Source: Escherichia phage muut. Taken from it: a DNA stretch of 64,000 nucleotides. Below the pieces are notes generated by a model, which ran no database searches, was not told the origin of the DNA, and saw only the letters and a list, made by a program, of their open reading frames with translations. Shown in pieces: positions 1-64,000 of the stretch. Location of the stretch: the sequence record NC_052657.1; one strand, written 5' to 3'. Position numbers and translations under genes: made by a program. Within the stretch, counting starts at the first letter, position 1; each line of letters begins with the position of its first letter.

Positions 1-8957: not shown

Positions 8958-9388
8958 ATAAATTACTTCAGTGTTACCACAAAGTGACGAACTGCTTTTC
9001 GTGCAGCAGAAGCCAGAGGCTTAGCATACTTAAGTTCATCTTTTTCCATTATAAATTCTCTTTTAAATGAAAATGCAGGACTTATTGGCATTGCCTGCGC
9101 AAGCCCTCAAGGGGAACATAGGTTTTTGTATATTTAACGACCAGGATAACCATAAACCCGTCATCATTCACATTCAAGAGGTACACCATAAAACTGCCGG
9201 GGTCTTAAAACTATAATGATTCGCAAATCATTAATCAGACAGTTCGATGGCTCCTCGATTTTAGCTCACACTAAGGCAGTGAATCTCCAATAAACTAAAA
9301 AATCACTTAAAAAGAACCGCTAGAGTTTGAAGGAGAAAACCATGAGCGAAAAGAGAAATTTTCTCTAGCGATTCCATTTAAATAATCT

Positions 9389-9463
9389 TGGAGCGAGTAA
9401 CAGGACTTGAACCTGCACCTGGAGGGTGGAAACCTCATATGCTACCATTAACACTATACCCGC
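9389..9463 (-). tRNA. tRNA-Gly (anticodon UCC)
   Basis: 75 nt; anticodon loop TTTCCAC, T arm GCAGG-TTCAAGT-CCTGT, acceptor GCGGGTA/TACTCGC with one G-U, CCA. Confidence 0.6.
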
Positions 9464-9518
9464 TTAACAATATTACTCTAACATATTATTAGCCCCTTTG
9501 TCAAGAGGCTTTTAATAT

Positions 9519-9842
9519 TTATTTTAAAATAGTAGATGCACCACGTCTGTTTAGATATGCAACCGTAAAGCTCAAATCACCTATTTCTTCAGGTTCCCAC
9601 TGACCTTCTAAGCCATAACAAGAACAATGATATGCGTGTACTTCATAAAACAAAGATGTTTTCATATCATAGAAATAAACGTGAGATTCGCCTTCATAAT
9701 ATGCACAATCATAAGTGGCAGAAAGAATTACAATGTTATCCTTATCTAACTCTACTTCATAATATCTTTCAACATCTTCAATATCATCAAAACCATCGAA
9801 AACATTGATATTAAAATATTTCTCTAACTCTTTTTCTGTCAC
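9519..9842 (-). CDS. hypothetical protein (about 107 aa) embedded in tRNA array
   Basis: ORF between tRNA-Gly and tRNA-Thr; probable GTG start with AGGGGG RBS. Confidence 0.45.
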   Translation of the reverse strand: MTEKELEKYFNINVFDGFDDIEDVERYYEVELDKDNIVILSATYDCAYYEGESHVYFYDMKTSLFYEVHAYHCSCYGLEGQWEPEEIGDLSFTVAYLNRRGASTILK

Positions 9843-9865
9843 ATACACCCCCTTTAGAGTTAAAT

Positions 9866-9940
9866 TGGTGCTCCCACAAGGACTCGAACCTTGATAAGTT
9901 GCTTACAAGGCAACCGTAATAGCCGTTATACGATAGGAGC
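9866..9940 (-). tRNA. tRNA-Thr (anticodon UGU)
   Basis: 75 nt; anticodon arm GTTGC-CTTGTAA-GCAAC, T arm CAAGG-TTCGAGT-CCTTG, acceptor 7 bp with one G-U, CCA. Confidence 0.65.
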
Positions 9941-10019
9941 AAAATATTTGCTTGGTAGGATTTGATACCTACAATTCTAGAAAATTCTAGAGGTTTCTAT
10001 TAACTCTACAAGCACTATT

Positions 10020-10104
10020 TGGCGATGGATCAAGGATTTGAACCTTGCTAGAACTTTCGTTCACGGATTAACAGTCCGTCGCCCAACCACTAGGCCAATC
10101 CATC
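10020..10104 (-). tRNA. tRNA-Asn (anticodon GUU) with unusually long variable arm
   Basis: Exact acceptor GATGGAT/ATCCATC, CCA, discriminator G; anticodon arm ACGGA-CTGTTAA-TCCGT; 15-nt variable hairpin GAAC-GAAA-GTTC. Confidence 0.5.
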
Positions 10105-10111
10105 TTTAATT

Positions 10112-10198
10112 TGGTGCAGGTAGTTGGACTCGAACCAACGAAGCCCCGAAGGGCAGGAGATTTACAGTCTCCAGCAATTGCCGCTATGCGATACCTAC
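10112..10198 (-). tRNA. tRNA-Tyr (anticodon GUA)
   Basis: 87 nt type II; anticodon arm GGAGA-CTGTAAA-TCTCC, variable hairpin GCCC-TTCG-GGGC, T arm GTTGG-TTCGAGT-CCAAC, CCA. Confidence 0.7.
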
Positions 10199-10203
10199 GT
10201 GTT

Positions 10204-10278
10204 TGGTACATCGTGAAGGATTCGAACCTTCGACCTTGGAGTTAAAAGCCCTTGCTCTACCAACTAAGCTAACGATGT
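10204..10278 (-). tRNA. tRNA-Lys (anticodon UUU)
   Basis: 75 nt; exact acceptor ACATCGT/ACGATGT, D arm GCTT-AGTTGGTA-GAGC, loop CTTTTAA, T arm GAAGG-TTCGAAT-CCTTC; anticodon stem only 3 bp. Confidence 0.6.
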
Positions 10279-10406
10279 ATAAATTATCTTTAAAATAGCC
10301 AGTGTTTGCGGCACTGACTATGAGGTATCGGTAAAATGGCTGCCACCATCTGCCGAAAGTTTACTCTGCTAAAGTAAGTAGCCTCAACGCTACATTAAAG
10401 ATAACT

Positions 10407-10492
10407 TGGCGGTAGATGTAGGACTTGAACCTACACGCCGTTTCCGACGACAGTTTAGCAAACTGTTGTGGCTACCATTTCACCAATCTACC
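10407..10492 (-). tRNA. tRNA-Ser (anticodon GCU)
   Basis: 86 nt type II; exact acceptor GGTAGAT/ATCTACC, anticodon arm ACAGT-TTGCTAA-ACTGT, long variable arm, CCA. Confidence 0.7.
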
Positions 10493-10500
10493 GTTTTTAA

Positions 10501-10653
10501 TTATTCAAAACAACCGGAATCTTTTTGTTCTGCTTTTACCATACGAATATTTTTACCATCTTCAGATTGTTGAAGATTAGAATACTCATAAACAACTTTA
10601 TTATTTACAATCTTAACTCCGGTAACAACCTGTCCAATAGTTTTATAATTCAT
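10501..10653 (-). CDS. hypothetical protein (50 aa)
   Basis: Start moved to internal ATG (AGGAG RBS) because longer track ORF overlaps tRNA-Ser(UGA). Confidence 0.4.
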   Translation of the reverse strand: MNYKTIGQVVTGVKIVNNKVVYEYSNLQQSEDGKNIRMVKAEQKDSGCFE

Positions 10654-10671
10654 AAAGCTCCTAGTTGAATT

Positions 10672-10761
10672 TGGAGGAAGATAATGGAGTCGAACCATCA
10701 CCGTATCACTACAATGGGCCAGGGTTCAAACCTGGTTGCGCACCGCTGCGCCCTACCTTCC
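10672..10761 (-). tRNA. tRNA-Ser (anticodon UGA)
   Basis: 90 nt type II; acceptor GGAAGGT/ATCTTCC with one G-U, anticodon arm CCAGG-TTTGAAC-CCTGG, T arm GATGG-TTCGACT-CCATT, CCA. Confidence 0.65.
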
Positions 10762-10824
10762 CGTTATCATACTTTAAATCTAACATAAAACTATCTTGCT
10801 TGTCAAGCAGTTTTTAAAACTTTT

Positions 10825-10906
10825 TGGCCGGGGTGACAGGATTCGAACCTGCATACTCCAATTACTCGGTTAACGCCTGATTAGAAGTCAGGTGAGATAC
10901 ACCCCG
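10825..10906 (-). tRNA. tRNA-Arg-like (anticodon UCU), non-canonical arm order
   Basis: Exact acceptor CGGGGTG/CACCCCG, CCA, T arm GCAGG-TTCGAAT-CCTGT; UCU hairpin sits right after U8-A9 and a D-loop-like segment follows it. Confidence 0.4.
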
Positions 10907-10978
10907 TTTTCACAGTAACTATAACAAAAAACTAAGTAAATGTCAAGATATTTTTACTAAAAATATTATTTAAATTGA

Positions 10979-11084
10979 AGCCTAGTTATGGAATCGAACC
11001 ATATTTCGTATTTAGTTAGACAAAGCGGTCTAACATATTTTTCAGGCTTTGATGGCCTCGGAATTACCAAATACCCTACTAGGC
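10979..11084 (-). ncRNA. tRNA-like element, about 105 nt, with large insertion
   Basis: Exact acceptor GCCTAGT/ACTAGGC and T arm TATGG-TTCGATT-CCATA, no CCA; inner hairpins AGGC-CATCAAA-GCCT and GTTAGAC-CGCTTT-GTCTAAC. Confidence 0.3.
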
Positions 11085-11086
11085 GT

Positions 11087-11171
11087 TGGTGCAAGTGGAG
11101 GGATTCGAACCCTCAAGCATTTAAGCGTTGCGTTTTAAGCACAATGTGTATCACCAATTCCACCACACTTG
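11087..11171 (-). tRNA. tRNA-Leu (anticodon UAA)
   Basis: 85 nt type II; exact acceptor GCAAGTG/CACTTGC, anticodon arm TTGTG-CTTAAAA-CGCAA, T arm GAGGG-TTCGAAT-CCCTC, CCA. Confidence 0.65.
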
Positions 11172-11286
11172 CATATAGGAGATGCATAGCACCTCCTTTT
11201 AAATGGTGGTTCCCCAGGGTTACAATCCCTGCCCTCGACACTTATGAGGTGTGCGCTCTCGTCAGTGAGCTATGGAACCTTGAATA

Positions 11287-11553
11287 TTAAGCATACTGGG
11301 TCATTTCACCAGCTTCGCGTTTCTCCAGAAGAACTGCAATCAAAGCAATAGCTGCTTCTTCTTCGTGAGGAAGCCCCATTTCATCCAGAAGAGCAAGGAA
11401 GTCAATTACCAAACTTTCTGTTTTAAGGCTAACGCTACCATTTTCGTTTTCAGTAAGAACTGATTCAGGATCAAAAATAAAGATTGCTCCACCTTTATTA
11501 TCAATCAATACGTGCTTCTCAATCAATTCTTTGCCATAAGTCTTTTCTGTCAT
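11287..11553 (-). CDS. hypothetical protein (88 aa)
   Basis: ORF with AGGAG RBS; first gene downstream of minus-strand promoter. Confidence 0.5.
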   Translation of the reverse strand: MTEKTYGKELIEKHVLIDNKGGAIFIFDPESVLTENENGSVSLKTESLVIDFLALLDEMGLPHEEEAAIALIAVLLEKREAGEMTQYA

Positions 11554-11582
11554 AGTTTTCTCCTTTTGTTTAACTTGTGCTT

Positions 11583-11612
11583 ATCTTAGCAAATAACTAG
11601 CTATGTTGTCAA
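11583..11612 (-). promoter_or_regulatory. sigma70-like promoter (TTGACA-18-TAAGAT) reading toward tRNA array
   Basis: Perfect -35 TTGACA and -10 TAAGAT on minus strand about 30 nt upstream of the RBS of gene 11287-11553. Confidence 0.5.
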
Positions 11613-11718
11613 CTAGTTTTTACAATATTTTTTCTTGATCTGTAACCCAGTGTATAACCGCATACAAAAGATACAATAGCAATAAAAACAGATAAGCCAA
11701 AAATAATTTCTGTAGACA
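11608..11718 (-). CDS. small hydrophobic peptide (36 aa)
   Basis: ORF below track cutoff; AAGGAAA RBS; predicted single TM helix. Confidence 0.3.
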
Positions 11719-11732
11719 TACTGTTTCCTTAA

Positions 11733-11954
11733 TTATGTGAAATCTAATTCCTCCTCTGGTGCTGTGTAATTTAGAAGAAGATCAGTTACACTTTGATGTT
11801 GATAAACCCTTTCGGGACTGTCGTCGAATGCCAAACTTGTACAAATCGAGCATAGATCCGACTCTTGAATATTACCATTCCTGTCTCTACGGGAGTGATT
11901 AGTCAAGTGTCTGTTACAGGCTCGGCAACGAAAATAAAAATTATGTTGTTTCAT
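11733..11954 (-). CDS. small Cys-rich protein (73 aa), possible zinc-binding
   Basis: CxxC ... CxxC spacing (CRACN ... CSIC); AAGGA RBS. Confidence 0.45.
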   Translation of the reverse strand: MKQHNFYFRCRACNRHLTNHSRRDRNGNIQESDLCSICTSLAFDDSPERVYQHQSVTDLLLNYTAPEEELDFT

Positions 11955-12025
11955 AAATCCTTCGTGAAGCCCATCCAGGGCAGTTGCAGGCTCTCCTTAC
12001 CTTAATCTTATCACGAAGTTTTTAT

Positions 12026-13759
12026 TTAGTCAACCTGGATGGTTCCCATAGTACGAAGAACCTCTACATCAACACGGTTGCGGATATCAGTAAATGTTTC
12101 ATCACGTCCTTCTACTTGTGGTGTAATAACCGTACCATCTCTGAAGATAACTTGTAACTCATTGTCTTCATCTTGGATATCTTTAAAAGAAAGATTATCC
12201 ACAAGAGAAAGTTTACCATTTGTATCCTTAACAACCTTAATAAAACCTTTTGCAGAGCGTTTACCAGGATCAGTTTTAGGCTCCTTACTTACCAAAATTT
12301 CGTGTTCACCGATGATACTACCTGTTGCTTTAACAGCAAAACCAAAAGTATCTCGTGTATTGAACTGATAAGTATAACTACCAACACCAAATACAATATT
12401 GGAAGCTGCAAAACCTTTCTTCTTCAGTCGGCGTAAGATCTCGTGTTCTCGTTCAACAGTAATAGAATCACCATAAATCATACCGATGTGCTGATCAAGA
12501 ACCTTGTAGCCTTTTCGGTTGATAGTACCACCAAACACTTCCCAAAGGATTTGAATAGAACCTACTGCTTCACAATAAGGAATCTCATAAGTTTCATCAA
12601 TACAATCAGCAACACTGCAATCCTGAAGAACATTGTAATACTTATTAACATCAGCCAAATGAACTACTTCAGTGGCTGTAGCAATACCATTATTTAAAAG
12701 GTCTTCATAGTTATCAAAAGATTCAACATTGTATCCTGCAACAACTTTAACCGGATCTCCTGAGTCTGGACGAATAACAAGACGACCATTTCGTGACATA
12801 ATGGACTCTTTCAATTCTACCAGAATGCGAGTCAAGACAGCCCAGTAATCATAAGAATCTGCTACATATGAACAAAAACCTTCTGGAACAATTTCTTCAA
12901 TATAGCGGCGAAGAAACTCTTTCTCTGCTACATAACGAAGCCCATCAACATCATCTTTAAGATGTGGGAAATGTTTCTTCAGATCTTCAACAATAGCTCC
13001 AATGTTAGTCGTTGCTACTGAATGTTCTGTTGCCGGAATAGAACCTGCAACAAACTGATCATAATCAATACCATAATAATCATGCACAGTTTCAATAGCC
13101 AGAATATTATCTGTTCCTGTGAAAGATGCCAAATGAGCGATACCACTCTTATAACCATCTTCGACATTACTTAAACCACGTAGGCTAAAATCATGACACT
13201 GGAAGTTAACGTGATCAATATTATCACACGTTGCCATCGCATATGCCATAGCAATACGCTTATACTGAAAAGCTGCTGTAGCATTAGTCATTGTCTTCCA
13301 AGTTTCATCTGACAATAGTGTTTCCACATAATTAGTTAACCAAAAGAATTTTTCTAAAGTATTATGCACAGTAAACACAGGAACACCAATAGGACACAAA
13401 ACACCTTCTGGCAGAGATCGAACTTCCAGCGGAAGATAACCTAAATCGTGCAATTCTCCCCAACATTCAGCAGAAGGAGCAGAAGCACCTAATGCATTTT
13501 TAGACATACGATAAAATTTATTTACTGCTGCACTACGAGACATTTTAAAGAAGCTGTCCCACATAGTTACAAGGGCATCGGTGACTGCTCGACGAATACC
13601 TAAAACAATCACACCACGTGCTTCACGATCTGCATAGTGTGCAAAGTTTTTATCATTACGAGGAGTTAAATTAGAGAAAATGAGTTTTGTATTTTGGTTG
13701 TACATCTGCTTGTGACCAGGCTTATACCAATCAGTAGCAAAAGGTGCAAAAATATTCAT
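12026..13759 (-). CDS. nadV: nicotinamide phosphoribosyltransferase-family enzyme (NadV/Nampt-like; possibly Namat of NARP1)
   Basis: 577 aa; resembles NadV/Nampt by eye and co-operonic with a Prs-like gene; family membership inferred, not searched. Confidence 0.65.
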   Translation of the reverse strand: MNIFAPFATDWYKPGHKQMYNQNTKLIFSNLTPRNDKNFAHYADREARGVIVLGIRRAVTDALVTMWDSFFKMSRSAAVNKFYRMSKNALGASAPSAECWGELHDLGYLPLEVRSLPEGVLCPIGVPVFTVHNTLEKFFWLTNYVETLLSDETWKTMTNATAAFQYKRIAMAYAMATCDNIDHVNFQCHDFSLRGLSNVEDGYKSGIAHLASFTGTDNILAIETVHDYYGIDYDQFVAGSIPATEHSVATTNIGAIVEDLKKHFPHLKDDVDGLRYVAEKEFLRRYIEEIVPEGFCSYVADSYDYWAVLTRILVELKESIMSRNGRLVIRPDSGDPVKVVAGYNVESFDNYEDLLNNGIATATEVVHLADVNKYYNVLQDCSVADCIDETYEIPYCEAVGSIQILWEVFGGTINRKGYKVLDQHIGMIYGDSITVEREHEILRRLKKKGFAASNIVFGVGSYTYQFNTRDTFGFAVKATGSIIGEHEILVSKEPKTDPGKRSAKGFIKVVKDTNGKLSLVDNLSFKDIQDEDNELQVIFRDGTVITPQVEGRDETFTDIRNRVDVEVLRTMGTIQVD

Positions 13760-13830
13760 AGTTATGTCTCCTTGTTTGTTAATGTGGGAGTATCTTACTA
13801 GGCATACTCCCTATTATCAACACTTATTAT

Positions 13831-14724
13831 TTAAAAATTCCACACGTATGGAGATACAATTTGTTGTTGCAAATCTGACTGATTCTTAACAAGAACACCG
13901 GAATCTTCTTGGATGTTATCTTCCCACACATTAAGAGAATGAATGCAGTCAAAGTGCTCACTTAACTCTTTAAGACCTTTAGAAAAGATACCGTGTGTAA
14001 CATATAACTCAATCTTACCTGCGTTACGAGCACGTAGCACTTTAGCCAATTCAATAAAAGTTCTACCGCCGTCACAGATATCATCTACGATCATCAGGTT
14101 ACGCTTATTGAAATCCTGTACAGAAATGTCTGTACGAACAATAGCACCTGTCGCAGTATCTCTAACCTTCTCTGCACAGAACACATCTAAAGACATTTTC
14201 TTAGATAATTTAAATATTTTCTTAAGAGCACCACCATCAGGACTAACAAGAGCAAAATTCTCCATACGTAACTTCCACTTTAAAGTTTCGTAAGCAATCT
14301 CTTCTTGAGGTATTACACAGAGTCTGTCAAACACCGCTGGAGTAACATCACTATGTGGATCAGCAACGATAACACGTGAGAAATTTAATGAATTAATTAT
14401 AGAAGCAAATGCTTTAACTCCGAATGCTTCCCCAGGTTCACACACTCTGTCTTGTCGTGCATATGGCACATACAACATGAGCAAATCAACACAATATGGT
14501 TTATGATATAGCATATTGTCCAATGCATTCTTAGTCATAACCAAAGTCATCAAGTCTTTAGCAGATCTTACTTCTAAAGAGAGTAAGATTCTGTCTGTAG
14601 CATGATTGAAACCTGATAGATTCGTATCTAGTTGAACATGTTGTTCTCCACCAGAGAATGTAAAGACTTTAACGTCTACATCAGTAACATAACAGTTAAC
14701 ACCATGTAGAATACTAACTTTCAT
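13831..14724 (-). CDS. ribose-phosphate pyrophosphokinase-family enzyme (Prs-like; possibly Adps of NARP1)
   Basis: 297 aa; PRPP-binding loop MIVDDICDGGRTF typical of Prs / type I phosphoribosyltransferases; directly upstream of nadV-like gene. Confidence 0.6.
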   Translation of the reverse strand: MKVSILHGVNCYVTDVDVKVFTFSGGEQHVQLDTNLSGFNHATDRILLSLEVRSAKDLMTLVMTKNALDNMLYHKPYCVDLLMLYVPYARQDRVCEPGEAFGVKAFASIINSLNFSRVIVADPHSDVTPAVFDRLCVIPQEEIAYETLKWKLRMENFALVSPDGGALKKIFKLSKKMSLDVFCAEKVRDTATGAIVRTDISVQDFNKRNLMIVDDICDGGRTFIELAKVLRARNAGKIELYVTHGIFSKGLKELSEHFDCIHSLNVWEDNIQEDSGVLVKNQSDLQQQIVSPYVWNF

Positions 14725-14763
14725 TGTTTATCTCCTTAGTTAAGTTAGGACTTTATGTTCTCT

Positions 14764-14792
14764 ACTCTACATACAGATAGATCTAAAGTCAA
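14764..14792 (-). promoter_or_regulatory. sigma70-like promoter for prs-nadV operon
   Basis: On minus strand TTGACT-17-TAGAGT about 40 nt upstream of prs-like start. Confidence 0.45.
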
Positions 14793-14970
14793 TAGATATT
14801 TATTATTTAATTAATAATAAAATTAATAAAGAATCTATTGTTAGTATAGAGCATGTATGTTAGTATTATAAACATAACATAGTGCTATATGTAGACTACT
14901 CAGTTGTCTGTTAGATCATGTATCACAGGATTAGATAACACCCCCTCGCTGCGCTCGGCGTTTTTCGGGG

Positions 14971-14994
14971 GTTAGGGTAGCATACTTTTTTGCG
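14971..14994 (+). promoter_or_regulatory. conserved upstream element TTAGGGTAGCAT-N2-TTTTTT-N-CG (copy 1)
   Basis: Near-identical 24-nt motif recurs in opposite orientation at 55907-55930; both precede the first gene of an operon. Confidence 0.35.
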
Positions 14995-15133
14995 TTTGTC
15001 AACACCTTTTTAGATTATTTTTAAGTACAACCTAAACCTCCTAAAAACGATTGTAACGAGTTTTACTGTGAGGTAAGGTGATTGCATATCTTAAAGGCCA
15101 TTAGCTCGTTACAGAGCCGTATAGGAGGGAATA

Positions 15134-15502
15134 ATGAGGGTCACACGCTACGTTAGAAGTGAAACAATAGATGGAAGCATAATGTATGCTTTCTACGATG
15201 ATAAAACTTTTTGTTCTGCATTCTATGAAGAAGACTTGTCTACGGAATGGCAACAAATCATCTTCTTACTTGACATTTTGAAAAGAAGAGATAACTTTGA
15301 AGGTATTGAGTGGACAGCGGAAAGCAAAGTTATCGTTGCAGGTTTAAGCAAACATGAATTGCTTGACTTAGACTGTAAACTTTGTAATTATCAATTCTCA
15401 AAACGTTTACCATTAGAAAGACAGTTAGGAGTTGAGATTCATGTTGACTTGGGCGATGGAGTATCCTATACTTTCAACAATCATAGTGCTGACATTAATT
15501 AG
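15134..15502 (+). CDS. hypothetical protein (122 aa)
   Basis: First ORF of plus-strand operon; RBS AGGAGGG; no motif recognised. Confidence 0.45.
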   Translation: MRVTRYVRSETIDGSIMYAFYDDKTFCSAFYEEDLSTEWQQIIFLLDILKRRDNFEGIEWTAESKVIVAGLSKHELLDLDCKLCNYQFSKRLPLERQLGVEIHVDLGDGVSYTFNNHSADIN

Positions 15503-15568
15503 TGGAATCACAAAATGCGTCACAAGCATTTGCGATTGTTTAACACATTTTAAACAAAGGAAAAATAA

Positions 15569-15766
15569 ATGAATCAAACTATGCAAACAATCTATAGAGT
15601 CATCCTTGGTGAGTTCCATGTTGTTAAGTCAACATTGAATTATGAAGAAGCTAAAGAGAATTTCTTGCTTTGGGTTGAAGAATTCTCTGAAGTTGAAAAG
15701 GTGAGTTACAATTGTGTAACTTTAACTGCTGATCACGTACCTGTATTGGAGTTTATTAAGAAATGA
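15569..15766 (+). CDS. hypothetical protein (65 aa)
   Basis: Track ORF, co-oriented and tightly packed. Confidence 0.4.
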   Translation: MNQTMQTIYRVILGEFHVVKSTLNYEEAKENFLLWVEEFSEVEKVSYNCVTLTADHVPVLEFIKK

Positions 15767-16002
15767 AAAAAGAAATTTTAACTGATGTAACATATTCTTG
15801 TATTAGCAAAGGCGGTTTATATCGTGTAGTTGGCTTTCCTAAACCAGCGGGTGTATCTAAAGTATTTGATCCTGTTGTGATCTACGAAGATGTAAGGACT
15901 GGTCAACAGTATTGGCGATTCCAGCAAGATTTCTTACACCGCATGGAGGTTGTTGATGGCGAAAACACCGAAGAAGCGATCCGTAACAAAGCGCGCATCT
16001 AA
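15763..16002 (+). CDS. hypothetical protein (79 aa)
   Basis: Track ORF; start overlaps upstream stop. Confidence 0.4.
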   Translation: MKKEILTDVTYSCISKGGLYRVVGFPKPAGVSKVFDPVVIYEDVRTGQQYWRFQQDFLHRMEVVDGENTEEAIRNKARI

Positions 16003-16291
16003 AGATGGGGCGGCAAAAGCCGCTCCTAAGAAACAAAAATTTGACACAGAGGCTTTTGTCTTTGATACTCCAATAGAAAAGATAGAAGAAGCTCTTGCTA
16101 AATTTGAAGCACGTGATGCAGATCCTATGGCAGATCCTTTCACAGAAGATGAATTGTACTGGTTTGGCTGGTGGGTTTTGAATCTACCAGAAGCTAAAAA
16201 ACGAGGAATGAAGTCAGTTCCTATTTGTGCAAAAGAATCGGCTGTGTTAGGTTTATACGAGAAACCTAAAAGAAGGAGCAAAAAGAAATGA
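15956..16291 (+). CDS. lysine-rich basic protein (111 aa)
   Basis: Start reset to ATG 15956 (GGAGG RBS); K/A-rich N- and C-termini suggest nucleic-acid binding. Confidence 0.4.
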   Translation: MAKTPKKRSVTKRASKDGAAKAAPKKQKFDTEAFVFDTPIEKIEEALAKFEARDADPMADPFTEDELYWFGWWVLNLPEAKKRGMKSVPICAKESAVLGLYEKPKRRSKKK

Positions 16292-16566
16292 GAAAAACTT
16301 ATCTGAAGTGTTTGTCTGTTGTGCAAAATGAATGGTATTCAGGTTTGCTGACAGCAGGTAAGAAATATGAAGTGCTCAATAAACCAGGGGCAAGATTTTC
16401 ATTAATTAAGAACGACGAAGGCACTGAAATGCTTATTTCAGTTGCAGATTCTGTGTATGGTACTTTTGAGTTTGTCTATGAACATGCACCAATTATTCTT
16501 GAATACAGCGGTACAAACAAACCTTACACAGCTTTAGATGTGATCAACAACAAAAGGAATAAGTAA
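16288..16566 (+). CDS. hypothetical protein (92 aa)
   Basis: Track ORF, start overlaps upstream stop. Confidence 0.45.
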   Translation: MRKTYLKCLSVVQNEWYSGLLTAGKKYEVLNKPGARFSLIKNDEGTEMLISVADSVYGTFEFVYEHAPIILEYSGTNKPYTALDVINNKRNK

Positions 16567-16760
16567 TGTTTCTTATTTATTCAGGTAAAGCCAAATACAT
16601 GCAAGGTGTAAAGCGTGTAGAAGTAGCAGATACTGTAACTATAGGAAAATCCTTTATTCTTTATTTGTTTTATATCAATGGAGAAAGATTTGCTGTTTCT
16701 AAGAAGTTGGTAGATAATGGTAAAACTTGGAAAGAAGAGAAACAGGAAGGGGGTAGATAG
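16566..16760 (+). CDS. hypothetical protein (64 aa)
   Basis: Track ORF, start overlaps upstream stop. Confidence 0.4.
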   Translation: MFLIYSGKAKYMQGVKRVEVADTVTIGKSFILYLFYINGERFAVSKKLVDNGKTWKEEKQEGGR

Positions 16761-17101
16761 TGGCTAAAATTCTTTGGTTAGACGATTTAAGAGATCCTAA
16801 AGATTATGGTTATGAGGATGCCATTTGGTTAAAATCTTTTGAGGATTGGTTATCTTTTGTTTCAGATGAAGATAATTTCAATAATATCTCAGAGATACAC
16901 TTCGATAATGATCTTGGAGAAGATCAAGAAGGATATCATGCGTTCTTAGACGTAGAATGTATGTTGTACGCGGGTGAATGGGATGCTCTTAAAACTATCT
17001 ATGTTCATACATCAAATCCTTCTGCTGCTGGTAAATATATGTTAGCTAAGGAAAATTTTATTTCATCCTATGGTGTTGAAATTAAACGTGTTAACTATTA
17101 A
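16760..17101 (+). CDS. hypothetical protein (113 aa)
   Basis: Track ORF, start overlaps upstream stop. Confidence 0.45.
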   Translation: MAKILWLDDLRDPKDYGYEDAIWLKSFEDWLSFVSDEDNFNNISEIHFDNDLGEDQEGYHAFLDVECMLYAGEWDALKTIYVHTSNPSAAGKYMLAKENFISSYGVEIKRVNY

Positions 17102-17109
17102 GTAGGTAT

Positions 17110-17259
17110 TATGCATTACTCAGTTTGGTCAGAGCAAGAAGAGGATGAAGGGCGTTTTATCTATAAAGAGGAAGAAAACTGTAACGATATGAGTAATGAT
17201 CTTTTACTTCCTGATTACAGTTTTTTCGCTGATAGACTAAAAGAGTATAGGGAAAATTG
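17110..17259 (+). CDS. hypothetical acidic protein (49 aa)
   Basis: Sub-cutoff ORF filling gap; its stop overlaps next start (TGATG). Confidence 0.3.
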
Positions 17260-17619
17260 ATGTGCGCTACTAATCAACATGATATTTGTTACCAACCTCT
17301 TACCTGGATTGGTGAGGATCACTATGCTCAACGTGTTATAGTCTGCGCTGCGAATAAGTATATTCTCAATAATGGCGAAGAGTTAATTATTCCTTGTGTT
17401 AGACATGCAAATCCTGTACTATCTGCACAACTTAATGTTTTAAAAGATGCAGGATTGATTGATAAACTGTTTTGCTTACCTGATAATCAAGGGTTTATTG
17501 ATCAGTATTATAATTGGTGGAGTCGAAAAGATGCTTATATCATTGCAGATAACGCCAAACAAATTAACTACGAAAGAAATGGTCACAACAGTGAACTATT
17601 CAGCGAGGGATTATACTAA
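17257..17619 (+). CDS. hypothetical protein (120 aa)
   Basis: Track ORF; no motif recognised. Confidence 0.45.
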   Translation: MMCATNQHDICYQPLTWIGEDHYAQRVIVCAANKYILNNGEELIIPCVRHANPVLSAQLNVLKDAGLIDKLFCLPDNQGFIDQYYNWWSRKDAYIIADNAKQINYERNGHNSELFSEGLY

Positions 17620-18170
17620 TGTTTATTACAAGTGATTTGCATTTTATGCACAAACGTATCCGAGAGTTTGCTCCTGAATATCGCCCGTGGGAAGATATGG
17701 AGCATATGACAGAAGCACTGATCGAAGCATGGAATAAATGTGCCACAACACCAGGAGTAAAGATGTACCATCTTGGGGACTTCTGTTTCGGGACTGAAGA
17801 AGATACCCGTAAGATTGCTTCCCGTCTCCAAGGAGATATTACTTACTGTGTTGGGAACCATGATTACAGCAAACACAGAAAAGTGCTTGCAGAGTATGGA
17901 GAAGTTGTGTATTATGACGAAGTGAAATATCAGAAGCTGTTCTTCGTCTTAAGTCATTACCCTATGGCTGCCTGGAATAAACAAGGGCATGGATCAATCA
18001 TGCTACACGGACACTCTCACGGATCATTCCCTGATCATTTATATGGGAAAATGTTGGATGTTGGTTGGGATGCACACGGGAAAATCTTGCATTTTGACGA
18101 AATCATCTCTATTATGGATAAGCGTGATATTATTGTTGTAGATCATCATAAGATAATCAAAGGAGATTAA
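17619..18170 (+). CDS. calcineurin-like metallophosphoesterase (candidate RNA 3-prime/2-prime,3-prime-phosphatase)
   Basis: Motifs SDLHF, LGDFCFG, VGNHD, LHGHSHG; first gene of phosphoesterase-ligase-kinase trio. Confidence 0.65.
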   Translation: MFITSDLHFMHKRIREFAPEYRPWEDMEHMTEALIEAWNKCATTPGVKMYHLGDFCFGTEEDTRKIASRLQGDITYCVGNHDYSKHRKVLAEYGEVVYYDEVKYQKLFFVLSHYPMAAWNKQGHGSIMLHGHSHGSFPDHLYGKMLDVGWDAHGKILHFDEIISIMDKRDIIVVDHHKIIKGD

Positions 18171-18171
18171 G

Positions 18172-19104
18172 GTGGCTAAGTTCAATTGTGATGACCTGAT
18201 TGCAAAAGGTTTAGTGCATAAAAAAGAAGTTAAATCTGGAGAGTATGCTGGTCTTGCTGTACTTAAATACAAAAACAATGTATTCTGGGATAACTTGTGG
18301 AACGTTGACAAACGACTTTTAGATTGTCGTGGGTTGGTTGTTGACTCAGAAGACAATGTTGTTATTTGGCCTTTTACTAAAATCTTTAATCGTTTTGAAA
18401 ATGGTACAGATCTTCCAGCAGACGAAATTGTAGATGCTGTCCGTAAAGTAAACGGTTTTATGGCATCTGTAGGTGTGTACAAAGGGAAACTTGTTGTATC
18501 AACAACAGGGAGCCTAGAATCAGATTTCGCAATTATGGCAAAGAACCGTATTGTTTCCGAGTGTGACGACATAGAGTATTTCATTAAGTGGACAGAAAGT
18601 GCAAAAGCAACTTTTCTTTTTGAAATCTGTGATCCTTCTGATCCACATATTGTCGAAGAAGAACCAGGCGCATACTTAATTGGAGCAAGAATTCAAAATC
18701 TTGATGGGACAAGTTTCATGTTACCTGAAGGTGTTCTTGATGGGATTGCATCTGTTACAAAATTTAAACGTCCTGAAGTTTATCCGATGATTAAATTTTC
18801 AGATGTTGTTGAAATGTCTAAACATTGTAAACACGAAGGGTTTGTTGTTCGTGAAACAAACTATCCGTTTAACTTACTGTTAAAGATTAAGTCACCATAC
18901 TATCTTGCTAAAAAATTCCTTATGCGTGGTGGCAATAAGAAGTGGGATATGATTTGGGACAACCCAAACAATGCTAAACAAATTGTTGACGAAGAATATT
19001 ATACTTTGCTAGAATGGCTTCGAAACAACTTTACTAAGACTCAATGGGCTGCTTTAGATCCACAAGAGCGACGTAAAGAAATAGAAAACTTCTTTGGAGG
19101 CTAA
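18172..19104 (+). CDS. RNA ligase-like nucleotidyltransferase
   Basis: Motif I KVNGF, III FLFEICD, IV EGFVVRE, V LLKIKS; GTG start with AAAGGAG RBS. Confidence 0.55.
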   Translation: MAKFNCDDLIAKGLVHKKEVKSGEYAGLAVLKYKNNVFWDNLWNVDKRLLDCRGLVVDSEDNVVIWPFTKIFNRFENGTDLPADEIVDAVRKVNGFMASVGVYKGKLVVSTTGSLESDFAIMAKNRIVSECDDIEYFIKWTESAKATFLFEICDPSDPHIVEEEPGAYLIGARIQNLDGTSFMLPEGVLDGIASVTKFKRPEVYPMIKFSDVVEMSKHCKHEGFVVRETNYPFNLLLKIKSPYYLAKKFLMRGGNKKWDMIWDNPNNAKQIVDEEYYTLLEWLRNNFTKTQWAALDPQERRKEIENFFGG

Positions 19105-19509
19105 ATGAAACAACTTATCATCTTACGTGGTGTTTCAGGTGCAGGTAAATCTACAGTAGCAGAAATTATTTCTGAAGGTTATTGGCCTATCTGTGAGGCA
19201 GATCAATATCATTACACAGAAAGTGGTGTTTACGATTGGAAGCCAGAGAATGTAGGTAAAGCACACGCATGGTGTCAGAGTATTGTTCGTGATGCTATGG
19301 CATCTAATATTAAAAAGATTATTGTCTCTAACACTTCAACCACAGAGAAAGAACTTAAACCTTATTTAACTCTTGCTGAAGAGTTTGGTTATCAAGTTAT
19401 CTCTTTAGTAGTTGAAAATAGGCACGGTAACGACTCAATTCATGAGGTTCCACAACATATTCGTGATCAGCAAGAGAAACGTCTTCGCAGTTCACTTAAA
19501 CTACAATAA
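19105..19509 (+). CDS. polynucleotide 5-prime-kinase-like P-loop kinase
   Basis: ILRGVSGAGKST P-loop and later segment resembling T4 Pnk kinase domain. Confidence 0.6.
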   Translation: MKQLIILRGVSGAGKSTVAEIISEGYWPICEADQYHYTESGVYDWKPENVGKAHAWCQSIVRDAMASNIKKIIVSNTSTTEKELKPYLTLAEEFGYQVISLVVENRHGNDSIHEVPQHIRDQQEKRLRSSLKLQ

Positions 19510-19518
19510 GGAGAGTGT

Positions 19519-19839
19519 ATGGAAATTTATTCTGGTGAAGGTAAGTATTTTACAGTAGTCGATAATGGTGAAATTATTATTTATCGCTACGGAAGTGAGT
19601 GGAGGAACGAGACAGGAGACGGCTATATCTTATCTTTGCTCCGTTTGATTAATGATCTTACGGAAGAACTTGAAGAAACAAAACGTTCATATGATGACCA
19701 AGTAGATTCATTAGAAAACATTATTTCAGATCTAAATGAAGAAGTTTGTTATTTGAGTGGACAAGTTTCAGAGTTAACACTGGAATGTGAAGATTTAGGT
19801 GATGTTATTGCAGATTTAAATGAACGTCTTAAGGATTAA
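19519..19839 (+). CDS. hypothetical coiled-coil protein (106 aa)
   Basis: Track ORF; heptad-like acidic C-terminal half. Confidence 0.4.
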   Translation: MEIYSGEGKYFTVVDNGEIIIYRYGSEWRNETGDGYILSLLRLINDLTEELEETKRSYDDQVDSLENIISDLNEEVCYLSGQVSELTLECEDLGDVIADLNERLKD

Positions 19840-19842
19840 TAT

Positions 19843-20067
19843 ATGAGTACAGCTATCTATGTTAAAGGTGTAAGCGAAGATCAACAAATGTTATTCTCAT
19901 TTGGTGAGAATACTGAAATGGAAGATATGTTTAATGATATCCTTGATGCCCTTTCTTCGGAAGGGTTCACAATGATTACATACTTTATGGCAACATCTTC
20001 TGAATATGTTGATACAGATCTTGAAGATTTGATGGAAGAAATTCAAACTCTTGTGTATAATTGGTAA
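19843..20067 (+). CDS. hypothetical acidic protein (74 aa)
   Basis: Track ORF. Confidence 0.4.
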   Translation: MSTAIYVKGVSEDQQMLFSFGENTEMEDMFNDILDALSSEGFTMITYFMATSSEYVDTDLEDLMEEIQTLVYNW

Positions 20068-20264
20068 GGTTAACTATGACATTTATTGAAGAACTAACGA
20101 GAATTGCAAACGCGCCTAACAGTAGTGAAGATCCTTACTTTATGGTGGATGATTACACTGGTGGTAATATTGATGATGCCTATGAACTAGGCAGACTACA
20201 CGGTGAAATTGAAATGGCTAAATGGGTTCTTTCGCAACTGGAGGTTAAAGATGAAACAAACTAA
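20061..20264 (+). CDS. hypothetical protein (67 aa)
   Basis: Track ORF; overlaps both neighbours by a few codons. Confidence 0.35.
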   Translation: MVRLTMTFIEELTRIANAPNSSEDPYFMVDDYTGGNIDDAYELGRLHGEIEMAKWVLSQLEVKDETN

Positions 20265-21366
20265 TCCTACATTGTATGGTAAAACTTCTACAGGTAAAAT
20301 TAAACAGTGGTCAGTCTATACCGAAGGTAGTGTTGTAACTGTTGCTCATGGTCAATTAGGTGGAAAGATTACTAGCAAATCTTATACAGCAGAACCTAAA
20401 AATATTGGTCGCTCAAATGAAACAACAGCAGAAGAACAAGCTGAAATAGAAGCTCTTGCCAAATGGACAAAACAACTTAAGAATGGGTATTATAAAACAA
20501 AAGAGGAAGCTGAAAACCATGTTCCTTCCACACCCATGAAATGTCAGGATTATAAAGATTATGCTGATCGTGTTTTGTTCCCAGGTTATGCACAATATAA
20601 ATTGAATGGTCTACGTTCAATGATTAACATGCAAGGTGAATGTTTATCTAAAGCTGGGGAAGTATATAAACTTCCACCTCACTGGAAAGAAATTCCAACC
20701 TTCATTAAAGAAGTAGTTGGTCATCCTCTTGATGGTGAAGTTTTTGCTGGTCTGGGTGTCCTTAGCCTTCAACAAATTAATAGTGCGTGGAAAAAGCACA
20801 ATGCTAACACACCGCTTCTTAAATATTATGTATACGATGTTCCTGTGGCATCTGTACCATTTGAGAAGAGGGTTCAAGTTTTGGCTGCTCTAAAAGAAGT
20901 TGTTGAAGATAAAGGTTTAGATGAACTTATTTGTGTAGTACATACAGAGTACATTGAAAACCAAGAACAGTTTGATGCTTTCTATGCAAAAGCTCTACAT
21001 GAGAAAGCGGAAGGTGTGGTGTATCGTAACGCACAAGGTGTTTACGAATTCGATAAACGTTCTTATGATGTTATTAAACGTAAACCACGTCAGACGCTTG
21101 AAGTTAAAGTGGTAAGTGCAAAGCGTGATAAAAATGGTGACGGGGTATTGACAGGCGAGATGGAAAATGGTAAAGTAGTCGAATTCCTGATGCGTAAGGA
21201 TTCAGATGAAACCATTAACTATCGTAAAGCAGAAAATGCCGAAATGTTAATTGGTAAATTTGTTGAGATTGAGTATGAAGAGTTTTCCGATGGTGGAATA
21301 CCTACGAAACCAACAGGTGTCCGTTTACGGGAAATGGTGGAGGGAACATGGGAGCCAAGAGAGTAG
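20251..21366 (+). CDS. ATP-dependent polynucleotide (DNA) ligase
   Basis: Start reset to ATG 20251 (GGAGG RBS); motifs KLNG, LDGEV, EGVVYRN, VIKRK and OB-like C-terminus. Confidence 0.5.
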   Translation: MKQTNPTLYGKTSTGKIKQWSVYTEGSVVTVAHGQLGGKITSKSYTAEPKNIGRSNETTAEEQAEIEALAKWTKQLKNGYYKTKEEAENHVPSTPMKCQDYKDYADRVLFPGYAQYKLNGLRSMINMQGECLSKAGEVYKLPPHWKEIPTFIKEVVGHPLDGEVFAGLGVLSLQQINSAWKKHNANTPLLKYYVYDVPVASVPFEKRVQVLAALKEVVEDKGLDELICVVHTEYIENQEQFDAFYAKALHEKAEGVVYRNAQGVYEFDKRSYDVIKRKPRQTLEVKVVSAKRDKNGDGVLTGEMENGKVVEFLMRKDSDETINYRKAENAEMLIGKFVEIEYEEFSDGGIPTKPTGVRLREMVEGTWEPRE

Positions 21367-21977
21367 ACTTTGTAGGTAAGAAATGCGGTTGTTATACTGT
21401 CTTAGAAGAGATTGAAAGGGACAAACATGGCAAAAGACGTTTTACTTGTTCTTGTGATTGTGGTAATATTTGCACGGTAACTATGGAAACACTTAGGAAG
21501 AATAGAAGTTCTTATTGTTCCAAGTGTAGACCGAAAACAACACAAACAGGAGCATACAAATCGTGGGAAGCTATGTTAGGGAGATGCTATAACAAAAACA
21601 ATACTCACTTTGAATACTACGGTGGTCGTGGTATTAAGGTTTGTGATGCTTGGAGAAATTCATTCTCTGCATTCTTTGAGGATATGGGAGATAGACCTAA
21701 AGGCTTATCTCTTGACAGAATAGACTCGGAAAAAGATTACAGTAAAGAAAATTGTCGCTGGGCTACAAGGTCTGTCCAGTCATACAATACACGAAAACAG
21801 AAAAATAACACTTCTGGTAAAACAGGTGTTGTGTGGAGCGAGAAAGAAAAAAGATGGATTGCTCGTATATCCTATCAAGGAAAAGATATCCGTCTTGGAG
21901 CATTTATTGATATTGAAGATGCTATATCAGCAAGACAGGAAGCTGAAGTATTGTATTTTGGCAAGATTAAAACATAA
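21348..21977 (+). CDS. HNH-family homing endonuclease-like protein
   Basis: Cys cluster (KCGCY...CSCDCG) and segment YGGRGIKVCDAW...SLDRID...NCRWAT seen in phage HNH annotations; overlaps ligase end. Confidence 0.45.
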   Translation: MGAKRVDFVGKKCGCYTVLEEIERDKHGKRRFTCSCDCGNICTVTMETLRKNRSSYCSKCRPKTTQTGAYKSWEAMLGRCYNKNNTHFEYYGGRGIKVCDAWRNSFSAFFEDMGDRPKGLSLDRIDSEKDYSKENCRWATRSVQSYNTRKQKNNTSGKTGVVWSEKEKRWIARISYQGKDIRLGAFIDIEDAISARQEAEVLYFGKIKT

Positions 21978-21988
21978 AGGAGGTTGCA

Positions 21989-22180
21989 ATGAGCATTGAA
22001 GTTATTTTGATTCTTGTGTTGCTTTCTATTGTTGCTTGTGGTATAATTGTCGCATCAACTTTCCCTCACCCAACATGGTGGCAGAAGGCTAGTCTGATGA
22101 TTGTCTACGGTGCAGCAGGTGTACAAATGGGTGCAGTTGTTGTATATCTGGTGGAATTTACAAAACAATATTTTAAATAA
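21989..22180 (+). CDS. small membrane protein (63 aa)
   Basis: Two predicted TM helices. Confidence 0.4.
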   Translation: MSIEVILILVLLSIVACGIIVASTFPHPTWWQKASLMIVYGAAGVQMGAVVVYLVEFTKQYFK

Positions 22181-22189
22181 GGAGAAACA

Positions 22190-22912
22190 ATGATCGAGAA
22201 TTTTTTCAAACAAGTAAAAGTGGACAATAGCTTCTTTATCAAAGCTGCCGATCAAATTGTTGCTTGGAATGCTAAGGCACGTGGTGGAGTAACTCCAGAG
22301 TTTACTCAAGAGATGTTTGAAGCTCAACTTTCTTTTGTACGAGAAGAACTTAAAGAGTTCCAAGCAGCAGCACAGGAAAATGATCACGTTGAATTACTTG
22401 ATGCAGCAGCAGATATTTTTGTGGTAGCATCCTATCTGGCATTTATGTTCTTTGGTAAAGAAGGTGTTGATAAAGCTCTGGAAATGCCGACAGGAGATGT
22501 TCTGGCAGAAAACATTTACGATGTTATCATTGAATTCGATAAAATGGTAGAAAATGACTTGCAATTTGCCTTAATGTCTCTTACACTTACCCGTATGGCA
22601 CGAGATACTTTGGTGCGTTCTGTTTATAACGAGAAGAAGGTTATGCGTGAAGTGTTGAATAGCAATGAATCCAAGTATCCTACCAAGAAGCAACTCCTGG
22701 CTATTTGGGAAACTAAGGATATTATTGAAGCTCTTGAAAAAGAGTGCGATGCTATCGAGATGCGAAGCAAAGATCGTGCAGAAGGTTCTTATACTGGGGT
22801 ACATGCTGTATATAACGAAGTTCAAAAGGTATACGTATTCTTTGATGACAAAGGTAAAATTATGAAACCATCTACCTTTGTTAAACCTAATATCGCAGCA
22901 ATCATTGCTTAA
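22190..22912 (+). CDS. MazG-like NTP pyrophosphohydrolase (tentative)
   Basis: REELKEF...DHVELLDAAADIFVVA resembles the MazG/HisE EExxE...DxxD metal-binding helix pair. Confidence 0.35.
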   Translation: MIENFFKQVKVDNSFFIKAADQIVAWNAKARGGVTPEFTQEMFEAQLSFVREELKEFQAAAQENDHVELLDAAADIFVVASYLAFMFFGKEGVDKALEMPTGDVLAENIYDVIIEFDKMVENDLQFALMSLTLTRMARDTLVRSVYNEKKVMREVLNSNESKYPTKKQLLAIWETKDIIEALEKECDAIEMRSKDRAEGSYTGVHAVYNEVQKVYVFFDDKGKIMKPSTFVKPNIAAIIA

Positions 22913-22919
22913 GAAATAA

Positions 22920-22939
22920 AGCCCCTTCGGGGGCTTATT
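22920..22939 (+). terminator. putative terminator hairpin (UUCG loop)
   Basis: AGCCCC-ttcg-GGGGCT then TATTGG; T-run weak. Confidence 0.35.
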
Positions 22940-22948
22940 GGAGGTATT

Positions 22949-23227
22949 ATGTTAACAGCAGAAGATATCTTTAAACACGGTTTGCGTCAGGTAATCAAAT
23001 CCTTGAAGAATGCAGGTATTGAAGATATCACACAGGAAATTGTTGGTTTAGAAAAAGAAGGTAAGAGAACAGAGTTTAAGTTTTACACAGAAGAACAGTG
23101 GCTGAGTAATCCGCAAAACAAAGCTAATGAGGCTGTTAGTCTGTTTGGTAAATCTTATAAAGGATTTAAATATCCTGATCATATTGTCGAATATGATGGT
23201 GTAAAATATTTTGTAGTTATTATTTGA
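22949..23227 (+). CDS. hypothetical protein (92 aa)
   Basis: Track ORF. Confidence 0.4.
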   Translation: MLTAEDIFKHGLRQVIKSLKNAGIEDITQEIVGLEKEGKRTEFKFYTEEQWLSNPQNKANEAVSLFGKSYKGFKYPDHIVEYDGVKYFVVII

Positions 23228-23237
23228 GGAGAAAACT

Positions 23238-24122
23238 ATGTTTGCTAAAAATTTCAAATCTTGCGTAACCCTGATTTCTGGTGATGGTCTGTCTATTTCC
23301 GCACTGAACACAGTAACAGACAAACCGCTGGATTTTGTTGTGGCACAGGGGCAACAAGCACATACCATTGGTCTTGTTCGTTTTGAAGATGATGGTTCCT
23401 ATGTAAAAGTGTTCTCTGGTTTAGAGGTTATTAAAGTAGGGCAATCTGTTAAGAAAGTTAACAAGAAAAAAGTTAAACGCATTCTTAATGAAAAACTCCA
23501 AGAGATGGAACAAGAGTTTATTGCTGCAAATCCTACTAAAGAATTCTTCTTGGATAAAGAAAGTAAAAAAGCAATTGAGGCTGATATCGTGTTTTCTCTG
23601 CTCCCAGAAACAGAGGCAGATGATTTCTATAACTATGTTGTTGTAGACACTGAGAACAGTATTACCTACGTTCTTAATGGTACTAAGAAAATTAGTGAAG
23701 ATATTGCTGTGTTTCTTCGTGAGGTGTTGGGTACTTTCCCAGTTCTGCCGTTTAGTGTACACGAAGAAGCCATTATTAAAGGTTTTGATACCATCTTAGA
23801 AGAACATGAGGCTGAACGACTGACCCTTGGTAATTATATTAAACTTGAAGATTCTGAAGGTGTGGTTGTATGGAGTAAAGAATCCCTTTATGAATCTCGT
23901 GCAGTAGAACTTATGGAAGATGGTAAGCACGTTGTTGCCATTGGCCTGGAATATGACGGTTTCGTTAACTTTATTGTTGATAAAGAATTTAAGTTGAGTG
24001 GTATTAAATTCCCTAAATACTTTAACGATGAAGAAGGATCTTTTGAAGCATCTGTCCTTCTGTGCTTTAATGAAATCCGTGGTATTATGCAAGACCTTAT
24101 TAAGTCAACTATTCAAAAATAA
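23238..24122 (+). CDS. hypothetical protein (294 aa)
   Basis: Track ORF; no motif recognised. Confidence 0.45.
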   Translation: MFAKNFKSCVTLISGDGLSISALNTVTDKPLDFVVAQGQQAHTIGLVRFEDDGSYVKVFSGLEVIKVGQSVKKVNKKKVKRILNEKLQEMEQEFIAANPTKEFFLDKESKKAIEADIVFSLLPETEADDFYNYVVVDTENSITYVLNGTKKISEDIAVFLREVLGTFPVLPFSVHEEAIIKGFDTILEEHEAERLTLGNYIKLEDSEGVVVWSKESLYESRAVELMEDGKHVVAIGLEYDGFVNFIVDKEFKLSGIKFPKYFNDEEGSFEASVLLCFNEIRGIMQDLIKSTIQK

Positions 24123-24125
24123 TAC

Positions 24126-24155
24126 TTGACTTACTAATTTAATATGTGTTAATAT
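24126..24155 (+). promoter_or_regulatory. sigma70-like promoter (TTGACT-18-TAATAT) followed by 5-prime-UTR hairpin
   Basis: -35 TTGACT at 24126; 7-bp hairpin 24156-24178; then AAGGAGA RBS and ATG 24197. Confidence 0.5.
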
Positions 24156-24196
24156 GCCTACCTACTTAGTTAGGTGGGCTTTTAAGGAGACACACC

Positions 24197-24409
24197 ATGA
24201 AAAAACTTCTTGTCGGTTTACTTTTAGTAATCAGTTCTTATTCTTATGCTGGTCAAATAACTTTAATTAATTCTGGAGAACAAGTTTCTGGAAGTACAAA
24301 ATACTGTTTTTACTCTAACGGTATGTACGACAAGGTTATAGAGGTTTCTGCAAGTCGTCAGTGTCCCTACACACGAACATTCTCAACAGAGAGTTCAGAT
24401 GATGAATAG
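24197..24409 (+). CDS. small secreted protein (70 aa)
   Basis: N-terminal signal peptide MKKLLVGLLLVISSYSYA. Confidence 0.4.
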   Translation: MKKLLVGLLLVISSYSYAGQITLINSGEQVSGSTKYCFYSNGMYDKVIEVSASRQCPYTRTFSTESSDDE

Positions 24410-24417
24410 GAGGTAAT

Positions 24418-25536
24418 ATTAGCGGTTACATTTTAATCCAACCGGAAGACCTGCACAAATATGTTGACGAGAACACAATTCTTGCAATAGACTACGATCA
24501 AGTGGCGTTCCAAGCATCTTCAGCTTTAGAGCAAAGAAAAATCCACGCTGTACACAAGGCTTCCGGTAATGTAAAAGAGTTTGAAACAAGAACAGATTTT
24601 TGGGGTAAATCTTCAAAAAATATTGGAGGATGGTTAGGAGCACTTAACGCGCAACGCGAAGCTGCTGGTAAGAAGTTGTTCTCCAAGGAAGATTTTGAAA
24701 TAAAAGATGTTCAAATAGTCCCAGAGAATATTTCTTTTACGTTTCAAGCTGCAAAGACAAAAATAACCCAGATGGTGGATCACCTAAAACTTCAAAAGTA
24801 TTGCGGTGTCATCGGGGTAGGAAAAACCTTCCGGCATTCTTTCAAAATGCCAAAAGAATATAAATCAGAACGATCAGATTTAAGACCAATCCAATTATCA
24901 GATACTAAAGATTATCTAGTTGAAAAACATAACGGTGACGTTGTTACTGGTATTGAGGCAGATGATGCTTTAGAAATCTATGGATATGCAGGGTATAAAG
25001 CCTACAAGGAAACTGGTAAGTTTTCTCATATTGTAGCATCTATCGACAAAGATAGCTTACACACACCAAGTTTACTCTTTAACTTTTATAAAGAGGATGG
25101 TGTTTATAAAAATCCTTGTGTTATTCTGATTGATGAATCTATCGGTGATATCTGGATCGTAGAAAAAGGTAAGAAAAAAGAAGTTAAGGGTTGGGGTAGT
25201 TACTGGTTAGCTTATCAAATGCTAATGGGCGATAAGACAGATAGTATTCGACCTTACCAAGATTTCGATGTTAAGTTTGGAGATATTACTTGCTTTAATC
25301 TTATTTCCAAATGTAAAACACAGGCTGAACTTTTTCAGACAGTTAAAGATCAGTATTATGAATGGTTCCCAGATGGCGTTAAATTTACTTCTTGGGATGG
25401 TGAAGAAGTAGAAATGACAACTGATGAATGGATAGAGACAATTTTTCAGTTGGTATATATGAAACGTTGGGCGAATGATGAAACAACTTTTGAAAGTATG
25501 CTACAAGCATATATTTCAGAGCAGGAGGAACATTGA
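24418..25536 (+). CDS. rnh: RNase H / 5-prime-3-prime flap exonuclease (T4 rnh-like); non-AUG start likely
   Basis: Motifs ILAIDYDQVAF, EADDALEIYG, SIDKDS, MGDKTDSIRP; conserved N-terminus lies upstream of first in-frame ATG/GTG. Confidence 0.65.
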   Translation: MSGYILIQPEDLHKYVDENTILAIDYDQVAFQASSALEQRKIHAVHKASGNVKEFETRTDFWGKSSKNIGGWLGALNAQREAAGKKLFSKEDFEIKDVQIVPENISFTFQAAKTKITQMVDHLKLQKYCGVIGVGKTFRHSFKMPKEYKSERSDLRPIQLSDTKDYLVEKHNGDVVTGIEADDALEIYGYAGYKAYKETGKFSHIVASIDKDSLHTPSLLFNFYKEDGVYKNPCVILIDESIGDIWIVEKGKKKEVKGWGSYWLAYQMLMGDKTDSIRPYQDFDVKFGDITCFNLISKCKTQAELFQTVKDQYYEWFPDGVKFTSWDGEEVEMTTDEWIETIFQLVYMKRWANDETTFESMLQAYISEQEEH

Positions 25537-26495
25537 GTAAATTAACAGACGAACAGAAAGCCTTGATTGTATCTATGAAAGCACAAGGTTATTCTTCGCG
25601 TAAGATTGCACAAGAGGTGTTGGGAAGTTCTACTAAGAAGAGCACAGTAAATGATTACTTAGCTCGTGTAAATTCACCACATCGCGGTGCTCCGCAAGAT
25701 AAAGGTGGGCCAGTAATTAAAATTATTGACGTAGAGACAGCACCGGAGATTGTGTATAGCTTCTCACGTTTCAAAGCCTTTATTGCACCTGAACAAGTTA
25801 TTCGTCGAGGTTACTTGCTTTCCTATTCATCTGCTGATTTAGAAACAGGGGAAGTAGAAGGTAAGAACCTTAGCAATTACCCTCTGTTTGACATAGATCA
25901 TACAGATGATTGGGAATTATGTCAAGATCTGTGGCACTTGCTTGACGATGCAGATATTGTGATCGCGCACAACGGTATTAAGTTTGATAAGGCTTATATT
26001 AACCAACGTTTTGCTTTTCACGGTATGGAGCCACCATCACACTATGTTGTAATTGATACACTCAAGGCAGCTAAGAAGCAGTTTGCACTACCTTCTAATG
26101 CGCTTAAAGAAATGTGTTTGTATTTTGATACAGAAAACTTTAAACTTGACAATGAAGGTTTTCCTTTGTGGAAAGCATGTTGTGAAGGAGACAGACACGC
26201 CTTCTTCCGTATGCAAACATACAACGATGGTGATGTTGTTTCTCTTAGAGATCTTTACATCAAACTTCGTGCGTGGATTCCACAACATCCTAACGTATCT
26301 GCATTCTATGACGATGAAAAACTTCGTTGTCCTCGTTGCGGTAAAGAGCACCTTGAAGTTGTTCCTGGTAAGGTTTACACAACAGCGGTTAGTACATTCC
26401 AAGTGCTAAGATGCACATCATGTAATAGCCTGTCTCGTGGACGTGTTAATTTGCGTAGCAAAGAGAAGCGTGTAAACACTGTTATTGGAATTTAA
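25533..26495 (+). CDS. DEDD-family 3-prime-5-prime exonuclease with N-terminal HTH and C-terminal zinc ribbon
   Basis: Exo motifs IIDVETAPE and AHNGIKFDKAYI; C-terminal CPRCG...CTSCN. Confidence 0.5.
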   Translation: MSKLTDEQKALIVSMKAQGYSSRKIAQEVLGSSTKKSTVNDYLARVNSPHRGAPQDKGGPVIKIIDVETAPEIVYSFSRFKAFIAPEQVIRRGYLLSYSSADLETGEVEGKNLSNYPLFDIDHTDDWELCQDLWHLLDDADIVIAHNGIKFDKAYINQRFAFHGMEPPSHYVVIDTLKAAKKQFALPSNALKEMCLYFDTENFKLDNEGFPLWKACCEGDRHAFFRMQTYNDGDVVSLRDLYIKLRAWIPQHPNVSAFYDDEKLRCPRCGKEHLEVVPGKVYTTAVSTFQVLRCTSCNSLSRGRVNLRSKEKRVNTVIGI

Positions 26496-26500
26496 TAAAA

Positions 26501-26524
26501 AGGGGCGAAAGCCCCTTTATTTTT
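26501..26524 (+). terminator. rho-independent terminator (GNRA loop)
   Basis: AGGGGC-gaaa-GCCCCT followed by TTATTTTT. Confidence 0.6.
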
Positions 26525-26533
26525 GGAGGATTT

Positions 26534-26935
26534 ATGACTACAGCACTGGATATTCAAATTGATGGTGATCACTACAAACGTATGCGTATGCAACCTTTGG
26601 AACTTGCATATCTAATTGGTGCAACTCCTTGTTTCACTAAGTTAGCTAAGTATGCTTGTCGAAACAAAGGTGATCGTGTGATCAACCTAAACAAAGCGAT
26701 TCACGTTATTCATATTGAAAAAGAATTGAGTGATAAATATTACAATATGTTGTATGAAGCCTACCCTAACTTAAAAAATCCTGTAAAAATTGAGTTAGCT
26801 AATCAGCTAATTGATTTATACACAGACGATGATCTTGTTCGTAAGGCTTTAAAAGCAATGTATAAAGGTAAGTATATTGAAGCAGCAGATGCTATTGAAC
26901 AATTGAAGGAGAGTGTAGATGGCTTCTCACGGTAA
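26534..26935 (+). CDS. hypothetical protein (133 aa)
   Basis: Track ORF with AGGA RBS. Confidence 0.45.
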   Translation: MTTALDIQIDGDHYKRMRMQPLELAYLIGATPCFTKLAKYACRNKGDRVINLNKAIHVIHIEKELSDKYYNMLYEAYPNLKNPVKIELANQLIDLYTDDDLVRKALKAMYKGKYIEAADAIEQLKESVDGFSR

Positions 26936-27113
26936 ACAATACGGAGAGGGTGAAGTATATAAAATATACAATAAACGTGGAGATAAACTCCTATATACAA
27001 TCACAATCCCAGAAAACATGTGTAAGGCTGGTTTAGACCGTATGCTTTTCTTTAAATATAACATTCCACCTGGAGATTATGTAGCTAAAAAGGTGAGCAC
27101 TATTGGAAAATAA
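26919..27113 (+). CDS. hypothetical protein (64 aa)
   Basis: Track ORF. Confidence 0.35.
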   Translation: MASHGKQYGEGEVYKIYNKRGDKLLYTITIPENMCKAGLDRMLFFKYNIPPGDYVAKKVSTIGK

Positions 27114-27678
27114 AGAACCTAAAGTTATTTGGGGAGATGGAACACCTTGGAAAACTCAAGCAGCCTTTTATACATATTTAAGGGGTTGCTTAAGGAAAGC
27201 ATGGGTGAGACACCCGAATAAGATAAAAAAGATCCAATCTGTACGATTTAAAGCCGATAGGTTGGATAAAGATGGCAATGTAGTTTTAGATAAGAAAACA
27301 GGCAAACCGAAACAGGTTTGGAATTGTCAATGTGAATTGTGTGGACATACAGGAGGTATGAAAGACTTTCAAGTAGACCATATTAATGCAGCAGGTACAT
27401 TAACCTGTTATGAAGATATCCCAAGTTTTGTTTTACGCCTATTATATGTAACAGAAGACGATCTGCGTGTAGTTTGTAAGCAGTGTAACGCTATCCTAGC
27501 TTATGCTGACAAGCACGATATGACATTCAGGGAAGCAAAAGCGGAGAAGGAAGCGATAGCTTTATGCCAGTCTAAAAAGGATAAAAATTGGCTAACGAAG
27601 CGCGGAATTTCACCAGAAAGTACAGTAAGTAAGCGAAGAAAACAAATAGTAAAAATTCTTCTTGACGAAGAGAAATAA
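27103..27678 (+). CDS. HNH endonuclease-like protein
   Basis: CQCELCGH...FQVDHINAAG...CKQCN fits HNH His-Me finger with zinc ligands. Confidence 0.5.
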   Translation: MENKEPKVIWGDGTPWKTQAAFYTYLRGCLRKAWVRHPNKIKKIQSVRFKADRLDKDGNVVLDKKTGKPKQVWNCQCELCGHTGGMKDFQVDHINAAGTLTCYEDIPSFVLRLLYVTEDDLRVVCKQCNAILAYADKHDMTFREAKAEKEAIALCQSKKDKNWLTKRGISPESTVSKRRKQIVKILLDEEK

Positions 27679-27723
27679 TAAAGTATTATCGCTCCCACAA
27701 ATGGGAGCGTTAGAGGAGAAAAT

Positions 27724-28287
27724 ATGGCTAAACTTTATTTCCGATATAGTCCAATGAACAGTGGTAAAAGCACACATCTTCTACAAACAGCTTGGAACTA
27801 TAAAGAAAGAAATATGAAAGTTCTTCTTTTAACTTCAGCTTTAGATACCAGATCTGGTTGTGCTATTGCTTCTAGGATAGGTATTAAAGAGGAAGCAAAA
27901 CCAGTTAAAACAAAAGAAGATATGCTGGAAATTTATACACAACTTAAAGAAAATCCAGTAGATGCAGTATTTGTGGACGAATCACAATTCCTAACTAAAG
28001 ATATGGTTGACATTCTTGGAGATGTGGTAGATAATTACGATATTCCTGTATTCTGTTATGGACTTAAAACAGATTTTGCTACAGAATTGTTTGAAGGTTC
28101 TGAACGGTTATTAGCCATAGCAGATTCAATTACAGAATTGAAAAGCATTTGTAAATGTGGAAGAAAAGCTATTTTCAATGCTAGACTTATCGACTCTAAA
28201 GAACAGATTGTTATTGGGGGAGAAGACATTTACGAAACAATGTGTAGAAAATGTTATAACAGGAGAAATAATGCGTCTAGTATGTGA
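27724..28287 (+). CDS. tdk: thymidine kinase
   Basis: Near-collinear with E. coli Tdk: P-loop MNSGKST, DESQFL, C-terminal zinc motif CKCGRKA...CRKCY. Confidence 0.9.
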   Translation: MAKLYFRYSPMNSGKSTHLLQTAWNYKERNMKVLLLTSALDTRSGCAIASRIGIKEEAKPVKTKEDMLEIYTQLKENPVDAVFVDESQFLTKDMVDILGDVVDNYDIPVFCYGLKTDFATELFEGSERLLAIADSITELKSICKCGRKAIFNARLIDSKEQIVIGGEDIYETMCRKCYNRRNNASSM

Positions 28288-28861
28288 TTGGGATTTAGTA
28301 ATAGCTCCTGCGGATATAGAATGGTTAAATTGGTTAAATGCGGTAAGTAGATCTAATATCAAATTTGATAAGGCACATAAGACTGTGCATTATGATATTA
28401 CGAAATATTTTCCTGATTTTAAAAAACAATTTGGTGTAGATCCTTACTCTTTTTGGGATAACCAACATCTATATGATACTATGGGAGTAGTACCTAATAG
28501 TACAGATGTTGTTCATCGTATAATTGCAAATGGAGCTAATATATCTATAGCAAGCCACACTAAGGGTGGACACCTTAGTTCTAAATATAGACACGTAACA
28601 CGATCTTTAGATAAAGTGGACTTTAGTAGAACATCTGGTAATGGCTTTTTCGCAACAAAAGAAAAATACTTATTACCTTGCGACGTAACTATTGACGATA
28701 GGGCTGAAAATCTTGTCCTATTTCCAGATGAAACGTTGAAAATATATTTCAACACTATTTACGAAGATCCATACTTGGAAGAGTTAAAGAAACTTCCTAA
28801 TGTAATTATCACTGGTTTAGATAATCAGTGGGAAGAAATTGAAAGTATTTTACTACCTTAA
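28271..28861 (+). CDS. HAD-family 5-prime(3-prime)-deoxyribonucleotidase-like protein (tentative)
   Basis: Start reset to ATG 28271 (AGGAG RBS); DxD motif (VCDWDLV) and DD motif (TIDDRAEN). Confidence 0.4.
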   Translation: MRLVCDWDLVIAPADIEWLNWLNAVSRSNIKFDKAHKTVHYDITKYFPDFKKQFGVDPYSFWDNQHLYDTMGVVPNSTDVVHRIIANGANISIASHTKGGHLSSKYRHVTRSLDKVDFSRTSGNGFFATKEKYLLPCDVTIDDRAENLVLFPDETLKIYFNTIYEDPYLEELKKLPNVIITGLDNQWEEIESILLP

Positions 28862-28870
28862 GGAGAAATA

Positions 28871-29842
28871 ATGACAAACTCTATTTCAGCAAAAATTATT
28901 GCACACTCTCAAACATCTGAAGGTAAGGATATTGTTACCTTTGAACTTGAATATCCTCGAATCATTCACTCTGAATTGATGACGCATCGTTTGTTTTCTC
29001 GTAATGCCGCATCAAGTCGAGCTATCCCTGTTAAAACTCTAATTGAAATGGTACGGCAATCTCCCGCACGTCCTTATCGTTTTGGTGCTAACCAACCAGG
29101 TATGCAAGATAAAGGCACAGATCACGATGCCCTGATTGATGCAGGTTACACTGCAAAAGAATGGTGGGACTTGGCTGCGCTAAGTGCTGCACGTTTTGCA
29201 GAAGAGTTTGCCCTTGCTGGTTATCATAAACAGGTTGCAAACCGCCTACTAGAACCATTCCAGCGTATGAAGACTGTAGTAACCACTACAGAGCTAGAAA
29301 ACTTCTTGTGGTTGCGCGTAGATGCTGATGCAGATCCTACTATTGAGGCTCTTGCTAAAGAAATTAAAAAACTGTATGAATCTTCTGAACCATATCTTCT
29401 TTTCCCAGGGGAATGGCATACACCTTACGTTAATCGTGATCGAGATCCAGAAACTGGTATGATCCGTTATTTCTTGGGTGAAACCTTCTCCAACGAGAAA
29501 ATGTTGACAGAAGAGGAAGCAAAAGCTATTTCAGCTTCTTGTTGCGCTCAGGTAAGTTATCGTAAATTGAATGATACTAAAGATAAAGCATTGGATATCT
29601 ATTCTCGTTTGCTGTCTGGACAAAAGGTACATGCATCTCCGTTTGAACACCAGGCAACACCAATGAAAGAAATGGATTTGTCAGGATTAAAACAACAGAA
29701 AGGTGGTATTAATATTCCTCCGTTCCCTACTTCTTGGGAAGAAGGTATTACACACATGGATCGTAAACATCGTTTGTGGAGTGGAAACTTCTGTGGTTGG
29801 ATTCAACATCGTCAACTTTTGACTAACCATACAAAATGGTGA
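28871..29842 (+). CDS. thyX: flavin-dependent thymidylate synthase
   Basis: ThyX signature RHRLFSRNAASSRAIP (RHRxxSxxxxSxR). Confidence 0.85.
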   Translation: MTNSISAKIIAHSQTSEGKDIVTFELEYPRIIHSELMTHRLFSRNAASSRAIPVKTLIEMVRQSPARPYRFGANQPGMQDKGTDHDALIDAGYTAKEWWDLAALSAARFAEEFALAGYHKQVANRLLEPFQRMKTVVTTTELENFLWLRVDADADPTIEALAKEIKKLYESSEPYLLFPGEWHTPYVNRDRDPETGMIRYFLGETFSNEKMLTEEEAKAISASCCAQVSYRKLNDTKDKALDIYSRLLSGQKVHASPFEHQATPMKEMDLSGLKQQKGGINIPPFPTSWEEGITHMDRKHRLWSGNFCGWIQHRQLLTNHTKW

Positions 29843-29859
29843 TCAACTTAAAATTATAG

Positions 29860-29888
29860 TTGACTTTTAATTGAGATTCGTGTAGTAT
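29860..29888 (+). promoter_or_regulatory. sigma70-like promoter (TTGACT-17-TAGTAT) followed by 8-bp hairpin
   Basis: Hairpin AGGAGAGC-tat-GCTCTCCT at 29900-29918, then RBS and ATG 29940. Confidence 0.5.
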
Positions 29889-29939
29889 AGGCTAACGTTA
29901 GGAGAGCTATGCTCTCCTTAAAAGAGAGAAGGAGAATTT

Positions 29940-30350
29940 ATGTCACTAATTAATACAACCATTTGGGCGACCGTAAGTATGTCTACCATTAAGGCTACAC
30001 CGATCTGGAAAGAAATGGCTAAAAAGCACGGAGGAAAAATTCCTCACGAGTATCATAACACTACATTGCGAGCAGCATTAGTAATGCTTGGTATGTCTAC
30101 CGATGGACATTATACAGTAGAACGTGGTGTTAATATTCGTAGTAACAACAATCGACGTGTGGTGTTTGCAAATACTACATTGTATACTTTCCCAGTTCGA
30201 CAAGACTATAAATATAAGCGAATCTATCAAGGTGTAGATATTTTGCACTTTGGAGAAGAAGATTTTACAGGTTGGGGTAGCTCTCATATCAAAATGGAAG
30301 ACTTCGGAAATGAACATGATCCATCACGAGATGATGATTCTGAATTCTAA
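29940..30350 (+). CDS. hypothetical protein (136 aa)
   Basis: Track ORF. Confidence 0.45.
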   Translation: MSLINTTIWATVSMSTIKATPIWKEMAKKHGGKIPHEYHNTTLRAALVMLGMSTDGHYTVERGVNIRSNNNRRVVFANTTLYTFPVRQDYKYKRIYQGVDILHFGEEDFTGWGSSHIKMEDFGNEHDPSRDDDSEF

Positions 30351-30611
30351 TTGAGAGGCCAAATGACAGAAAGTAATAAATATGAAGGCTGTGAAATTGA
30401 AGTCTATTTTGATGAAACATTAGGTTGCAATGTAACAGTTATCCTTGATACATCTAAAAGATTATCCCCAAAAAGACAAGAAGCAGACCGCAAAGCAAAG
30501 GCAAAAGGTTTTGAAGGTATAGATCATTTTGAAGGTTTTCTATACGCAAATGGCTTATATAATGAGATGCGTGGCGGTTATGATGTAGATGTTCTAAACA
30601 TGCACAATTAA
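30351..30611 (+). CDS. hypothetical protein (86 aa)
   Basis: Track ORF. Confidence 0.4.
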   Translation: MRGQMTESNKYEGCEIEVYFDETLGCNVTVILDTSKRLSPKRQEADRKAKAKGFEGIDHFEGFLYANGLYNEMRGGYDVDVLNMHN

Positions 30612-30622
30612 TAGGAGAGGAA

Positions 30623-32884
30623 GTGACTCAGTATCTAAGCAAATCTATCCGTTATGTAACAAAAACAAACGGCAAGAAAGAAGAATTTAATCCAGAAAAA
30701 CTTCGTAAATGGTCAGAGTTTGCTGCTGGTAAATTAAATTGGTCTGAAATTGAACTCGAAGCTGTTAAACGTTGTTACGACGGTGTGCCTACTCGTGATT
30801 TACATAAAGCTATGATAGCAGCATGTATTGATAAGAAAGATCAGGCATATAGTGATATGGCAGGTCGGTTACTTCTTGGTATGATTTATAAACAGGCTCA
30901 TGGGGGATATCACAATATCCCCTCCCTCCTGGATTTCTACAATATGTCTGTAAGTAAAGGCTATTGGGGAAAAATGGATTATACAGAAGAAGAAATTATT
31001 GAGATTGGTAAAATTGTCAATCACGATAAAAACCTAACTTATGGTTATTCCGTACTGCGCCAGATGGTTGATAAGTATCTTGTGAAAGATGCGATCAATG
31101 ATGTTGTTTTTGAATCACCACAGTTTTTATTCATTGGTGTAGCAATGAAGGTAATGGAAATTCAACCAAAAGATCGCAGAGTAGAAGACATTAAACGTCT
31201 ATATACCTACGTAAGTGATCTTAAGATTAATTTACCATCACCTTATTTAACAACGTTGCGTACTAAGATTAAAGGTAGTGCTTCTTGTTGTCTGTTTAGA
31301 GCAGATGATACAGCAGAATCTTTAGCAATTGCTAACTATCTTGCTCATGAATATACATTGAATAATGCAGGTATTGGTGTTAACCTCCAAACCCGTGCTA
31401 CAGGACAAGGTGTTAAGAACAACCGTATCGTTCACGGTGGTCTTTTACCATATCTGAAATGGATGGAAACAAGTGTTGGAGCATCAAAACAAGCAAGCCG
31501 TGGTGGAAGTGCAACAGTAACGTTTACAATATTAGAACCTGATTTTGAAGATCTGGTACGTTTGAAAAACCCAACTACTGTTAGTGAAAAACGAGTAGAT
31601 AAACTTGATTACTCTATTGTAGTAAACAATGCTTTCCTGCGCCGTGCAGCAAAAGGTAAAGATTGGATGCTAGTCAGTTATGACGAAGCACCAGAACTCT
31701 ATGATGCGCTTTATAAAAGCGAGGAAGAGTTTGAAGAAGTATATGAAAAAGTTAGTCGCAAACGAATTAAGAAAAAGTTTGTAAAAGCACGAGATCTTCT
31801 GGCAGAAATTATTACACAAAGAGCAGAGACAGGACGTATTTATATGTTCTTTGCGGATAATGCTAATAAGCATACTCCGTTTAAGGATGTTATTTATCAG
31901 TCAAACTTGTGCCAAGAAATTTTCTTACCTACGAAAGCATTTCACAGTATGACTGATCTTTTCACAGGTGAGAATACAGAAGATCAAGAATTGGCATTAT
32001 GCTTCCTGTCTTCTATTGTAGCTGGTCGTGTTACACCAGAAGAATATGAAGATGTTGCATATTATACCGTTCTAACTATTGATAATGTTATTGAAACAAT
32101 GCAGTATCCGTTTAAACATAACGAAATCACTGCTAAAGCACGTAGGTCTATCGGTGTAGGTATTACAAACCTGGCACATTATCTGGCAAGTAATTTTGTT
32201 ACTTATTCAGATCCTTACGGCAAAAAACTAATTCACGAATTAGCAGAAAGACATTATTACTGGTTAGCAAGAGCTTCTCTTCGTTTGGCAAAAGAGAAAG
32301 GTAATGCAGAATGGATGCATAAAACCAAATGGCCTGAAGGATGGTTGCCTATTGATACCTACGCTAAAGCTGTAGACGATATTGGCAATTTTAAACTTAA
32401 AATGGATTGGGAAGGTTTACGACAAGATATCATTGCACAAGGTGGTATCCGAAATAGCGTATTAGCAGCTATTGCTCCAAATGAGTCCAGTAGTCTTGTA
32501 AGTAATACGACTAACTCTGTGTATCCTGTACGTGATACTATAGTTTATAAACAAAGCCAAAAGGGTAATGTTCTGTTTATTGTGCCAGACTACGATAAAC
32601 TAAAAGATATTTACCAATCGGCTTGGGATACACCAGATAAAGATATGGCTGAAGCATATGGACTGTTGACTAAATTCTTAGATCAAGGTGCATCATGTGA
32701 TAAGTGGATTGACTATTCTAAGATGGAAGGTGGTCGTTTATCCATTAAATCAGAAATGCAATATATTCTTCAGTTTGCAAAACTTGGTGGTAAATCTTTG
32801 TACTATCTAAATAGCAGAACAAAATCGGCAACCTCACTCGCTCAAGAGGATGAAGAATCCGGTTGTGAGGCTTGTAAGATGTAA
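30623..32884 (+). CDS. nrdA: ribonucleotide reductase class Ia large subunit
   Basis: 753 aa; N-terminal ATP-cone-like region; active-site NLCQEI; GTG start with AGGAGAGG RBS. Confidence 0.85.
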   Translation: MTQYLSKSIRYVTKTNGKKEEFNPEKLRKWSEFAAGKLNWSEIELEAVKRCYDGVPTRDLHKAMIAACIDKKDQAYSDMAGRLLLGMIYKQAHGGYHNIPSLLDFYNMSVSKGYWGKMDYTEEEIIEIGKIVNHDKNLTYGYSVLRQMVDKYLVKDAINDVVFESPQFLFIGVAMKVMEIQPKDRRVEDIKRLYTYVSDLKINLPSPYLTTLRTKIKGSASCCLFRADDTAESLAIANYLAHEYTLNNAGIGVNLQTRATGQGVKNNRIVHGGLLPYLKWMETSVGASKQASRGGSATVTFTILEPDFEDLVRLKNPTTVSEKRVDKLDYSIVVNNAFLRRAAKGKDWMLVSYDEAPELYDALYKSEEEFEEVYEKVSRKRIKKKFVKARDLLAEIITQRAETGRIYMFFADNANKHTPFKDVIYQSNLCQEIFLPTKAFHSMTDLFTGENTEDQELALCFLSSIVAGRVTPEEYEDVAYYTVLTIDNVIETMQYPFKHNEITAKARRSIGVGITNLAHYLASNFVTYSDPYGKKLIHELAERHYYWLARASLRLAKEKGNAEWMHKTKWPEGWLPIDTYAKAVDDIGNFKLKMDWEGLRQDIIAQGGIRNSVLAAIAPNESSSLVSNTTNSVYPVRDTIVYKQSQKGNVLFIVPDYDKLKDIYQSAWDTPDKDMAEAYGLLTKFLDQGASCDKWIDYSKMEGGRLSIKSEMQYILQFAKLGGKSLYYLNSRTKSATSLAQEDEESGCEACKM

Positions 32885-32891
32885 TGAAACT

Positions 32892-32912
32892 AGGGGGCTT
32901 TGTCCCCCTTTC
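32892..32912 (+). terminator. putative terminator/attenuator hairpin between nrdA and next gene
   Basis: AGGGGG-ctttgt-CCCCCT followed by TTTCTT. Confidence 0.4.
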
Positions 32913-32924
32913 TTAAGGAGGAAT

Positions 32925-33260
32925 ATGCCTACATTAGTTGTATTACCTGGGGCAACACCACAAAGACGCTGGGGAAATTATACACTGGTAGATAGTAAAG
33001 ATTTTACATTCGATTGGTGTTGTCATTATATTGCAGGTTTTCAATTTTCCAGTGTTGAAATATGGGCTTCCAATGATCCCATAGCTACCTGGTATGCTTT
33101 AACCAGAGCAAGGTATGAGGGAGAGGTTACTATACTACTCACAAAGAGTGTATGGGACGCATTAGAGAAGGCTTACCTAGAGGATGGTATGGAGAGAGAA
33201 CACATTGATACAATAAAAGCAATGTGTGATATTGTGGAGGATTTAAATGGCAGCAATTAA
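32925..33260 (+). CDS. hypothetical protein (111 aa)
   Basis: Start reset to ATG 32925 (AAGGAGG RBS) so that terminator hairpin is not translated. Confidence 0.4.
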   Translation: MPTLVVLPGATPQRRWGNYTLVDSKDFTFDWCCHYIAGFQFSSVEIWASNDPIATWYALTRARYEGEVTILLTKSVWDALEKAYLEDGMEREHIDTIKAMCDIVEDLNGSN

Positions 33261-34332
33261 CTTATACAACGACACTTACAAAGAAGGTTTCTACCCTGTA
33301 TTTTTGGGAGAACAGTTAGGTATTTTTGATTCTATTAATGTAACATACCCAGAAATGCATCGTCTGTACAAACTACAAAAACAGCAAGATTGGGATGAAA
33401 ACGAAGTAAACTTAGATCAGACACGAAAAGATTTCGTAGCTTGTTCTAAAAGCAACTATGATGTTATGATCAAAAACCTATCCTTCCAATGGGAAAATGA
33501 TTCACTTGCTAAATCAATCATCACTTTGTTTGCACCATTTTTAAGCAACAACGAAGCATGTGCAATGATGATGAAGCAATCAGAAATGGAAGTTTTACAC
33601 GCTTTGACATATTCTGAAATTATTCGTCAGTGTATCCCTAATCCAAATGAAGTTATCGATCAGATTATGGAGAATGAAAGAATCTTCCAGAGGATGGGTA
33701 TAGTTGAAGAGATAATGAGTGATCTGGCAGAGGCAGGACATAAATATGCTCTAGGTCTGATTGAGAAGGATGATAACCTTCGTCTACTGATTCTGAAAGG
33801 AATGATTGCACTTATCGGTCTGGAAGGCATTCAATTCATATCATCTTTTGCTGCAACATTTGCCTTAGCAGAGCAGCAACTGTTTGTAGGTGCAGCTAAA
33901 CTCATTCAAAAAATTATGTTGGATGAACTATTGCACGTTAAAATGGATTATGCTATTATTGATGCACTGCTGAAAGATCCTGTCTGGAGAAAAGTATACG
34001 AAGATAATATCGACGTTCTGACAGAAATTCTTGACACAGTAGTTGGACAAGAGGAAGATTGGTGTGACTATCTGTTTAGTGAAGGAAGGATTATCGTTGG
34101 TGGTAACGCAGAGTTGTTCAAACTTTGGGTTTACTTCAATGCTGCGCCTATCTATCGCAGACTGAAAATGAAACACAAATTCCGTGCACCGAAGAAAAGT
34201 CCACTACCTTGGATGGATGTTTGGTTAAATCCAGATCAAATTCAAGCAGCAGCACAGGAGATCCAAATTACAGCTTACAAACTGAATTCAGCAAATAAAG
34301 ACGTAAGTGATGACGAGGAGTTAGACTTTTAA
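33247..34332 (+). CDS. nrdB: ribonucleotide reductase class Ia small subunit
   Basis: 361 aa with ExxH iron-ligand motifs (EVLHALTYSE, ELLHVKMDY); adjacent to nrdA. Confidence 0.8.
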   Translation: MAAINLYNDTYKEGFYPVFLGEQLGIFDSINVTYPEMHRLYKLQKQQDWDENEVNLDQTRKDFVACSKSNYDVMIKNLSFQWENDSLAKSIITLFAPFLSNNEACAMMMKQSEMEVLHALTYSEIIRQCIPNPNEVIDQIMENERIFQRMGIVEEIMSDLAEAGHKYALGLIEKDDNLRLLILKGMIALIGLEGIQFISSFAATFALAEQQLFVGAAKLIQKIMLDELLHVKMDYAIIDALLKDPVWRKVYEDNIDVLTEILDTVVGQEEDWCDYLFSEGRIIVGGNAELFKLWVYFNAAPIYRRLKMKHKFRAPKKSPLPWMDVWLNPDQIQAAAQEIQITAYKLNSANKDVSDDEELDF

Positions 34333-34550
34333 TGAAACTACTTTGTGTTGGATTAATTTCTGACTTCAAAGACGTTTTCGAAAAGGGAGCCTCTTATGAG
34401 GCTTCCGAATTACAGAATGGTTTCTGTGATGTTTACGGTAAACGTTTAAAAAAGAATGGTGATCATTGGCTAGGAGTTATGTCTTGCGGTCACATTATAG
34501 TTAATGGTGTAGCCAAGTTTGAAATTATCAAAGGAGAAAAAGATGATTGA
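34332..34550 (+). CDS. hypothetical protein (72 aa)
   Basis: Track ORF. Confidence 0.4.
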   Translation: MKLLCVGLISDFKDVFEKGASYEASELQNGFCDVYGKRLKKNGDHWLGVMSCGHIIVNGVAKFEIIKGEKDD

Positions 34551-34725
34551 TTTTGTTGATGTAGATATTAATTCTGACTTAACAGAAGATGAAGGTGGCG
34601 CTTTTGTGTGTTCAGATGGGGAAAAATGTTTTACTCTGATGGTAGAAACTTATGATGGTATCACAGAAATTCTGTTAACAGAGAATGAGTTAAAACAGAT
34701 GTTAGAAAAGATTGAGGAGCTTTAA
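34519..34725 (+). CDS. hypothetical protein (68 aa)
   Basis: Track ORF. Confidence 0.4.
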   Translation: MKLSKEKKMIDFVDVDINSDLTEDEGGAFVCSDGEKCFTLMVETYDGITEILLTENELKQMLEKIEEL

Positions 34726-34726
34726 T

Positions 34727-34867
34727 AATGGATGATGTAAGTATTTGTCCTATCTGCGGCGGCACTGGGAATTTTATTGTTAGTATGGAACAATTTATTC
34801 CTTGTTGGAATTGTAACGGCTTAGGTTTCGTTCATACAGAAGAAAAAGAAGAAGAGGAAGATAGTGG
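34727..34867 (+). CDS. small zinc-ribbon protein (46 aa)
   Basis: Sub-cutoff ORF with GAGGAG RBS; CPICGG...CWNCNG. Confidence 0.4.
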
Positions 34868-35190
34868 GAGTTGATATTGCATGGCGTATGTTACAGGGTG
34901 CACCTTTTAATAAATGGGAAGAGGCTGTAGGAGAAGATCCTAGAATTGAAGAAGAATTTGATGGAGATTTTAATTGGTTCTTACAAGAAGGTCTTGATTT
35001 AAGCCGTATCTCACCTTTCTATGACGCTGATGCATCTTATTGCATATATGGGATTTATTTAGAAGGTGGCGAAGGAAGTATAGCTGTAGATCTTGAGCAA
35101 CTAAATAAGAATGCAAAAGAAGCCTACGCACAACTTCTTGAAAAATATAACATTGAAACGGAAACTATTATTTCTCAACACGTTTGGTAA
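34864..35190 (+). CDS. hypothetical protein (108 aa)
   Basis: Track ORF. Confidence 0.4.
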   Translation: MGVDIAWRMLQGAPFNKWEEAVGEDPRIEEEFDGDFNWFLQEGLDLSRISPFYDADASYCIYGIYLEGGEGSIAVDLEQLNKNAKEAYAQLLEKYNIETETIISQHVW

Positions 35191-35203
35191 GGAGGATAGT
35201 AGA

Positions 35204-35401
35204 ATGATGCTAGATCAACTGATCAATGCTCCTCGCGTAACAGTAAGTCCAAAAACATTTGCATCACTTTTAGAAGATGCTAGAGAGGTTTATAACTTTA
35301 CTGAAGAAGAGCTTCCTGTTCCTGTTAAAAAAGGTTCCAGATGGTTGTTTTATGAAGGTATTATTTTTACTGAAGGGAATAATTGGAAGGAGACTAAATG
35401 A
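35204..35401 (+). CDS. hypothetical protein (65 aa)
   Basis: Start reset to ATG 35204 (AAGGAGG RBS). Confidence 0.4.
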   Translation: MMLDQLINAPRVTVSPKTFASLLEDAREVYNFTEEELPVPVKKGSRWLFYEGIIFTEGNNWKETK

Positions 35402-36387
35402 AATACTTAGTAACAGGTGGTTTAGGCTTTATTGGAAGTGCGGTAGTTCGTTTCCTGGCTAAAAACACTAAGAATGATATTTACGTTATAGATAAATGGG
35501 GTTACGCTTCAGACCCTAGAAATTTATCAGAAACACCTAATGTAAAGTTTTGTCGTGTTGACTTGACAAATGCTCAGTTAACTGCTAAGATTGTGGCAGA
35601 TGTTAATCCAGATTATATAATGCATCTTGCAGCAGAAAGTCACGTAGATAATTCAATAGCATCACCGAGTGTTTTTATAAATTCAAATATTGTTGGAACA
35701 TTTAATCTTCTAGAAGCTGTTCGTTTAATGGGAGATAAATCAAATCTTAAAATGTTTCATCATATTTCAACAGATGAAGTGTATGGTGATCTGGAAGAAG
35801 GGGATTATCCGTTTACAGAACAGAATCCTTATAAGCCAAGTAGTCCATATGCTGCATCTAAGGCAGCAAGCGATCATTTGGTAAGAGCGTGGCATCGTAC
35901 TTATGGTATTCCGACAGTTATAACAAATTGTTCAAATAATTTTGGAGCGTATCATCATCCAGAAAAACTAATACCTAAAACGATAACAAATATTTTGATG
36001 CATAAACCAATCCCTGTTTATGGCAATGGTCTTCAAGTAAGAGATTGGTTATACGTTGACGATCACGCAGAAGCATTACACCTAGTAGTAACTAAAGGCA
36101 AATCTGGAGAAACATATAATATTGGGAGCAGAAACCCTAGAACTAATATTGATGTAATCTATATGATTTGTGATTATATGGATGCGGTGTATCCATCTGA
36201 AACAGATGCTTGTAGCCTCATTGAGATGGTTACAGATAGGCCTGGGCATGATTTAAGATATGAAGTGAATCCTTATAAGATTGAAAAGGAATTAGGGTGG
36301 AAAGCTAAAGGCACATTTGAAGAAAAACTTTATTCAACCATTGATTGGTATGTAGATAACAAAGAGTGGTGGGAAAATAAAGTTTAA
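35398..36387 (+). CDS. rmlB: dTDP-glucose 4,6-dehydratase
   Basis: GGLGFIGS Rossmann motif, [10 protein letters not shown] (YxxxK), [22 protein letters not shown]; collinear with E. coli RffG/RmlB. Confidence 0.9.
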
Positions 36388-36395
36388 GGAGGAGT

Positions 36396-37265
36396 ATGAA
36401 AGGTATTATCTTAGCAGGTGGTAGTGGAACAAGACTTTACCCAGTTACTAAAGGGGTTAGTAAACAACTATTACCAATTTACGATAAACCTATGATTTAT
36501 TATCCACTCTCTGTCCTAATGCTTTCTGGAATTAGGGAAATACTAATAATTACGACACCAGAAGATCAAATTAATTTTGTAAATCTTCTAGGTGATGGTT
36601 CTTCTTTTGGTATTTCCCTACAGTATGCAATACAGGACAACCCAAAAGGTTTAGCAGAAGCGTTTATTATTGGTGAGAGCTTTATTGGTGAAGATTCTGT
36701 AGCACTTGTTCTAGGTGATAATTTGTTCTTTGGTCAGAGTTTTGGTAGCATTTTAGATTCTGCTAAAGAACATATTGAAAAGAATGGTGGAGCTAATATT
36801 TTTGGGTATCACGTAAATGATCCTGAAAGATTTGGTGTTGTTGAGTTTGATTCTGAAGGTACAGTGGTAAGTATTGAAGAAAAACCAAAAGCACCAAAAA
36901 GCAATTATGCAATTACAGGCTTGTACTTTTACGATAATTCTGTTATACAGAAAGCTAAAAGCGTTAAACCTTCTGCTAGAGGGGAATTAGAGATCACAGA
37001 TATAAATGAGATGTACTGGAAAGAAAAGACTTTACGTGTCTGTAAACTAGGAAGAGGTTTCACTTGGCTGGATACAGGAACACATGAAAGTCTTATGGAA
37101 GCATCTCAATTTGTTCATGCAATAGAAAAGCAACAAGGTATGAAGGTTGCATGCCTGGAAGAGATTGCTTTTAAAAATGAATGGATTACTTTAGACTCTG
37201 TAAAAAGTTCTGGAGAGGTTTTAAGTAAAACAGACTACGGTAAGTATTTACTTAAATTAAAATAA
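36396..37265 (+). CDS. rmlA: glucose-1-phosphate thymidylyltransferase
   Basis: [17 protein letters not shown]...[17 protein letters not shown] nearly identical to RmlA N-terminus. Confidence 0.9.
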
Positions 37266-37277
37266 AGGGGGAATTAA

Positions 37278-37832
37278 ATGATTCAAGCAACAAAAATCGA
37301 AGATTTGTTGATCATTCAACCTGACGTTTACGGAGATGAACGTGGTTTTTTCTTAGAAAGTTTTAATCAGGCTTTATATGATCAATACATAGGTAAACAA
37401 AACTTTGTCCAAGATAACCATTCACGTTCTATTCGAGGAGTTCTACGTGGGCTTCATTTTCAAAAGAAAAACCCACAAGGGAAGTTAGTACGTTGTGTTC
37501 GTGGTGAAGTTTATGATGTTGCTGTAGATATTAGGGTTGATAGTCCAACATTTGGAGAATGGGTAGGTGTTCTCTTATCTGAAAAGAATAAAACACAATT
37601 TTGGATTCCTCCTGGTTTCGCTCATGGCTTTGTTGTGATTAGTGACATTGCTGATTTTGAATATAAATGTACAGAATATTACGATCCGACTTCAGAGTGT
37701 AGTCTTGCGTGGAATGATCCAGATATCAATATTGATTGGGGTTTTGATTTAATCTTTAATGATATTAATTTTAAACCTATCTTGTCACAAAAAGATCAGG
37801 AAGCCAAAACACTAAAGGAGATCATATTTTGA
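37278..37832 (+). CDS. rmlC: dTDP-4-dehydrorhamnose 3,5-epimerase
   Basis: YGDERGFFLESF and RGLHFQ cupin motifs typical of RmlC. Confidence 0.85.
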   Translation: MIQATKIEDLLIIQPDVYGDERGFFLESFNQALYDQYIGKQNFVQDNHSRSIRGVLRGLHFQKKNPQGKLVRCVRGEVYDVAVDIRVDSPTFGEWVGVLLSEKNKTQFWIPPGFAHGFVVISDIADFEYKCTEYYDPTSECSLAWNDPDINIDWGFDLIFNDINFKPILSQKDQEAKTLKEIIF

Positions 37833-38659
37833 CAAAATTTTTAATCTTTGGTTCAAAAGGTCAATTAGGACAATCTTTGGCAAAAGTTGCACCAGAAGAT
37901 GTTATTTTGATTGAAGCAAGTGATATAGACATTACCAACTTTAAAGATGTTATGAATAGTCTTGTACAGCACGTGCCTGATGTTGTTGTGAATTGTGCGG
38001 CTTACACGGCAGTAGATAAAGCTGAAGAAGATGTTAACACCTGTATAAATGTTAATGCATACGGTGCAACAAACATTGCCAAAGCATGTAATGATTTACT
38101 GATACAGTTTGTACATATTTCAACAGACTATGTTTTTGATGGGCATGTTGCTGGCACAGAAGATAGTAAAACAAACCCCTTGAACACCTACGGTTACAGT
38201 AAACAATTAGGTGAAACTTTAGTACAAACAGTTTGTCCTACAGCACTTATTATCAGAACAGCTTCTGTTTATAGTGAATTTGGACATAACTTTTTGAAAA
38301 CTATGTTGGAACGCTACAACGGTGGTCAAAAAGAATTTAATGTAGTATGTGATCATTTATCATGTCCTACTTATGCACCTGATCTTGCAGAAACAATTTT
38401 TAAACTTGTAAAAGATGGTGTAAATAGTAAAATTGTACACTATGCAGGTGCAGATTATATTTCTTGGTATGATTTTGCACGAAAGATATTTCTTGTTATA
38501 GATTTATCTGTTACAGTTAATCCTGTATCTGCTTCAACCTATAATTCCAAAGCAGTCAGACCAGCAACATCTTATTTAAAAACAGATCCTACTTTAAATC
38601 CGCGAAGTGTTGATAGCGGTATTGTAAGAACTTTAACTATACTTTTAAACAAGGAGTGA
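37829..38659 (+). CDS. rmlD: dTDP-4-dehydrorhamnose reductase
   Basis: N-terminal IFGSKGQLG Rossmann motif, STDYVFDG; completes rmlBACD order. Confidence 0.8.
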   Translation: MTKFLIFGSKGQLGQSLAKVAPEDVILIEASDIDITNFKDVMNSLVQHVPDVVVNCAAYTAVDKAEEDVNTCINVNAYGATNIAKACNDLLIQFVHISTDYVFDGHVAGTEDSKTNPLNTYGYSKQLGETLVQTVCPTALIIRTASVYSEFGHNFLKTMLERYNGGQKEFNVVCDHLSCPTYAPDLAETIFKLVKDGVNSKIVHYAGADYISWYDFARKIFLVIDLSVTVNPVSASTYNSKAVRPATSYLKTDPTLNPRSVDSGIVRTLTILLNKE

Positions 38660-38922
38660 AAATGAATTTTATTATCTACGGTAAACCAAATTGTCCTTTC
38701 TGCACTAACGCTAAGATTCTACTAGAACAGCGTGAACAGGATTTTAAATACCTTACCTTAGATGAAGACTATTCTTTAGATCAGATTCAGACTCTGGTCT
38801 TAGAGAAAACAGGTGTTCTACCACGTACATTTCCTCAGATTTTTGTGGAAGATGGTGAACAGCTAACCCACGTAGGAGGTTTTTCTGAACTACGTGAATT
38901 CATGGCTCAGATTGCGGAGTAA
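38656..38922 (+). CDS. glutaredoxin / NrdH-like redoxin
   Basis: 88 aa with CPFC active site. Confidence 0.65.
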   Translation: MKMNFIIYGKPNCPFCTNAKILLEQREQDFKYLTLDEDYSLDQIQTLVLEKTGVLPRTFPQIFVEDGEQLTHVGGFSELREFMAQIAE

Positions 38923-38926
38923 CAAT

Positions 38927-39070
38927 ATGAAAGGTAAACAGAAACGTAAGATCTTTTCTCGTGCTTTGGCAACAGAGCTTAAGTCCCAAACTAAAAAGAC
39001 GAAGCCTAAACGTGAAATGTCTCCTGAACACCTACTGTTTCAAGAGCTAGATCATGGGGAGGGCGACTAA
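38927..39070 (+). CDS. small basic protein (47 aa)
   Basis: Sub-cutoff ORF filling gap before lysozyme; weak RBS. Confidence 0.3.
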   Translation: MKGKQKRKIFSRALATELKSQTKKTKPKREMSPEHLLFQELDHGEGD

Positions 39071-39082
39071 TATAAGGAAAAC

Positions 39083-39583
39083 ATGGCTAAAGTAGTTGAT
39101 GTGTTTGATATGTTACGTTTTGATGAAGGACTAAAGCTAACTGTATATCCTGATACCGAAGGGTATTGGACAGTTGGTATTGGACACCTTCTGACAAAAC
39201 TCAAAGATAAAGCAGAAGCTATACGTATTCTTGATAACTTAGTAGGTAGAAAAACCAATGGGGTTATTACTGAAGCGGAAGCTAGAAGAATCTTTGAGAG
39301 TGACGTAAAGAAAGCGATACAACAAATCCATTCAAGTGCCATATTATCTCCTATTTACGATAAAGTAAGTCCTAATCGTAAAATGGCTATTATTAATATG
39401 GTATTTCAAATGGGATTGAAAGGTGCAGAATCTTTCAAAAATAGCTTGACTTTAGTGAGTAATTCATATTATACTCAAGCCTCTATAAATTTACGTAAAA
39501 GTAAATGGTATCGCCAAACGCCTAATCGCGCAGAGCGTGTAATTCAGGTACTTAAAACTGGAACATTAGACGCTTATAACTAA
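39083..39583 (+). CDS. e: T4-type lysozyme (endolysin, GH24)
   Basis: Collinear with T4 lysozyme: DEGLKLTVYPDTEGYWTVGIGHLL with catalytic E/D/T. Confidence 0.9.
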   Translation: MAKVVDVFDMLRFDEGLKLTVYPDTEGYWTVGIGHLLTKLKDKAEAIRILDNLVGRKTNGVITEAEARRIFESDVKKAIQQIHSSAILSPIYDKVSPNRKMAIINMVFQMGLKGAESFKNSLTLVSNSYYTQASINLRKSKWYRQTPNRAERVIQVLKTGTLDAYN

Positions 39584-39587
39584 ACAA

Positions 39588-39608
39588 AGGGGCGAAAGCC
39601 CCTTTTAT
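39588..39608 (+). terminator. rho-independent terminator (GNRA loop)
   Basis: AGGGGC-gaaa-GCCCCT followed by TTTTAT; same hairpin as at 26501 and 51598. Confidence 0.6.
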
Positions 39609-39621
39609 AAGGAGTGCAAAC

Positions 39622-40374
39622 ATGGGAAATAAAACCGCAAAGGCTCGTCGTCAATCAGCAGCCAATGATGACAAACGTGCCAGTCGTTATGCGGCTAAAG
39701 CAGTAGGAAATGATGATTACCGTCTTGATGAATTTACCCCTGTTGGGAATCAAGAAGCTATTGTAAGAAGCATGGTTTGGAATGATTTAACCATTGTTAA
39801 TGCCCCAGCAGGAACAGGAAAAACGACAACAGCACTATGGAAAGCATTGCAAATGCTTAAAGCTGGTGATTTCAGAAAGTTGATTTTCCTTAAAAACCCG
39901 ACAGAAGTAGGTGATGATCAAATTGGTTTCTTATCTGGAGATAAGACTGATAAACTAGCAGCACATTACGAATCAACTAAAAGAATTTTCCAACAGTTTA
40001 TGACTGCAAATAAATTGGAAAACGATATTGCAAGTGGCAAAATTGAACTTAATATTCCAAACTATGCACTAGGTGCTACGTGGGATAACAGCATTATTCT
40101 TATTGATGAAGTTCAACTTATGTCACCAAATACAGTAAAACTTCTCCTTGAGCGAGCAGGTCTTAATACACGTATTGTCATTATGGGTGATGTTAATCAA
40201 ACATATGCAATTAAACGAAGAGCTAATGGGTTAGGTGATTTGTTAGATCGTGTTGTTCCTATTAACGAAGAAGGAGAAAGGGAAGCTATTGTAGATTTTA
40301 TTGGTTATGTTGAAATGACAACTGCTGATAACCAACGTTCCCGTTTGTCTCAGTTCATCACGGAAGTATATTAA
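39622..40374 (+). CDS. phoH: PhoH-like ATPase
   Basis: Walker A NAPAGTGKTT and Walker B-like IILIDEVQ. Confidence 0.8.
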   Translation: MGNKTAKARRQSAANDDKRASRYAAKAVGNDDYRLDEFTPVGNQEAIVRSMVWNDLTIVNAPAGTGKTTTALWKALQMLKAGDFRKLIFLKNPTEVGDDQIGFLSGDKTDKLAAHYESTKRIFQQFMTANKLENDIASGKIELNIPNYALGATWDNSIILIDEVQLMSPNTVKLLLERAGLNTRIVIMGDVNQTYAIKRRANGLGDLLDRVVPINEEGEREAIVDFIGYVEMTTADNQRSRLSQFITEVY

Positions 40375-40410
40375 TAATTACAAGGCAAGGATGCCTGTTA
40401 TGGAGGTTAA

Positions 40411-40902
40411 ATGACGCTAATTGAGATTGATCGCAATGGTATTGATGAATGCTATCAAGCTGGCTTAGTTAAGCCGAATGAGTTTAGACAGATTTATATT
40501 GACAAGATTGAAAAAGAAATATCTCTTCGTTTAGAGAACATGGCAACTTTGCAAAAAGTTCAGATGTTTTTTAGTTGGTTGAAAGGAGAGGATTGGCTAA
40601 CTAAATATTACCAGGAATTATCTGATAGTCAAGAAGGCTTGTTTGAGTGTATAATAAATGTAGCTGGGTCTAATTCAGAGTTACTCCTGATTGATGAAGA
40701 AGATTCTAAACTTCTTTTTCTTAGCAGTATTTTTCACAAGAAATCTATGTTAGTAAGAAATTGCAGTGATTTACTAAATCATCCACTAACAAGAACTAAT
40801 AAAATTCTTGTGGATAAAGAAACACTAAGAGCTATTGATTACCTCCGTAAATATGTAAGCGGTGGTAAAGCAGTCCTTAAAACACTACAGGAGGAAGTAT
40901 AA
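40411..40902 (+). CDS. hypothetical protein (163 aa)
   Basis: Track ORF. Confidence 0.45.
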   Translation: MTLIEIDRNGIDECYQAGLVKPNEFRQIYIDKIEKEISLRLENMATLQKVQMFFSWLKGEDWLTKYYQELSDSQEGLFECIINVAGSNSELLLIDEEDSKLLFLSSIFHKKSMLVRNCSDLLNHPLTRTNKILVDKETLRAIDYLRKYVSGGKAVLKTLQEEV

Positions 40903-41555
40903 TGACAACAATTATTGCAACACGTAACAAAATTTTGTCTGACGGTAAGGTAACAGTAGGTAGTCGTGTAGACACTTTAAACTTCAAGAAAGTGCGTAAA
41001 ATTGGGGACTACCTTGTTGGTGGTGCAGGACGTCTGTCTTCTATCCTGACTTTCTTTTCTTGGTTTGAACAAAACTTACAATGCCAGGCAGCACAAGAGA
41101 CAATCCCAGGTTTGGTGATCCAGTCAGATCCCGATAAAGAAGATGAAGAGTTTGTGGCATTGGTTGTTCATCCAGACGGTAAAATTTATATGCACGAGGG
41201 TAATAATCCAACGCGAGCATATCCTTTAACTGAAGATTATTATGCTGTTGGTAGTGGGGCAGATTTTGCTTTAGCAGCTTTAGATGCAGGGGCAACTCCA
41301 GAAGAAGCGATGGAAGTTGCAAAACTGCGAGATGCTTTTTCCGGCGGTGAAACTTTTATCGAAGAGATCGAAGAACAACTGGAGTTAACAGCGGAAGATA
41401 TTCTGAACTTCAGCAAGGAGCAACTAATTAGTATGCTGTTGACTGGTGATCCTGATAGCGATGAAGCTGAAAGTATTTTAGCAGAAATGAAAGAATCACA
41501 AGAAAAAGTATTGACAGTCTCTGAAAAACTTGATAAAGTGTCCTCTGATAATTAA
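40902..41555 (+). CDS. HslV-like Ntn-hydrolase peptidase with acidic C-terminal extension
   Basis: N-terminus MTTIIATR (Thr2 nucleophile), KKVRKIGDYLVGGAGR and YAVGSGADFALAALDAG parallel E. coli HslV. Confidence 0.5.
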   Translation: MTTIIATRNKILSDGKVTVGSRVDTLNFKKVRKIGDYLVGGAGRLSSILTFFSWFEQNLQCQAAQETIPGLVIQSDPDKEDEEFVALVVHPDGKIYMHEGNNPTRAYPLTEDYYAVGSGADFALAALDAGATPEEAMEVAKLRDAFSGGETFIEEIEEQLELTAEDILNFSKEQLISMLLTGDPDSDEAESILAEMKESQEKVLTVSEKLDKVSSDN

Positions 41556-41564
41556 TCTAGTATA

Positions 41565-41585
41565 AACCCCCTCAAGGGGGTTATT
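41565..41585 (+). terminator. putative terminator hairpin
   Basis: AACCCCC-tcaa-GGGGGTT followed by ATTAGG; T-run weak. Confidence 0.4.
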
Positions 41586-41595
41586 AGGAGGAGAT

Positions 41596-42024
41596 ATGTT
41601 ACCAGTACCTGTAACCTTTGTAGAAAAAGCCTACTACTCTTTAGAACAAAACTGTAAAAGAGCTAAAAATTTTATTGAAAGTTTAGCAGAACAGCGTTAC
41701 ACTGTATCTAAAAAGGGATGGTTCAGAACTTCACAATATTCAGTCAACCCTTTCGGAGAAGTTCGTGTGTTGTACGGCAACACAGAAAATATCTTAGAAA
41801 GAATGTTAGAACTAGATAGGATCTCCTCCTGTGATTATCAACTGTTGAAATTTTACGATGTGTCAGAAAACATTAAAAACTTTCTTGACGATTTATGTAA
41901 ACGAAAAACAGAAGAAGATACAATACCAGTATCTATGGAAGAATTAACGTTCTTAAGAGATATTATGGTTTTTGAAGAAAACCCTGAAATCACAAAAGAG
42001 GAGATTTTAAGTAGTGGCAAATAA
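41596..42024 (+). CDS. hypothetical protein (142 aa)
   Basis: Track ORF. Confidence 0.45.
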   Translation: MLPVPVTFVEKAYYSLEQNCKRAKNFIESLAEQRYTVSKKGWFRTSQYSVNPFGEVRVLYGNTENILERMLELDRISSCDYQLLKFYDVSENIKNFLDDLCKRKTEEDTIPVSMEELTFLRDIMVFEENPEITKEEILSSGK

Positions 42025-42523
42025 GTATGATCGTCCACCAACTGATTACTATCCTACTCCACAAAAATGTATAAATGCATTATTTAGTGTAATAGATTTT
42101 AATAACCTTAAAGAAGAAGGTTTTATTTTTGCAGAACCGTGTAAAGGCGCTGCTGCTGCAATTTATCAACATTTTCCAGAAGGATCAGAATATTGTGAGT
42201 TAGAAGAAGGGAAGGATTATTTTAACCACGAATGGCATACTAAGCCGGATATTATAATCACAAATCCACCATTCAGACTTGCACTTGAGTTCTTGCAAAA
42301 GAGCTTAAAAGAAGCAGACGTTTGCATATACTTGTTGCGTCTTGGGTTCCTAGAGTCTATTAAACGAAGGGAATTCCATAAACAGAACCCACCAACAAAT
42401 TTGATTGTTCTTTCTGAACGACCATCTTTTGTTGCAGGTGGTACTGATAAGACAGCATATGCTTGGTACGTCTACGACCCAAAAAACAGGCTGGGTTTAA
42501 CTCAACCTTTCTATTTTGTTTAA
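42014..42523 (+). CDS. small phage-type N6-adenine DNA methyltransferase (tentative)
   Basis: YYPTP near N-terminus and catalytic IITNPPF motif; GTG start. Confidence 0.5.
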   Translation: MANKYDRPPTDYYPTPQKCINALFSVIDFNNLKEEGFIFAEPCKGAAAAIYQHFPEGSEYCELEEGKDYFNHEWHTKPDIIITNPPFRLALEFLQKSLKEADVCIYLLRLGFLESIKRREFHKQNPPTNLIVLSERPSFVAGGTDKTAYAWYVYDPKNRLGLTQPFYFV

Positions 42524-42767
42524 GAGGAGCATTTTTATGACCGAGAAATTTATTGTTACTATGGAACTCACCTTTGATGAAGAAGATTTTGATCTTCACG
42601 TATCAACTAAAGCAGATAACATTCACACGACACAGAGTGTTGCAATCGCTATGTTCTTTAAGCAAGCAATTGCAAAACAAGCTGAAGTGTGTGCTGGTTT
42701 AGCTGTAGAGTACGCAGAAGTTGTCAAGGTTCTTGAAAGTGCTCGCAACAACGATTGGGATGAATAA
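42516..42767 (+). CDS. hypothetical protein (83 aa)
   Basis: Track ORF. Confidence 0.4.
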   Translation: MFKRSIFMTEKFIVTMELTFDEEDFDLHVSTKADNIHTTQSVAIAMFFKQAIAKQAEVCAGLAVEYAEVVKVLESARNNDWDE

Positions 42768-42970
42768 TGGCATACAATTACTATCTGGTATATTTTAACG
42801 AAACTAAGAAAAAAGACACAGGAACTAATGTTTATGCGGAATCGGAAGAACACGCAAAAGCTATTGGTTCAGTGCTTCTTTCTAGAATAGCAGGTGAAGA
42901 AATTCCTGTAGAGGCTATCTTTGCAGAAGTTGACCCTGGTATTCAAGAAGATGATATTACCACTACTTAA
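42767..42970 (+). CDS. hypothetical protein (67 aa)
   Basis: Track ORF. Confidence 0.4.
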   Translation: MAYNYYLVYFNETKKKDTGTNVYAESEEHAKAIGSVLLSRIAGEEIPVEAIFAEVDPGIQEDDITTT

Positions 42971-42973
42971 CTG

Positions 42974-43002
42974 TTGACTTTAACATTGAGGTAGTGCATA
43001 CT
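42974..43002 (+). promoter_or_regulatory. sigma70-like promoter (TTGACT-17-CATACT) followed by hairpin
   Basis: Hairpin TCCTGT-aacaga-ACAGGA at 43003-43020, then GGAGGG RBS and ATG 43028. Confidence 0.5.
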
Positions 43003-43027
43003 TCCTGTAACAGAACAGGAGGGTATT

Positions 43028-43690
43028 ATGAAGTTTGTACTGTATCATCGACTTTCTAAGAAGAAACAACAAGGCAACCAGTATGGTATAGAATCACAGG
43101 AAGCAGATATCCAACGCTTCCTGGATTCACAAGAAAATTATACTATTGTAGGTAGCTTTGCAGAGTTTTATTCTGGTAAAGGCGATTGGAAGCAACGTAG
43201 AGAGCTTGTAAAAGCTGTTAATCTTTGCAAAGAAACAGGTGCTACACTTGTTGTTGCTAAGGTTGACCGTCTTGGACGTAACACAGCTTCTGTTGCAACC
43301 TTGTTAGAGATGATTAATGTACGGATAGCCACTATGCCCTCCGCTGAAAATATGATAATAAATATTTTAGCAGTTCTGGCAGAAGAAGAGGCTCGTGCAA
43401 TATCTGATCGTGTTAAGAAGAGCCTTAAGGTAGCAAAAGCGAAGGGAACGCTTCTTGGTGCAGCAAACCCTAAATACAAAAGAACAGATTATACGAAAAC
43501 GGAAGAAGCAAAACGCTCAAAAGAGTTTGCACTTTCTTTAAAAGATTCTTTAGTTGCATACAGAGCTTGTAAAACGCCATATATGACGATTGCAAAGCAT
43601 CTGAATGAATCAGGAAAGAGAACTATTCGTGGGAGTTTGTTCGATGCCAAAGCGGTACAACGTCTTTGTGCAAAATTGAATATTAAATAA
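43028..43690 (+). CDS. serine recombinase (resolvase/invertase family)
   Basis: N-terminal YHRLSKKKQ (catalytic Ser), VVAKVDRLGRN, C-terminal HTH-like region. Confidence 0.7.
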   Translation: MKFVLYHRLSKKKQQGNQYGIESQEADIQRFLDSQENYTIVGSFAEFYSGKGDWKQRRELVKAVNLCKETGATLVVAKVDRLGRNTASVATLLEMINVRIATMPSAENMIINILAVLAEEEARAISDRVKKSLKVAKAKGTLLGAANPKYKRTDYTKTEEAKRSKEFALSLKDSLVAYRACKTPYMTIAKHLNESGKRTIRGSLFDAKAVQRLCAKLNIK

Positions 43691-43699
43691 GGAGGAAAC

Positions 43700-43903
43700 A
43701 TGGCAGTTCAATCTTTTGAGGAGACTGTTAAAAAACAATTCCTATCGAAGCGAGCGATGGTTGAATTTTTGCATTTTCTCGAAGTAGATAGGGTACTTAT
43801 TGAGACTACACCAGATGGTAACTGGCAAGTCTCGTATATTGCCACCAGGCATATCGTAGACAGTACGAAAGAAGAAAATTCGGAAGTTACGGTTGCTAGT
43901 TAA
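43700..43903 (+). CDS. hypothetical protein (67 aa)
   Basis: Track ORF. Confidence 0.4.
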   Translation: MAVQSFEETVKKQFLSKRAMVEFLHFLEVDRVLIETTPDGNWQVSYIATRHIVDSTKEENSEVTVAS

Positions 43904-43914
43904 AGGAGTTAAAT

Positions 43915-44487
43915 ATGCGTTTAGCTTTTAACGGGAAGATAAGCACAGCAAACATATTGTCAGCAGTAGGATTATTAGGTAAAAAATTCACACCTTTCAG
44001 TTTACCAGTTTGTGTAGATTTTGATCATGTGTTTGATATTAATAATCCTTCACGTTGTATCGCCAGAAGTAATATTGATAACCCAAGTGAAAATCTGTTT
44101 TATATTACTAAACCATCCCAAGCAATTTTGAATCAATGGGAAGCAGGTCTGATTAAACCAGGTAAATATTTTGCATTACTACCTTGTAAATCATTGGCTA
44201 TAGAGGACAGTCTAAACTATGCAAACAATCTTGTTGTTACAGCATTCATTGTCTCAGAAAAAGAAGAAACTGCGGCACTTGCAAATACTGTTAAATCTTT
44301 GTATGATGCTTTGGGTGTTACTTACACTACCTTCGTTTGTGAAGATATTCCACATTGCGTTGAATTTGTGGTGAATGGTGTAACTGTATGTCGTGTAGAA
44401 ACAACTCAAGACGAAGACGTTTTTATTACTGTAGCCGATGTAATATCTGAACCTGTGTTTAGCTACGCAGTTTCATTAACACATTAA
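43915..44487 (+). CDS. hypothetical protein (190 aa)
   Basis: Track ORF. Confidence 0.45.
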   Translation: MRLAFNGKISTANILSAVGLLGKKFTPFSLPVCVDFDHVFDINNPSRCIARSNIDNPSENLFYITKPSQAILNQWEAGLIKPGKYFALLPCKSLAIEDSLNYANNLVVTAFIVSEKEETAALANTVKSLYDALGVTYTTFVCEDIPHCVEFVVNGVTVCRVETTQDEDVFITVADVISEPVFSYAVSLTH

Positions 44488-44497
44488 GGAGAAGGGG

Positions 44498-44824
44498 ATG
44501 AAAATAACGACAGAACAGGCTTTAATAGACAAAGGAAGGGAAATCTTAGAAAGTCATTTGGAGGATATTCAAAGGACTCCAGGGTATCTCGGCTGGCGTA
44601 TACAAGAAGCCGTCGATTTTCTACCCCGTAAAAATAAAGAGATTGAAGTAAGATCTCTATTCCTCCTTGTTAAAGTAGATGGTGACGCTATATACAAAGA
44701 TGTAGCGTCTCACATTGAACAAATAGAAGAAAAAGCCTACAAAGAATTTGCAGATCTTGTTGTAGAACATAATATAGAAGGTAAAGTTAATATCTTTATA
44801 CTTATGGATTTTGAGGAGAGTTGA
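44498..44824 (+). CDS. hypothetical protein (108 aa)
   Basis: Track ORF. Confidence 0.4.
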   Translation: MKITTEQALIDKGREILESHLEDIQRTPGYLGWRIQEAVDFLPRKNKEIEVRSLFLLVKVDGDAIYKDVASHIEQIEEKAYKEFADLVVEHNIEGKVNIFILMDFEES

Positions 44825-45567
44825 TGCTAGTATATCAAGAAATTAGTGTAAAAGATGATCAAGACCTGTTTATTATTGGTGATTTACATGGTTGCTTTGA
44901 TTTGTACCAGAAAGGTGTTAATACTTTAGGTATCCGAGATCAAGATGTTGTTGTATCTTTAGGAGATCTTACAGATCGCGGCAAGCAGAATTTTCGTTGT
45001 GTTGTTGAATTCACCAGAAAGCTAAATCGTTATGGTATTCGTGGAAACCATGAAGATATGATGATTAAAGGGTTGCTAGAAGGTGATAGACGATATTACG
45101 AATGTTGGTTTCAGAACGGAGGCCATACAGTTCTAGACGAGTGTGGAGAAGAGGGTGCAACTGCTCTTGCTTTGATGCTAGAAGATTTACCTGTTGTACT
45201 TGTTGTCAATTATCGTAATATGAAACTAGGCTTTATTCACGGTGGTTATCCTTCAGTTTTGGAACATTTACCAGTGACAGAAGTTTTGCCATTTTGTTTG
45301 AATATGAATAAAGAGCAAGTTTCTCGATTCACAGAATCTTTAATGTGGGATCGTGATATGATAGATTGCGCCCTTGAAGGGATTCTTCTTCCTAGAGTTT
45401 CAGGAGTAGATTATGTATTTCACGGGCATTCTTATGTTCCTAAACCTGTAATTAGCAGTAATAGGGTATATATGGATACAGGATCTTGCTTCAATGGTAA
45501 TTTAACCTTTGCATATTTTGATGATACAAATACGTTACAATTTTATTCTACTTTAGAGGAGGACTAA
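44821..45567 (+). CDS. Ser/Thr protein phosphatase (PPP-family metallophosphatase)
   Basis: GDLHG, GDLTDRG, RGNHE motifs. Confidence 0.75.
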   Translation: MMLVYQEISVKDDQDLFIIGDLHGCFDLYQKGVNTLGIRDQDVVVSLGDLTDRGKQNFRCVVEFTRKLNRYGIRGNHEDMMIKGLLEGDRRYYECWFQNGGHTVLDECGEEGATALALMLEDLPVVLVVNYRNMKLGFIHGGYPSVLEHLPVTEVLPFCLNMNKEQVSRFTESLMWDRDMIDCALEGILLPRVSGVDYVFHGHSYVPKPVISSNRVYMDTGSCFNGNLTFAYFDDTNTLQFYSTLEED

Positions 45568-45887
45568 TGTATAAAGTCACAATTAAAGAGACGGTAGGGA
45601 ATATTACGAAAGAAACTACTATTGAAACGGAAGACGTTGAGTTAGTCAAAGAGCTTTTATTTCCAAAATCAGAAATAAAAGATAATGACGAACAGTTGGA
45701 TGAAGATAACGATACAGCAAGGGATAAATGGAAGAAACAACTAGCGGAGATTTGGAAAAAGCCTCAAGTAACGCCTCCATTTGATCCTCGTACACCTTAT
45801 AGTCCTTGGGAAATTGGAAGCCCTTGGTTTACGTACCCTATTACTCCAATTGTTACTCCCAGTATTATTCCCAATATTACTTGTTAA
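45567..45887 (+). CDS. hypothetical protein (106 aa)
   Basis: Track ORF. Confidence 0.4.
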   Translation: MYKVTIKETVGNITKETTIETEDVELVKELLFPKSEIKDNDEQLDEDNDTARDKWKKQLAEIWKKPQVTPPFDPRTPYSPWEIGSPWFTYPITPIVTPSIIPNITC

Positions 45888-45897
45888 GGAGAAAACC

Positions 45898-46476
45898 ATG
45901 AGCGATTTATTCTACACAGGTGTTGGTAGTAGAGATATTACAGACGAAGAATGGGACACTATGGTAGCTGTTGCAAAATGGTTATCTACATGGTTCATTT
46001 TGCGATCTGGTAAAGCAGAAGGTGCAGATTCCGCATTTGAATGCGGGGTATATGATAGTGGAAACAATACAAAGAAAGAAATATACATTCCTTGGCCTTC
46101 GTTTAAAGGTAATGAGATAGATGGAGAGGTTATTGTTCTTGACAGACCAGATAGTGTAAACTATGCTCTAACCTTGCAATATGCAAAAGAATTGCATCCA
46201 GCTTGGGACAGATTATCTCAAGGTGCTAAAAAATTACATCAAAGAAATATCCACCAAGTTCTTGGAAGAGATCTTGAGAATCCAAAACCATCTTGTTTTC
46301 TTTTAGCTTGTGCAAATACAGATAAAAATGGAGATCCTTTAGGTGGTACAAGAACAGCTTGGATGTTGGCTAAAAAGTTTAATGTTCCTTGTTTTAATAT
46401 TCGAGGTAAAAGTAAAAAACAAATTTTCGAATTTATTAAGCCTATTTTAGAGGAGAATGGTCTTGTCCAGAAATAA
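45898..46476 (+). CDS. hypothetical protein, possible DprA/SLOG-like Rossmann domain
   Basis: Start reset to ATG 45898 (AAGGAG RBS); TGVGSRDI...SGKAEGADSAFECG loosely resembles DprA nucleotide-binding motif. Confidence 0.3.
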   Translation: MSDLFYTGVGSRDITDEEWDTMVAVAKWLSTWFILRSGKAEGADSAFECGVYDSGNNTKKEIYIPWPSFKGNEIDGEVIVLDRPDSVNYALTLQYAKELHPAWDRLSQGAKKLHQRNIHQVLGRDLENPKPSCFLLACANTDKNGDPLGGTRTAWMLAKKFNVPCFNIRGKSKKQIFEFIKPILEENGLVQK

Positions 46477-46981
46477 TATAAGCATCATTAAAGATAGCTT
46501 TATTGATGTAACAAACGATATTGTACCTACAATACAATATATAGTTGAGGCACAAGGTTTAAACTTTATACGTGATAAAGTTAAGATTGTTTTTCATAAC
46601 ACTCCAGGTTTTGTAACAGTAGGTTCAACAAAAACGCCGTGCTCTACAGATCTGATTACTTTAGACAAAAACTTAACACAAGAAGAAGTAGAAATTCTTA
46701 ACCTCTATTGGCTAGGTTTTAAAAGATATGAGGATACAGCTTTATCCCGAATGTCAACTATTTTAGCTAACATTCTAGTTCGGAAAATTTCTAAACTATG
46801 GGATGAAGAAAACCCAGATGAAATAGTTTTACACTTTGCTAAACCGGAAGACGGGGCATATGATATAGACACATCTGAAATGGCTTATGGGTTTATTATT
46901 TCTGGTAATGTATTACAGATGGAATCTTTATTGTATGTTGAGACAGTAAAACACAATAACAACTACGAGGAGGTTGTATGA
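46457..46981 (+). CDS. hypothetical protein (174 aa)
   Basis: Track ORF with GAGGAG RBS. Confidence 0.45.
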   Translation: MVLSRNNISIIKDSFIDVTNDIVPTIQYIVEAQGLNFIRDKVKIVFHNTPGFVTVGSTKTPCSTDLITLDKNLTQEEVEILNLYWLGFKRYEDTALSRMSTILANILVRKISKLWDEENPDEIVLHFAKPEDGAYDIDTSEMAYGFIISGNVLQMESLLYVETVKHNNNYEEVV

Positions 46982-47235
46982 AAGGTTTAGAGTTTAACTT
47001 TGTAGATGCGTGGGAAGGATGGGATGAACTAGGAGTAGGGGATTTATGTTTTTATGATGTTACCTTGAAGGAAGAATACAAACATCTAGCCCCTAGTGAA
47101 GATTGCGATGTGATTCTATCTATTCTATTAAGTCAGTCTATAGTGCAATTTGATTTTCTAAAAGGTAGTGAGTGTATTGAAAGTAAAGCATTCCGTTTAG
47201 AAGTTTCTCTTGGTGAAGAAGTTCCTGTAGAATAA
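46978..47235 (+). CDS. hypothetical protein (85 aa)
   Basis: Track ORF. Confidence 0.4.
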   Translation: MKGLEFNFVDAWEGWDELGVGDLCFYDVTLKEEYKHLAPSEDCDVILSILLSQSIVQFDFLKGSECIESKAFRLEVSLGEEVPVE

Positions 47236-47239
47236 TATA

Positions 47240-47263
47240 AACCCGCTTCAGCGGGTTTTTTGT
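47240..47263 (+). terminator. rho-independent terminator
   Basis: AACCCGC-ttca-GCGGGTT followed by TTTTTT. Confidence 0.7.
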
Positions 47264-47291
47264 TGACAACACCAGTTTTTTCGAATAAACT
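47263..47291 (+). promoter_or_regulatory. sigma70-like promoter (TTGACA-17-TAAACT)
   Basis: Immediately after terminator; precedes RBS and ATG 47321. Confidence 0.45.
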
Positions 47292-47320
47292 ACAGAAAAA
47301 CAGAAGAGGAGAAGATTAGC

Positions 47321-47731
47321 ATGTACTATAGTGACTATTTTGTAAACCCAACAAAAGAACAACTTCAATCAGCAGCGGATAAGATGCAGATTGTAGTTAA
47401 AGAATGTGAGAAAATAAGAAAACAACTACAAGAAGAGATTGTTGTTGTTAATAAATGGTTTGGTCTTAAGAAGAAAATTGTTAGTAAACACAATATCATC
47501 CTTGAAAAAGCAAAAACGACAGGAACTAGTTACGCCTTACAAGCCTTGTTACTAAATTACATTGATATAGAACAACATTCTCTTCTGCACTGTTGGCTTA
47601 ACAGCCCTAGTATTGAGAATCTCTTGTTCTGGTTATCGTGTGAATCTGTACTTTTAAATGAGAATGAGGCTTACCGTTTAAACTTCTGCCTCAAGGCAGA
47701 ATTACCAGCTAGTGTTAAGGAGAAGAAGTAA
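47321..47731 (+). CDS. hypothetical protein (136 aa)
   Basis: Track ORF. Confidence 0.45.
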   Translation: MYYSDYFVNPTKEQLQSAADKMQIVVKECEKIRKQLQEEIVVVNKWFGLKKKIVSKHNIILEKAKTTGTSYALQALLLNYIDIEQHSLLHCWLNSPSIENLLFWLSCESVLLNENEAYRLNFCLKAELPASVKEKK

Positions 47732-47733
47732 TA

Positions 47734-48723
47734 ATGAAAGTTTTAAGTCTTTTTGATGGTATGTCAGGAGGAATGCTTGCGCTAAAAAGTGCAGGTATTG
47801 AAGTAGATACATATTACGCTTCAGAATTAGACAAATTTGCCGTAGCTGAAAGCCAAGCAAATTTTCCAGATATTATTCAGTTAGGTGATGTTACAAAATG
47901 GAGAGAATGGGATATCCCGTGGGGAGAAATTGATCTTTTGTTAGGTGGTAGTCCGTGTCAAGGCTTCTCTTCTTCTGGTAAGGGTTTGAACTTTCAAGAT
48001 CCGCGATCTAAGTTATTCTTCGAATATGTTGAAATTCTTGAACATATTAAAAAGTTTAATCCTAATGTTAAGTTCATGCTTGAAAACGTTAAGATGAAAG
48101 TGGAGTGGGAAAACGTGATCACAAGTTACTTAGGTGTTGATCCCGTATTCATTAACTCCGCAGATTTCACGGCACAGAATAGACAACGTTTATACTGGTG
48201 CAACTGGGAAATAAAACCCTGGGAGATTACCAATGAAGTGTTGCAAGATATCATTGAAGATGATAGTATTGTAGACAGAGATAAGGCTTATTGCATAGAT
48301 GCAAATTATGCCAAAGGTGGTAATATAGAACAGTATTTTGAAAAGAGTCGCAGACAACTGGTTTTTTATCCGGCAGCAATATATGGGCGTAGAATTAATG
48401 AAAATGGCAAACGTAGTACATCTAAAACTGATCGTTTGGTACATTGTTTGGAAGTTCAGGACAGTGAAAAAACTCGTTGCCTCACGACTGTGCCTAAAGA
48501 CGTACTATTAGCCTACATTCCACCTGGAAGATATCTAGATGCTTTTGAAAAATTGAGTGAAGGCGTACATTATAGAAAGTTAACGGTTAAAGAGTGTTGC
48601 CGCTTGCAAGGTGTGCCAGATGATTACTTTAAAGTGAGTAGTAACACACAAGCATATAAGATGTTAGGTAACGGTTGGACTATACCTGTCATTGCACATA
48701 TTCTTAAATGTATGGAGGAATAG
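47734..48723 (+). CDS. dcm: DNA (cytosine-5)-methyltransferase
   Basis: Motif I LFDGMSGG, PC motif GGSPCQGFS, ENV motif (FMLENV). Confidence 0.8.
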   Translation: MKVLSLFDGMSGGMLALKSAGIEVDTYYASELDKFAVAESQANFPDIIQLGDVTKWREWDIPWGEIDLLLGGSPCQGFSSSGKGLNFQDPRSKLFFEYVEILEHIKKFNPNVKFMLENVKMKVEWENVITSYLGVDPVFINSADFTAQNRQRLYWCNWEIKPWEITNEVLQDIIEDDSIVDRDKAYCIDANYAKGGNIEQYFEKSRRQLVFYPAAIYGRRINENGKRSTSKTDRLVHCLEVQDSEKTRCLTTVPKDVLLAYIPPGRYLDAFEKLSEGVHYRKLTVKECCRLQGVPDDYFKVSSNTQAYKMLGNGWTIPVIAHILKCMEE

Positions 48724-48848
48724 TGGAAACATTGTGGAAAGGCTGGAAGACTGCTCTGATAGCCTTTATAATTCCATTAACTTTTCTTGGTTGGTGTTTT
48801 TGGGAATTTATCTTTTGGTTAATTTCCCATATACATTGGGGGTAATAT
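48723..48848 (+). CDS. small hydrophobic protein (41 aa)
   Basis: Sub-cutoff ORF, GTG start after GGAGG RBS; one TM helix. Confidence 0.3.
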
Positions 48849-49458
48849 GACTCAAAAAGTTGCATATCAAGTAGATCGTGAAGACGGTGAAGGTAGTGTT
48901 GTAGTTTTTGATACACATGGTCTTGCAGCAAGACGCAAAGGTGCTTGTCTACTGGACATTGGTGGTGAAGATGAATACTGCACTGTACGTAGAGTAAAAG
49001 AATTTGATCAATATGCTGAAAAAGGTTTTGTACCTGCAAAAGCACTATTAGAAGCTGGATGGTGGATACCTAGTGCACATGATTATGATATTTTGGAATC
49101 AGATACAGACGATTTTAACAGTGAAGATTTTGTTTTTTCTCTGGATGAAAAATGCGTTTGGAAAGATTGGGATGAAATGGAACGCCATGCTTATTTTATA
49201 AACGAAGCATTAGATCGTAAAACTTGGTTTGAGAATACAGTTAAAGCAGCGTATCCTCAATTTACTTTTACAGAATTTTGGGGTGGCCCACACCATATTA
49301 CTCATGTGGCATACTTCGAGTTCCCAGGCTCACGCTATAAAGGTACTGTCTATTGGGATTGGGACGAGGACAAAGAACCTTCTGCTCAAGACTTCCGTTG
49401 CTATGTTTGTCAAGGTGATCAAGAAGCCCTTGACAAGTACCTTAAAAGTCTGGTATAA
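48847..49458 (+). CDS. hypothetical protein (203 aa)
   Basis: Track ORF. Confidence 0.45.
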   Translation: MTQKVAYQVDREDGEGSVVVFDTHGLAARRKGACLLDIGGEDEYCTVRRVKEFDQYAEKGFVPAKALLEAGWWIPSAHDYDILESDTDDFNSEDFVFSLDEKCVWKDWDEMERHAYFINEALDRKTWFENTVKAAYPQFTFTEFWGGPHHITHVAYFEFPGSRYKGTVYWDWDEDKEPSAQDFRCYVCQGDQEALDKYLKSLV

Positions 49459-49459
49459 T
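49430..49459 (+). promoter_or_regulatory. consensus sigma70 promoter (TTGACA-18-TATAAT) overlapping stop of upstream gene
   Basis: Perfect hexamers; followed by hairpin 49477-49495, GGAGGA RBS and ATG 49513. Confidence 0.55.
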
Positions 49460-49476
49460 CCGTAAAACTTAACCAA

Positions 49477-49499
49477 AGCCCCAAGCAGGGGCTTTATTT
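49477..49499 (+). terminator. hairpin with T-run (terminator and/or 5-prime-UTR stem-loop)
   Basis: AAGCCCC-aagca-GGGGCTT followed by TATTTG. Confidence 0.45.
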
Positions 49500-49512
49500 G
49501 TCTGGAGGATAT

Positions 49513-50046
49513 ATGGGTTTTGATGACATGTTATTATATGAGGAGGCTTGTGTGAAAGAAGCTATGGCTTTACCAGTTTTATCTATTGATATTACAACAG
49601 TAGACACTTTTTCAGATTGTGAAACGTGTGGATCGTATTCGTCTATTGTACATGAAGTTAGTGGGGATTTAGGCACTTACGAAGATGGAGATTATGCAAG
49701 TTGTTTAGGTGATAATCGAGATGGTGAAGTGGCGAATGTTGCAAACTGGATTGCTTCTAAGTTAAAAGAAAGAAATCGTCCGTTCCCTAATCTTCTTACA
49801 CCAGAAGCTATGCTTAAAGCTGAACAAGAGATGTATGATTATGGTTATAAAGTAGATTATGACTATAATGATCCTAAATATAAAAAATTGAGTGACAAGT
49901 ATTGGGAACTAGCTAATGCTTATGATAAATACTACTCTACAGAAAACATTGTTAAATTGTTTTTAGATTTTGGAGTAGAAATTAATTGGGATTTCGAAGA
50001 GGAAGAGCGTTACGACGCATCTTCTTGGGAGGACGAGGGTGAATGA
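49513..50046 (+). CDS. hypothetical acidic protein
   Basis: Start reset to ATG 49513 (GGAGGA RBS). Confidence 0.4.
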   Translation: MGFDDMLLYEEACVKEAMALPVLSIDITTVDTFSDCETCGSYSSIVHEVSGDLGTYEDGDYASCLGDNRDGEVANVANWIASKLKERNRPFPNLLTPEAMLKAEQEMYDYGYKVDYDYNDPKYKKLSDKYWELANAYDKYYSTENIVKLFLDFGVEINWDFEEEERYDASSWEDEGE

Positions 50047-50783
50047 TAGAACGAAAACCCTTACCAGATAGAGATTACTTGTTATCAAGGTTTAGTGTGG
50101 AGAATGGTCGTCTTGTTTGGAAACCTAAACCTTCTACAACAAAAGAGAACAAAAGGTGGAATAGCAGATACGCAGGGAAGATTGCAGGGACTATTGATAA
50201 AGCTGGTTACTCTCATGTCAAAATAGATGGTATTGTATACTTGGAGCACAGAGTTTGTTTTAAAATGTATCATAATTACTGTCCAGATGTTATAGACCAT
50301 GATGACGGCAATAAACTTAATAATGCGGAAAGTAATTTATTGGATAGTAACTATTTATTAAATAATAACAATAGACACGTGGATGGGTTAGAAGGTATTT
50401 ATGAAAAGGATGGTGTTTTTCTTTGGGTTATAAACTACAACCAAGAAACTTTCTCTGTTTCAGGTTTCAAAACTAAAGAGGAAGCTATTGTAGCTAGAGC
50501 TTTAGCAAAACAAGAAATTTTGAAAGGATCTTATATCAAAAAAGAAAAGAAGCGTATAGATAACACTTCAGGATTAAGCTGTGTGTTTGTGGCAACAAGA
50601 GAGAGAACATTCTTTTTCAAGTTTGTGTTTGACAAGATCACGTATTGCAAATATGGTTTCAACGATCCAGAGAGATGTGCTATAGCTCTGGAGAAACTAA
50701 GATTGAAGGTGATGAAAGAAAAATATAAACCTGCAAATAAAAGCATTTGCGAAAAATATAAGGAGGAGATTTATGCCGCGTAG
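50043..50783 (+). CDS. HNH homing endonuclease with AP2-like DNA-binding domain
   Basis: HNH motif VIDHDDGNKLNNAESNL; downstream SGFKTKEEAIVARALA AP2-like segment. Confidence 0.65.
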   Translation: MIERKPLPDRDYLLSRFSVENGRLVWKPKPSTTKENKRWNSRYAGKIAGTIDKAGYSHVKIDGIVYLEHRVCFKMYHNYCPDVIDHDDGNKLNNAESNLLDSNYLLNNNNRHVDGLEGIYEKDGVFLWVINYNQETFSVSGFKTKEEAIVARALAKQEILKGSYIKKEKKRIDNTSGLSCVFVATRERTFFFKFVFDKITYCKYGFNDPERCAIALEKLRLKVMKEKYKPANKSICEKYKEEIYAA

Positions 50784-51588
50784 AGTCATATTCATAACTG
50801 GTGCAGGACTATCTGTGGATAGCGGTATCCCAGCTTTTAGAACAGATACTTCTTCAGGGAAGGCGTTATGGTCTTCTTATGATCTTTTTGAGGTCTGTGA
50901 CATTTTCAACTTCCGTGACGGTTATCAGCAAGAACAAGGTGTTCTTGATGCTATGGGTGGTTTAGATGCAGAAGGATATAACCTCTACCGTAAAACTCAC
51001 GACTTTTACAATAAACGTCGCGTGGAATTAGAGAAAGTTGACCCGAATCCAGCACATCTTCAGATTGGAGAATGGTTCAAAAAATATGGCCCAGAACGAA
51101 TTATTAACATTACTACTAACGTGGATGACCTCCTTGAACGAGCAGGAGTAGATAGGGAAGAAGTGCTACATGTGCACGGTTTTCTTCCTGAAATTACTTT
51201 TCAAAGAAAAGCTGGACAACCTACAATTGTAAAAGATGTTGGTTATCAAGCCATAGATGTAGATGACTACCATTATGTAAAACCTAATGTAATTTTCTTT
51301 GGGGAAGCTGCTCCACTTTACACGGATATGTATCATATTTTTGATACTTTGACCATGCAAGATTTGGTTGTTGTAGTAGGATGTTCAAACCAAGTTATCA
51401 ATTTTAATTGGGAATTATTCCCTGCACTTAATATGGGTACAAAAATGATCGTTGTTAACCCAGGAATTAATTACGAAGAAACTCTTCTTTACGAAGACAG
51501 AGGAGTTTTTGTTTATCGAGAAAAGGCCGCAGATGCTTTTAGCAATCCTGCTTTCATAAAAATGATAGAAGATCATTTGACTAAGTAA
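50773..51588 (+). CDS. Sir2-family NAD-dependent deacylase / ADP-ribosyltransferase
   Basis: NAD-binding signature GAGLSVDSGIPAFR near N-terminus; 271 aa. Confidence 0.7.
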   Translation: MPRRVIFITGAGLSVDSGIPAFRTDTSSGKALWSSYDLFEVCDIFNFRDGYQQEQGVLDAMGGLDAEGYNLYRKTHDFYNKRRVELEKVDPNPAHLQIGEWFKKYGPERIINITTNVDDLLERAGVDREEVLHVHGFLPEITFQRKAGQPTIVKDVGYQAIDVDDYHYVKPNVIFFGEAAPLYTDMYHIFDTLTMQDLVVVVGCSNQVINFNWELFPALNMGTKMIVVNPGINYEETLLYEDRGVFVYREKAADAFSNPAFIKMIEDHLTK

Positions 51589-51597
51589 CTTGACCAA

Positions 51598-51621
51598 GGG
51601 GCGAAAGCCCCTTTTCTTATA
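51598..51621 (+). terminator. rho-independent terminator (GNRA loop)
   Basis: AGGGGC-gaaa-GCCCCT followed by TTTTCTTAT. Confidence 0.55.
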
Positions 51622-51631
51622 GGAGAATATT

Positions 51632-51889
51632 ATGACCACAGAACAAATCGTTAAAGACCATTTTATGATGCACTACGTTTATTACTTCAATAATAATCAA
51701 CAGAAAGGTGAGGGATTTTGTTATCTATCCGCACAACAAGGTTTTGGTATCCGTCAAGCAGATATTAACGGAGCAGTGGCTGGAATTACAAAAGGCTTGG
51801 TTGCAAACCTTAAAGATAATGTTGTTGTTGTCCCAACGTGCATCTCTTATCTCTCAACCTGCCCTGAAGAAGATTTTATGCATTCCTAA
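51632..51889 (+). CDS. hypothetical protein (85 aa)
   Basis: Last plus-strand ORF before convergent junction. Confidence 0.4.
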   Translation: MTTEQIVKDHFMMHYVYYFNNNQQKGEGFCYLSAQQGFGIRQADINGAVAGITKGLVANLKDNVVVVPTCISYLSTCPEEDFMHS

Positions 51890-51960
51890 AACCTCCTGTA
51901 ACGCATTCTAACGCACTTTTTATTTTAGTAATACGTTTCCCTATCTAATGCAAACAAAAG

Positions 51961-51992
51961 CCCCTAGAATCACTTCTAGGGGTTTTATTTTA
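51961..51992. terminator. bidirectional terminator at convergent junction
   Basis: 9-bp hairpin CCCCTAGAA-tcact-TTCTAGGGG flanked by A-run upstream and TTTTATTTT downstream. Confidence 0.65.
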
Positions 51993-52064
51993 GTCTTCTG
52001 TAAAATATCCTATGACAACAATGATAAAGATGATTAACACTACGATACTCTCTAGTAAAGTCAT

Positions 52065-52286
52065 CTATAGATCTCGTTCATATAATTCAATTATCAATTC
52101 ATCCTCTGCTGTTATCGTACCAATTTGCCAAGTATGAAGATAAACCTCTGTATAAGAGTGTATCTTACTATCTAACAAGCACAACCACGTATTGTTGCTT
52201 ACCTTTTCTTGAATATGAACCTTAACCACGAAAGGGTGAGGGTTATCTACTAAGAAACCAATACTACCTTCTACAACTACAGACAT
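52065..52286 (-). CDS. hypothetical protein (73 aa)
   Basis: Track ORF. Confidence 0.4.
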   Translation of the reverse strand: MSVVVEGSIGFLVDNPHPFVVKVHIQEKVSNNTWLCLLDSKIHSYTEVYLHTWQIGTITAEDELIIELYERDL

Positions 52287-52324
52287 AATACCTCCTATTG
52301 TTTATGCTAAGACAAATAAAAACA

Positions 52325-52353
52325 CACATACAAGAAAACCCGCCGAAGCGGGT
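52325..52353 (-). terminator. rho-independent terminator
   Basis: On minus strand ACCCGC-ttcg-GCGGGT followed by TTTCTTG, just downstream of gene 52361-52684. Confidence 0.55.
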
Positions 52354-52360
52354 TTATGTG

Positions 52361-52684
52361 TTATACAATGTGTTTTGTTTTAACGTGCGAAGATTTAAAA
52401 ATCTTATTATGTAATGAAATACAACTATCACGGAACACATAGTAGTTAACAACATCTGGTTTATCAACACAGAGTGTAGCCACAACTTTCATAGGTATAG
52501 ATACATTCTCACGAAGAGTAACACTACCTTTCAAACGTTCAGATGAAATGTGAATCAAACCTTCTTTTTCATCAATGATAACTTCTTTAACATTTTTGAA
52601 ATTATAACAAGAGTTGTCAACATAAGATACCCTTGCTTTTGTTTGCTTCTGTTTAGGACGAGAACCAGTGTTTATTTTTTGCAT
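52361..52684 (-). CDS. hypothetical protein (107 aa)
   Basis: Track ORF. Confidence 0.45.
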   Translation of the reverse strand: MQKINTGSRPKQKQTKARVSYVDNSCYNFKNVKEVIIDEKEGLIHISSERLKGSVTLRENVSIPMKVVATLCVDKPDVVNYYVFRDSCISLHNKIFKSSHVKTKHIV

Positions 52685-52692
52685 AGTTTTCC

Positions 52693-52980
52693 TTATTTGC
52701 TTTCACGAGCAAAATAATAATTTTCATATTCATTACGTGTAACGATTTCTGGATGATCAGGTTCACCGTAACTAAGTTTAATTTCAGGATACACTTTGGT
52801 GTTGAATAGACACGTAACACCTCTCATATAATATCCTGTAGGACTTAAAACAACATCATCTTCACTTACACTTGAGAATTTTATTTCACCATTAGTATCT
52901 TTGACGACAATAAGAGCATGTTCAGGCCAATCAAGATTCTCTTCTTTCAGTTTTTCATAAACTTCTTGCACTAGTTCCAT
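52693..52980 (-). CDS. hypothetical protein (95 aa)
   Basis: Track ORF with GGAGG RBS. Confidence 0.45.
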   Translation of the reverse strand: MELVQEVYEKLKEENLDWPEHALIVVKDTNGEIKFSSVSEDDVVLSPTGYYMRGVTCLFNTKVYPEIKLSYGEPDHPEIVTRNEYENYYFARESK

Positions 52981-52989
52981 ATTGCCTCC

Positions 52990-53163
52990 TCAGATTACAA
53001 ATTTTTCTTCTTCTGGTTTCTCGTAGTTGGGAGAATAAACGTGGGATGGATTAAAACCTTTAAAGCTACCTCGCCCTTTTCGTGGACAATTGAATGTTTT
53101 AGCTTTGTGATCACCAAAAGATTTACCACAATGTACACATTTATAATTGGTATCTTTGAACAT
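52990..53163 (-). CDS. small zinc-ribbon protein (about 57 aa)
   Basis: Alternative frame to track ORF 52995-53192; AGGAGAG RBS; CVHCGK...CPRKG. Confidence 0.4.
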   Translation of the reverse strand: MFKDTNYKCVHCGKSFGDHKAKTFNCPRKGRGSFKGFNPSHVYSPNYEKPEEEKFVI

Positions 53164-53214
53164 TTTACTCTCCTTTGAAAGATAGGCTGCACAGCAGTAC
53201 AGCCTTTTAAAAAA

Positions 53215-53319
53215 TTAGTGTTTAAATTTTTCGATTACTTCGTCAACTTTAGCGATGATAACATCTTGGTACTTGTGACCAAAATAACCAACAACAACAC
53301 CAACAATAAACGTCATCAT
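53215..53319 (-). CDS. small protein (34 aa)
   Basis: Sub-cutoff ORF with AAGGAG RBS. Confidence 0.3.
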   Translation of the reverse strand: MMTFIVGVVVGYFGHKYQDVIIAKVDEVIEKFKH

Positions 53320-53919
53320 TTACTTCTCCTTTTTAACTATAATGGCTTCTTCATTCAGAGTAAACAGCAAGGAAGATGTATCACCAACACACCTTGCACC
53401 TGGAATGAGTTCTAAAATTTTAGAGGATATAGCAATAGTATCTTCATCCAGTACATATTCTCCAGGTAACAATCTTAATGTTATTGGAAAATCTACGGAT
53501 GCCAAACCAGAGAACATCCCATCATTAAGAAGAACAACTTCTAAACCGTTACCTTCTTGTTGAGCATTATGCACTTTTTCCGGTAAGAAGTCAATACATT
53601 GATTTAAAATTTCCACATTTAATTCTACACCAGTACGAGCTTTATAAACTCTAGCCAAATCTATGATCCGAGGATCAATACTGGCGTAAGGGGATTCTAG
53701 GTGTTTTGGATCAATAGGAGCAACGCGCAATTTACCATCGAGAGATATCCACGTTACAATCCACATTTCACCAATCCCAGGTTGATCTCGCGCAGTAAGG
53801 AATTCTACTAATGCTCCAGGATTAGGCATTATGTAATCTTGTGTGATCAACATGTTCTTTACTCGCAAAAGCATTCCTGGCTTTAGTAAGCCCTTCTCAC
53901 CACTCCAATATTCTTTCAT
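53320..53919 (-). CDS. hypothetical protein (about 199 aa)
   Basis: Start reset to internal ATG 53919 preceded by AGGAG. Confidence 0.45.
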   Translation of the reverse strand: MKEYWSGEKGLLKPGMLLRVKNMLITQDYIMPNPGALVEFLTARDQPGIGEMWIVTWISLDGKLRVAPIDPKHLESPYASIDPRIIDLARVYKARTGVELNVEILNQCIDFLPEKVHNAQQEGNGLEVVLLNDGMFSGLASVDFPITLRLLPGEYVLDEDTIAISSKILELIPGARCVGDTSSLLFTLNEEAIIVKKEK

Positions 53920-53932
53920 TTTTACTCCTGCT

Positions 53933-54205
53933 TTAATGTCGTAGTTCACTAAACTTACAAACAAAGTGAACGTTAAGAAAAGTTAGTTTTCGATCTGGTG
54001 TAAACTCTGTTACTGTTTTATACACCTGTGCAATACCGAACCTGTTGACAGCAGGTACTGACAATTGGCTTATACATTTCATAGCTGACAGTTTTGCCTC
54101 TTCTTCAGATGCAAAATAAGTAAACATACCTTCTTCGTCAACTATAATTTCTTGTGTAACACAATCTACAAAACAAAAGAAAACATTAGGTAATTTTTCC
54201 GACAT
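53933..54205 (-). CDS. hypothetical protein (90 aa)
   Basis: Track ORF. Confidence 0.4.
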   Translation of the reverse strand: MSEKLPNVFFCFVDCVTQEIIVDEEGMFTYFASEEEAKLSAMKCISQLSVPAVNRFGIAQVYKTVTEFTPDRKLTFLNVHFVCKFSELRH

Positions 54206-54206
54206 A

Positions 54207-54419
54207 TTAGTTGTTCCTGTACTTAGAGAACAAAGTATTGACTAACCAGTCAGCAAACAGTAATCCGAGTGTACCAATACCGTAACCGATAAGCATAATG
54301 TAAGGCACTGCCTTATTTTCATTACCTGTCATTACTTCAGGAAAAATCAAAAACACAATACCGTTACCAACGATAATCCAGAACATAAGAAACACAAACA
54401 TACGAAGCAACATTGTCAT
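54207..54419 (-). CDS. small membrane protein (70 aa)
   Basis: Two predicted TM helices. Confidence 0.4.
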   Translation of the reverse strand: MTMLLRMFVFLMFWIIVGNGIVFLIFPEVMTGNENKAVPYIMLIGYGIGTLGLLFADWLVNTLFSKYRNN

Positions 54420-54420
54420 A

Positions 54421-54603
54421 TTATTCTTCCTCCTTCACTTCTTCAACTTTACGAAGCATACGTTTATCAAATGTAGCTTTCTGTAGTTGTTCATTAACAT
54501 CAAACCACACCACTTCGCAAGTATCGTAGGTAGATACCATTACAGTCATTAACATTTCTTCACTAGCAAGACGTACAATATCACCTGTTTTAATATTTAC
54601 CAT
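54421..54603 (-). CDS. hypothetical protein (60 aa)
   Basis: Track ORF. Confidence 0.35.
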   Translation of the reverse strand: MVNIKTGDIVRLASEEMLMTVMVSTYDTCEVVWFDVNEQLQKATFDKRMLRKVEEVKEEE

Positions 54604-55007
54604 AACTCCTCCAGAAGTTTACCAAGTTTAGTTTTAAATTCATTATCCCACGCTATACGAACTATGTCAAGATCACCTTGTGCATTACGTTTTGTATCTA
54701 AGTAGTAACCACCATGCTCATAGCGGTGTTTTATATGCTCGATCAGACGTTCTTTACCACTCTTGGATAAATAGTCATCAAATTCCCCATTGAAAAGGTC
54801 TAAGATTGTTTGTCTATTATCTCCTAATTGAGTGATTCTAAAACTAATCAAAGATCCCTGTAAACCTATATCTGTTTGTTTAAGAGAAAACCCATGACCA
54901 AAGCCGCCTGTAACTATAACAAGCGGTTTTCCTGTGATAGAGCTTTTAATAACATCTTGCTTAGGTTCTGCCAAAGATGTTAGAAACTCTTTTAACCATT
55001 TGAACAT
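54597..55007 (-). CDS. hypothetical protein (136 aa)
   Basis: Track ORF with AGGAGAG RBS. Confidence 0.45.
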   Translation of the reverse strand: MFKWLKEFLTSLAEPKQDVIKSSITGKPLVIVTGGFGHGFSLKQTDIGLQGSLISFRITQLGDNRQTILDLFNGEFDDYLSKSGKERLIEHIKHRYEHGGYYLDTKRNAQGDLDIVRIAWDNEFKTKLGKLLEELW

Positions 55008-55112
55008 AAACTCTCCTGTGTGGCGTGGCTTTGCCTAAGCGCCGAAGGCGCGGATCAAATATAAGCTGAATTTATTACGCCCAGGTAGCCAGGGCGCATA
55101 AATATCAGAAAT

Positions 55113-55361
55113 TTACCATCGAATAACTATTCGAGTAAAGTTTTCATCGTAATGAGATGTTTCTGTATCAATAAAAGTTGAAAAACCTTCAGCATCCAAG
55201 CTAACTTTTACGAAAGTTGGATAGAGCGTGTATATAGCAGCTTCTCTGTCTCCATCTTTAGCTGCTCTTTCAATATACGCGTAGACGTTTTGTAAACTCT
55301 CTTTTGCTTTGTTAAGTTCTGCGTTTTCTGCCAGTTCTCTCATTTTATCTGCTACAGTCAT
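55113..55361 (-). CDS. hypothetical protein (82 aa)
   Basis: Track ORF. Confidence 0.4.
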   Translation of the reverse strand: MTVADKMRELAENAELNKAKESLQNVYAYIERAAKDGDREAAIYTLYPTFVKVSLDAEGFSTFIDTETSHYDENFTRIVIRW

Positions 55362-55630
55362 TTGTCAGTATCCTTTTCAATAAATCCTGTGGTTTTACAA
55401 GGCACACATTCATACATTTGTCCAACATCTGCAACTACCCAACCCATTCCACTGCAATAAGGGCAGATTGTTTTGTTCTCTTTAGCATACACAGCCAGAA
55501 GTCTTTCTTCTAGCTTATTGTAATCAGCAAGAAGAACATAATCCCCTTCTGGATCTGGTACAATATCACATTGACCAGCAGCACCTTGGCTGTACACCTC
55601 TAAGTCATATCGTGTAACCATTATTCCCAC
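55358..55630 (-). CDS. hypothetical Cys-containing protein (90 aa), paralog of 60765-60989
   Basis: Shares CDIV-DP-G-Y...DY..L block with ORF 60765-60989. Confidence 0.45.
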   Translation of the reverse strand: MGIMVTRYDLEVYSQGAAGQCDIVPDPEGDYVLLADYNKLEERLLAVYAKENKTICPYCSGMGWVVADVGQMYECVPCKTTGFIEKDTDK

Positions 55631-55839
55631 TCCGCAATCAGTTTTGGATTTTCTGCACGAGAATAGAATGTTGTAATGTCACCGTAAGTGTACTCTTGTT
55701 CCGACAGTTTTACAAGAGAGATCATTTCACGATCTGGAGTACCGGAGATCCAATCGAACACAGCAACACCCCGAGGTGTTACATAGAAACCAGATGTATT
55801 ACCCGTAAACTTATCTTTTGCTTTATATAATTTGTACAC
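55621..55839 (-). CDS. hypothetical protein (72 aa)
   Basis: GTG start with GAGGAG RBS; first gene after conserved upstream element. Confidence 0.4.
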   Translation of the reverse strand: MYKLYKAKDKFTGNTSGFYVTPRGVAVFDWISGTPDREMISLVKLSEQEYTYGDITTFYSRAENPKLIAEWE

Positions 55840-55906
55840 TTTCTACTCCTCATAGATAAAATCTATTAAAAACCTGCTATCAATCGGTACAAACAGTTTT
55901 ACTTTT

Positions 55907-55930
55907 CGTAAAAAACATGCTACCCTAATC
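55907..55930 (-). promoter_or_regulatory. conserved upstream element TTAGGGTAGCAT-N2-TTTTTT-N-CG (copy 2)
   Basis: Reverse-complement match to motif at 14971-14994, with further downstream similarity. Confidence 0.35.
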
Positions 55931-56046
55931 TTATATACCGAGCGATAGCGAGGTAGAGAATATTCCATGTTATACATGGAAAGAGTATATGTAATGTTAC
56001 TAACTCTATAACTAACTATATACTCTTTATACCTTACTTACTACTC

Positions 56047-56310
56047 TTATTGAAGTTCAAAGATATCCCCATCTCCATCATATCCATACTCTAACTCTCC
56101 TGTATCATATAATACAATAAAGTCTGTATCATCTTCAATAAAAGATTTAGCATAATCTACTAACTCTTCATTATCTTCATACCCTTCCAGGTACTCAATA
56201 CGACCATTGATACATTTAGCTGCAACAACTCCTGGGCCATTGCTTGGAGTCCACTCACTGTATACTCGCATACCTAATTCTTTAATCATTGTTTGTCTCC
56301 TCATAATCAA
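56047..56310 (-). CDS. hypothetical protein (87 aa)
   Basis: Track ORF. Confidence 0.4.
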   Translation of the reverse strand: MIMRRQTMIKELGMRVYSEWTPSNGPGVVAAKCINGRIEYLEGYEDNEELVDYAKSFIEDDTDFIVLYDTGELEYGYDGDGDIFELQ

Positions 56311-56506
56311 TGTAGTTGTAACACTTATTCTTTAAGAAATCTTCTGCTTGTTTCTTGTGTTTTAGAATGATGCACTTCTCTTTATTCTGTTCTACATCAT
56401 TATGTAGATTGTATAAGTTAGATGCACCATACAGAATACCAATTAACAAAAGCAAAAAGATTGCTGTTGATAACAAAAATTGTTGCAACTTGTTTACAGA
56501 CTTCAT
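56282..56506 (-). CDS. small membrane protein (74 aa), paralog of 61294-61503
   Basis: N-terminal TM helix; shared C-terminal block KE-C-I-LKH...AE-FL...C..Y..Y. Confidence 0.45.
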   Translation of the reverse strand: MKSVNKLQQFLLSTAIFLLLLIGILYGASNLYNLHNDVEQNKEKCIILKHKKQAEDFLKNKCYNYIDYEETNND

Positions 56507-56556
56507 AAACCCTCCTTATCGTTAGTACACATTGATACTAACAAGAAGTTAAGATC

Positions 56557-56733
56557 GTGTCAACATCTTTGTGTTAATTTTATCCACTGTTCACATTCTT
56601 CTTTTGTGTCGTACTCTACAGGCTTCCCTGTATCATTTCCACAACCATCTCCGAACGTAGCCCACCAGGAGAATAGAAAACAAGTTTCTCTTACTCTCCA
56701 CTTATTGGCATAGGGTACAACATAATAACTCAT
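56557..56733 (-). CDS. hypothetical protein (58 aa)
   Basis: Sub-cutoff ORF with AAGGA RBS; start overlaps upstream stop. Confidence 0.35.
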
Positions 56734-56981
56734 AAGATTGTGATCCTTAGCTCATTTTCTAAGGTATGTCTCACACACTCTTTGAAATTGTTATCAATAT
56801 ACACCACACGTACTCCATGAGGTGTGTCTTTACATTCAAACACATTATATACAGTATCAGATAAGACATGTTGTACGTTTACTTGTCCAATGCCATTTTT
56901 AACCACAACCATTACTTTCAGTAAACTTGTATGGTTTTTAACTTCATCTTCTACATATGCTACAACATCTTTGATATTCAT
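56730..56981 (-). CDS. hypothetical protein (83 aa)
   Basis: Track ORF. Confidence 0.4.
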   Translation of the reverse strand: MNIKDVVAYVEDEVKNHTSLLKVMVVVKNGIGQVNVQHVLSDTVYNVFECKDTPHGVRVVYIDNNFKECVRHTLENELRITIL

Positions 56982-57277
56982 GGTTTCTCCTGTTTAAGTA
57001 CGATATAAGATTGACGAGATTTCCATCGCCCTATCTTAACAAGGCAAATAATGCCTCTCTTTAACAGATATTTCATATCTTCGTCATAAGCTGTTTGCAA
57101 TTGCCACTTACTGTTAACAGGAAGAGAACCATGTACCCTTAAATGAGCTAACAGATACTTTCTTCGCTCCTTCCCATAAGGCAGATATTGCCATTCTTTC
57201 TTTGATACAGGTTCATGTACTTTACGATGCCAGTAAGTAAGGTGTCTTCTTTTATGTAAACCCCTATTCCTTACCAT
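56978..57277 (-). CDS. hypothetical basic protein (99 aa)
   Basis: Track ORF; Arg/Lys/His-rich. Confidence 0.4.
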   Translation of the reverse strand: MVRNRGLHKRRHLTYWHRKVHEPVSKKEWQYLPYGKERRKYLLAHLRVHGSLPVNSKWQLQTAYDEDMKYLLKRGIICLVKIGRWKSRQSYIVLKQEKP

Positions 57278-57516
57278 TATACCTCTACCTCCGTTACCCC
57301 AGGATCTCTAGTCCAGGTATAGTAGAGCATACCATCTTCTTTCAGTGCAATGCGATCACTTTCGTCTCGAAGATATAGGTCACATACTACGCGCAGTTGC
57401 GGATCTGATCCGAGTAGTTCTGAAACAATAAGGTCATCACCGCTCATACGAGCAACAATCACTGCATATTGACCAGTATCTGCATCAAAAATTGGTTGTC
57501 CGATGTTTAATTGCAT
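57277..57516 (-). CDS. hypothetical protein (79 aa)
   Basis: Track ORF. Confidence 0.4.
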   Translation of the reverse strand: MQLNIGQPIFDADTGQYAVIVARMSGDDLIVSELLGSDPQLRVVCDLYLRDESDRIALKEDGMLYYTWTRDPGVTEVEV

Positions 57517-57701
57517 TGTGTTGTCTCCTTATTCAGTACGTTGTTTTGTGCTGCGCACCAGCACTCATAAAAACCTTGGGTTAATGGCATAGTGTAGTTT
57601 CCAGAAGGATCTCTTTCGAGATCCCCATCTGCATAACAACCACTACCTAAGAACCATTTTTCAAAATCGGATAAATCATCCCAATCTACACTATTTTTCA
57701 T
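57507..57701 (-). CDS. hypothetical protein (about 64 aa)
   Basis: Start reset to internal ATG to remove 86-nt overlap with upstream gene. Confidence 0.35.
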   Translation of the reverse strand: MKNSVDWDDLSDFEKWFLGSGCYADGDLERDPSGNYTMPLTQGFYECWCAAQNNVLNKETTQCN

Positions 57702-57702
57702 A

Positions 57703-58161
57703 TTATACTGTCTTATACCCGACAATAGCAACCTGATTCGTAGGCTTCCAACGACCAATAATCTCACCAGAAATCTCTGTGCTACCATTTATGTATTGGT
57801 AATGGGTATCATCATGATTAACCCACGCCATAACGTCAAGAGTAGGGGTTTTGACGTGTACCAGTAGTGTAGCCCATTCTGGGGCTTCTTTAATATCCAC
57901 AGAATCTTGCCAATCTTCTTCGATGTGCCAAGTAGGTTCACCATCAACATCTGTAACGAAGAAACGAGCTTTCATACGTTTAAAGAACATTGGTGTATAC
58001 CCATGATCGCACTCTGGGATAAAATCATCCATCGTCTCGTCATAGGTGAAATATTGTCCATCTTTGTAATGAAAAGATGCACAAAATAGTTCATTACGAG
58101 CAGGAACATGCCATACAGCTACAAAACTACGACCATGTGGATAATGTTTAACCTCTTTCAT
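57703..58161 (-). CDS. hypothetical protein (152 aa)
   Basis: Track ORF. Confidence 0.45.
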   Translation of the reverse strand: MKEVKHYPHGRSFVAVWHVPARNELFCASFHYKDGQYFTYDETMDDFIPECDHGYTPMFFKRMKARFFVTDVDGEPTWHIEEDWQDSVDIKEAPEWATLLVHVKTPTLDVMAWVNHDDTHYQYINGSTEISGEIIGRWKPTNQVAIVGYKTV

Positions 58162-58176
58162 AGTTTTCTCCTTATT

Positions 58177-58521
58177 TTATTCAAAAGAATCAATTCGATT
58201 TTGTTCTATGTCAATTGCAGCATCTAAGATAAGTTTTAATGCTTCGAATTGCAAGTCTTCCTCTAAAGAGAAGACATATAAAACAACAGATTCCAAGTAA
58301 GACAGCACCCCAAGACTAAGAGTTGCAATTTCTACTCCTGCATCGGAGAAGCCTGTTTGCAAAATTTCTTTGAAGAAACGTTGTTTATCAACAATAGCAG
58401 ATAAAATAAGCGTTTTACGCTCGTCTGCTGATCGTACTGTGCAGTATATGTTGCTAAAAGAATCTAACCACATTTTGATCATACCTTGTCGGTACATAAG
58501 GATTTCAATATCAGCCAACAT
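58177..58521 (-). CDS. hypothetical protein (about 114 aa)
   Basis: Start reset to internal ATG 58521 preceded by AGGAGA. Confidence 0.4.
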   Translation of the reverse strand: MLADIEILMYRQGMIKMWLDSFSNIYCTVRSADERKTLILSAIVDKQRFFKEILQTGFSDAGVEIATLSLGVLSYLESVVLYVFSLEEDLQFEALKLILDAAIDIEQNRIDSFE

Positions 58522-58522
58522 A

Positions 58523-58711
58523 TTATTTCTCCTCTGGAGAAAGGTTTGCATTAACTTGATAGTAAAAATCAAAATCCTTGTGTTGATCGCACCATTCTTG
58601 AGCTTCTTTAAATGACGCAAATTGCATAGTGAATGTTGCCATCCACGTGTTCATACTTTTATTGAACTTGTCGATAAAAAATGTTTGCATTATTCCTCCC
58701 ATTTTATCCAA
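58523..58711 (-). CDS. hypothetical protein (62 aa)
   Basis: Track ORF. Confidence 0.4.
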   Translation of the reverse strand: MDKMGGIMQTFFIDKFNKSMNTWMATFTMQFASFKEAQEWCDQHKDFDFYYQVNANLSPEEK

Positions 58712-58908
58712 AGGCAGTATTCTGGAACATAAACCTCCTTCCCTTTGTTATTTACAAAGGTGTACTCCACAAATTCTGCTTTATATGTTTTGTTATATTC
58801 CTGTGCTGCTGGCACAGGACATTTTGTAATGCGCGTTTCAGTCCAACGGCGGTGTATAACCGCCTTGTTCTTTGGATCAAACGGATGTATAAAGTGTGTT
58901 TTACTCAT
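58690..58908 (-). CDS. hypothetical protein (about 72 aa)
   Basis: Track ORF, start trimmed to internal ATG. Confidence 0.35.
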   Translation of the reverse strand: MSKTHFIHPFDPKNKAVIHRRWTETRITKCPVPAAQEYNKTYKAEFVEYTFVNNKGKEVYVPEYCLWIKWEE

Positions 58909-59305
58909 GCGCCATTTCCACAAGATTTTTAATCATAGTTTCTCGACAGAGATTCCACATATCTGAAGCAACCATAGAAGCATATTCATCGGGGTTGGAT
59001 TCTGGTAAAACCTCTTTAACTGCTTCTGGCGTTGGGCTGCACATAGCAGGTAGTGCTTTAAGTGCATCTTCAATAGAGAGCTTCTTACCTTCACTGTAAA
59101 TAACTTCGTAAGCATAGTCATTTACATCTTCTGGAATATCTTGATCCAGGTAACGCACAGTCGAGTTATGCATTTTGTTCATAGCTTCACTAACACCAGC
59201 GCCACAAAGCTGTGCAACTTCTTTAGAGATACAGTCACAAATAACAACTTCGTAAGGCTTTCCACCATAATACTGCGCATTATATTTGATTTTAACAGAC
59301 CACAT
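58901..59305 (-). CDS. hypothetical protein (134 aa)
   Basis: Track ORF. Confidence 0.45.
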   Translation of the reverse strand: MWSVKIKYNAQYYGGKPYEVVICDCISKEVAQLCGAGVSEAMNKMHNSTVRYLDQDIPEDVNDYAYEVIYSEGKKLSIEDALKALPAMCSPTPEAVKEVLPESNPDEYASMVASDMWNLCRETMIKNLVEMAHE

Positions 59306-59315
59306 ATTACTCTCC

Positions 59316-60002
59316 TTATTTAACGTGTTTTAGCAATTCAATGTTAGCAGAATAATTTTCACCACAATTGGTAACGCTCAACAGTGACCATTTACAAGAG
59401 AATACACCTTTTAGATGATCTGGAACACACATTAGCGGAACATAAACTGTTTCTGAATCTTGTGTTTGCTCTGTTTTGTTAACATTGCAACAAAATGGCA
59501 ATACATCATCATGAATCATTTTACATTCACTCAAATTATCTAACATATGTGAAACTTGTTCTGAAGTTTCAAACATTTGTGCTTCACAAGCCAGCGCACC
59601 AACCACTTGATAAGCCTCTCCACACAAATCTTCTAGCTCTAAGATACGTTCAGACATAGCTTCAATGATGGCTGATCGTGCTTTCACCTTAGTTTCTGCT
59701 TCTTTAATTTTCTTCTCAAGTTCTGCAATGTACTTCAGTAGTGCACTAACAACATCTGGAGTATTTTCTTGATCATCTTGGGAAATTTTTACCAAAGAAG
59801 AAGCTGCTTTGCAGCGCACTTTAGGCTCTACGTAGCCAAAAGTCATATTTTCCGAAGAAGATTGTTGTGAAAACCAGTGTTTGTTCGAAGAAAACACAGG
59901 TTCATCTTCAAACCAGAACACATCTCCAGTGATATCACGAGCCATGAAATTTGCATTGTCTGGAACTTCGTAACGATGCCCTTCAAACATAATCTCTTTC
60001 AT
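59316..60002 (-). CDS. hypothetical protein (228 aa)
   Basis: Track ORF. Confidence 0.45.
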   Translation of the reverse strand: MKEIMFEGHRYEVPDNANFMARDITGDVFWFEDEPVFSSNKHWFSQQSSSENMTFGYVEPKVRCKAASSLVKISQDDQENTPDVVSALLKYIAELEKKIKEAETKVKARSAIIEAMSERILELEDLCGEAYQVVGALACEAQMFETSEQVSHMLDNLSECKMIHDDVLPFCCNVNKTEQTQDSETVYVPLMCVPDHLKGVFSCKWSLLSVTNCGENYSANIELLKHVK

Positions 60003-60586
60003 TACACATCCTCCATTTGGAACATCTCTTTGTGGTTAGAATAGATCTGTTTGAAAATCTTGTCAAGGCGTTCATATGATTCTTTATGCTCTTGTTTCCA
60101 TCCGTGATTTCGGATTTTATCTGCCAGATCATAAACCTCGCATAAAACTTTGGCAAAGTTGGTATTACCTATAGCACAAGCCTCAAAACCTTGAACTAAA
60201 CCCTCTACATCATACCACGTATAGTCAGAGTCACTAGGAGGATTCCCTGCATCGGCTAAACGTTGCCTCACCCATTCGATACGTTTTTCATTTAAATGGC
60301 ACTTACCTTCTCTACACTCTTGTTCTAATTCTTCTTTAGATTCGTTGAATGGGTGAAGGACAGGAAGTTCTGCTTTTTGCAATTGCTCCAGGTATTCACC
60401 TACAATGCGCATAGCTTCACTGTGTGTACACTTTCTGCCTGTGTGCCAATAACGGAAGATACTTTCTGTTAAACAGATGTTTTTACTAAACATCGCATTG
60501 TCTTTAACATTCGATCTATTAACCCAGTCTAAGTAATATACATAAAACTGCAATAATTCATAACTGCTTGGTATAATTTTACTCAT
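60002..60586 (-). CDS. hypothetical protein (194 aa), member of LLQFY/PFN paralog family
   Basis: Shares LLQFY...LHPFN...QWV-RI blocks with ORFs 61496-61864 and 63647-63997. Confidence 0.45.
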   Translation of the reverse strand: MSKIIPSSYELLQFYVYYLDWVNRSNVKDNAMFSKNICLTESIFRYWHTGRKCTHSEAMRIVGEYLEQLQKAELPVLHPFNESKEELEQECREGKCHLNEKRIEWVRQRLADAGNPPSDSDYTWYDVEGLVQGFEACAIGNTNFAKVLCEVYDLADKIRNHGWKQEHKESYERLDKIFKQIYSNHKEMFQMEDV

Positions 60587-60589
60587 AAC

Positions 60590-60763
60590 CTCTCCTTAAT
60601 TGTGAAAAATGTTATCAATCAATATGACTAATAATACAAGGATAGAAGGGAGTAGGAACAGAAATCTTAACATTATGTGATGCGTGTGAGAAGCGGCTTT
60701 AGCGCCAGCCGCCAATAAGCCTACTAATCCTACAATAAAGAGCAGTTGTTCAGGGACACCCAT
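60590..60763 (-). CDS. small membrane protein (57 aa)
   Basis: Sub-cutoff ORF filling gap; weak RBS. Confidence 0.25.
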
Positions 60764-60764
60764 A

Positions 60765-60989
60765 TTATGGAACACTTGGATACTCCGTAAGTTCGGCTAA
60801 TAGTTGGATATGTGGACACGTGAATTGTTGTCCTGGATAGCGTGAGCTAATATCATCCAGTAAAGCAATCACAGCATTGTGCAATGCTTCGTAATCCTCA
60901 TAATACACCATCTCTCCATTAGGATCTTCAACAATATCACAGTGACAAGCGTGAGCAGTACACGCATCCCATTCCAGACGTTTTACCAT
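60765..60989 (-). CDS. hypothetical Cys-containing protein (74 aa), paralog of 55358-55630
   Basis: Shared CDIVEDPNGEMVYYEDYEAL block. Confidence 0.45.
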   Translation of the reverse strand: MVKRLEWDACTAHACHCDIVEDPNGEMVYYEDYEALHNAVIALLDDISSRYPGQQFTCPHIQLLAELTEYPSVP

Positions 60990-61035
60990 AAACCCTCCTA
61001 TTTATATATCAAGAAACACAAAAGAATAACATCTA

Positions 61036-61284
61036 TCACCAAACCGTTACTACTCCGGTACGTAGCGTCTCTTCATGTCCCCAAATATCCGCTTCAATTG
61101 TAATTACAACCCACTCCGTGTTCCACTGAATACCAGTGATCTCTGTGAGATGTGCAGCTTCACGTTGTAGTGAGGCTGTGTCTGTAAGAGACGCACGTAA
61201 AGCATCCAATTCTTGTTCAATTTTGGTACGTTCTTCTTCGGTAATCGGTGTACCAACACGATCAAAGGTAAAAATATCTAACAT
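61036..61284 (-). CDS. hypothetical protein (82 aa)
   Basis: Track ORF. Confidence 0.4.
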   Translation of the reverse strand: MLDIFTFDRVGTPITEEERTKIEQELDALRASLTDTASLQREAAHLTEITGIQWNTEWVVITIEADIWGHEETLRTGVVTVW

Positions 61285-61293
61285 ACTTCCCTC

Positions 61294-61503
61294 CTAATTA
61301 TAATTCACATAGCGCCCACAATCCTGTTCAAGAAATTTTTCAGCATCCCTTTGGTGCTTTAACACGATGCACTGTTCTTTTTTAGCTTCACTTTCACGAG
61401 CTTCTCTTGCCATATACTCACCTAAACGAATGATACTAGAGAATAACACGTATGCAAGAATAAGACAAACAGTGATTGCACAGAAAGTTTTAAACTTAAC
61501 CAT
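61294..61503 (-). CDS. small membrane protein (about 69 aa), paralog of 56282-56506
   Basis: Start reset to ATG 61503 (GGAGGA RBS); TM helix plus shared C-terminal block. Confidence 0.45.
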   Translation of the reverse strand: MVKFKTFCAITVCLILAYVLFSSIIRLGEYMAREARESEAKKEQCIVLKHQRDAEKFLEQDCGRYVNYN

Positions 61504-61864
61504 TGTATTCCTCCATATCACGAATACGATCAATCACCCATTGTACACGTTCTTTATTAAGGTGTGCAATGCCTAGTTCTGTTTCCGTAAAGTAGTGCGA
61601 GAAATCCGTATTAAACGGATGTAAATGGTTCAAACCCGCTTTCTTAAATTGTTCCTTCATTTCCTCTCGTACAGAGGATTGGAGCTTTGATACATTCTCA
61701 ACATCTTTTATCCAAGCAATATTGTACAAGAAGTCTACAAGACACGTGCAAAGACCATAATGCTTTTTGCTAAAGTTTGTATCTTCTTGTTCTAACCACC
61801 ACTCATAAAATTGTAGCAAATAGGGGCTGCTTTTCATGCTACACACTTTACTATTCTCTTGCAT
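61496..61864 (-). CDS. hypothetical protein (122 aa), LLQFY/PFN paralog family
   Basis: Shares blocks with 60002-60586 and 63647-63997. Confidence 0.45.
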   Translation of the reverse strand: MQENSKVCSMKSSPYLLQFYEWWLEQEDTNFSKKHYGLCTCLVDFLYNIAWIKDVENVSKLQSSVREEMKEQFKKAGLNHLHPFNTDFSHYFTETELGIAHLNKERVQWVIDRIRDMEEYNG

Positions 61865-61873
61865 GACTTCTCC

Positions 61874-62173
61874 TTAATACCAGTCTACGATCACTGAATC
61901 TACAAAGCCCTCTTTGGTGTTTAAAGCATACACCTTACTAAGCCCATGCTCTCGTAGTGCTTCCATAGCAAGATCAATCAAATCAACTTGTCGTTTCTTT
62001 GCTTGTTCATTTTTTGGATAGTCATCCAAACCGAAAACAGATGGTTTAAATGCTTTGGAGTATTTGCCAGTCTTAGCCTGATCATAACAGTCCTGAATAA
62101 TTTCCTCAATAGGAAACCATAAACCTTCTCCACTTTGCTTTGCAATACAGCGCAGTTTTTCTGTAATAGTCAT
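61874..62173 (-). CDS. hypothetical protein (99 aa)
   Basis: Track ORF. Confidence 0.4.
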   Translation of the reverse strand: MTITEKLRCIAKQSGEGLWFPIEEIIQDCYDQAKTGKYSKAFKPSVFGLDDYPKNEQAKKRQVDLIDLAMEALREHGLSKVYALNTKEGFVDSVIVDWY

Positions 62174-62382
62174 TCTTCCTCTCCTTTCAATTTACACTCA
62201 AAGATACCATTCTTAATGTTATCTGTCAAATAAAGGCTATCTTCTATCTCTTCTTTTGTATACACATAAGCCTCCTTTTCCACGTCTGTCAGACCTTGCA
62301 TCGGAGCTAGTAGCCACCAACCCCGCCAGTCAAACATAGGAGACTTATCAGATACACGAAGAATGTATCTGTCATTACACAT
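62170..62382 (-). CDS. hypothetical protein (70 aa)
   Basis: Track ORF. Confidence 0.4.
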   Translation of the reverse strand: MCNDRYILRVSDKSPMFDWRGWWLLAPMQGLTDVEKEAYVYTKEEIEDSLYLTDNIKNGIFECKLKGEEE

Positions 62383-62385
62383 ATA

Positions 62386-62838
62386 TTATACGATGTTCAC
62401 ACTAATATCTGCAACACCAACAAGAGAATAGACTTCAACTACACTCTGTGTACGATCCAGCTTGTAACGTTTCGCCTCTTTTTCAACTTCCTCACGGGAG
62501 ATGGTTTCCATGATCGGAACTCCATCAACTACAAGCAGGTATTTTTCTTCGTGTTTACTTTTTGGTGCTTCCTCTAAGACTTCTACAAAATACTCAAACT
62601 CACTTTTTACGAGCAACGTGTAACACTGAAGAAAGTCTCCTTCATTTTGAGCGATAATTTCTTGTTCTCCTGCTAAGGATTGCAAAGCAGTGACACCATA
62701 CCAATCATCCACATCTAATACACGAAAATAGGAATCACCTAAAAAAGAAGCAATCCTGCTATTGCACTCAGACATATTAGCAAACTTACGGATATAAGAT
62801 GGGTTTTTAAAACGATACACTTTACCAATTTCAAACAT
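62386..62838 (-). CDS. hypothetical protein (150 aa)
   Basis: Track ORF with AAGGAG RBS. Confidence 0.45.
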   Translation of the reverse strand: MFEIGKVYRFKNPSYIRKFANMSECNSRIASFLGDSYFRVLDVDDWYGVTALQSLAGEQEIIAQNEGDFLQCYTLLVKSEFEYFVEVLEEAPKSKHEEKYLLVVDGVPIMETISREEVEKEAKRYKLDRTQSVVEVYSLVGVADISVNIV

Positions 62839-62859
62839 TACACAACTCCTTATTGTTCA

Positions 62860-63027
62860 AGAGTAAAAGGAATGATTTCACCATAGCTGTATTGCATGGC
62901 ATTCACTTCTGCTTCTGCACGTTGTGCTAGTTCTAATGTTGCACAGATTTTATAAGGTACAGTGCTGCATTGGCTCCAGCCTGGGGGTATTCTTTGTTAC
63001 TAAGTACACAGTAGTTTGTTTATCCAT
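62860..63027 (-). pseudogene. small gene interrupted by +1 frame change at a C5 homopolymer
   Basis: ATG 63027 with AGAGGA RBS opens a 25-codon frame; a 44-codon frame continues in +1 register; junction at CCCCC 62984-62988. Confidence 0.35.
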
Positions 63028-63041
63028 CTTCTTTTCCTCTT

Positions 63042-63257
63042 TTAAACAGTATATTCGTGTGGAAGGAAAACATAGTCTTCTCCTTCAACAACATCAACTA
63101 CTTCCCACTTCCAGCCAGGTACTTGGCTCATTGTCTTGAATGACACATAAGCAACTCCGCTGTAAGCGATATCGGCATCTAACATAAGAGGGAAAGCAAC
63201 GTGTGTCAACCCCAGATAACCACAATTATTTTCAATACACACCTGAATGCTTTTCAT
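63042..63257 (-). CDS. hypothetical protein (about 71 aa)
   Basis: Start reset to internal ATG 63257 (GGAG RBS) to remove overlap. Confidence 0.4.
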   Translation of the reverse strand: MKSIQVCIENNCGYLGLTHVAFPLMLDADIAYSGVAYVSFKTMSQVPGWKWEVVDVVEGEDYVFLPHEYTV

Positions 63258-63258
63258 G

Positions 63259-63576
63259 TTATGCTCCATTAAAGACGGGGCGCGTAGCGTTACGTTCATC
63301 ATCAACTGTAATAAGGTTTTTCATAACCATAACACCCTGAATATAGCCTAGCCAACGATGGCGTTTGGTTTCAGACATACCATTACACCCATCCTGAATT
63401 TCATTCAACATCCACAGTAAGTGGGAAACACCTGTTTCACTAGTATCTGGATCTTCTACAGAACTAAGCATAGTTTCATAGCGTTCACAAATTTCTGGGT
63501 AGAATTCATAGTCCTGTTGTACATCTCGCATTTCTCGAATGGAGTGAGGATCAATATACAAAGCTAAGGTTCTCAT
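63259..63576 (-). CDS. hypothetical protein (105 aa)
   Basis: Track ORF. Confidence 0.4.
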   Translation of the reverse strand: MRTLALYIDPHSIREMRDVQQDYEFYPEICERYETMLSSVEDPDTSETGVSHLLWMLNEIQDGCNGMSETKRHRWLGYIQGVMVMKNLITVDDERNATRPVFNGA

Positions 63577-63646
63577 TTACACCTCTCATTAGTAGTTTGT
63601 TATGCGCGATATTGCATATCTTATGGAACACAGTGTACAGACATTT

Positions 63647-63997
63647 CTATTCAATGCAAGCATTATTTGCATCTTCGATTCTGTCTTTCACCCATTGAAG
63701 ACGTAACGTGTTGGTATGACACGCCAAGTCTATACACTCTGAAAGGTAATCCATGCAATCTACATTGAACGGAAGATTGTAGTCCAGTCCTGCACATGTA
63801 AATTGTTTCCTCATTTCGTATTTCAAACTATCCAACAAACGATCACGCCATCTTTTATCTTCTTCTCTAGTTGTCTCACCAACAAAATCATCTACATAAT
63901 CTACCAGACAACCACATAAGCCACTCGTTGTGCGATTCATTGCAGGATAGTTGGCAATCCATGCTTTATAGAAGCGAAGCAATGTTGCACTACTCAA
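63647..63997 (-). CDS. hypothetical protein (116 aa), LLQFY/PFN paralog family
   Basis: Shares LLRFY...GLCGCLVD...LPFN...LQWVKDRI blocks with 61496-61864. Confidence 0.45.
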   Translation of the reverse strand: MSSATLLRFYKAWIANYPAMNRTTSGLCGCLVDYVDDFVGETTREEDKRWRDRLLDSLKYEMRKQFTCAGLDYNLPFNVDCMDYLSECIDLACHTNTLRLQWVKDRIEDANNACIE

Positions 63998-64000
63998 CGG

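Follow-up and report, generated by a model that had tools for sequence, protein, structure and literature searches.

A class II-type variable arm on the tRNA-Asn(GUU) of phi92-like Escherichia phages, with a possible role in evading tRNA-targeting defences

Introduction

Can a tRNA that combines the anticodon of asparagine with the long variable arm of another class of tRNA still be an asparagine tRNA, and what would such an arm be for? In textbooks and current reviews, long variable arms in bacteria are confined to tRNA-Leu, tRNA-Ser, tRNA-Tyr, and tRNA-Sec, and the arm is treated as an identity feature. The question is raised by one gene of Escherichia phage muut (sequence record NC_052657.1), from which a stretch of 64,000 nucleotides, hereafter the window, was analysed. 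A sequence-only reading of this window had described a type-II-like tRNA-Asn(GUU), and had considered mischarging or recoding conceivable and a benign insertion equally possible.

No description of a long-armed phage tRNA-Asn was found in the full-text literature and reviews covered, a body of work that largely leaves out subscription journals and the T5 tRNA papers of the 1980s. A review of non-canonical tRNAs does not mention phages (PMC7609411), and one phage study reports that its tRNA-Asn was scored 'inconsistently' by isotype, and nothing more (PMC12482277).

Results

ARAGORN placed a tRNA-Asn(gtt) of 85 nt with an encoded CCA at 10020-10104 on the minus strand, in agreement with the earlier call. 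The covariance-model scoring that had been proposed as a check returned 56.5 bits against Rfam RF00005 (E 1.3e-10; gathering score 29), and the minimum-free-energy fold from ViennaRNA was a five-armed cloverleaf that included a GAAC-GAAA-GUUC hairpin (z = -2.6). Written 5' to 3', the RNA reads GAUGGAU UG GCCU AGUGGUU GGGC G ACGGA CUGUUAA UCCGU GAACGAAAGUUCUAG CAAGG UUCAAAU CCUUG AUCCAUC G CCA. The gene lies in a contiguous block of Lys(UUU), Tyr(GUA), Asn(GUU), and Thr(UGU) tRNA genes (9866-10278, minus strand), itself part of an array of 15 ARAGORN-called genes on the same strand (8242-11279). The phage is a phi92-like E. coli myovirus (Justusliebigvirus), and over bases 8000-11500 it shares 97-99% identity with phi92, PD06, ESCO9, and numerous others. 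Since about 50 phi92-like phage records, including phi92, hold the identical gene and annotate it as tRNA-Asn, the gene counts as already known; the extra arm is the part that has gone unremarked.

All elements of the cloverleaf model were found, namely a 7-bp acceptor stem, a 7-nt anticodon loop with U33 on a 5-bp stem, a 5-bp T stem, and a UUCRANY loop. On the minus strand, the 5' acceptor strand GAUGGAU (10098-10104) pairs with 10024-10030 and opens with G1-C72 and A2-U71; the anticodon arm ACGGA-CUGUUAA-UCCGU (10063-10079, placed by comparison with asnT of MG1655) carries the anticodon GUU at 10070-10072 within the loop CUGUUAA, which reads AAC and AAU; and the T arm CAAGG-UUCAAAU-CCUUG follows from Rfam and the alignment at 10031-10047. 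The D arm GCCU-AGUGGUU-GGGC (10081-10095; Rfam alignment, fold, and pair counts) has a 7-nt loop made up of A14, G15, U16, G18, G19, U20, and U21. Its stem had been read as 3 bp long, which needs correcting: both Rfam and ViennaRNA pair U13.G22 as a wobble in addition to the three Watson-Crick pairs G10-C25, C11-G24, and C12-G23. In the class II architecture, the D stem has 3 bp and a non-Watson-Crick pair at 13-22; the window tRNA has at 13-22 the U.G wobble that the folding tools pair, and 40 of 87 relatives have G13.A22. G15.G48 and U21 are the non-standard core positions of the molecule.

Between positions 43 and 49 lie 15 nt, made up of a 4-bp hairpin capped by a GNRA tetraloop (GAAC-GAAA-GUUC, 10051-10062) and an unpaired 3' tail UAG at positions 46-48 (10048-10050), so the 15-nt variable region with a GAAA-capped stem had been read correctly. 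Class II variable regions exceed 10 nt and form a stem-loop, as this one does with support from covariation. The acceptor and T stems keep the 7/5 arrangement, and no 12-bp branch of the 8/4 or 9/3 type that marks allo-tRNAs was seen. A fold with a normal 4-5 nt variable loop is ruled out because covariation pins down the flanking helices of the anticodon, T, and acceptor arms. No intron or bulge-helix-bulge motif is present in the hairpin, and to our knowledge there is no bacterial precedent for an intron at this position.

Comparison with relatives showed that the arm is a helix under constraint. Alignment of 17 sequences sharing the 4-4-4-3 arm layout (alignment A1) found the variable-arm stem paired in 100% of cells, with both partners replaced in three of its four pairs, and the acceptor stem likewise paired in 100% with all seven pairs covarying; in the alignment of relatives, all helices were 91-100% paired and covaried. 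The arm stem is GAAC/GUUC in the window, GAGA/UCUC in L187, GUUC/GAAC in phage nieznany, and GUCA/UGAC in Roth16, and L187, an IMG/VR sequence, combines the exact body of the window tRNA with its different stem. In a broader set of 87 diverse long-arm tRNA-Asn, 91% formed a stem of at least 3 bp, versus 57% in shuffles (maximum 71%); the hairpin is more than chance. The geometry was uniform across very divergent members, with a 3-4 bp stem, a 3-4 nt tail, and GNRA loops in 63%. Compensatory changes of this kind mean that a helix is maintained once present; a function does not follow from them.

The core of the class appeared to be canonical, because the tertiary pair 15-48 covaries as G-C or A-U class-wide (G.G in the window tRNA). 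Together with a true 3-bp D stem containing G13.A22 in 46% of the long-arm tRNA-Asn, this covariation suggests a normal core of the class II type.

Long-arm tRNA-Asn turned out to be common in phages. Besides the phi92-like phages, they occur in Phapecoctavirus (L001; nieznany, 86 nt, arm GUUC-GAAA-GAAC-GAU), in Tequintavirus (L002 and L357; GEC_vB_N7 and T5, the T5 copy being 83 nt with the arm GUC-GAAA-GAC-AAC), and in T4-like Klebsiella and Enterobacter phages (L003; Roth16, 85 nt, arm GUCA-GAAA-UGAC-UAG). BLAST recovered 132, 279, and 176 GenBank phage records in the three lineages. The T5 tRNA-Asn(GUU) resembles the window tRNA in its GUU anticodon, G73, encoded CCA, an anticodon arm nearly identical to that of the host, a GAAA-capped arm, and a 3-nt tail, while differing in its acceptor strand (GGGUCGU), a 3-bp arm within a 13-nt region, a U-A pair at 28-42, and an overall identity of ~77%.

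Pattern scans, in which part of the anticodon arm (positions 29-41 of tRNA-Asn) and the T loop were fixed, were then combined with ARAGORN. Among the IMG/VR matches listed, 121 distinct tRNA-Asn(GUU) were found, ~105 of them with a variable region of 13-20 nt. An any-length scan gave 15 long-armed sequences among ~120 unselected viral tRNA-Asn in the matches listed (~12%), a share to be read with the provisos that these matches may not equal a random sample and that IMG/VR also takes in host tRNAs located where prophages end. In 185,579 species genomes (one per species), a pattern admitting only long arms matched 32 stretches, ~16 of which were true long-arm tRNA-Asn, and 10 of these ~16 sit inside arrays of 7-36 tRNAs within 8 kb, e.g., in Micromonospora. 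No copy was present in 5,426 complete E. coli genomes, and an origin from the host or a prophage was consequently rejected. Viral long-arm tRNA-Asn were never solitary (median of 10 tRNAs per locus), in contrast to normal viral tRNA-Asn, of which 26% were. Neighbouring isotypes at the viral loci were diverse, and no conserved neighbour, partner gene, or specific association was found there.

Long-arm tRNA-Asn thus form a widespread class that is essentially specific to phages and mobile elements. The description of the window tRNA as type-II-like was right and captured one gene of a far larger phenomenon. The extra arm is no isolated case and no random insertion; a benign insertion is likewise a poor match for an arm that unrelated phage families conserve, with compensatory changes, and that is strongly enriched in viruses over cells. 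Recurring in hundreds of unrelated phages including T5 and almost never in cells, it looks selected, and is likely to be maintained by selection.

Long arms also occur in other viral isotypes, in 10 of 68 tRNA-Cys, 6 of 71 tRNA-Trp, and some tRNA-Met, tRNA-Glu, and tRNA-Ile of the sample, while none was seen among 84 tRNA-Lys(UUU) and 76 tRNA-Arg(UCU). Conversely, many viral tRNA-Leu have no arm: 84 distinct sequences of 74-78 nt were found, including both of T5's at 77 nt.

With the arm established, the amino acid identity of the tRNA was evaluated. Bacterial Asn identity consists of the anticodon and the discriminator G73 (here at 10023, minus strand), and it can be transferred to a different tRNA (PMC9976931). 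Both elements had been noticed from the sequence and are indeed present, and G73 was found in 85 of the 87 parsed long-arm tRNA-Asn. The bacterial Asn hallmark U1-A72 is absent from the window tRNA, which has G1-C72, and present in 66 of 109 long-arm relatives. This pair lets the GatCAB route tell tRNA-Asn from tRNA-Asp and is dispensable in organisms that have AsnRS, E. coli among them. Host asnT shares positions 28-43, G73, and the 7/5 architecture with the window tRNA; it differs in having a 5-nt variable loop (AUGUC), U1-A72, and A21, and the two are unrelated outside the anticodon arm (62% identity overall).

The identity sets of the three long-armed candidates were incomplete. The size of the arm is the main determinant of tRNA-Ser, which also conserves G1-C72 and G2-C71 (PMC9976931). 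The window tRNA has G1-C72 and G73, but pair 2-71 is A-U, and its arm of 4 bp with a 3-nt tail lies outside the 5-7 bp and 0-1 nt of viral tRNA-Ser, within which the phage's own tRNA-Ser(GCU) falls (5 bp, 1-nt tail). Reportedly, in work of Himeno and colleagues from 1990, making a tRNA-Tyr accept serine needed both a longer arm and a change at position 73. The arm instead has the geometry of tRNA-Tyr: bacterial and phage tRNA-Tyr carry a 3-4 bp stem, a tetraloop or triloop, and a 3-nt 3' tail, and the phage's own tRNA-Tyr, whose gene directly adjoins that of tRNA-Asn, has the arm U-GCCC-UUCG-GGGC-UUC, likewise 4 bp with a 3-nt tail. GNRA loops set the two apart, being found in 63% of long-arm tRNA-Asn versus 2% of tRNA-Tyr. 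From the Tyr set (A73, U35, GUA, G1-C72), the window tRNA matches U35, G34, and G1-C72 in addition to arm geometry, but has G73 for A73 and U36 for A36; from the Leu set (A73, A15-U48), it matches neither, having G73 and G15.G48. A73 is needed by both Tyr and Leu identity.

Asn codons make up 4.9% of the codons in the longer ORFs of the window, so misreading them would hit the whole proteome and be costly. Class II synthetases approach their tRNAs from the side of the variable loop, as in the AspRS and SerRS complexes, and the arm could hinder AsnRS. That it probably does not is suggested by a single experiment, in which the T5 homologue contributes to the rescue of tRNA-Asn-depleted cells (PMC12409363). 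Altogether, the window gene is predicted to encode a genuine Asn-decoding, Asn-charged tRNA, and this is highly likely.

One candidate origin was a recent anticodon-shifted copy of a type II tRNA, Tyr GUA and Ser GCU each being one base away from GUU. Global identity to the window tRNA-Asn was, however, only 55% for tRNA-Tyr (the lowest in the array), 59-63% for tRNA-Ser, and 58-66% for tRNA-Leu, which is no better than for unrelated tRNAs, and a recent anticodon-shifted duplicate was therefore rejected. An ancient anticodon shift is possible, and the varied acceptor stems and arm lengths are consistent with an old origin as well as with repeated gains.

A possible use for the arm is offered by the PARIS defence system, whose nuclease AriB cuts the E. 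coli tRNAs for lysine (UUU), threonine (UGU), and asparagine (GUU) between positions 40 and 41 (PMC12409363). Co-expressing T5 tRNA-Lys, tRNA-Thr, and tRNA-Asn rescues cells from PARIS toxicity and restores the infectivity of tRNA-deleted phages, with the caveat that phage tRNAs, when overexpressed, might work by inhibition instead of replacement (PMC12409363). AriB depends on contacts that lie beyond the anticodon stem-loop, among them the D loop; T5 tRNA-Lys evades it via substitutions at positions 39 and 41, and U39A abolishes cleavage of E. coli tRNA-Lys (PMC12409363). That paper tested no in vitro cleavage of T5 tRNA-Asn or tRNA-Thr, and its main text does not mention the variable region, the word 'variable' being absent (PMC12409363).

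In the window tRNA-Asn, positions 36-41 read U36AAUCC41, so the AriB site is the one reported for the host tRNA (PMC12409363) and confirmed in asnT, as it is in T5 tRNA-Asn, and the arm branches off the helix 3 nt downstream of the cleavage point. The window tRNA-Thr (UAAGCA at 36-41) and tRNA-Lys (UAACUC) both depart from the host at position 39. They thereby resemble the phage tRNAs that escape anticodon nucleases by substitutions in the anticodon loop or stem, such as T5 tRNA-Lys against AriB (PMC10264068, PMC11464382), with which the window tRNA-Asn would share a proposed anti-defence role. Unlike these, tRNA-Asn has an unchanged anticodon arm, and the proposed determinant is an added structural element whose mechanism is undescribed. 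T5 tRNA-Thr(UGU) turned out to be of the same kind: it is 87 nt long, has an unconventional long arm (A-GGA-GUAA-UCC-CGUU), and keeps U36AAUCA41, which is the host site as reported by the PARIS paper, rather than by comparison with the host gene (PMC12409363). If arms and site mutations were alternative escape routes, long-armed viral tRNA-Thr(UGU) should keep the host site more often; UAAUC[A/C] was kept in 7 of 11 long-arm versus 23 of 57 short-arm sequences, a difference that is not significant in this small sample. As a separate observation, the three isoacceptors cut by AriB sit together with tRNA-Tyr in the single window block at 9866-10278.

The array holds two further oddities. The tRNA-Ser(UGA) gene at 10672-10761 folds as an 8/4 tRNA, a type already reported in phages (PMC5389517). 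A tRNA-Arg(UCU)-like gene at 10828-10906 (minus strand) was missed by ARAGORN and scores 38.6 bits with Rfam; its acceptor stem is 7 bp long, no D arm is found where one is expected, the anticodon arm carries UCU, the 'variable' region runs to 23 nt, and the T arm is normal. The gene is conserved at full length in 244 GenBank phage records, mostly unannotated, which range over Felixounavirus, Asteriusvirus, Mydovirus, and even a Streptomyces phage, and it occurs in 69 IMG/VR contigs. In all 43 distinct sequences, positions 11-13, which precede the anticodon arm, pair with positions 40-42, which follow it, as a 3-bp helix; pair 12-41 is U-A in 27, A-U in 8, and G-C in 8 of these, and pair 13-40 is C-G in 35, G-C in 5, and U-A in 3. 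The local hairpin of the minimum-free-energy fold showed no covariation, and the long-range helix was preferred. An invariant segment after the helix, UAAnUGGAGUAU, contains GG followed by A; it looks like a D loop, its A falling where ArgRS has its identity base A20. Only Arg anticodons occur in the set (UCU, except for one UCG and one CCU), and the gene looks like a tRNA-Arg with the 3' strand of the D stem and the D loop placed downstream of the anticodon arm. This neighbour is odder still than the long-arm tRNA-Asn.

Discussion

In the tRNA-Asn of the phi92-like phages, a cognate isoacceptor of class I has the frame of class II. Taken as a whole, I read it as a functional Asn tRNA with a selected extra arm that may evade defences, a combined reading that is tentative and falls somewhat short of even chances. 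In this proposal, the tRNA would be transcribed within the phage tRNA array, accept asparagine, and read AAC and AAU. It retains all that AsnRS is known to need, i.e., GUU, G73, and an almost host-identical anticodon stem-loop, and adds a short arm of tRNA-Tyr geometry with a 4-bp stem, a GNRA loop, and a 3-nt 3' tail. Since class II tRNAs work normally on the ribosome and with EF-Tu, the arm should be compatible with both. It would reshape the face of the variable loop immediately 3' of positions 40/41, while presumably leaving aminoacylation identity untouched. Defence enzymes that cut or bind host tRNA-Asn, with PARIS AriB as the worked example, would then fail on the phage copy, which could stand in for the destroyed host tRNA.

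Evasion of tRNA-targeting defence as the purpose of the arm is the leading hypothesis but should be held with reserve. Its specific form, in which the arm is a structural anti-determinant or 'shape mask' on tRNA-Asn, and in T5 also on tRNA-Thr(UGU), that leaves the tRNA a substrate of AsnRS, is a conjecture more apt to fail than to hold. It gains from T5, where tRNA-Asn and tRNA-Thr(UGU) are both long-armed with host-like sites at 36-41, and from the window, where tRNA-Lys and tRNA-Thr are changed at position 39 while tRNA-Asn keeps the host site and has the arm instead. Against this, the prime AriB target tRNA-Lys(UUU) was never long-armed (0 of 84 in the sample), arms also occur on isotypes not known as AriB targets (Cys, Trp, Met, Glu, Ile), and viral tRNA-Thr(UGU) shows no significant link between arm and site retention. 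As the long-armed tRNA-Asn and tRNA-Thr of T5 are two of the three tRNAs that defeat PARIS, the arm as an escape determinant is directly testable.

The strongest rival is that the arm is a tolerated passenger: with AsnRS reading nothing but anticodon and G73, and phage tRNAs acting briefly, the hairpin would be nearly neutral. A helix must stay paired once it is present, and compensatory changes would therefore arise without any useful function. The arm-isotype rule does look generally relaxed in phages, because long arms appear sporadically in several other isotypes of the same viral loci and many viral tRNA-Leu are armless (84 distinct sequences of 74-78 nt); the lack of a specific partner or neighbouring gene at these loci also suits a passenger. 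A neutral hairpin sits less easily with an uneven spread across isotypes (~12% of viral tRNA-Asn versus none among 84 Lys(UUU) or 76 Arg(UCU) sequences), with geometry that stays uniform (3-4 bp, 3-4 nt tail, 63% GNRA) despite sequence divergence, with retention across three phage families and in T5, and with an enrichment in viruses over cells by orders of magnitude. On balance, the passenger explanation is unlikely, though it deserves to be taken seriously.

It is improbable that the arm acts chiefly as a structural prop for a weak core (U13.G22, G15.G48, U21 in place of A21, and A/U-rich stems) or as a handle, with no tie to defence, for a processing or modification factor of phage or host. 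A prop would make sense of the non-standard core of the window tRNA (G15.G48, U21), of the class II core features such as G13.A22 that accompany the arm in 46% of the class, and of the GNRA tetraloops, which are classic stability and docking elements; many long-arm tRNA-Asn, however, have a normal G15-C48 or A15-U48 and G/C-rich stems. For a handle, the arm stems vary too freely, with nothing conserved beyond the loop to mark a protein site, and no candidate factor was identified.

Mischarging, in which SerRS or TyrRS reads the arm and Asn codons become partly Ser or Tyr during infection, is very improbable: it can call on partial Ser determinants (long arm, G73, and G1-C72; PMC9976931), on the G34 and U35 shared with tRNA-Tyr, and on the precedent of long-armed nev-tRNAs and allo-tRNAs with non-cognate anticodons (PMC4033280, PMC5389517), but the arm is Tyr-like (4 bp, 3-nt tail) and differs from that of tRNA-Ser in phages and E. 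coli (5-7 bp, 0-1 nt), A2-U71 stands where G2-C71 is conserved, Tyr and Leu are excluded by G73, the full Asn set is present with no complete set for Ser, Tyr, or Leu, the Asn-specific U1-A72 occurs in two-thirds of the class, 4.9% Asn codons imply a whole-proteome effect, and the T5 homologue contributes to the rescue of tRNA-Asn-depleted cells (PMC12409363).

The precedents themselves mark the difference. Nematode nev-tRNAs and bacterial allo-tRNAs likewise join a long variable arm to the anticodon of a class I family, but they keep the identity sets of Leu, Ser (or Ala) and mistranslate or suppress, and allo-tRNAs have 8/4 or 9/3 acceptor/T branches where the window tRNA-Asn has 7/5. With its 7/5 branch, cognate Asn identity set, and Tyr-type arm, the latter is expected to translate faithfully.

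Counting just three lineages, the class is already found in ~1% of sequenced phages, among them the model phage T5, and it loosens the rule that ties arm to isotype, which bears on tRNA annotation and isotype scoring of phage genomes. For the engineering of orthogonal translation, it offers a natural case of an AsnRS apparently tolerating an extra arm. If the proposal of defence evasion is true, phages would have a second, structure-based anti-defence route beside point mutations in the anticodon arm, which would explain why class II-like class I tRNAs are common in the arrays of phages and mobile elements and almost absent from cellular core genomes.

Unexpected and missing variable arms across isotypes

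Long, class-II-like variable arms were not confined to tRNA-Asn in the viral loci, where some Thr(UGU), Cys, Trp, Met, Glu and Ile(GAU) tRNAs carried them as well. An example is the 87-nt tRNA-Thr(UGU) of phage T5 (T5_ev212, LR597659.1, 8134-8220), which has a long variable arm of the sequence A-GGA-GUAA-UCC-CGUU. The same phage encodes tRNA-Leu(UAG) and tRNA-Leu(UAA) (9881-9957 and 14050-14126) of only 77 nt each, which therefore lack the arm present in all known bacterial tRNA-Leu, and 84 distinct tRNA-Leu of 74-78 nt were counted across the viral loci. Long-arm tRNA-Asn (89-90 nt) and short tRNA-Leu also occurred together in arrays on Verrucosispora and Micromonospora chromosomes (L127, L128, L132 and L152), which hold 23-36 tRNA genes each within 8 kb and resemble the mobile-element 'tRNA array units' of mycobacteria (PMC12803027).

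ARAGORN calls of tRNA-Ile(UAU) in viral loci were 91-96 nt long in 13 of 23 cases (among them L057, L061, L067, L169, L242, L261 and L273), and had a long insert 3' of the anticodon arm, in which the motif AGAUAAU or AGAUUAG recurred. An arm, an intron or a mis-call are the candidate readings of this insert.

The tRNA region of this phi92-like E. coli phage was 98% identical to that of four GenBank records titled 'Campylobacter phage' with C. jejuni as host (MG065639, MG065645, MG065656 and MG065689); these records probably carry a wrong host label or represent contaminant isolates.

Irregular tRNAs within the window

The tRNA-Ser(UGA) at 10672-10761 (minus strand) had the tRNA-Sec model as its top Rfam match, at 35.1 bits, which falls short of the gathering score. 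The minimum-free-energy structure comprised an acceptor stem of 8 bp, a T stem of 4 bp, a D stem of 5 bp with a 4-nt loop, a variable arm of 7 bp and U73, in agreement with the (8/4) tRNA-Ser known from phages (PMC5389517). In the phi92 record, this gene is marked as a pseudogene.

The tRNA-Sec model also matched a weak tRNA-like stretch between tRNA-Ile and tRNA-Met (8320-8404, minus strand; 22.4 bits, E-value 0.48). D, anticodon (CCA, Trp) and T arms were discernible, together with a CCA end and ~10 nt separating the acceptor strand from the D stem, and the stretch folded no better than its shuffled versions. One possibility is a tRNA-Trp that has decayed or is non-canonical.

In tRNA-Lys(UUU) (10204-10278, minus strand), the position parse gave an irregular anticodon stem with only three of five standard pairs, and the Rfam alignment marked non-canonical pairs and one deletion. 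Positions 36-41 read UAACUC, whereas the site cut by the PARIS nuclease AriB in E. coli tRNA-Lys reads UAAUCA.

A tRNA-Arg(UCU)-like gene with a putatively displaced D arm

A tRNA-Arg(UCU)-like gene at 10828-10906 (minus strand) matched the Rfam tRNA model at 38.6 bits and received no ARAGORN call. The D arm is absent from its usual position; instead, positions 11-13, 5' of the anticodon arm, form a 3-bp helix with positions 40-42 on the 3' side of that arm, and the helix is followed by an invariant D-loop-like UAAnUGGAGUAU. All 43 distinct viral sequences had this helix paired, and compensatory changes on both sides of its pairs occurred among them. The gene is kept in 244 GenBank phage records, mostly without a label or as 'tRNA-OTHER', and its carriers include Felixounavirus, Asteriusvirus, Mydovirus, one Streptomyces phage and the phi92-like phages. 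One literature search returned no description of such a gene, which may represent a new tRNA topology.

Follow-up and report, generated by a model that had tools for sequence, protein, structure and literature searches.

A one-base deletion shortens the anticodon stem of a tRNA-Lys gene at a variable G run in phi92-like phages

The 64,000-nucleotide stretch of Escherichia phage muut analysed here (sequence record NC_052657.1, hereafter 'the window') carries a tRNA-Lys(UUU) gene whose anticodon stem appears to hold only three base pairs. We asked whether this stem reflects an error in the sequence, a lesion that the phage tolerates, or a change that shields the tRNA from nucleases of the host. 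The region containing the gene is that of a phi92-like phage (Justusliebigvirus, Stephanstirmvirinae), with 99.9% identity to phage ESCO9 and 97–99.7% to other phi92-like phages. The window exactly matches no database record; the best matches reach 98.4–98.9% over 25 kb. The features of the locus are as follows.

8242–11279, minus strand: tRNA gene cluster, with 15 ARAGORN calls and one tRNA-like element (ARAGORN, Rfam).
10204–10278, minus strand: tRNA-Lys(UUU) gene, one-G-deleted allele, 75 nt with CCA (ARAGORN; Rfam, 59.3 bits; same as the ESCO9, cardinal and VEcB alleles).
10249–10253, minus strand: A26/A27 and the G run (AAGGG), five nucleotides instead of the expected six (alignments with relatives; deletion in the Rfam alignment).
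10242–10248, minus strand: anticodon loop CUUUUAA, with the anticodon UUU at 10246–10244 (identical to the loop of E. coli tRNA-Lys, lysT/W/Y/Z/Q).
10237–10241, minus strand: 3' strand of the anticodon stem, C39 U40 C41 C42 A43 (host UCAAU; differs at 39, 40 and 41).

ARAGORN placed the tRNA-Lys(UUU) gene, with its CCA encoded, at exactly 10204–10278 on the minus strand, and Rfam model RF00005 matched it with 59.3 bits (E = 1.5e-11; threshold 29 bits), which confirms the assignment made in a preliminary description of this DNA. The canonical acceptor, D and T arms and the CTTTTAA loop noted in that description were also borne out. The RNA reads ACAUCGU UA GCUU AGUUGGUA GAGC AAGGG CUUUUAA CUCCA AGGUC GAAGG UUCGAAU CCUUC ACGAUGU A CCA. 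Its acceptor stem has seven Watson-Crick pairs, its D arm a 4-bp stem (GCUU/GAGC) closed by the loop AGUUGGUA, and its T arm a 5-bp stem (GAAGG/CCUUC) with the loop UUCGAAU; the variable loop, discriminator A73 and encoded CCA are canonical too. U8, A14, G18G19 and A21 are conserved and all nucleotides of the tertiary interactions are intact. The acceptor, D and T stems of the RF00005 cloverleaf are as expected, and the seven-nucleotide anticodon loop has U33, the anticodon UUU and a purine at position 37.

In E. coli the identity elements read by LysRS are the anticodon (U34–U36) and the discriminator A73. Both are present in the window sequence, and the tRNA, presumably expressed from the minus strand like the other genes of the cluster, would be expected to be charged by the host enzyme and to read AAA and AAG. 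The score lies about 9.6 bits below that of the common GGGG allele described below and far above the threshold, so that neither score nor loss of conserved elements marks the gene as a tRNA pseudogene. The locus is a genuine phage tRNA-Lys(UUU) gene, and is already annotated as such.

The departure from the norm lies in the anticodon stem. The gene is 75 nt long including CCA, where 76 are expected, and ARAGORN reports position 33 for the anticodon, one short of the usual 34. Five nucleotides (AAGGG, 10253–10249) separate the end of the D stem (C25) from C32, where six are expected (nucleotide 26 plus positions 27–31), and a 5-bp anticodon stem following a single nucleotide 26 was not found. 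The Rfam alignment shows one deleted column in the 5' strand of this stem together with two non-standard pairs. The GGG at 10251–10249 is what remains of a GGGG run (positions 28–31) in the common 76-nt allele, with the alignment gap for the missing G placed at 10250.

At most three standard pairs can form in any register of the window stem. The 3-bp stem of the preliminary description therefore stands, although its cause, a missing base, had gone unseen; the A-A and A-C mismatches proposed there at 27:43 and 28:42 hold only if nucleotide 26 is absent. In folding predictions, which treat unmodified RNA, are unreliable and serve as indications only, that register scored −15.8 kcal/mol and a register with U40 bulged −15.5 kcal/mol, while the best cloverleaf (G28-C42, G29-C41, G30·U40, with C39 unpaired and an 8-nt loop) reached −17.1 kcal/mol. 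The predicted minimum-energy fold (−19.4 kcal/mol) is not that of a tRNA, and in it the anticodon is sequestered by pairing. For the 76-nt GGGG allele the cloverleaf is itself the predicted minimum-energy fold (−19.6 kcal/mol), with a probability of about 0.46 for each stem pair, as against 0.02 or less for every canonical-type stem pair in the deleted allele. Minimum-energy folding likewise does not predict cloverleaves for the tRNA-Lys of E. coli, phi92 and PD06. Because such folds separate the alleles unreliably, we compared alleles by explicit-structure scores and pair probabilities. A reading of the possible 8-nt loop as a frameshift suppressor was dropped, as nothing was found in its support.

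We then surveyed the alleles of this gene in GenBank. Queries with three sequences, namely the 75-nt gene and the alleles 'outra' (76 nt) and 'alia', together retrieved 54 records (some of them duplicates), and the adjacent tRNA-Tyr and tRNA-Asn block retrieved 54 as well. The census divides into 43 records of the window type and 11 of the alia type.

GGGG (AGGGG/CUCCA, 4 bp, A27·A43 mismatch): 28 records, including two of PHB05, also with U13C.
GGUG (U30·U40): 8 records, namely PD06 (two), PD211, phiWec187 and four 'Campylobacter' records, the last four with G46A in addition (for PD211 and three of these four, the assignment follows from identity score and record length rather than from the sequence itself).
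GGGU (U31·C39): 2 records, phi92.
GGG- (one G deleted): 5 records, namely ESCO9, cardinal, VEcB (two) and UAB_1.
Alia type (CUUGA/UCAAG, 5 bp): 11 records, with D arm, anticodon stem and variable loop replaced, and acceptor stem, T arm and flanks unchanged.

Scans for the 3' half of this gene contributed just two informative IMG/VR loci and one metagenome locus, and found nothing in bacterial genomes. Among their other matches, one IMG/VR locus was PD06 itself and two metagenome contigs, of unrelated DNA, had matched by chance. The four records labelled as 'Campylobacter phage' (MG065639, MG065645, MG065656 and MG065689) are Justusliebigvirus genomes about 97% identical to the window over this region; the one that was retrieved is marked UNVERIFIED, and all four are probably mislabelled or contaminants.

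The same 75-nt allele as in the window occurs in ESCO9 (France), cardinal (USA) and VEcB (Russia), while UAB_1 (Spain) carries the one-G deletion plus extra changes. These phages, from chicken caecal content (ESCO9), Stanford wastewater (cardinal), Russian sewage (VEcB) and Spanish hen houses (UAB_1), were isolated and sequenced independently, and the window is the fifth genome. A one-base length difference in a G run is the classic sign of a homopolymer miscount in sequencing or assembly, but the same deletion in the window and four separately sequenced phages from four countries, with common flanking markers, effectively refutes that explanation: a change found in five independent genomes is a true deletion, not a sequencing error. 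A sequencing correction that restores full pairing, which the preliminary description had named as a possible refutation, is hardly to be expected of a deletion seen in five genomes, and the undeleted allele is itself incompletely paired.

We aligned 1 kb from 11 genomes, cardinal not among them; at 10379–10388 the window, ESCO9, VEcB and UAB_1 have states in common that are absent from the non-carriers. Because these flanking markers are common to the carriers, we conclude that the deletion arose once and was inherited by a small clade comprising the window, ESCO9, cardinal, VEcB and UAB_1. The tRNA-Lys of UAB_1 adds C41A, by which another stem pair is lost, and A59G. UAB_1 is the only carrier with further lesions; the other four are unchanged, at a divergence too low for statistical power.

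The deletion lies at a place where the gene varies repeatedly. Among nine distinct alleles, the proportion of paired cells is 100% in the acceptor and T stems, 94% in the D stem and 74% in the anticodon stem. By parsimony, the window-type tRNA-Lys underwent seven changes in 76 nt, against five in the 423 nt of five neighbouring tRNAs (Fisher P = 6e-4). Of these seven, four lie in the anticodon stem with its ten positions (P = 0.008), and three, namely G30U, G31U and the G deletion, arose independently within the 4-nt G run (P = 0.004); all three P values are post hoc and should be read accordingly. No change was seen in the acceptor and T stems across some 43 genomes. The changes in the neighbouring tRNAs are few and mostly preserve pairing, whereas all of those in the tRNA-Lys anticodon stem break pairs. 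The Tyr and Asn block (179 nt) is at least 98.9% identical in 54 of 54 records, and the GGGG run of the neighbouring tRNA-Tyr showed no change in the alleles read. As a control, T5-type tRNA-Lys (four variant copies sequenced, from 23 matching records) varied only in the T loop and variable loop, with an invariant anticodon stem. The G run is a hot spot of variation within the genus, and this hypervariability across the locus is a more interesting observation than the deletion alone.

Several defence nucleases act on this part of the molecule; host tRNA-Lys(UUU) is reported as a target of AriB, PrrC and a Schlafen and, more slowly, of P2-OLD. The PARIS nuclease AriB, which also targets Thr(UGU) and Asn(GUU), cuts the E. 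coli tRNA-Lys stem at 40|41 (U36-A-A-U-C|A41); its key determinant is the 31:39 pair, cleavage being abolished by U39A or a 31:39 swap and reduced by A41C, and T5 tRNA-Lys (UAAACC) escapes through changes at 39 and 41 (PMC11464382, PMC12409363). P2-OLD makes two stem cuts at CNG motifs, mainly in tRNA-Thr and more slowly in tRNA-Lys, and phage tRNA-Thr resist it through an altered motif and a stem shortened by a U43A-type change; the substrates of Toprim nucleases are double-stranded stems, which these enzymes tend to cut 3' of cytosine (PMC12445682). A bacterial Schlafen cleaves tRNA-Lys at 30|31 (PMC13056530).

Positions 36–41 of the window tRNA read UAACUC, compared with UAAUC|A in the host and UAAACC in T5. 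At 39–41 the window has CUC in place of the host UCA: the C40 after which AriB cuts is lost, and A41C matches the Mut2 change of T5. Neither strand of the window stem contains a CNG motif. The phage thus encodes a Lys(UUU) tRNA with the anticodon of a nuclease-targeted host tRNA and with an altered sequence at a nuclease cleavage site. Because its 3' strand differs from the host at the AriB cut site, the family would fit, by analogy, a known kind of gene, that of the nuclease-insensitive spare tRNA.

The closest model is the tRNA-Lys(UUU) of T5, also a virulent coliphage that carries this isoacceptor in a large tRNA cluster. Like the window's gene family, the T5 tRNA has a host-like loop and a 27:43 mismatch, leaving a 4-bp stem, and like the window it has substitutions flanking the AriB cut site, including A41C. 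The two nevertheless belong to different tRNA lineages. The T5 stem is invariant across the relatives sequenced, whereas that of Justusliebigvirus is polymorphic and, in the window, one nucleotide short; moreover, resistance and function have been demonstrated for the T5 tRNA, while the window type in Justusliebigvirus is known from sequence. The P2-OLD-resistant tRNA-Thr(UGU) resembles the window tRNA in its shortened stem (27:43 lost) and in changes at the stem cut sites, but there these are substitutions that leave the strands equal, whereas the window has a deletion that leaves strands of 4 and 5 nt (PMC12445682).

A stem of four pairs would itself seem unexceptional. The 27:43 mismatch recurs in the tRNA-Lys of phages T5, CR3, Sugarland and SUSP2, and 27:43 is unpaired in 11% of bacterial tRNA-Lys(UUU) genes (PMC13092985), so the 4-bp stem found throughout the genus is ordinary. 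The GGGG allele, with 27:43 unpaired, four contiguous pairs (28–31:39–42) and equal strands, belongs to the same class as the bacterial 4-bp-stem tRNAs, which were described in a paper without phages (PMC13092985); the window allele, with three pairs and unequal strands, falls outside it. The broader suggestion of the preliminary description, that an altered anticodon stem in a phage tRNA could affect nuclease recognition, is well founded in general (T5 and AriB, tRNA-Thr and P2-OLD), while its specific claims are weaker. Our literature search found no published nuclease-resistance or rescue test of a window-type allele (the alia type alone appears, against PrrC170) and no study in which phi92-like phages were challenged with PARIS, PrrC or a Schlafen. 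Justusliebigvirus is reported to be sensitive to Ec2ApeA, an enzyme whose cuts fall in the loops of other tRNAs.

With moderate confidence, we favour reading the 3-bp stem as a tolerated lesion in a genuine spare tRNA. By analogy, the gene family most likely supplies nuclease-insensitive and extra tRNA-Lys to a lysine-rich phage. Its stem is short by nature in the genus (4 bp, A27·A43, as in several other phage tRNA-Lys), with a 3' strand unlike that of the host where stem-cutting defence nucleases act; E. coli itself already has at least five identical tRNA-Lys genes. The 3-bp state results from the loss of one G from the GGGG run, once, in a small clade, and is probably a non-adaptive lesion at a mutation-prone, weakly constrained spot. 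The deletion would weaken or abolish the function of the tRNA and would be tolerated because the gene is accessory. A clade-specific deletion overlies a genus-wide 4-bp stem, and the 3-bp state is more likely a lesion than a design.

Several results argue for such a lesion. The Rfam scores fall stepwise from allele to allele (alia 73.6, GGGG 68.9, GGUG 66.0, GGGU 63.7, deleted 59.3 and UAB_1 52.8 bits), the predicted probability of the hairpin drops as given above, and the cloverleaf is no longer the minimum-energy fold. UAB_1 has decayed further (C41A and a degenerate tRNA-Thr). The validated T5 tRNA-Lys keeps its stem invariant, and the intact GGGG allele is in the majority (28 of the 43 window-type records). 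Runs of G are prone to slippage and to G-to-T change, and it is plausible from this general knowledge that the run is a hot spot for both. Against a lesion, the clustering of changes in the G run is hard to obtain from uniform neutral decay, and the hot spot coincides with the Schlafen cut site 30|31 and pairs with the AriB site. Nor is the deleted allele strongly deleterious, being geographically widespread and free of additional lesions in all carriers but UAB_1.

The clustering, together with the stability of the GGGG run in tRNA-Tyr and of the Tyr and Asn block, could instead reflect selection rather than mutation bias. Positions 30 and 31 would then be under diversifying selection by anticodon-arm nucleases (a Schlafen at 30|31, AriB at 40|41 and OLD-type Toprim enzymes), with G30U, G31U or loss of a G unpairing the loop-proximal part of the stem so that the double-stranded substrate would be gone while decoding is kept. 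We regard this adaptive escape as possible but not likely. It would account for changes that cluster in the G run and always break anticodon-stem pairs, beside neighbouring tRNAs that change little and mostly with pairing preserved, and it agrees with what is known of the enzymes: Toprim nucleases act on paired stems, resistance to P2-OLD owes something to stem shortening, AriB depends above all on the 31:39 pair, and a Schlafen cuts between 30 and 31. On the other hand, the resistant tRNA-Lys of T5 escapes with a fully conserved and paired stem, the GGGG allele is still the majority, the proneness of G runs to slippage and G-to-T change could explain the clustering, and UAB_1 shows ongoing decay.

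A fuller version of the same idea would have phages and host nucleases in conflict over pairs 30:40 and 31:39 of this tRNA-Lys in Justusliebigvirus. The pairs would have been repeatedly opened, down to a 3-bp stem and possibly an 8-nt loop, in a tRNA that still decodes AAA and AAG, with module swapping, and possibly an HNH homing endonuclease, as a second route to change at the locus; we consider this rather unlikely. Lysine codons make up 76 per 1000 in the long ORFs of the window, and codon supply is a possible basic role of the gene. Codon supply leaves the anomaly of the stem unexplained.

If the deletion is only a lesion, tRNA gene counts in phages may include weakened copies that standard finders call without warning, and such counts serve to predict the codon supply or counter-defence capacity of therapeutic phages. 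If the hot spot is adaptive, GGGG, GGUG, GGGU, the deleted form and the swapped module would constitute a natural allelic series, which could show how much stem pairing a working tRNA gives up to evade AriB, OLD and Schlafen nucleases. That question follows directly from publications of 2024–2026.

PrrC, to which the preliminary description had linked the altered stem, cuts in the anticodon loop. The loop of the window tRNA is identical to that of host tRNA-Lys, and the known cutters of the tRNA-Lys stem are AriB, P2-OLD and a Schlafen. That the altered stem specifically changes recognition by PrrC is therefore improbable; evasion of stem-cutting nucleases by the gene family as a whole is a context with better support. 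Phage tRNA-Lys of several genera, including the alia type with its host-identical loop, have been put through a PrrC170 rescue assay, where phage tRNAs were said generally to circumvent PrrC170 while E. coli tRNA-Lys rescued poorly (PMC11555353); features outside the loop therefore matter. The alia-type tRNA assayed there is encoded at the same locus and is identical to that of the window in acceptor stem, T arm, loop and flanks, but has a different D arm, anticodon stem and variable loop. All five pairs form in its stem (CUUGA/UCAAG), and the UAAUCA site remains as in the host. A weak stem was thus not needed.

The phage also encodes what is the established remedy for PrrC damage, an Rnl1-family RNA ligase, with a phosphoesterase-like gene on one side and a kinase-like gene on the other. 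These three adjacent genes (17619–19509, plus strand), some 7 kb away from the tRNA cluster, look like a tRNA heal-and-seal cassette.

17619–18170, plus strand: phosphoesterase-like gene (PF12850, 20.6 bits, below the cut-off).
18172–19104, plus strand: T4 Rnl1-family RNA ligase (PF09511, 54.3 bits; 'RNA ligase/RNA repair' in PD06).
19105–19509, plus strand: AAA_33 P-loop kinase (PF13671, 39.8 bits).

The arrangement recalls the Pnkp and Rnl1 enzymes with which T4 repairs PrrC-cleaved tRNA-Lys. The T4 strategy is to repair the host tRNA, whereas that of a phage tRNA-Lys is to replace it. The two may be complementary defences, since ligases cannot undo the two-cut amputation of a stem (PMC12445682).

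The alia-type module is sometimes linked to a gene for an HNH endonuclease, which raises the prospect of a conflict at the level of DNA. Bas62 (JohannJBalmer) and Serratia phage KKP_3264 each carry an ORF for an HNH endonuclease of 126 aa (PHROG 4234, E = 4.6e-25), inserted immediately ahead of nucleotide 1 of tRNA-Lys; a Pfam search did not recognise this ORF, which PHROGs matched.

Bas62 (L023), 1440–1820: HNH homing endonuclease ORF bas62_0256, its last codons overlapping tRNA-Lys; such an ORF is also present in Serratia phage KKP_3264 (L008).

EC_OE_11 has a homing-endonuclease annotation over tRNA-Lys. All three phages are of the alia type, and the endonuclease ORF was found only with the alia-type module. 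Homing-endonuclease annotations overlap tRNA-Lys also in the T5-like phages HMD-P4 and LmqsSP1. The enzyme might target the tRNA-Lys of genomes that lack it, in which case the hot-spot changes and the module would be cleavage-resistant alleles or tracts of co-conversion. These associations speak for such a conflict, but A1 is the first nucleotide in six of the 11 alia-type records, as in phage alia, which has the module without the endonuclease and a junction identical to that of the window; some 30 bp separate the hot spot from the point of insertion; and no endonuclease homologue was found in the window. We hold it to be very improbable as an explanation of the variable stem. Endonuclease-driven gene conversion could explain the module swap, for which no donor was found in the phage collection; that the endonuclease selects for changes in the tRNA-Lys DNA is less probable.

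Within the cluster, the genes for Thr(UGU), Asn(GUU), Tyr(GUA) and Lys(UUU) stand side by side at 9866–10278, and all four are tRNAs with known defence nucleases. The minus strand of the cluster is enriched in promoter-like TTGACA sites (17, where shuffles gave 9.4±2.9). Of the promoter-like sites in the region the best, TTGACA-17-TATAGT at 10946–10918, lies just upstream of a tRNA-like element (10828–10906, minus strand) that was found by Rfam only (38.6 bits), with no ARAGORN call. This element has acceptor, anticodon and T arms, the loop CUUCUAA (UCU, Arg), only four nucleotides where a D arm would be, and a variable region of 20 nt. Two further minus-strand ARAGORN calls, tRNA-Ser(UGA) at 10672–10761 and tRNA-Met(CAU) at 11204–11279, fall under the Rfam tRNA threshold; the best Rfam model for the former is tRNA-Sec (35.1 bits against a threshold of 47), and the annotation of phi92 lists it as a pseudogene.

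The class II tRNA shape is normally limited in bacteria to Leu, Ser and Tyr. The tRNA-Asn(GUU) of the window (10020–10104, minus strand; 85 nt) has a long variable arm; its anticodon arm retains the AriB site UAAUC|C, as in the host, and 12 of the 13 relatives read carry an identical gene. The tRNA-Thr(UGU) gene (9866–9940, minus strand) has its acceptor stem and UAAGCA stem-loop (U39G relative to E. coli thrU) in common with the tRNA-Thr of T5, one of the three T5 tRNAs that jointly neutralise PARIS. In UAB_1 (L019: 501–575, 675–759 and 839–914) all three PARIS-targeted tRNAs are altered: tRNA-Asn has a stem pair broken by G29U, and tRNA-Thr is degenerate, with a different anticodon stem containing C31·C39 and a broken T arm, beside the tRNA-Lys described above. 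The tRNA-Tyr and both tRNA-Ser genes of UAB_1 are unchanged. Finally, the cluster adjoins a pair of NAD-salvage genes: a 577-aa ORF (12026–13759, minus strand) that relatives annotate as nicotinamide/nicotinate phosphoribosyltransferase, and, next downstream, a phosphoribosylpyrophosphate synthetase gene.

What the first reader, a model, noticed from the sequence alone, without database searches (positions are those of the whole stretch)
10825..10906. tRNA-Arg(UCU)-like gene with displaced anticodon hairpin
Acceptor stem (exact), encoded CCA and T arm are canonical, but the UCU anticodon hairpin lies immediately after U8-A9 where the D arm should be, and a D-loop-like GG segment follows it. 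This looks like a permuted or otherwise non-canonical tRNA body.
Basis: seen in the sequence. Interest (0 to 1): 0.45.

Follow-up and report, generated by a model that had tools for sequence, protein, structure and literature searches.

The report
Phage arginine tRNA with rewired core
This is a real, widely conserved phage gene for an arginine tRNA in which part of the normal cloverleaf (one strand of the D stem plus the D loop) sits after the anticodon arm instead of before it, a tRNA architecture that standard gene finders miss and that I could not find described.

Summary
On the minus strand at 10906-10825 lies an 82-nt tRNA-like gene in the tRNA cluster of a phi92-like coliphage. It has a canonical acceptor stem, T arm, G73-CCA and a CUUCUAA (UCU) anticodon arm, but no D hairpin. 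ARAGORN misses it. Rfam's tRNA model scores 38.6 bits only by deleting the D arm.

In 68 distinct homologues, three bases after U8-A9-U pair with three bases after the anticodon arm, with perfect covariation (CUC/GAG, CGC/GCG, CAG/CUG and others). An invariant D-loop-like AAnnGGAGUA-U then leads into the T stem. In canonical numbering the order is 1-9 | 22-43 | linker | 10-21 | 48-76.

All members carry arginine anticodons (UCU, UCG, CCU; ACG in a divergent one), an A after GG (A20, the ArgRS determinant) and mostly G/A73. They complement the canonical Arg tRNAs in their clusters. A canonical tRNA-Arg(UCU) occupies the same site in a related phage.

A sister family has isoleucine-type anticodons, U20 and A73. 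The architecture is essentially phage-only.

Most likely it is a working tRNA-Arg for AGA, which makes up 29% of this window's Arg codons. Charging and 3D fold are untested. I found no prior description.

The parts
10918..10946 (-). Sigma-70-like promoter match TTGACA-17-TATAGT (11 of 12, TG extension). It ends 11 nt upstream of the mature 5' end.
   Evidence: consensus scan only; 9 sites found in the region against 3.5 +/- 2.1 in shuffles. Sequence checked.
10900..10906 (-). Acceptor stem 5' strand, CGGGGUG (RNA positions 1-7).
   Evidence: Pairs exactly with 10829-10835. All 7 pairs covary across 68 homologues, 99.4% of cells paired.
10897..10899 (-). U8, A9 and U. All three are invariant. 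The third U faces the invariant U at 10864 and is proposed as the equivalent of U22.
   Evidence: Invariant columns 8-10 of alignment A1. One Ile-type member has A opposite U here.
10893..10896 (-). P2 helix 5' strand CUC, plus A (10893) opposite C (10868). Proposed equivalents of positions 23-25 and 26.
   Evidence: Columns 11-13 pair with 42-40 in 68 of 68 sequences: CG invariant; UA 40, GC 15, AU 12, CG 1; CG 53, GC 8, UA 7. Column 14 against 39: A.C 39, C.A 11, Watson-Crick or GU 16, other 2.
10876..10892 (-). Anticodon arm CCUGA-CUUCUAA-UCAGG. The anticodon UCU is at 10883-10885. U33, A37 and A38 are present.
   Evidence: All 5 stem pairs covary. Loops in the family: CUUCUAA 54, CUUCUAC 7, UUUCUAC 3, UUUCUAA 1, CUUCGAA 2, UUCCUAA 1.
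10868..10875 (-). Linker CGUUAACC (consensus C-R-U-Y-A-A-n-n), a bulge between the anticodon stem and the P2 3' strand.
   Evidence: Its length is 3-8 nt in divergent members and in the Ile-type family.
10865..10867 (-). P2 helix 3' strand GAG. Proposed equivalent of positions 10-12.
   Evidence: The rival pairing of these bases in a CCGA-GUAA-UUGG hairpin is not supported.
10853..10864 (-). U + AAUUGGAGUA + U, a D-loop-like single strand. Proposed equivalents: U13, A14, A15, n16, n17, G18, G19, A20, G, U, A21, then U48.
   Evidence: U43, A44, A45, G48, G49, A50, G51, U52, A53 and U54 are invariant in 68 sequences. The base after GG is A in all Arg-type and U in all Ile-type members. This matches the A20 (Arg) and U20 (Ile) identity elements listed in PMC9976931.
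10836..10852 (-). T arm GCAGG-UUCGAAU-CCUGU.
   Evidence: 99.1% of cells paired, 4 of 5 pairs with compensatory changes. Identical to the T arm of the T5-like canonical tRNA-Arg(UCU).
10829..10835 (-). Acceptor stem 3' strand CACCCCG.
10825..10828 (-). Discriminator G73 and encoded CCA.
   Evidence: Family discriminator: G 35, A 27, U 5, C 1. CCA is encoded in 49 of 68.

Best explanation
The element is a functional, phage-encoded tRNA-Arg(UCU) that reads AGA codons in infected E. coli, built on a non-canonical but conserved core.

Shown:
- The secondary structure is a three-way junction of acceptor stem, T arm and a long anticodon branch.
- In the anticodon branch a 3-bp helix (P2, CUC/GAG, flanked by an A.C and a U.U apposition) encloses the anticodon arm.
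- The strand leaving P2 carries a complete D-loop-like sequence (AAnnGGAGUA) and one U before the T stem.

Inferred:
- In canonical numbering the chain runs 1-9, 22-43, linker, 10-21, 48-76. The D-stem 5' strand plus the D loop has moved to the 3' side of the anticodon arm.
- P2 with its two flanking non-Watson-Crick layers plus the 5-bp anticodon stem gives 10 stacked layers. That equals the canonical D stem (4) + 26.44 + anticodon stem (5).
- U8, A14, A15, G18, G19, A21 and U48 are all present in order. The usual L-shape, elbow and anticodon-to-CCA distance can therefore be kept.
- Host RNase P, EF-Tu and the ribosome see a normal acceptor/T domain.
- Host ArgRS reads A20, C35, U36 and G73.

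Why phages keep this topology is not known.
For: Structure:
- P2 pairs are 100% Watson-Crick in 68 of 68 Arg-type sequences and 44 of 44 Ile-type sequences, with compensatory changes. My collection patterns did not impose pairing.

Arg identity:
- Only Arg anticodons occur: UCU, UCG, CCU, plus ACG in a divergent member.
- A follows GG in 68 of 68. The discriminator is G or A in 62 of 68.
- The bacterial Arg determinants are A20, C35, U/G36 and A/G73 (PMC9976931).
- The sister family with UAU/CAU/GAU anticodons has U after GG and A73 in 44 of 44. These match the Ile determinants U20 and A73.

Use as a decoder:
- The element sits in tRNA clusters on the same strand as the other tRNAs.
- In the seven clusters that also hold canonical Arg tRNAs, the anticodons never coincide.
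- At a site with a ~93% identical 135-nt 5' flank, Mooglevirus Mordin has a canonical tRNA-Arg(UCU) and Felixounavirus has this form. Only the tRNA gene itself is replaced.
- The window has no other Arg tRNA, while AGA is 29% of Arg codons, 12.2 per 1000.
- The Felix O1 genome paper noted that an expected tRNA for Arg[AGA] was missing (PMC3185647).
- The acceptor stem and T arm are nearly identical to the T5-like canonical tRNA-Arg(UCU).
- A near-consensus promoter match lies just upstream.
- E. coli EF-Tu and ribosome accept an engineered D-arm-less tRNA (PMC11551756).
Against: - There is no direct evidence here of transcription, processing, aminoacylation or decoding.
- The three-dimensional threading is inferred from sequence order and layer counting, not modelled or solved.
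- A14, A15, G18, G19, A21 and U48 never vary, so there is no covariation to prove tertiary pairs.
- The conserved linker (CRUYAA) has no assigned role.
- All homologues were collected with sequence patterns that required parts of the D-loop-like segment. The invariance of those bases is therefore partly ascertainment. The scans relaxed the linker and position 20 only.
Confidence: 0.72

Rival explanations
1. Same secondary structure and same decoding role, but a different 3D form. The RNA behaves like a mitochondrial D-arm-less tRNA (a flexible, boomerang-like shape). The GG strand does not rebuild the canonical core, and recognition relies on induced fit.
For: There is no closed D hairpin. E. 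coli translation tolerates an engineered D-arm-less tRNA (PMC11551756). No covariation is available for tertiary pairs.
Against: - U8, A14, A15, G18, G19, A21 and U48 equivalents, plus a canonical T loop, are strictly kept in 68 sequences. Mitochondrial D-arm-less tRNAs have lost these (established knowledge).
- The base after GG switches A to U with Arg- versus Ile-type anticodons, as for position 20 of a docked D loop.
- The stack has 10 layers, equal to the canonical one (inference).
Confidence: 0.15
2. A tRNA mimic that is not used in translation, for example a decoy for a host anticodon nuclease or another tRNA-binding defence or regulatory factor.
For: Phage tRNAs are known to counter tRNA-targeting defences (my own knowledge of published T5 and T4 work; not tested here). 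The unusual core could prevent normal use. No charging data exist.
Against: - The anticodon repertoire complements canonical Arg tRNAs in the same clusters.
- A canonical tRNA-Arg(UCU) occupies the same site in a related phage.
- ArgRS and IleRS identity elements track the anticodon class.
- An intact acceptor/T minihelix with CCA is kept.
- AGA is abundant in the phage, and this is the only Arg tRNA in the window.
Confidence: 0.08
3. A decayed tRNA pseudogene or gene fragment, which is how tRNAscan-SE's 'Undet/OTHER' calls are often read.
For: Low Rfam score (38.6 bits), no ARAGORN call, and annotated as tRNA-OTHER, tRNA-Undet or not at all in GenBank records.
Against: - 68 distinct sequences come from unrelated phage groups: Justusliebigvirus, Felixounavirus, Asteriusvirus, Mydovirus, a Streptomyces phage and many uncultured viral contigs.
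- Compensatory changes occur in all four helices, and 27 columns are invariant.
Confidence: 0.01
4. A standard or class II tRNA that was mis-parsed. Either it is a tRNA with a long variable arm (CCGA-GUAA-UUGG hairpin, the MFE fold), or it is a tRNA-Leu(UAA)/suppressor whose anticodon lies in the GUUAAY linker, as annotated in phages 121Q and 7t3.
For: The MFE fold draws the GNRA hairpin. GenBank 121Q calls it tRNA-Leu(taa) and 7t3 calls it tRNA-TERM.
Against: - The hairpin is only 67.5% paired. The loop-closing pair is broken in 39 of 64 sequences, and there are essentially no compensatory changes.
- Its bases are used by the perfectly covarying P2.
- The linker is not closed by a stem, has a pyrimidine at the would-be position 37 in the window, and shrinks to 3-5 nt in related members.
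- The UCU hairpin is a textbook anticodon arm.
Confidence: 0.01

Closest known systems
Canonical bacterial and phage tRNA-Arg(UCU), e.g. the T5-like gene (Salmonella phage S114) and Citrobacter phage Mordin gt17
   Same: Anticodon loop CUUCUAA, 7-bp acceptor stem, T arm, G/A73, CCA, and GGA in the D-loop sequence. The T5-like gene shares the acceptor stem (1 difference) and T arm (identical) with the window element. Mordin's gene sits at the same site as the Felixounavirus member.
   Different: Canonical genes have a closed D hairpin between positions 9 and 26 and a 4-5 nt variable loop. Here the D-stem 5' strand and D loop lie after the anticodon arm, and the D stem encloses the anticodon arm.
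Mitochondrial D-arm-lacking tRNAs (e.g. mammalian mt-tRNA-Ser(AGY), nematode mt-tRNAs)
   Same: No D hairpin between the acceptor and anticodon stems. The anticodon stem is extended by extra pairs.
   Different: Those RNAs have lost G18/G19 and the canonical T-loop contacts, work with co-evolved mitochondrial factors, and occur only in organelles (PMC4013460 and PMC11551756 as listed and read). The phage RNA keeps every universal core nucleotide and a canonical T loop, and must work with ordinary bacterial enzymes.
Engineered D-arm-less 'mini HisT' in E. coli (Edelmann et al. 2024, PMC11551756)
   Same: A tRNA without a D hairpin used by E. coli EF-Tu and ribosome. It shows the machinery tolerates such cores.
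   Different: It is artificial, lacks any D-loop substitute, and needs a pnp mutation for stability. That paper states that all known bacterial tRNAs are canonical cloverleaves.
Circularly permuted tRNA genes of Cyanidioschyzon merolae and other algae
   Same: Gene order of tRNA segments differs from the canonical order.
   Different: There the 3' half precedes the 5' half, and processing through a circular intermediate restores a canonical tRNA (my own knowledge). Here the ends are normal and the internal segment 10-21 is displaced, so the mature RNA itself is non-canonical.
allo-tRNAs and (8/4), (9/3) tRNAs (Mukai et al. 2017, PMC5389517)
   Same: Non-standard tRNA architectures found in metagenomes, some in phages.
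   Different: Those change the acceptor/T stem lengths and keep a D arm. This one keeps 7/5 and changes the core threading.

Membership tests
tRNA (Rfam RF00005, canonical cloverleaf) | 7-bp acceptor stem, discriminator, 3' CCA (encoded or added) | tested here: met
   7 exact pairs, G73, CCA. All 7 pairs covary.
tRNA (Rfam RF00005, canonical cloverleaf) | T arm: 5-bp stem and 7-nt loop UUCRAnY | tested here: met
   GCAGG-UUCGAAU-CCUGU; 99.1% of cells paired in the family.
tRNA (Rfam RF00005, canonical cloverleaf) | Anticodon arm: 5-bp stem, 7-nt loop with U33 and purine 37 | tested here: met
   CCUGA-CUUCUAA-UCAGG.
tRNA (Rfam RF00005, canonical cloverleaf) | D arm: hairpin between positions 9 and 26 whose loop carries G18 and G19 | tested here: not met
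   The Rfam alignment deletes 15 D-arm positions. ARAGORN makes no call. The GG segment lies 3' of the anticodon arm.
tRNA (Rfam RF00005, canonical cloverleaf) | Score at or above the curated gathering threshold | tested here: met
   38.6 bits against 29. It is the lowest of the window's 14 Rfam tRNA hits.
tRNA (functional definition) | Aminoacylated and used by the ribosome | not testable with these tools
   Needs acid-gel Northern or tRNA-seq and in vitro charging and translation.
Bacterial tRNA-Arg (ArgRS identity set) | C35 and U36 or G36 | tested here: met
   Anticodons are UCU, UCG and CCU in 68 of 68, and ACG in a divergent member. Identity set from PMC9976931.
Bacterial tRNA-Arg (ArgRS identity set) | A20 in the D loop | tested here: inconclusive
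   A follows GG in 68 of 68 and switches to U in the Ile-type family. That this A occupies the spatial position 20 is inferred, not shown.
Bacterial tRNA-Arg (ArgRS identity set) | A73 or G73 | tested here: met
   G in the window. In the family: G 35, A 27, U 5, C 1.
Mitochondrial-type D-arm-less tRNA | D arm absent, together with loss of the conserved G18/G19 and T-loop core nucleotides | tested here: not met
   The D hairpin is absent, but U8, AA, GG, A, U48 and the UUCRA T loop are all invariant.
Class II (long variable arm) tRNA | Base-paired variable arm between the anticodon and T arms | tested here: not met
   The candidate hairpin is 67.5% paired with no compensatory support.
Circularly permuted tRNA gene | 3' half encoded upstream of the 5' half, with termini inside the gene | tested here: not met
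   The acceptor 5' strand is at the 5' end, and the 3' strand plus CCA at the 3' end.
allo-tRNA / (8/4), (9/3) tRNAs | Acceptor stem of 8-9 bp with T stem of 4-3 bp | tested here: not met
   7/5 configuration.

The most novel reading that the evidence does not exclude
Tailed phages of many bacterial hosts carry a previously unrecognised class of translationally active tRNAs. These include arginine and isoleucine types, which mostly serve the rare AGA and AUA codons. Their core is re-threaded: segment 10-21 is moved 3' of the anticodon arm. The re-threaded core still rebuilds the canonical L-shape and presents position-20 identity elements to host synthetases. The altered topology may be selected because it escapes host factors that recognise or cut the normal D-arm region.
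Probability: 0.45. Interest if true: 0.88.

Novelty: new variant of a known kind. Interest (0 to 1): 0.8.

Why it matters
[quoted passage not shown] Arm-lacking tRNAs are regarded as a mitochondrial peculiarity.
- A natural tRNA with a different strand threading, used in E. coli, Salmonella, Klebsiella, Pseudomonas and Streptomyces by their phages, would show the cloverleaf connectivity is not obligatory even with standard bacterial enzymes.
- It would explain 'missing' AGA and AUA tRNAs in well-studied phages such as Felix O1.
- It would expose a blind spot of tRNA finders. These genes are unannotated or labelled OTHER, Undet, Leu or TERM.
- It would offer a ready-made scaffold for orthogonal tRNA design.
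- It would give a clean natural experiment on how ArgRS and IleRS read position 20.
- If the topology protects against tRNA-targeting defences, it adds a new counter-defence principle.

Tried and rejected
- **MFE fold.** It suggested a GNRA-capped variable-arm hairpin. Covariation counts rejected it.
- **ARAGORN.** It finds nothing on the sub-region. In a few homologues it forces 90-98 nt 'tRNA-Arg(tct)' calls with shifted acceptor stems. I treated these as artefacts.
- **Rfam at E<=10 over 10780-11090.** It gave only chance-level hits besides tRNA: PreQ1 15.5 bits, PyrR205 and a plastid UTR.
- **'tRNA-Leu(taa)' and 'tRNA-TERM' annotations.** Rejected, see rivals.
- **Y-RNA link.** Streptomyces phage Francob has a Ro-like protein gene about 1.3 kb upstream of its copy. 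No other locus shows this, and the RNA has a full anticodon arm. I dropped the Y-RNA idea and did not test it further.
- **Cellular copies.** Only 3 true members turned up among representative genomes of 185,579 species, all on MAG contigs with phage-like tRNA clusters. There were none in 5,426 complete E. coli genomes.
- **Tertiary covariation.** I looked for covariation in U10/U43, A15/U48 and the linker. The columns are invariant or uninformative, apart from one A-U at the U.U site.
- **Literature.** Nine full-text searches and seven papers read found no description of this architecture. Subscription-only papers are not covered.
- **3D modelling.** No tool was available.

Full report
**What is there.** The window is a phi92-like coliphage (Justusliebigvirus, Stephanstirmvirinae). 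A 701-nt stretch around the finding is 99.7% identical to Escherichia phage cardinal. A minus-strand tRNA cluster spans about 8242-11279. ARAGORN tRNAs there, none for arginine and none at the finding. The minus strand from 10906 to 10825 reads CGGGGUG UA U CUC A CCUGA-CUUCUAA-UCAGG CGUUAACC GAG U AAUUGGAGUA U GCAGG-UUCGAAU-CCUGU CACCCCG G CCA. Rfam's tRNA model hits it at 38.6 bits (threshold 29). It does so only by skipping 15 D-arm positions and inserting 20 nt before the T arm. Other GenBank records label the same gene tRNA-OTHER, tRNA-Undet, tRNA-Leu(taa), tRNA-TERM or nothing. The only correction is that five bases (UCUCA) separate U8-A9 from the anticodon hairpin.

**Conservation.** A blastn search with 101 nt found at least 231 phage records with a full-length match. 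At 82-86% identity these include unrelated groups:
- Felixounavirus;
- the jumbo phage 121Q (Asteriusvirus);
- Klebsiella Mydovirus KNP2;
- Klebsiella phage Roth49;
- Streptomyces phage Francob.

Pattern scans of IMG/VR viral contigs, together with the GenBank records already fetched and three MAG contigs from the genome scan, gave 68 distinct sequences (alignment A1).

**Secondary structure.** The three bases after the invariant U8-A9-U pair with the three bases that precede an invariant UAA. Pairing is complete and compensated:
- C-G is invariant.
- The second pair is U-A 40, G-C 15, A-U 12, C-G 1.
- The third pair is C-G 53, G-C 8, U-A 7.
- There are no mismatches in 68 sequences.

My collection patterns did not require this pairing. 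The next position inward is A.C in 39, C.A in 11, Watson-Crick or G.U in 16, and something else in only 2. This suggests a wobble-like fourth layer. On the outer side, two invariant U residues face each other. This helix (P2) therefore encloses the anticodon arm, with a bulge C-R-U-Y-A-A-n-n on the 3' side. The acceptor, anticodon and T stems all covary normally.

The thermodynamic prediction of a GNRA-capped hairpin in the 'variable region' fails. It is 67.5% paired with essentially no compensatory changes. A covariance model of this structure separates the family (83-100 bits; window copy 97.2) from canonical tRNAs (32 bits or less).

**Arginine identity and use.**
- *Anticodons.* All 68 members have arginine anticodons: UCU in 65, UCG in 2, CCU in 1. 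A divergent member has ACG.
- *Identity elements.* The base after GG is A in all. The discriminator is G or A in 62 of 68. A review of tRNA identity lists A20, C35, U/G36 and A/G73 as the bacterial Arg determinants, with A20 the strongest for E. coli ArgRS (PMC9976931). Canonical phage Arg tRNAs from the same loci mostly also show GGA in their D loops.
- *Cluster context.* The element lies inside phage tRNA clusters. In the seven clusters that also hold canonical Arg tRNAs, the anticodons never coincide. For example, a UCU member sits with canonical ACG or UCG, and a UCG member sits with canonical UCU and ACG.
- *Same-site replacement.* A 135-nt 5' flank is ~93% identical between Citrobacter phage Mordin (Mooglevirus) and Felixounavirus phages. 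At that site Mordin has a canonical tRNA-Arg(UCU) and Felixounavirus has the non-canonical gene. The downstream CCAATTT is shared again. Only the tRNA gene is exchanged. The two forms therefore look interchangeable, and no partner gene travels with the non-canonical one.
- *Codon demand.* In the window's long ORFs AGA is 29% of Arg codons, 12.2 per 1000. In E. coli AGA is rare (my own knowledge). The Felix O1 genome paper remarked that a tRNA for Arg[AGA] 'might have been expected' but was not found (PMC3185647). The gene is there, between tRNA-Ile and ORF100.
- *Relation to a canonical gene.* The window gene's acceptor stem and T arm are nearly identical to the canonical T5-like tRNA-Arg(UCU).
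- *Promoter.* A near-consensus sigma-70-type promoter match ends 11 nt upstream. This is a consensus match only.

**A wider class.** This uncovered a second family with the same architecture. It has 44 distinct 77-nt sequences with UAU (36), GAU (4), CAU (3) and UAC (1) anticodons. The linker is nGAAA, U follows GG, and the discriminator is A in all. P2 is 100% paired there, with compensatory changes at all three pairs. U20 and A73 are listed Ile determinants in bacteria. So the base after GG tracks the anticodon class exactly as position 20 of a normal D loop would. A few Ile-type members keep the Arg-type 8-nt linker. Because UCU and UAU differ by one base, this suggests one type arose from the other (inference). 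Phage contig L071 carries both types.

**Structural model (inference).** Read against canonical numbering, the chain is 1-7, U8, A9, then U22 C23 x24 y25 n26. It continues with anticodon arm 27-43 and a bulged linker whose last base faces n26 like position 44. Next come y'10 x'11 G12 U13, and then A14 A15 n n G18 G19 A20 G U A21, U48 and T arm 49-65. In other words, segment 10-21 has moved from before to after the anticodon arm. Three backbone joins change: 9-10, 21-22 and 48-49 become 9-22, linker-10 and 21-48.

Every universally conserved core nucleotide is present in order: U8, A14, R15, G18, G19, A21 and Y48. The stack U.U, three Watson-Crick pairs, A.C and five anticodon-stem pairs has ten layers. 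That equals D stem + 26.44 + anticodon stem. The variable length of the linker (3, 5 or 8 nt in different subfamilies) fits a bulge that is not part of the stack. I could not model or test this threading. The alternative of a flexible mitochondrial-like shape is kept as a rival.

**Distribution.** The strict motif occurs in only three of the representative genomes of 185,579 species. All three are MAG contigs carrying phage-like tRNA clusters. It occurs in none of 5,426 complete E. coli genomes. Hosts of the phages range from enterobacteria to Pseudomonas (a divergent copy in PAK_P2) and Streptomyces.

**Comparison and novelty.**
- It works like a tRNA-Arg.
- It passes Rfam's tRNA threshold but fails one defining feature of the cloverleaf, the D hairpin.
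- It is not a mitochondrial-type armless tRNA, because the core nucleotides are retained.
- It is not a class II tRNA.
- It is not a circularly permuted gene, because the termini are normal.
- It is not an allo-tRNA, because it has 7/5 stems.

Nine full-text searches and the non-canonical-tRNA reviews I read mention nothing like it. [quoted passage not shown] I rate it a new variant of a known kind. A description in literature outside the searchable library cannot be excluded.

**Limits.** Expression, processing, charging, decoding and 3D structure are untested. The homologue sets were gathered with sequence patterns, so the reported invariance of the D-loop-like segment is partly by construction. 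Why the topology is maintained is unknown, and escape from host tRNA-targeting factors is only a guess.

Noticed in passing
window 10972-11084 (- strand): A second tRNA-like gene missed by ARAGORN and Rfam. It has acceptor GCCUAGU/ACUAGGC, T arm UAUGG-UUCGAUU-CCAUA, a D-arm-like GGG...UCC with GG, a 7-bp extra hairpin GUUAGAC-CGCUUU-GUCUAAC, and a 4-bp hairpin with loop CAUCAAA (possible UCA anticodon, but A at position 33). MFE is -29 kcal/mol, z = -2.85. It is 97-100% conserved in Justusliebigvirus. It is ~70% conserved in Erwinia phages (Hena1, pEp_SNUABM_01), where the matching stretch is annotated tRNA-TERM. It may be a UGA-reading or Sec-like tRNA.
   Followed up: partly
L030:4163-4256(-), L049:1612-1702, L080:6269-6364, L170:7758-7848: ARAGORN-96 nt tRNA-Ile(UAU) genes with a normal cloverleaf plus a base-paired long variable arm. 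A long variable arm is unusual for isoleucine tRNAs. These sit next to members of the rewired Arg family.
   Followed up: partly
L071:5506-5582 and about 44 other IMG/VR loci (L192-L310): Ile-type sister family of the same rewired architecture: anticodons UAU, CAU and GAU, one UAC, with U after GG and A73. L246 carries the single UAC (Val-like) member.
   Followed up: yes
window 10777-10806 and 10918-10946 (- strand): Near-consensus sigma-70-type promoter matches (TTGACA-18-TAGATT and TTGACA-17-TATAGT, both with TG). They sit in the spacers directly upstream of tRNA-Ser(tga) and of the rewired tRNA-Arg, suggesting individually promoted tRNA genes.
   Followed up: no
L007 (Streptomyces phage Francob) 1-147 and 1501-1578: The Francob copy of the rewired tRNA-Arg lies ~1.3 kb downstream of a gene annotated 'Ro-like RNA binding protein' and directly after a canonical tRNA-Arg(gcg). 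No such neighbour was annotated in the other GenBank loci I examined, so this is probably coincidence.
   Followed up: no
L190:1640-1773 / L003:1370-1500 / L016:9860-9990: The ~135-nt sequence upstream of the tRNA-Arg site is ~93% identical between Mooglevirus and Felixounavirus. It contains a hairpin (GCCCAC...GUGGGC), although it is intergenic and the tRNA gene next to it has been swapped. Its function is unknown.
   Followed up: no
L080:13348-13426, L067:2689-2763, L069:265-339 (Pseudomonas phage PAK_P2): Divergent members of the rewired Arg class with short linkers (UCA, AGA, AGAAA), an ACG anticodon (L067) or a weakened P2 (L080). They score 53-56 bits with the family model. The class is broader than the strict motif used for scanning.
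   Followed up: partly
L184:2109-2182: ARAGORN calls a tRNA with a CUA anticodon ('tRNA-Pyl', i.e. amber-suppressor-like) in a 231-kb viral contig that also carries a rewired tRNA-Arg.
   Followed up: no

Follow-up and report, generated by a model that had tools for sequence, protein, structure and literature searches.

A tRNA-like gene with an extra arm and a UCA loop in a phi92-like coliphage belongs to a phage-restricted family

Within its tRNA array, Escherichia phage muut (NC_052657.1), a phi92-like coliphage (Justusliebigvirus), carries an element that has the acceptor stem and T arm of a tRNA and is too long to be a standard one. What kind of gene is this, and could its UCA loop read UGA? 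We addressed the question in a window of 64,000 nt, the whole stretch of DNA analyzed. An earlier note, made from the sequence alone, had described an acceptor pairing, a D-arm-like segment, a 4-bp arm, a 7-bp hairpin, and a T arm at this locus, and all of them lie where it placed them, on the minus strand (Table 1). UCA in the anticodon position and a noncanonical A33, which it had also described, can be read directly from the sequence. The D arm is directly preceded by A8 and G9, position 14 is U, and the variable region of this copy, which contains the perfect 7-bp hairpin, is 40 nt long. The RNAfold centroid recovered the acceptor stem, the 4-bp stem, the hairpin, and the T arm, and the minimum free energy was -28.8 kcal/mol (z = -2.7 compared with shuffles).

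Table 1. Features of the tRNA-like gene and its surroundings in the window (window position = 11085 - RNA position; R1 is the family model described in the text)
Feature	Position	Strand	Remarks
Promoter-like site TTGACA-18-TAAGAT	11583..11612	-	Consensus scan, 10/12 matches
tRNA-Leu(UAA), CCA encoded	11087..11172	-	ARAGORN and Rfam, 56 bits; upstream of the element
Whole tRNA-like gene	10979..11084	-	106 nt including discriminator U73; R1 101.3 bits, E=9e-23
Acceptor stem, 5' strand GCCUAGU	11084-11078	-	Perfect pairing with 10980-10986
D arm GGUA-UUUGGUAA-UUCC	11075-11060	-	4-bp stem, U12.U23 mismatch, loop with G18 G19
Invariant G26 and G44	11059 and 11043	-	Bracket the 4-bp anticodon-like stem
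Anticodon-like arm AGGC/GCCU	11058-11044	-	4-bp stem, 7-nt loop CAUCAAA
UCA triplet, anticodon position 34-36	11050..11052	-	A33 before, A37 A38 after; read from sequence
A-rich 5' linker AAAAAUAU	11035..11042	-	AAAA core in 28/28 distinct members
Extra (fifth) arm GUUAGAC-CGCUUU-GUCUAAC	11034-11015	-	Perfect 7-bp hairpin
3' linker UAAAUACGAAA	11004..11014	-	Family consensus xRAAUACAUA; AAUAC invariant (alignment A3)
T arm UAUGG-UUCGAUU-CCAUA	11003-10987	-	Canonical T loop
Acceptor stem, 3' strand ACUAGGC	10986-10980	-	Comparative alignment
Discriminator U	10979	-	
3' tail UCA	10976..10978	-	CCA at same place in relatives
125-nt segment absent from close relatives	10957..11081	-	Starts at element position 4; includes 22 nt of 3' spacer
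Next promoter-like site TTGACA-17-TATAGT with TG	10918..10946	-	Consensus scan, 11/12 matches

ARAGORN and Rfam searches, which the earlier note had proposed as a check, mostly missed the element. Default ARAGORN made no call at the locus, its mitochondrial and tmRNA modes returned nothing there, and Rfam gave no tRNA-clan match over 10979-11084 at the gathering threshold or at E ≤ 10 with permissive filters. With introns allowed, ARAGORN reported a tRNA with exactly these termini and an implausible internal model.

Comparison with other phages showed that the element is a member of a family of expanded tRNA-like genes, 100-110 nt long, that is restricted to phages. The members share a 7-bp acceptor stem, A8, a D stem of 4 bp whose loop reads UUUGGYAA, and an anticodon-like stem, also of 4 bp. 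Next come a linker rich in A, the extra hairpin, which varies in sequence, a second linker (xRAAUACAUA), and a T arm of canonical form. The window copy has A8, U14-U15-U16, G26 and G44, both linkers, the hairpin, and the T arm; its 3' linker is 1 nt longer than the family's and ends in ...ACGAAA versus ...ACAUA. The family ranges over the Vequintavirinae, the phi92-like phages, and one N4-like phage. Its carriers number well over a hundred sequenced phages, and the carrier groups include rV5-like, phi92-like, Klebsiella Mydovirus, Salmonella/Cronobacter Seunavirus, and Erwinia Henunavirus phages. Among 185,579 species genomes of bacteria and archaea, none matched the conserved 3' block, and a search for a donor or host origin gave at most a 33-nt chance match in E. 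coli genomes. A first pattern search of viral contigs returned only two lineages already found, along with chance matches in coding DNA.

The family covariance model (R1) separated members, at 95-121 bits, from ordinary tRNAs, all of which stayed at ≤27 bits (background: every canonical tRNA in phage tRNA arrays totaling >200 kb); each genome had one copy. It matched the window copy over its full length at 101 bits, a score that is partly by construction because this copy was in the seed alignment; 18 independently found metagenome copies scored 95-115 bits. Together with the covariation of a shared structure, this match bears out the proposal that the element is one tRNA-like unit whose termini belong together, and covariance models did not split those termini between two unrelated elements. 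Most members encode U73-CCA, including the Vequintavirinae and UTK0002 copies; phi92-like copies have UCA, CCCG, or CCCA.

Existing annotations call family members six different things, or nothing. The Hena1 homolog is annotated as tRNA-sup(tca), Erwinia-phage homologs were called suppressor tRNAs by independent annotators, and homolog labels include tRNA-Sup or tRNA-TERM. A hypothetical CDS (34-aa protein) is annotated over the element in phage cardinal and others. The rV5 and BME3 genome papers omit the family member, and we found no description of the family in the searchable literature; it appears to have been undescribed until now.

The interval is a minus-strand structured RNA gene under purifying selection. 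Across the family, 99.2-99.4% of stem cells pair (99.4% across 28 distinct copies), compared with 29-48% in slid registers. Double-sided, compensatory changes occur in 10/20 and 11/19 pairs, and the observed covariation score was reached by 0/500 shuffles. All acceptor-stem cells pair family-wide (100%), with compensatory changes in five of the seven pairs. Three of the four D-stem pairs covary in the family, the U.U mismatch being specific to phi92-type copies, as do two of the four pairs of the anticodon-like stem (27:42 is A-U, G-C, or G.U; 30:39 is U-A, C-G, or A-U). In the T stem, covariation is seen at 87:99 (U-A or C-G), and the outermost position that opens the stem, its first pair, is U-A here versus G-C elsewhere. 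The tertiary elbow pair G19:C56 becomes U19:A56 in five sequences; because this D-loop/T-loop pair covaries, a tRNA-like L shape is indicated. Inspection of the family sequences revealed no consistent covariation for linker-linker pairing. The D-loop UUU could pair with the linker AAAA, and both sides are invariant in the family.

The extra hairpin exists in 18 distinct, unrelated versions, 17 of which close end-to-end better than shuffles (p<0.05); within phi92-like phages, its changes are confined to the loop or keep pairing as G.U. Calling this region a "39-nt hairpin insertion", as the earlier note did, is misleading: the arm and its linkers are ancient and family-defining. Because compensatory changes have kept the extra arm in at least three phage families, it is not an insertion into a standard tRNA. 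Across 32 phi92-like records, the element is 95-100% conserved. In these phages, 4/106 of its columns vary, compared with 12/26 in the adjacent spacer (~12-fold less variable), and its two stem changes both convert a Watson-Crick pair to G.U. The element is far beyond a chance match and is not a recently disrupted tRNA.

The gene starts 2 nt past the CCA of tRNA-Leu(UAA), and most members show the same 2-nt spacing after a tRNA CCA. The promoter-like site upstream probably drives a small ORF, tRNA-Met, tRNA-Leu, and the element, whose co-transcription we infer. Judged by its consensus matches, the next promoter-like site is predicted to start the following tRNA unit and thereby to set the 3' limit of the element's transcription unit.

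Not every close relative carries the gene. About 20 of the 51 near-full-length records match only 85% of the query, in two pieces; in alignment A1, VivaForever and phiWec187 both have a clean gap, accompanied by TA microhomology. Natural variants that carry the element and those that lack it are ~98% identical over the 20 kb compared. Because relatives that are 98% identical lack it through a clean 125-nt indel, the element is, as judged from these genomes, accessory and dispensable for the phage. Any benefit would therefore be conditional, for example on host range or counter-defense.

The anticodon-like loop differs by lineage and is of the UCA, UUU, UAU, or 8-nt xUCCx type. The (C/U)AUCAAA loop is invariant in five lineages that differ by ~30% elsewhere. 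Its A36-A37-A38 matches the pattern in tRNAs for codons that begin with U (MiaA substrates), and the arrays of UCA-loop carriers contain no canonical UGA reader. The UUU type (rV5) and the UAU type (Avunavirus) have canonical U33/A37 loops; the UUU type carries A73, in agreement with the bacterial Lys identity set, and no other tRNA-Lys is present in rV5. The sole anticodon-position change seen in the xCC type, U34 to G34, does not leave the Gly box, and copies of this type carry U73, which is a Gly determinant. The loop of this type has 8 nt, the base before UCC is free (A, C, or U), and a canonical tRNA-Gly(UCC) is present in the same genomes. To judge from its sequence, such a freely varying base looks unlike a decoding loop. 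The discriminator partly tracks loop type, and loop-triplet redundancy within genomes gave mixed results.

The most likely role, which we put forward tentatively and at slightly less than even confidence, is that of an accessory, low-efficiency UGA-reading (opal-suppressor-type) tRNA, a function that we infer. The RNA would be transcribed as the final gene of a unit comprising tRNA-Met, tRNA-Leu(UAA), and the element, and RNase P would release its 5' end 2 nt past the Leu CCA. The 3' end would be trimmed to U73, and a CCA-adding enzyme would then complete the CCA, a step that would be needed because the window copy encodes UCA and not CCA. The mature RNA would present U34-C35-A36-A37-A38 in a 7-nt loop in a standard-code host, with the extra arm projecting from the variable region in the fashion of a class II tRNA. 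Cys would be the best guess for the amino acid, since published bacterial identity sets list U73 as the main discriminator determinant for Cys (U73, C3-G70, C35, A36) and Gly. When the extra region was left out, the best isotype scores of the body were 15-21 over 71 nt, with tRNA-Cys at the top for the KPP-1 type only.

A suppressor-like tRNA was one of the options in the earlier note. Conservation of the UCA loop in five diverged lineages speaks for this part of its proposal; the lack of a UGA read-through target in our searches and the departures from the core tRNA features speak against it. Of the features of RF00005, the element has the 7-bp acceptor stem with a single discriminator, the 5-bp T stem with a UUCRAnn loop, and the G19:C56 elbow. 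It lacks U8/A14, a 5-bp anticodon stem with U33, and a variable region of standard length, and it falls below the 29-bit gathering threshold. The anticodon stem has 4 bp and not 5, A33 replaces the near-universal U, and A8 and U14 are invariant in all members, in contrast to the canonical U8/A14 core pair. Variable regions span 4-5 nt in class I and ~10-24 nt in class II tRNAs, compared with 31-40 nt in the family, and we know of no precedent among decoding tRNAs for a 40-nt variable region with conserved linkers of 8 and 11 nt. The lack of an encoded CCA and the D-stem U.U mismatch in the window copy also count against decoding.

The search for read-through targets pointed the same way. On the coding strands of the 64-kb window (the genome is ~147 kb), we found no ORF-TGA-ORF candidates. 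Segments of other UCA carriers gave no TGA-specific signal; this wider scan mainly found neighboring genes that share a frame. A first lead within the genus is a DNA polymerase ORF (L063 42008..38796) whose frame ends in TGA and then runs on into the ORF that follows. Of the ORFs in the window, 16% still end in TGA. Nearby back-up stops following TGA were enriched in the window (p=0.001), and a pooled analysis was also promising. This enrichment was not replicated in UTK0002 or in a second same-genus segment and was weak in Hena1, and a similar trend appeared in the non-carrier KPP-1.

Among known RNAs, class II tRNAs (Leu, Ser, Tyr, and Sec) share with the element a cloverleaf plus an extra paired arm between the anticodon and T stems, and they are the best non-family matches to the family model. 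The loop of tRNA-Sec, CUUCAAA, has the same UCA anticodon and differs from the element's only at position 33. The extra region is longer in the family, however (30-40 nt versus ~10-24 nt), and has conserved single-stranded linkers of 7-11 nt on both sides of the hairpin. The element's anticodon stem has 4 bp, its positions 33, 8, and 14 are A, A, and U, and its discriminator is U73, not A73 or G73. Unlike tRNA-Sec, the element is 7/5 and not 8/5 and has a 4-bp D stem with an 8-nt loop rather than a 6-bp stem with a 4-nt loop; RF01852 (bacterial tRNA-Sec) had no match at the locus.

The suppressor tRNAs of crAss-like and Lak-type phages resemble the element in being phage genes with a stop-complementary anticodon triplet in a standard-code host. 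They are canonical cloverleaves, and many in-frame stops occur in the late genes of their phages. In contrast, the 64 kb examined here contain no in-frame TGA, TGA is still used as a stop, and the element is dispensable and has a noncanonical body. Allo-tRNAs are bacterial and have a 12-bp acceptor branch split 8/4 or 9/3 and long variable arms (PMC5389517). They too are noncanonical, have assorted anticodons that include stop readers, and were found beyond standard tRNA models, whereas our family is 7/5 and phage-only and has much longer linkers.

The main rival reading, which we consider less likely than a UGA reader, is that the RNA does not decode at all and is a tRNA mimic, with a tRNA-like fold and processing, that acts as a decoy, sponge, or inhibitor of a tRNA-binding protein. 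Suggested targets are, for example, a host anticodon nuclease, another tRNA-targeting defense, a modification enzyme, or a synthetase. In each lineage the loop would imitate that of the host tRNA being targeted, with the extra arm serving to raise affinity or to prevent catalysis. The 4-bp anticodon stem, A33, A8/U14, the 8-nt loops, and the free "33" of the xCC type disfavor decoding, as does the redundancy of that type with canonical tRNA-Gly(UCC). The absence of read-through targets in the window and in other carriers' segments and the accessory nature of the gene fit a mimic as well. Loop types include UUU, the anticodon of tRNA-Lys, and cleavage or targeting of tRNA-Lys(UUU) has been reported for PARIS and for a bacterial Schlafen (PMC11464382; PMC13056530). 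Relatives encode an RNA ligase and KPP-1 also a CCA-adding enzyme, which argues for pressure from tRNA damage. On the other side, the conserved U73-CCA and a discriminator that tracks the loop (A73 with UUU) would be most simply explained, on sequence grounds, by aminoacylation, and in the UUU and UAU types the anticodon loop is canonical throughout. We know of no nuclease that targets a tRNA with a UCA anticodon, which also counts against a mimic, and no protein partner was identified.

A similar layout in T4 species 1 RNA (rnaC) also lends support to a mimic. This stable RNA of the T4 tRNA cluster has been an orphan for 50 years and, to our knowledge, is not known to decode. Like the element, rnaC occupies the distal end of its phage tRNA operon, starting a few nucleotides past the preceding RNA, and combines a terminal acceptor-like stem with a canonical T arm (GGGUUCGAAUCCC). 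Both RNAs have an extra hairpin of 7-8 bp with a 6-nt loop immediately upstream of this arm, preceded by an identical linker, AAAAAUAU. The T4 RNA differs in its length of 139 nt, in a long irregular arm that replaces the D and anticodon arms, in two U.U mismatches in the acceptor stem, and in the lack of CCA in its annotated end. Homology is not established, because R1 scored rnaC at only 9.4 bits (E=0.27 over 6 kb); rnaD gave no meaningful match to R1.

Phage tRNAs are known to counter defenses, as with T5 tRNA-Lys against PARIS and T5 tRNA-Tyr against retron Eco7 (PMC11464382, PMC11555353, PMC10264068). Like the family, these are accessory tRNA-array genes of virulent coliphages with loops off the host consensus, and one family subtype has the Lys UUU loop that such defenses target. 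The T5 tRNAs are otherwise canonical, demonstrably decode, and carry point changes in the loop, whereas the family changes the whole architecture, and no defense system has been linked to it. By analogy, defense evasion is a plausible selective rationale for the unusual scaffold.

A doubtful reading is that the family is a modular phage tRNA chassis, in which a conserved body, with its noncanonical core, 4-bp anticodon stem, and protruding fifth arm flanked by conserved linkers, carries swappable loops (Lys UUU, Ile UAU, a Gly-like 8-nt loop, and opal UCA). The extra arm might then offer a phage or host factor a handle or an identity element, or shield the RNA against tRNA-targeting defenses. 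The UCA form would be a natural opal suppressor, possibly inserting Cys, in a standard-code host, with conditional use for counter-defense or termination reprogramming. T4 species 1 RNA could then be a relative of this design that has degenerated.

We consider it improbable that the phi92-lineage copy is a decaying relic that is heading for loss from a family functional elsewhere. Its U12.U23 D-stem mismatch, the degradation of CCA to UCA (or to CCCG or CCCA in sister phages), and the clean deletion of the gene in ~40% of near-identical relatives would be expected of such a relic. However, its acceptor, T, and hairpin stems have stayed perfect through multiple double compensatory changes relative to other lineages, its low variability compared with the flanking spacer and its pairing-preserving stem substitutions argue for constraint, and its loop is identical to that of four other lineages.

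Very little weight falls on the idea that the locus is a plus-strand intrinsic terminator or the CDS of the 34-aa protein, with an incidental resemblance to tRNA. A plus-strand scan flagged 11015-11034 followed by ATATTTTTCA as terminator-like, and the CDS is annotated in cardinal and other records, but either reading leaves the covariation in four other stems and the 19:56 tertiary pair unexplained. No plus-strand gene converges on the site, and many family hairpins are weak (-1 to -4 kcal/mol), with only 4-5 U after a spacer; we rejected the terminator because the covariation outweighs the scan flag. The small ORF was rejected because its frame is not conserved: the same frame meets TGA after nine codons in KPP-1, and hairpin length varies by non-multiples of three. 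Least credible of all is the tRNA-Asn(GUU) with an 18-nt anticodon-loop intron that ARAGORN's intron option reports over exactly 10979-11084 (tRNA-Asn(gtt) i(32,18)); comparative data contradict it, since the proposed anticodon stem has two mismatches, its GUU forms part of the extra hairpin's 5' strand and is missing from the Hena1, rV5, and KPP-1 homologs, and covariation backs the AGGC/GCCU stem and the hairpin instead. We know of no system in coliphages or E. coli that would splice out an intron of this kind.

Phage tRNAs are now seen as weapons against tRNA-cleaving defenses, and studies of them rely on tRNA finders, most of which miss this family; its carriers are used in therapy and biocontrol research. 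If the element is a non-decoding RNA, it would represent a new class of tRNA mimic with candidate counter-defense roles. If instead our preferred reading of a low-efficiency UGA-reading tRNA is true, the family would widen the structural limits of tRNA (a 40-nt variable region, a 4-bp anticodon stem, and A33). Enterobacterial phages would then carry a natural opal suppressor, which may offer a possible scaffold for genetic-code engineering.

The window is DNA of a phi92-like Escherichia myovirus (Justusliebigvirus, Stephanstirmvirinae), and its first 20 kb are 98-99% identical to ESCO9, PD06, cardinal and phi92. The element fills a gap in the minus-strand tRNA array, starting 2 nt downstream of tRNA-Leu(UAA), and its position and spacing inside the tRNA operon are tRNA-like. 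All features described in the earlier note, among them the exact acceptor stem, T arm, hairpin insertion and UCA-like loop, were found on the minus strand when the sequence was read directly. ARAGORN made no call on the element by default but, with introns allowed, returned a tRNA with exactly its ends (11084..10979); Rfam gave no match at the gathering threshold or at E ≤ 10. The Asn-GUU intron model from ARAGORN needs a forced 18-nt "intron" and a mismatched stem, and comparative data contradict it, as they do readings of the element as a plus-strand terminator or a small ORF. The thermodynamic centroid comprises the acceptor stem, a 4-bp stem, the 7-bp hairpin and the T arm (z = -2.7 versus shuffles).

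Features of the element, its family and related loci (window positions unless a comparison phage is named)
Feature	Position (strand)	Sequence or description
tRNA array	8242-11279 (-)	
Encoded CCA of tRNA-Leu(UAA), end	11087 (-)	
Acceptor stem, 5' strand	within 11084..10979 (-)	GCCUAGU
Positions 8-9		AG
D arm		GGUA-UUUGGUAA-UUCC
Position 26		G
Anticodon-like arm		AGGC-CAUCAAA-GCCU
Position 44		G
5' linker		AAAAAUAU
Extra hairpin		GUUAGAC-CGCUUU-GUCUAAC
3' linker		UAAAUACGAAA
T arm		UAUGG-UUCGAUU-CCAUA
Acceptor stem, 3' strand		ACUAGGC
Discriminator		U
UCA-type loop (phi92-like, Henunavirus, UTK0002, two metagenomic lineages)		[C/U]AUCAAA; U73, then CCA outside phi92 group
UUU-type loop (rV5 group)		UUUUUAA; A73
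UAU-type loop (Avunavirus)		UUUAUAA; C73 or U73, no CCA
xCC-type loop (Mydovirus, Seunavirus)		CC[A/C/U]UCCAG or CCAGCCAG (8 nt); U73-CCA
Segment absent from other records	11081..10957	125 nt
Terminator-like site	11015-11034 (+)	plus subsequent T-run
Strong promoter-like site	10946..10918 (-)	downstream of element; starts next tRNA unit
Neighbouring tRNA	10828-10906 (-)	UCU (Arg) loop; 4 nt instead of D arm
tRNA-Asn(GUU)	10020-10104 (-)	85 nt
tRNA-sized array gaps	8324-8404, 9947-10015, 10324-10402 (-)	low-score tRNA-like calls
TGA-terminated ORFs (examples)	24502-25536, 28871-29842, 49498-50046	
DNA polymerase ORF, JohannJBalmer (L063)	38796-42008 (-)	ends in TGA
RNA ligase and CCA tRNA nucleotidyltransferase, KPP-1 (L062)	35173-36420 and 8410-9372	
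RNA ligase, rV5 (L059)	3780-4715	
T4 rnaC, with rnaD (L067)	2409-2672 (-)	
tRNA-Ser(UGA), UTK0002 (L006)	1410-1495	ARAGORN call
Odd tRNAs, Mydovirus/Seunavirus arrays	L030 2598-2672 and 928-997; L038 5383-5457; L037 192-261	

The neighbouring tRNA is served by a strong promoter of its own (10946..10918), and its 20-nt variable region is D-arm-like in appearance (…GAGUAAUUGGAGU…); the tRNA scores 38.6 bits as Rfam tRNA, is missed by default ARAGORN, and is labeled tRNA-OTHER or tRNA-Undet in other records. The variable arm of the array's tRNA-Asn(GUU) is long and class II-like, unusual for Asn. Calls in the three array gaps (tRNA-Sec model, 22 bits; relaxed ARAGORN, Trp(cca), Arg(tct) and Ala(agc)) may mark further non-canonical tRNAs. 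Read as antisense, the A-rich linker and extra hairpin resemble an intrinsic terminator by score, and no converging plus-strand gene lies near this site.

BLAST with the element alone as query recovered 32 phi92-like copies (95-100% identity) and copies of about 70% identity in Erwinia phages Hena1, pEp_SNUABM_01 and pEa_SNUABM_55, Klebsiella phage KPP-1, and the N4-like Salmonella phage UTK0002. Using these copies as queries, we found the gene across Vequintavirinae, in rV5 and FV3 (Vequintavirus), Avunavirus, Mydovirus, Seunavirus and Henunavirus. Pattern scans added copies from IMG/VR and metagenomes. The conserved family block had no matches among 185,579 bacterial and archaeal species (one genome each), and the element had no meaningful match in E. 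coli genomes. With the family covariance model, R1, members score 95-121 bits and all ordinary tRNAs at most 27 bits, with one copy per genome. GenBank labels members tRNA-sup(tca), tRNA-TERM, tRNA-Stop(tta), tRNA-Lys, tRNA-OTHER, tRNA-???(atcc), hypothetical CDS, or not at all; the family gene is among neither the six tRNAs of the rV5 genome paper nor the sixteen of the BME3 genome paper.

In UTK0002, 5 nt separate the family member from an upstream tRNA-Ser(UGA), and both are missing from the GenBank annotation. ARAGORN gives the odd Mydovirus/Seunavirus tRNAs 2-base "anticodons" (6-nt loops); one sits directly between tRNA-Thr and the family member. Records labeled as Campylobacter jejuni phages (MG065639, MG065645, MG065656, MG065689 and related; "Campylobacter phage A150, A145, C3, A110a") are 98.5% identical to phi92-like coliphages across 20 kb, and others match rV5-like phages; the hosts are probably misnamed, or else these entries are contaminants.

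Of the stem cells in a MAFFT alignment covering 19 distinct copies, 99.2% were paired, compared with 29-47% when partners were slid 1-3 columns. Both-sided changes occurred in 10 of 20 pairs, and none of 500 shuffles reached the observed covariation score. With 28 distinct copies in a model-based alignment, which is biased towards the model, 99.4% of cells paired and both-sided change affected 11 of 19 pairs, in agreement with the independent MAFFT result. Covariation extends to the tertiary pair between D loop and T loop (UUUGGCAA with UUCGAUU, UUUGUCAA with UUAGAUU); this replacement of G19:C56 by U19:A56 speaks for an L-shaped fold. Across the family the extra hairpin takes 18 unrelated sequence forms of 4-7 bp, 17 of which close end to end better than shuffles (p < 0.05), and its flanking linkers are conserved in sequence (AAAAUAx and xRAAUACAUA). 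The finding is real: the element is a conserved gene for a structured RNA of tRNA shape, from a family confined to phages.

The family body carries four loop types. In published bacterial identity sets (PMC9976931 Table 1), Lys has A73 with U34-U36, Gly has U73 with C35-C36, and Cys has U73, C3-G70 and G34-C35-A36. The UUU type matches Lys because it combines A73 with U34-U36, and rV5, which has a UUU-type member, has no other tRNA-Lys. The xCC type matches the Gly set in part, and the UCA type the Cys set in part. A simple decoding role is disfavored because xCC-type genomes also contain a canonical tRNA-Gly(UCC), the base before UCC varies freely in xCC-type loops, and position 33 of the UCA type is a conserved A. 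With the extra region removed, no isotype stands out as nearest to the body.

We tentatively favor the reading of the element as an accessory, weak UGA-reading tRNA. This is supported by sister subtypes on the same chassis that look like genuine decoders for Lys and Ile(AUA), by the conserved U73-CCA, by a UCA-A37-A38 loop that is invariant across five lineages, and by the absence of another UGA reader from these arrays. RNase P would process the 5' end, and exonucleolytic trimming followed by CCA addition would produce the 3' end. Vequintavirinae carrying the family (KPP-1 and rV5) have RNA ligase genes, and KPP-1 has a gene for a CCA tRNA nucleotidyltransferase as well, as would fit phages that invest in maturing and repairing tRNAs.

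The main rival, which we consider rather unlikely, is a non-decoding tRNA mimic that targets a tRNA-binding protein. The 4-bp stem, A33 and A8/U14 of the element and the 8-nt loops in the family fit this reading, as does the lack of a read-through target: the coding strands of the 64-kb window held no ORF-TGA-ORF candidates. 

TGA terminates 16 of 103 window ORFs, and back-up stops follow unusually soon, at a median of 2 codons versus 9 after TAA/TAG (p = 0.001, whole window). Most comparison genomes do not reproduce this effect: it is weak in Hena1, shows a similar trend in the non-carrier KPP-1, and is absent in UTK0002, a second segment of the window's genus, rV5 and T4. In JohannJBalmer, a phage of the same genus without the element, the DNA polymerase frame runs past its TGA through 9 codons, free of further stops, and on into the next annotated ORF (198 aa); this may reflect a chance sharing of frame or a read-through fusion.

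Among known systems, the element works most like class II or Sec-type tRNAs with an opal anticodon; it does not pass the defining tests of RF00005, RF01852, allo-tRNAs or recoding suppressors. The closest architectural analogue among those tested is T4 species 1 RNA (rnaC), at the end of the T4 tRNA cluster. It shares the terminal stem and canonical T arm, and has an extra 7-8-bp hairpin directly upstream of the T arm, preceded by a linker identical to the element's (AAAAAUAU); it also folds with a long arm between terminal stem and linker. Model R1 gives rnaC only 9.4 bits, and the likeness is a resemblance, not demonstrated homology.

That the window copy is a decaying relic is highly improbable and contradicted by comparative data. 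Its acceptor, T and hairpin stems have stayed perfect through several double substitutions relative to other lineages. Within the genus, 4 of 106 element columns vary versus 12 of 26 in the adjoining spacer; two lie in the hairpin loop, and two change a Watson-Crick pair to G.U. The copy is therefore maintained. Three oddities set its lineage apart: the D stem has a U12.U23 mismatch, the 3' tail (UCA, CCCG or CCCA) never reads exactly CCA, and the 3' linker is 1 nt longer than elsewhere in the family.

The gene is accessory: exactly 125 nt are missing from VivaForever, phiWec187 and about 20 other near-identical records, with only TA microhomology at the junction. A full-text literature search found no description of the family, which is apparently an undescribed variant class of phage tRNA-like genes. 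The natural phage pairs with and without the element make its function directly testable.
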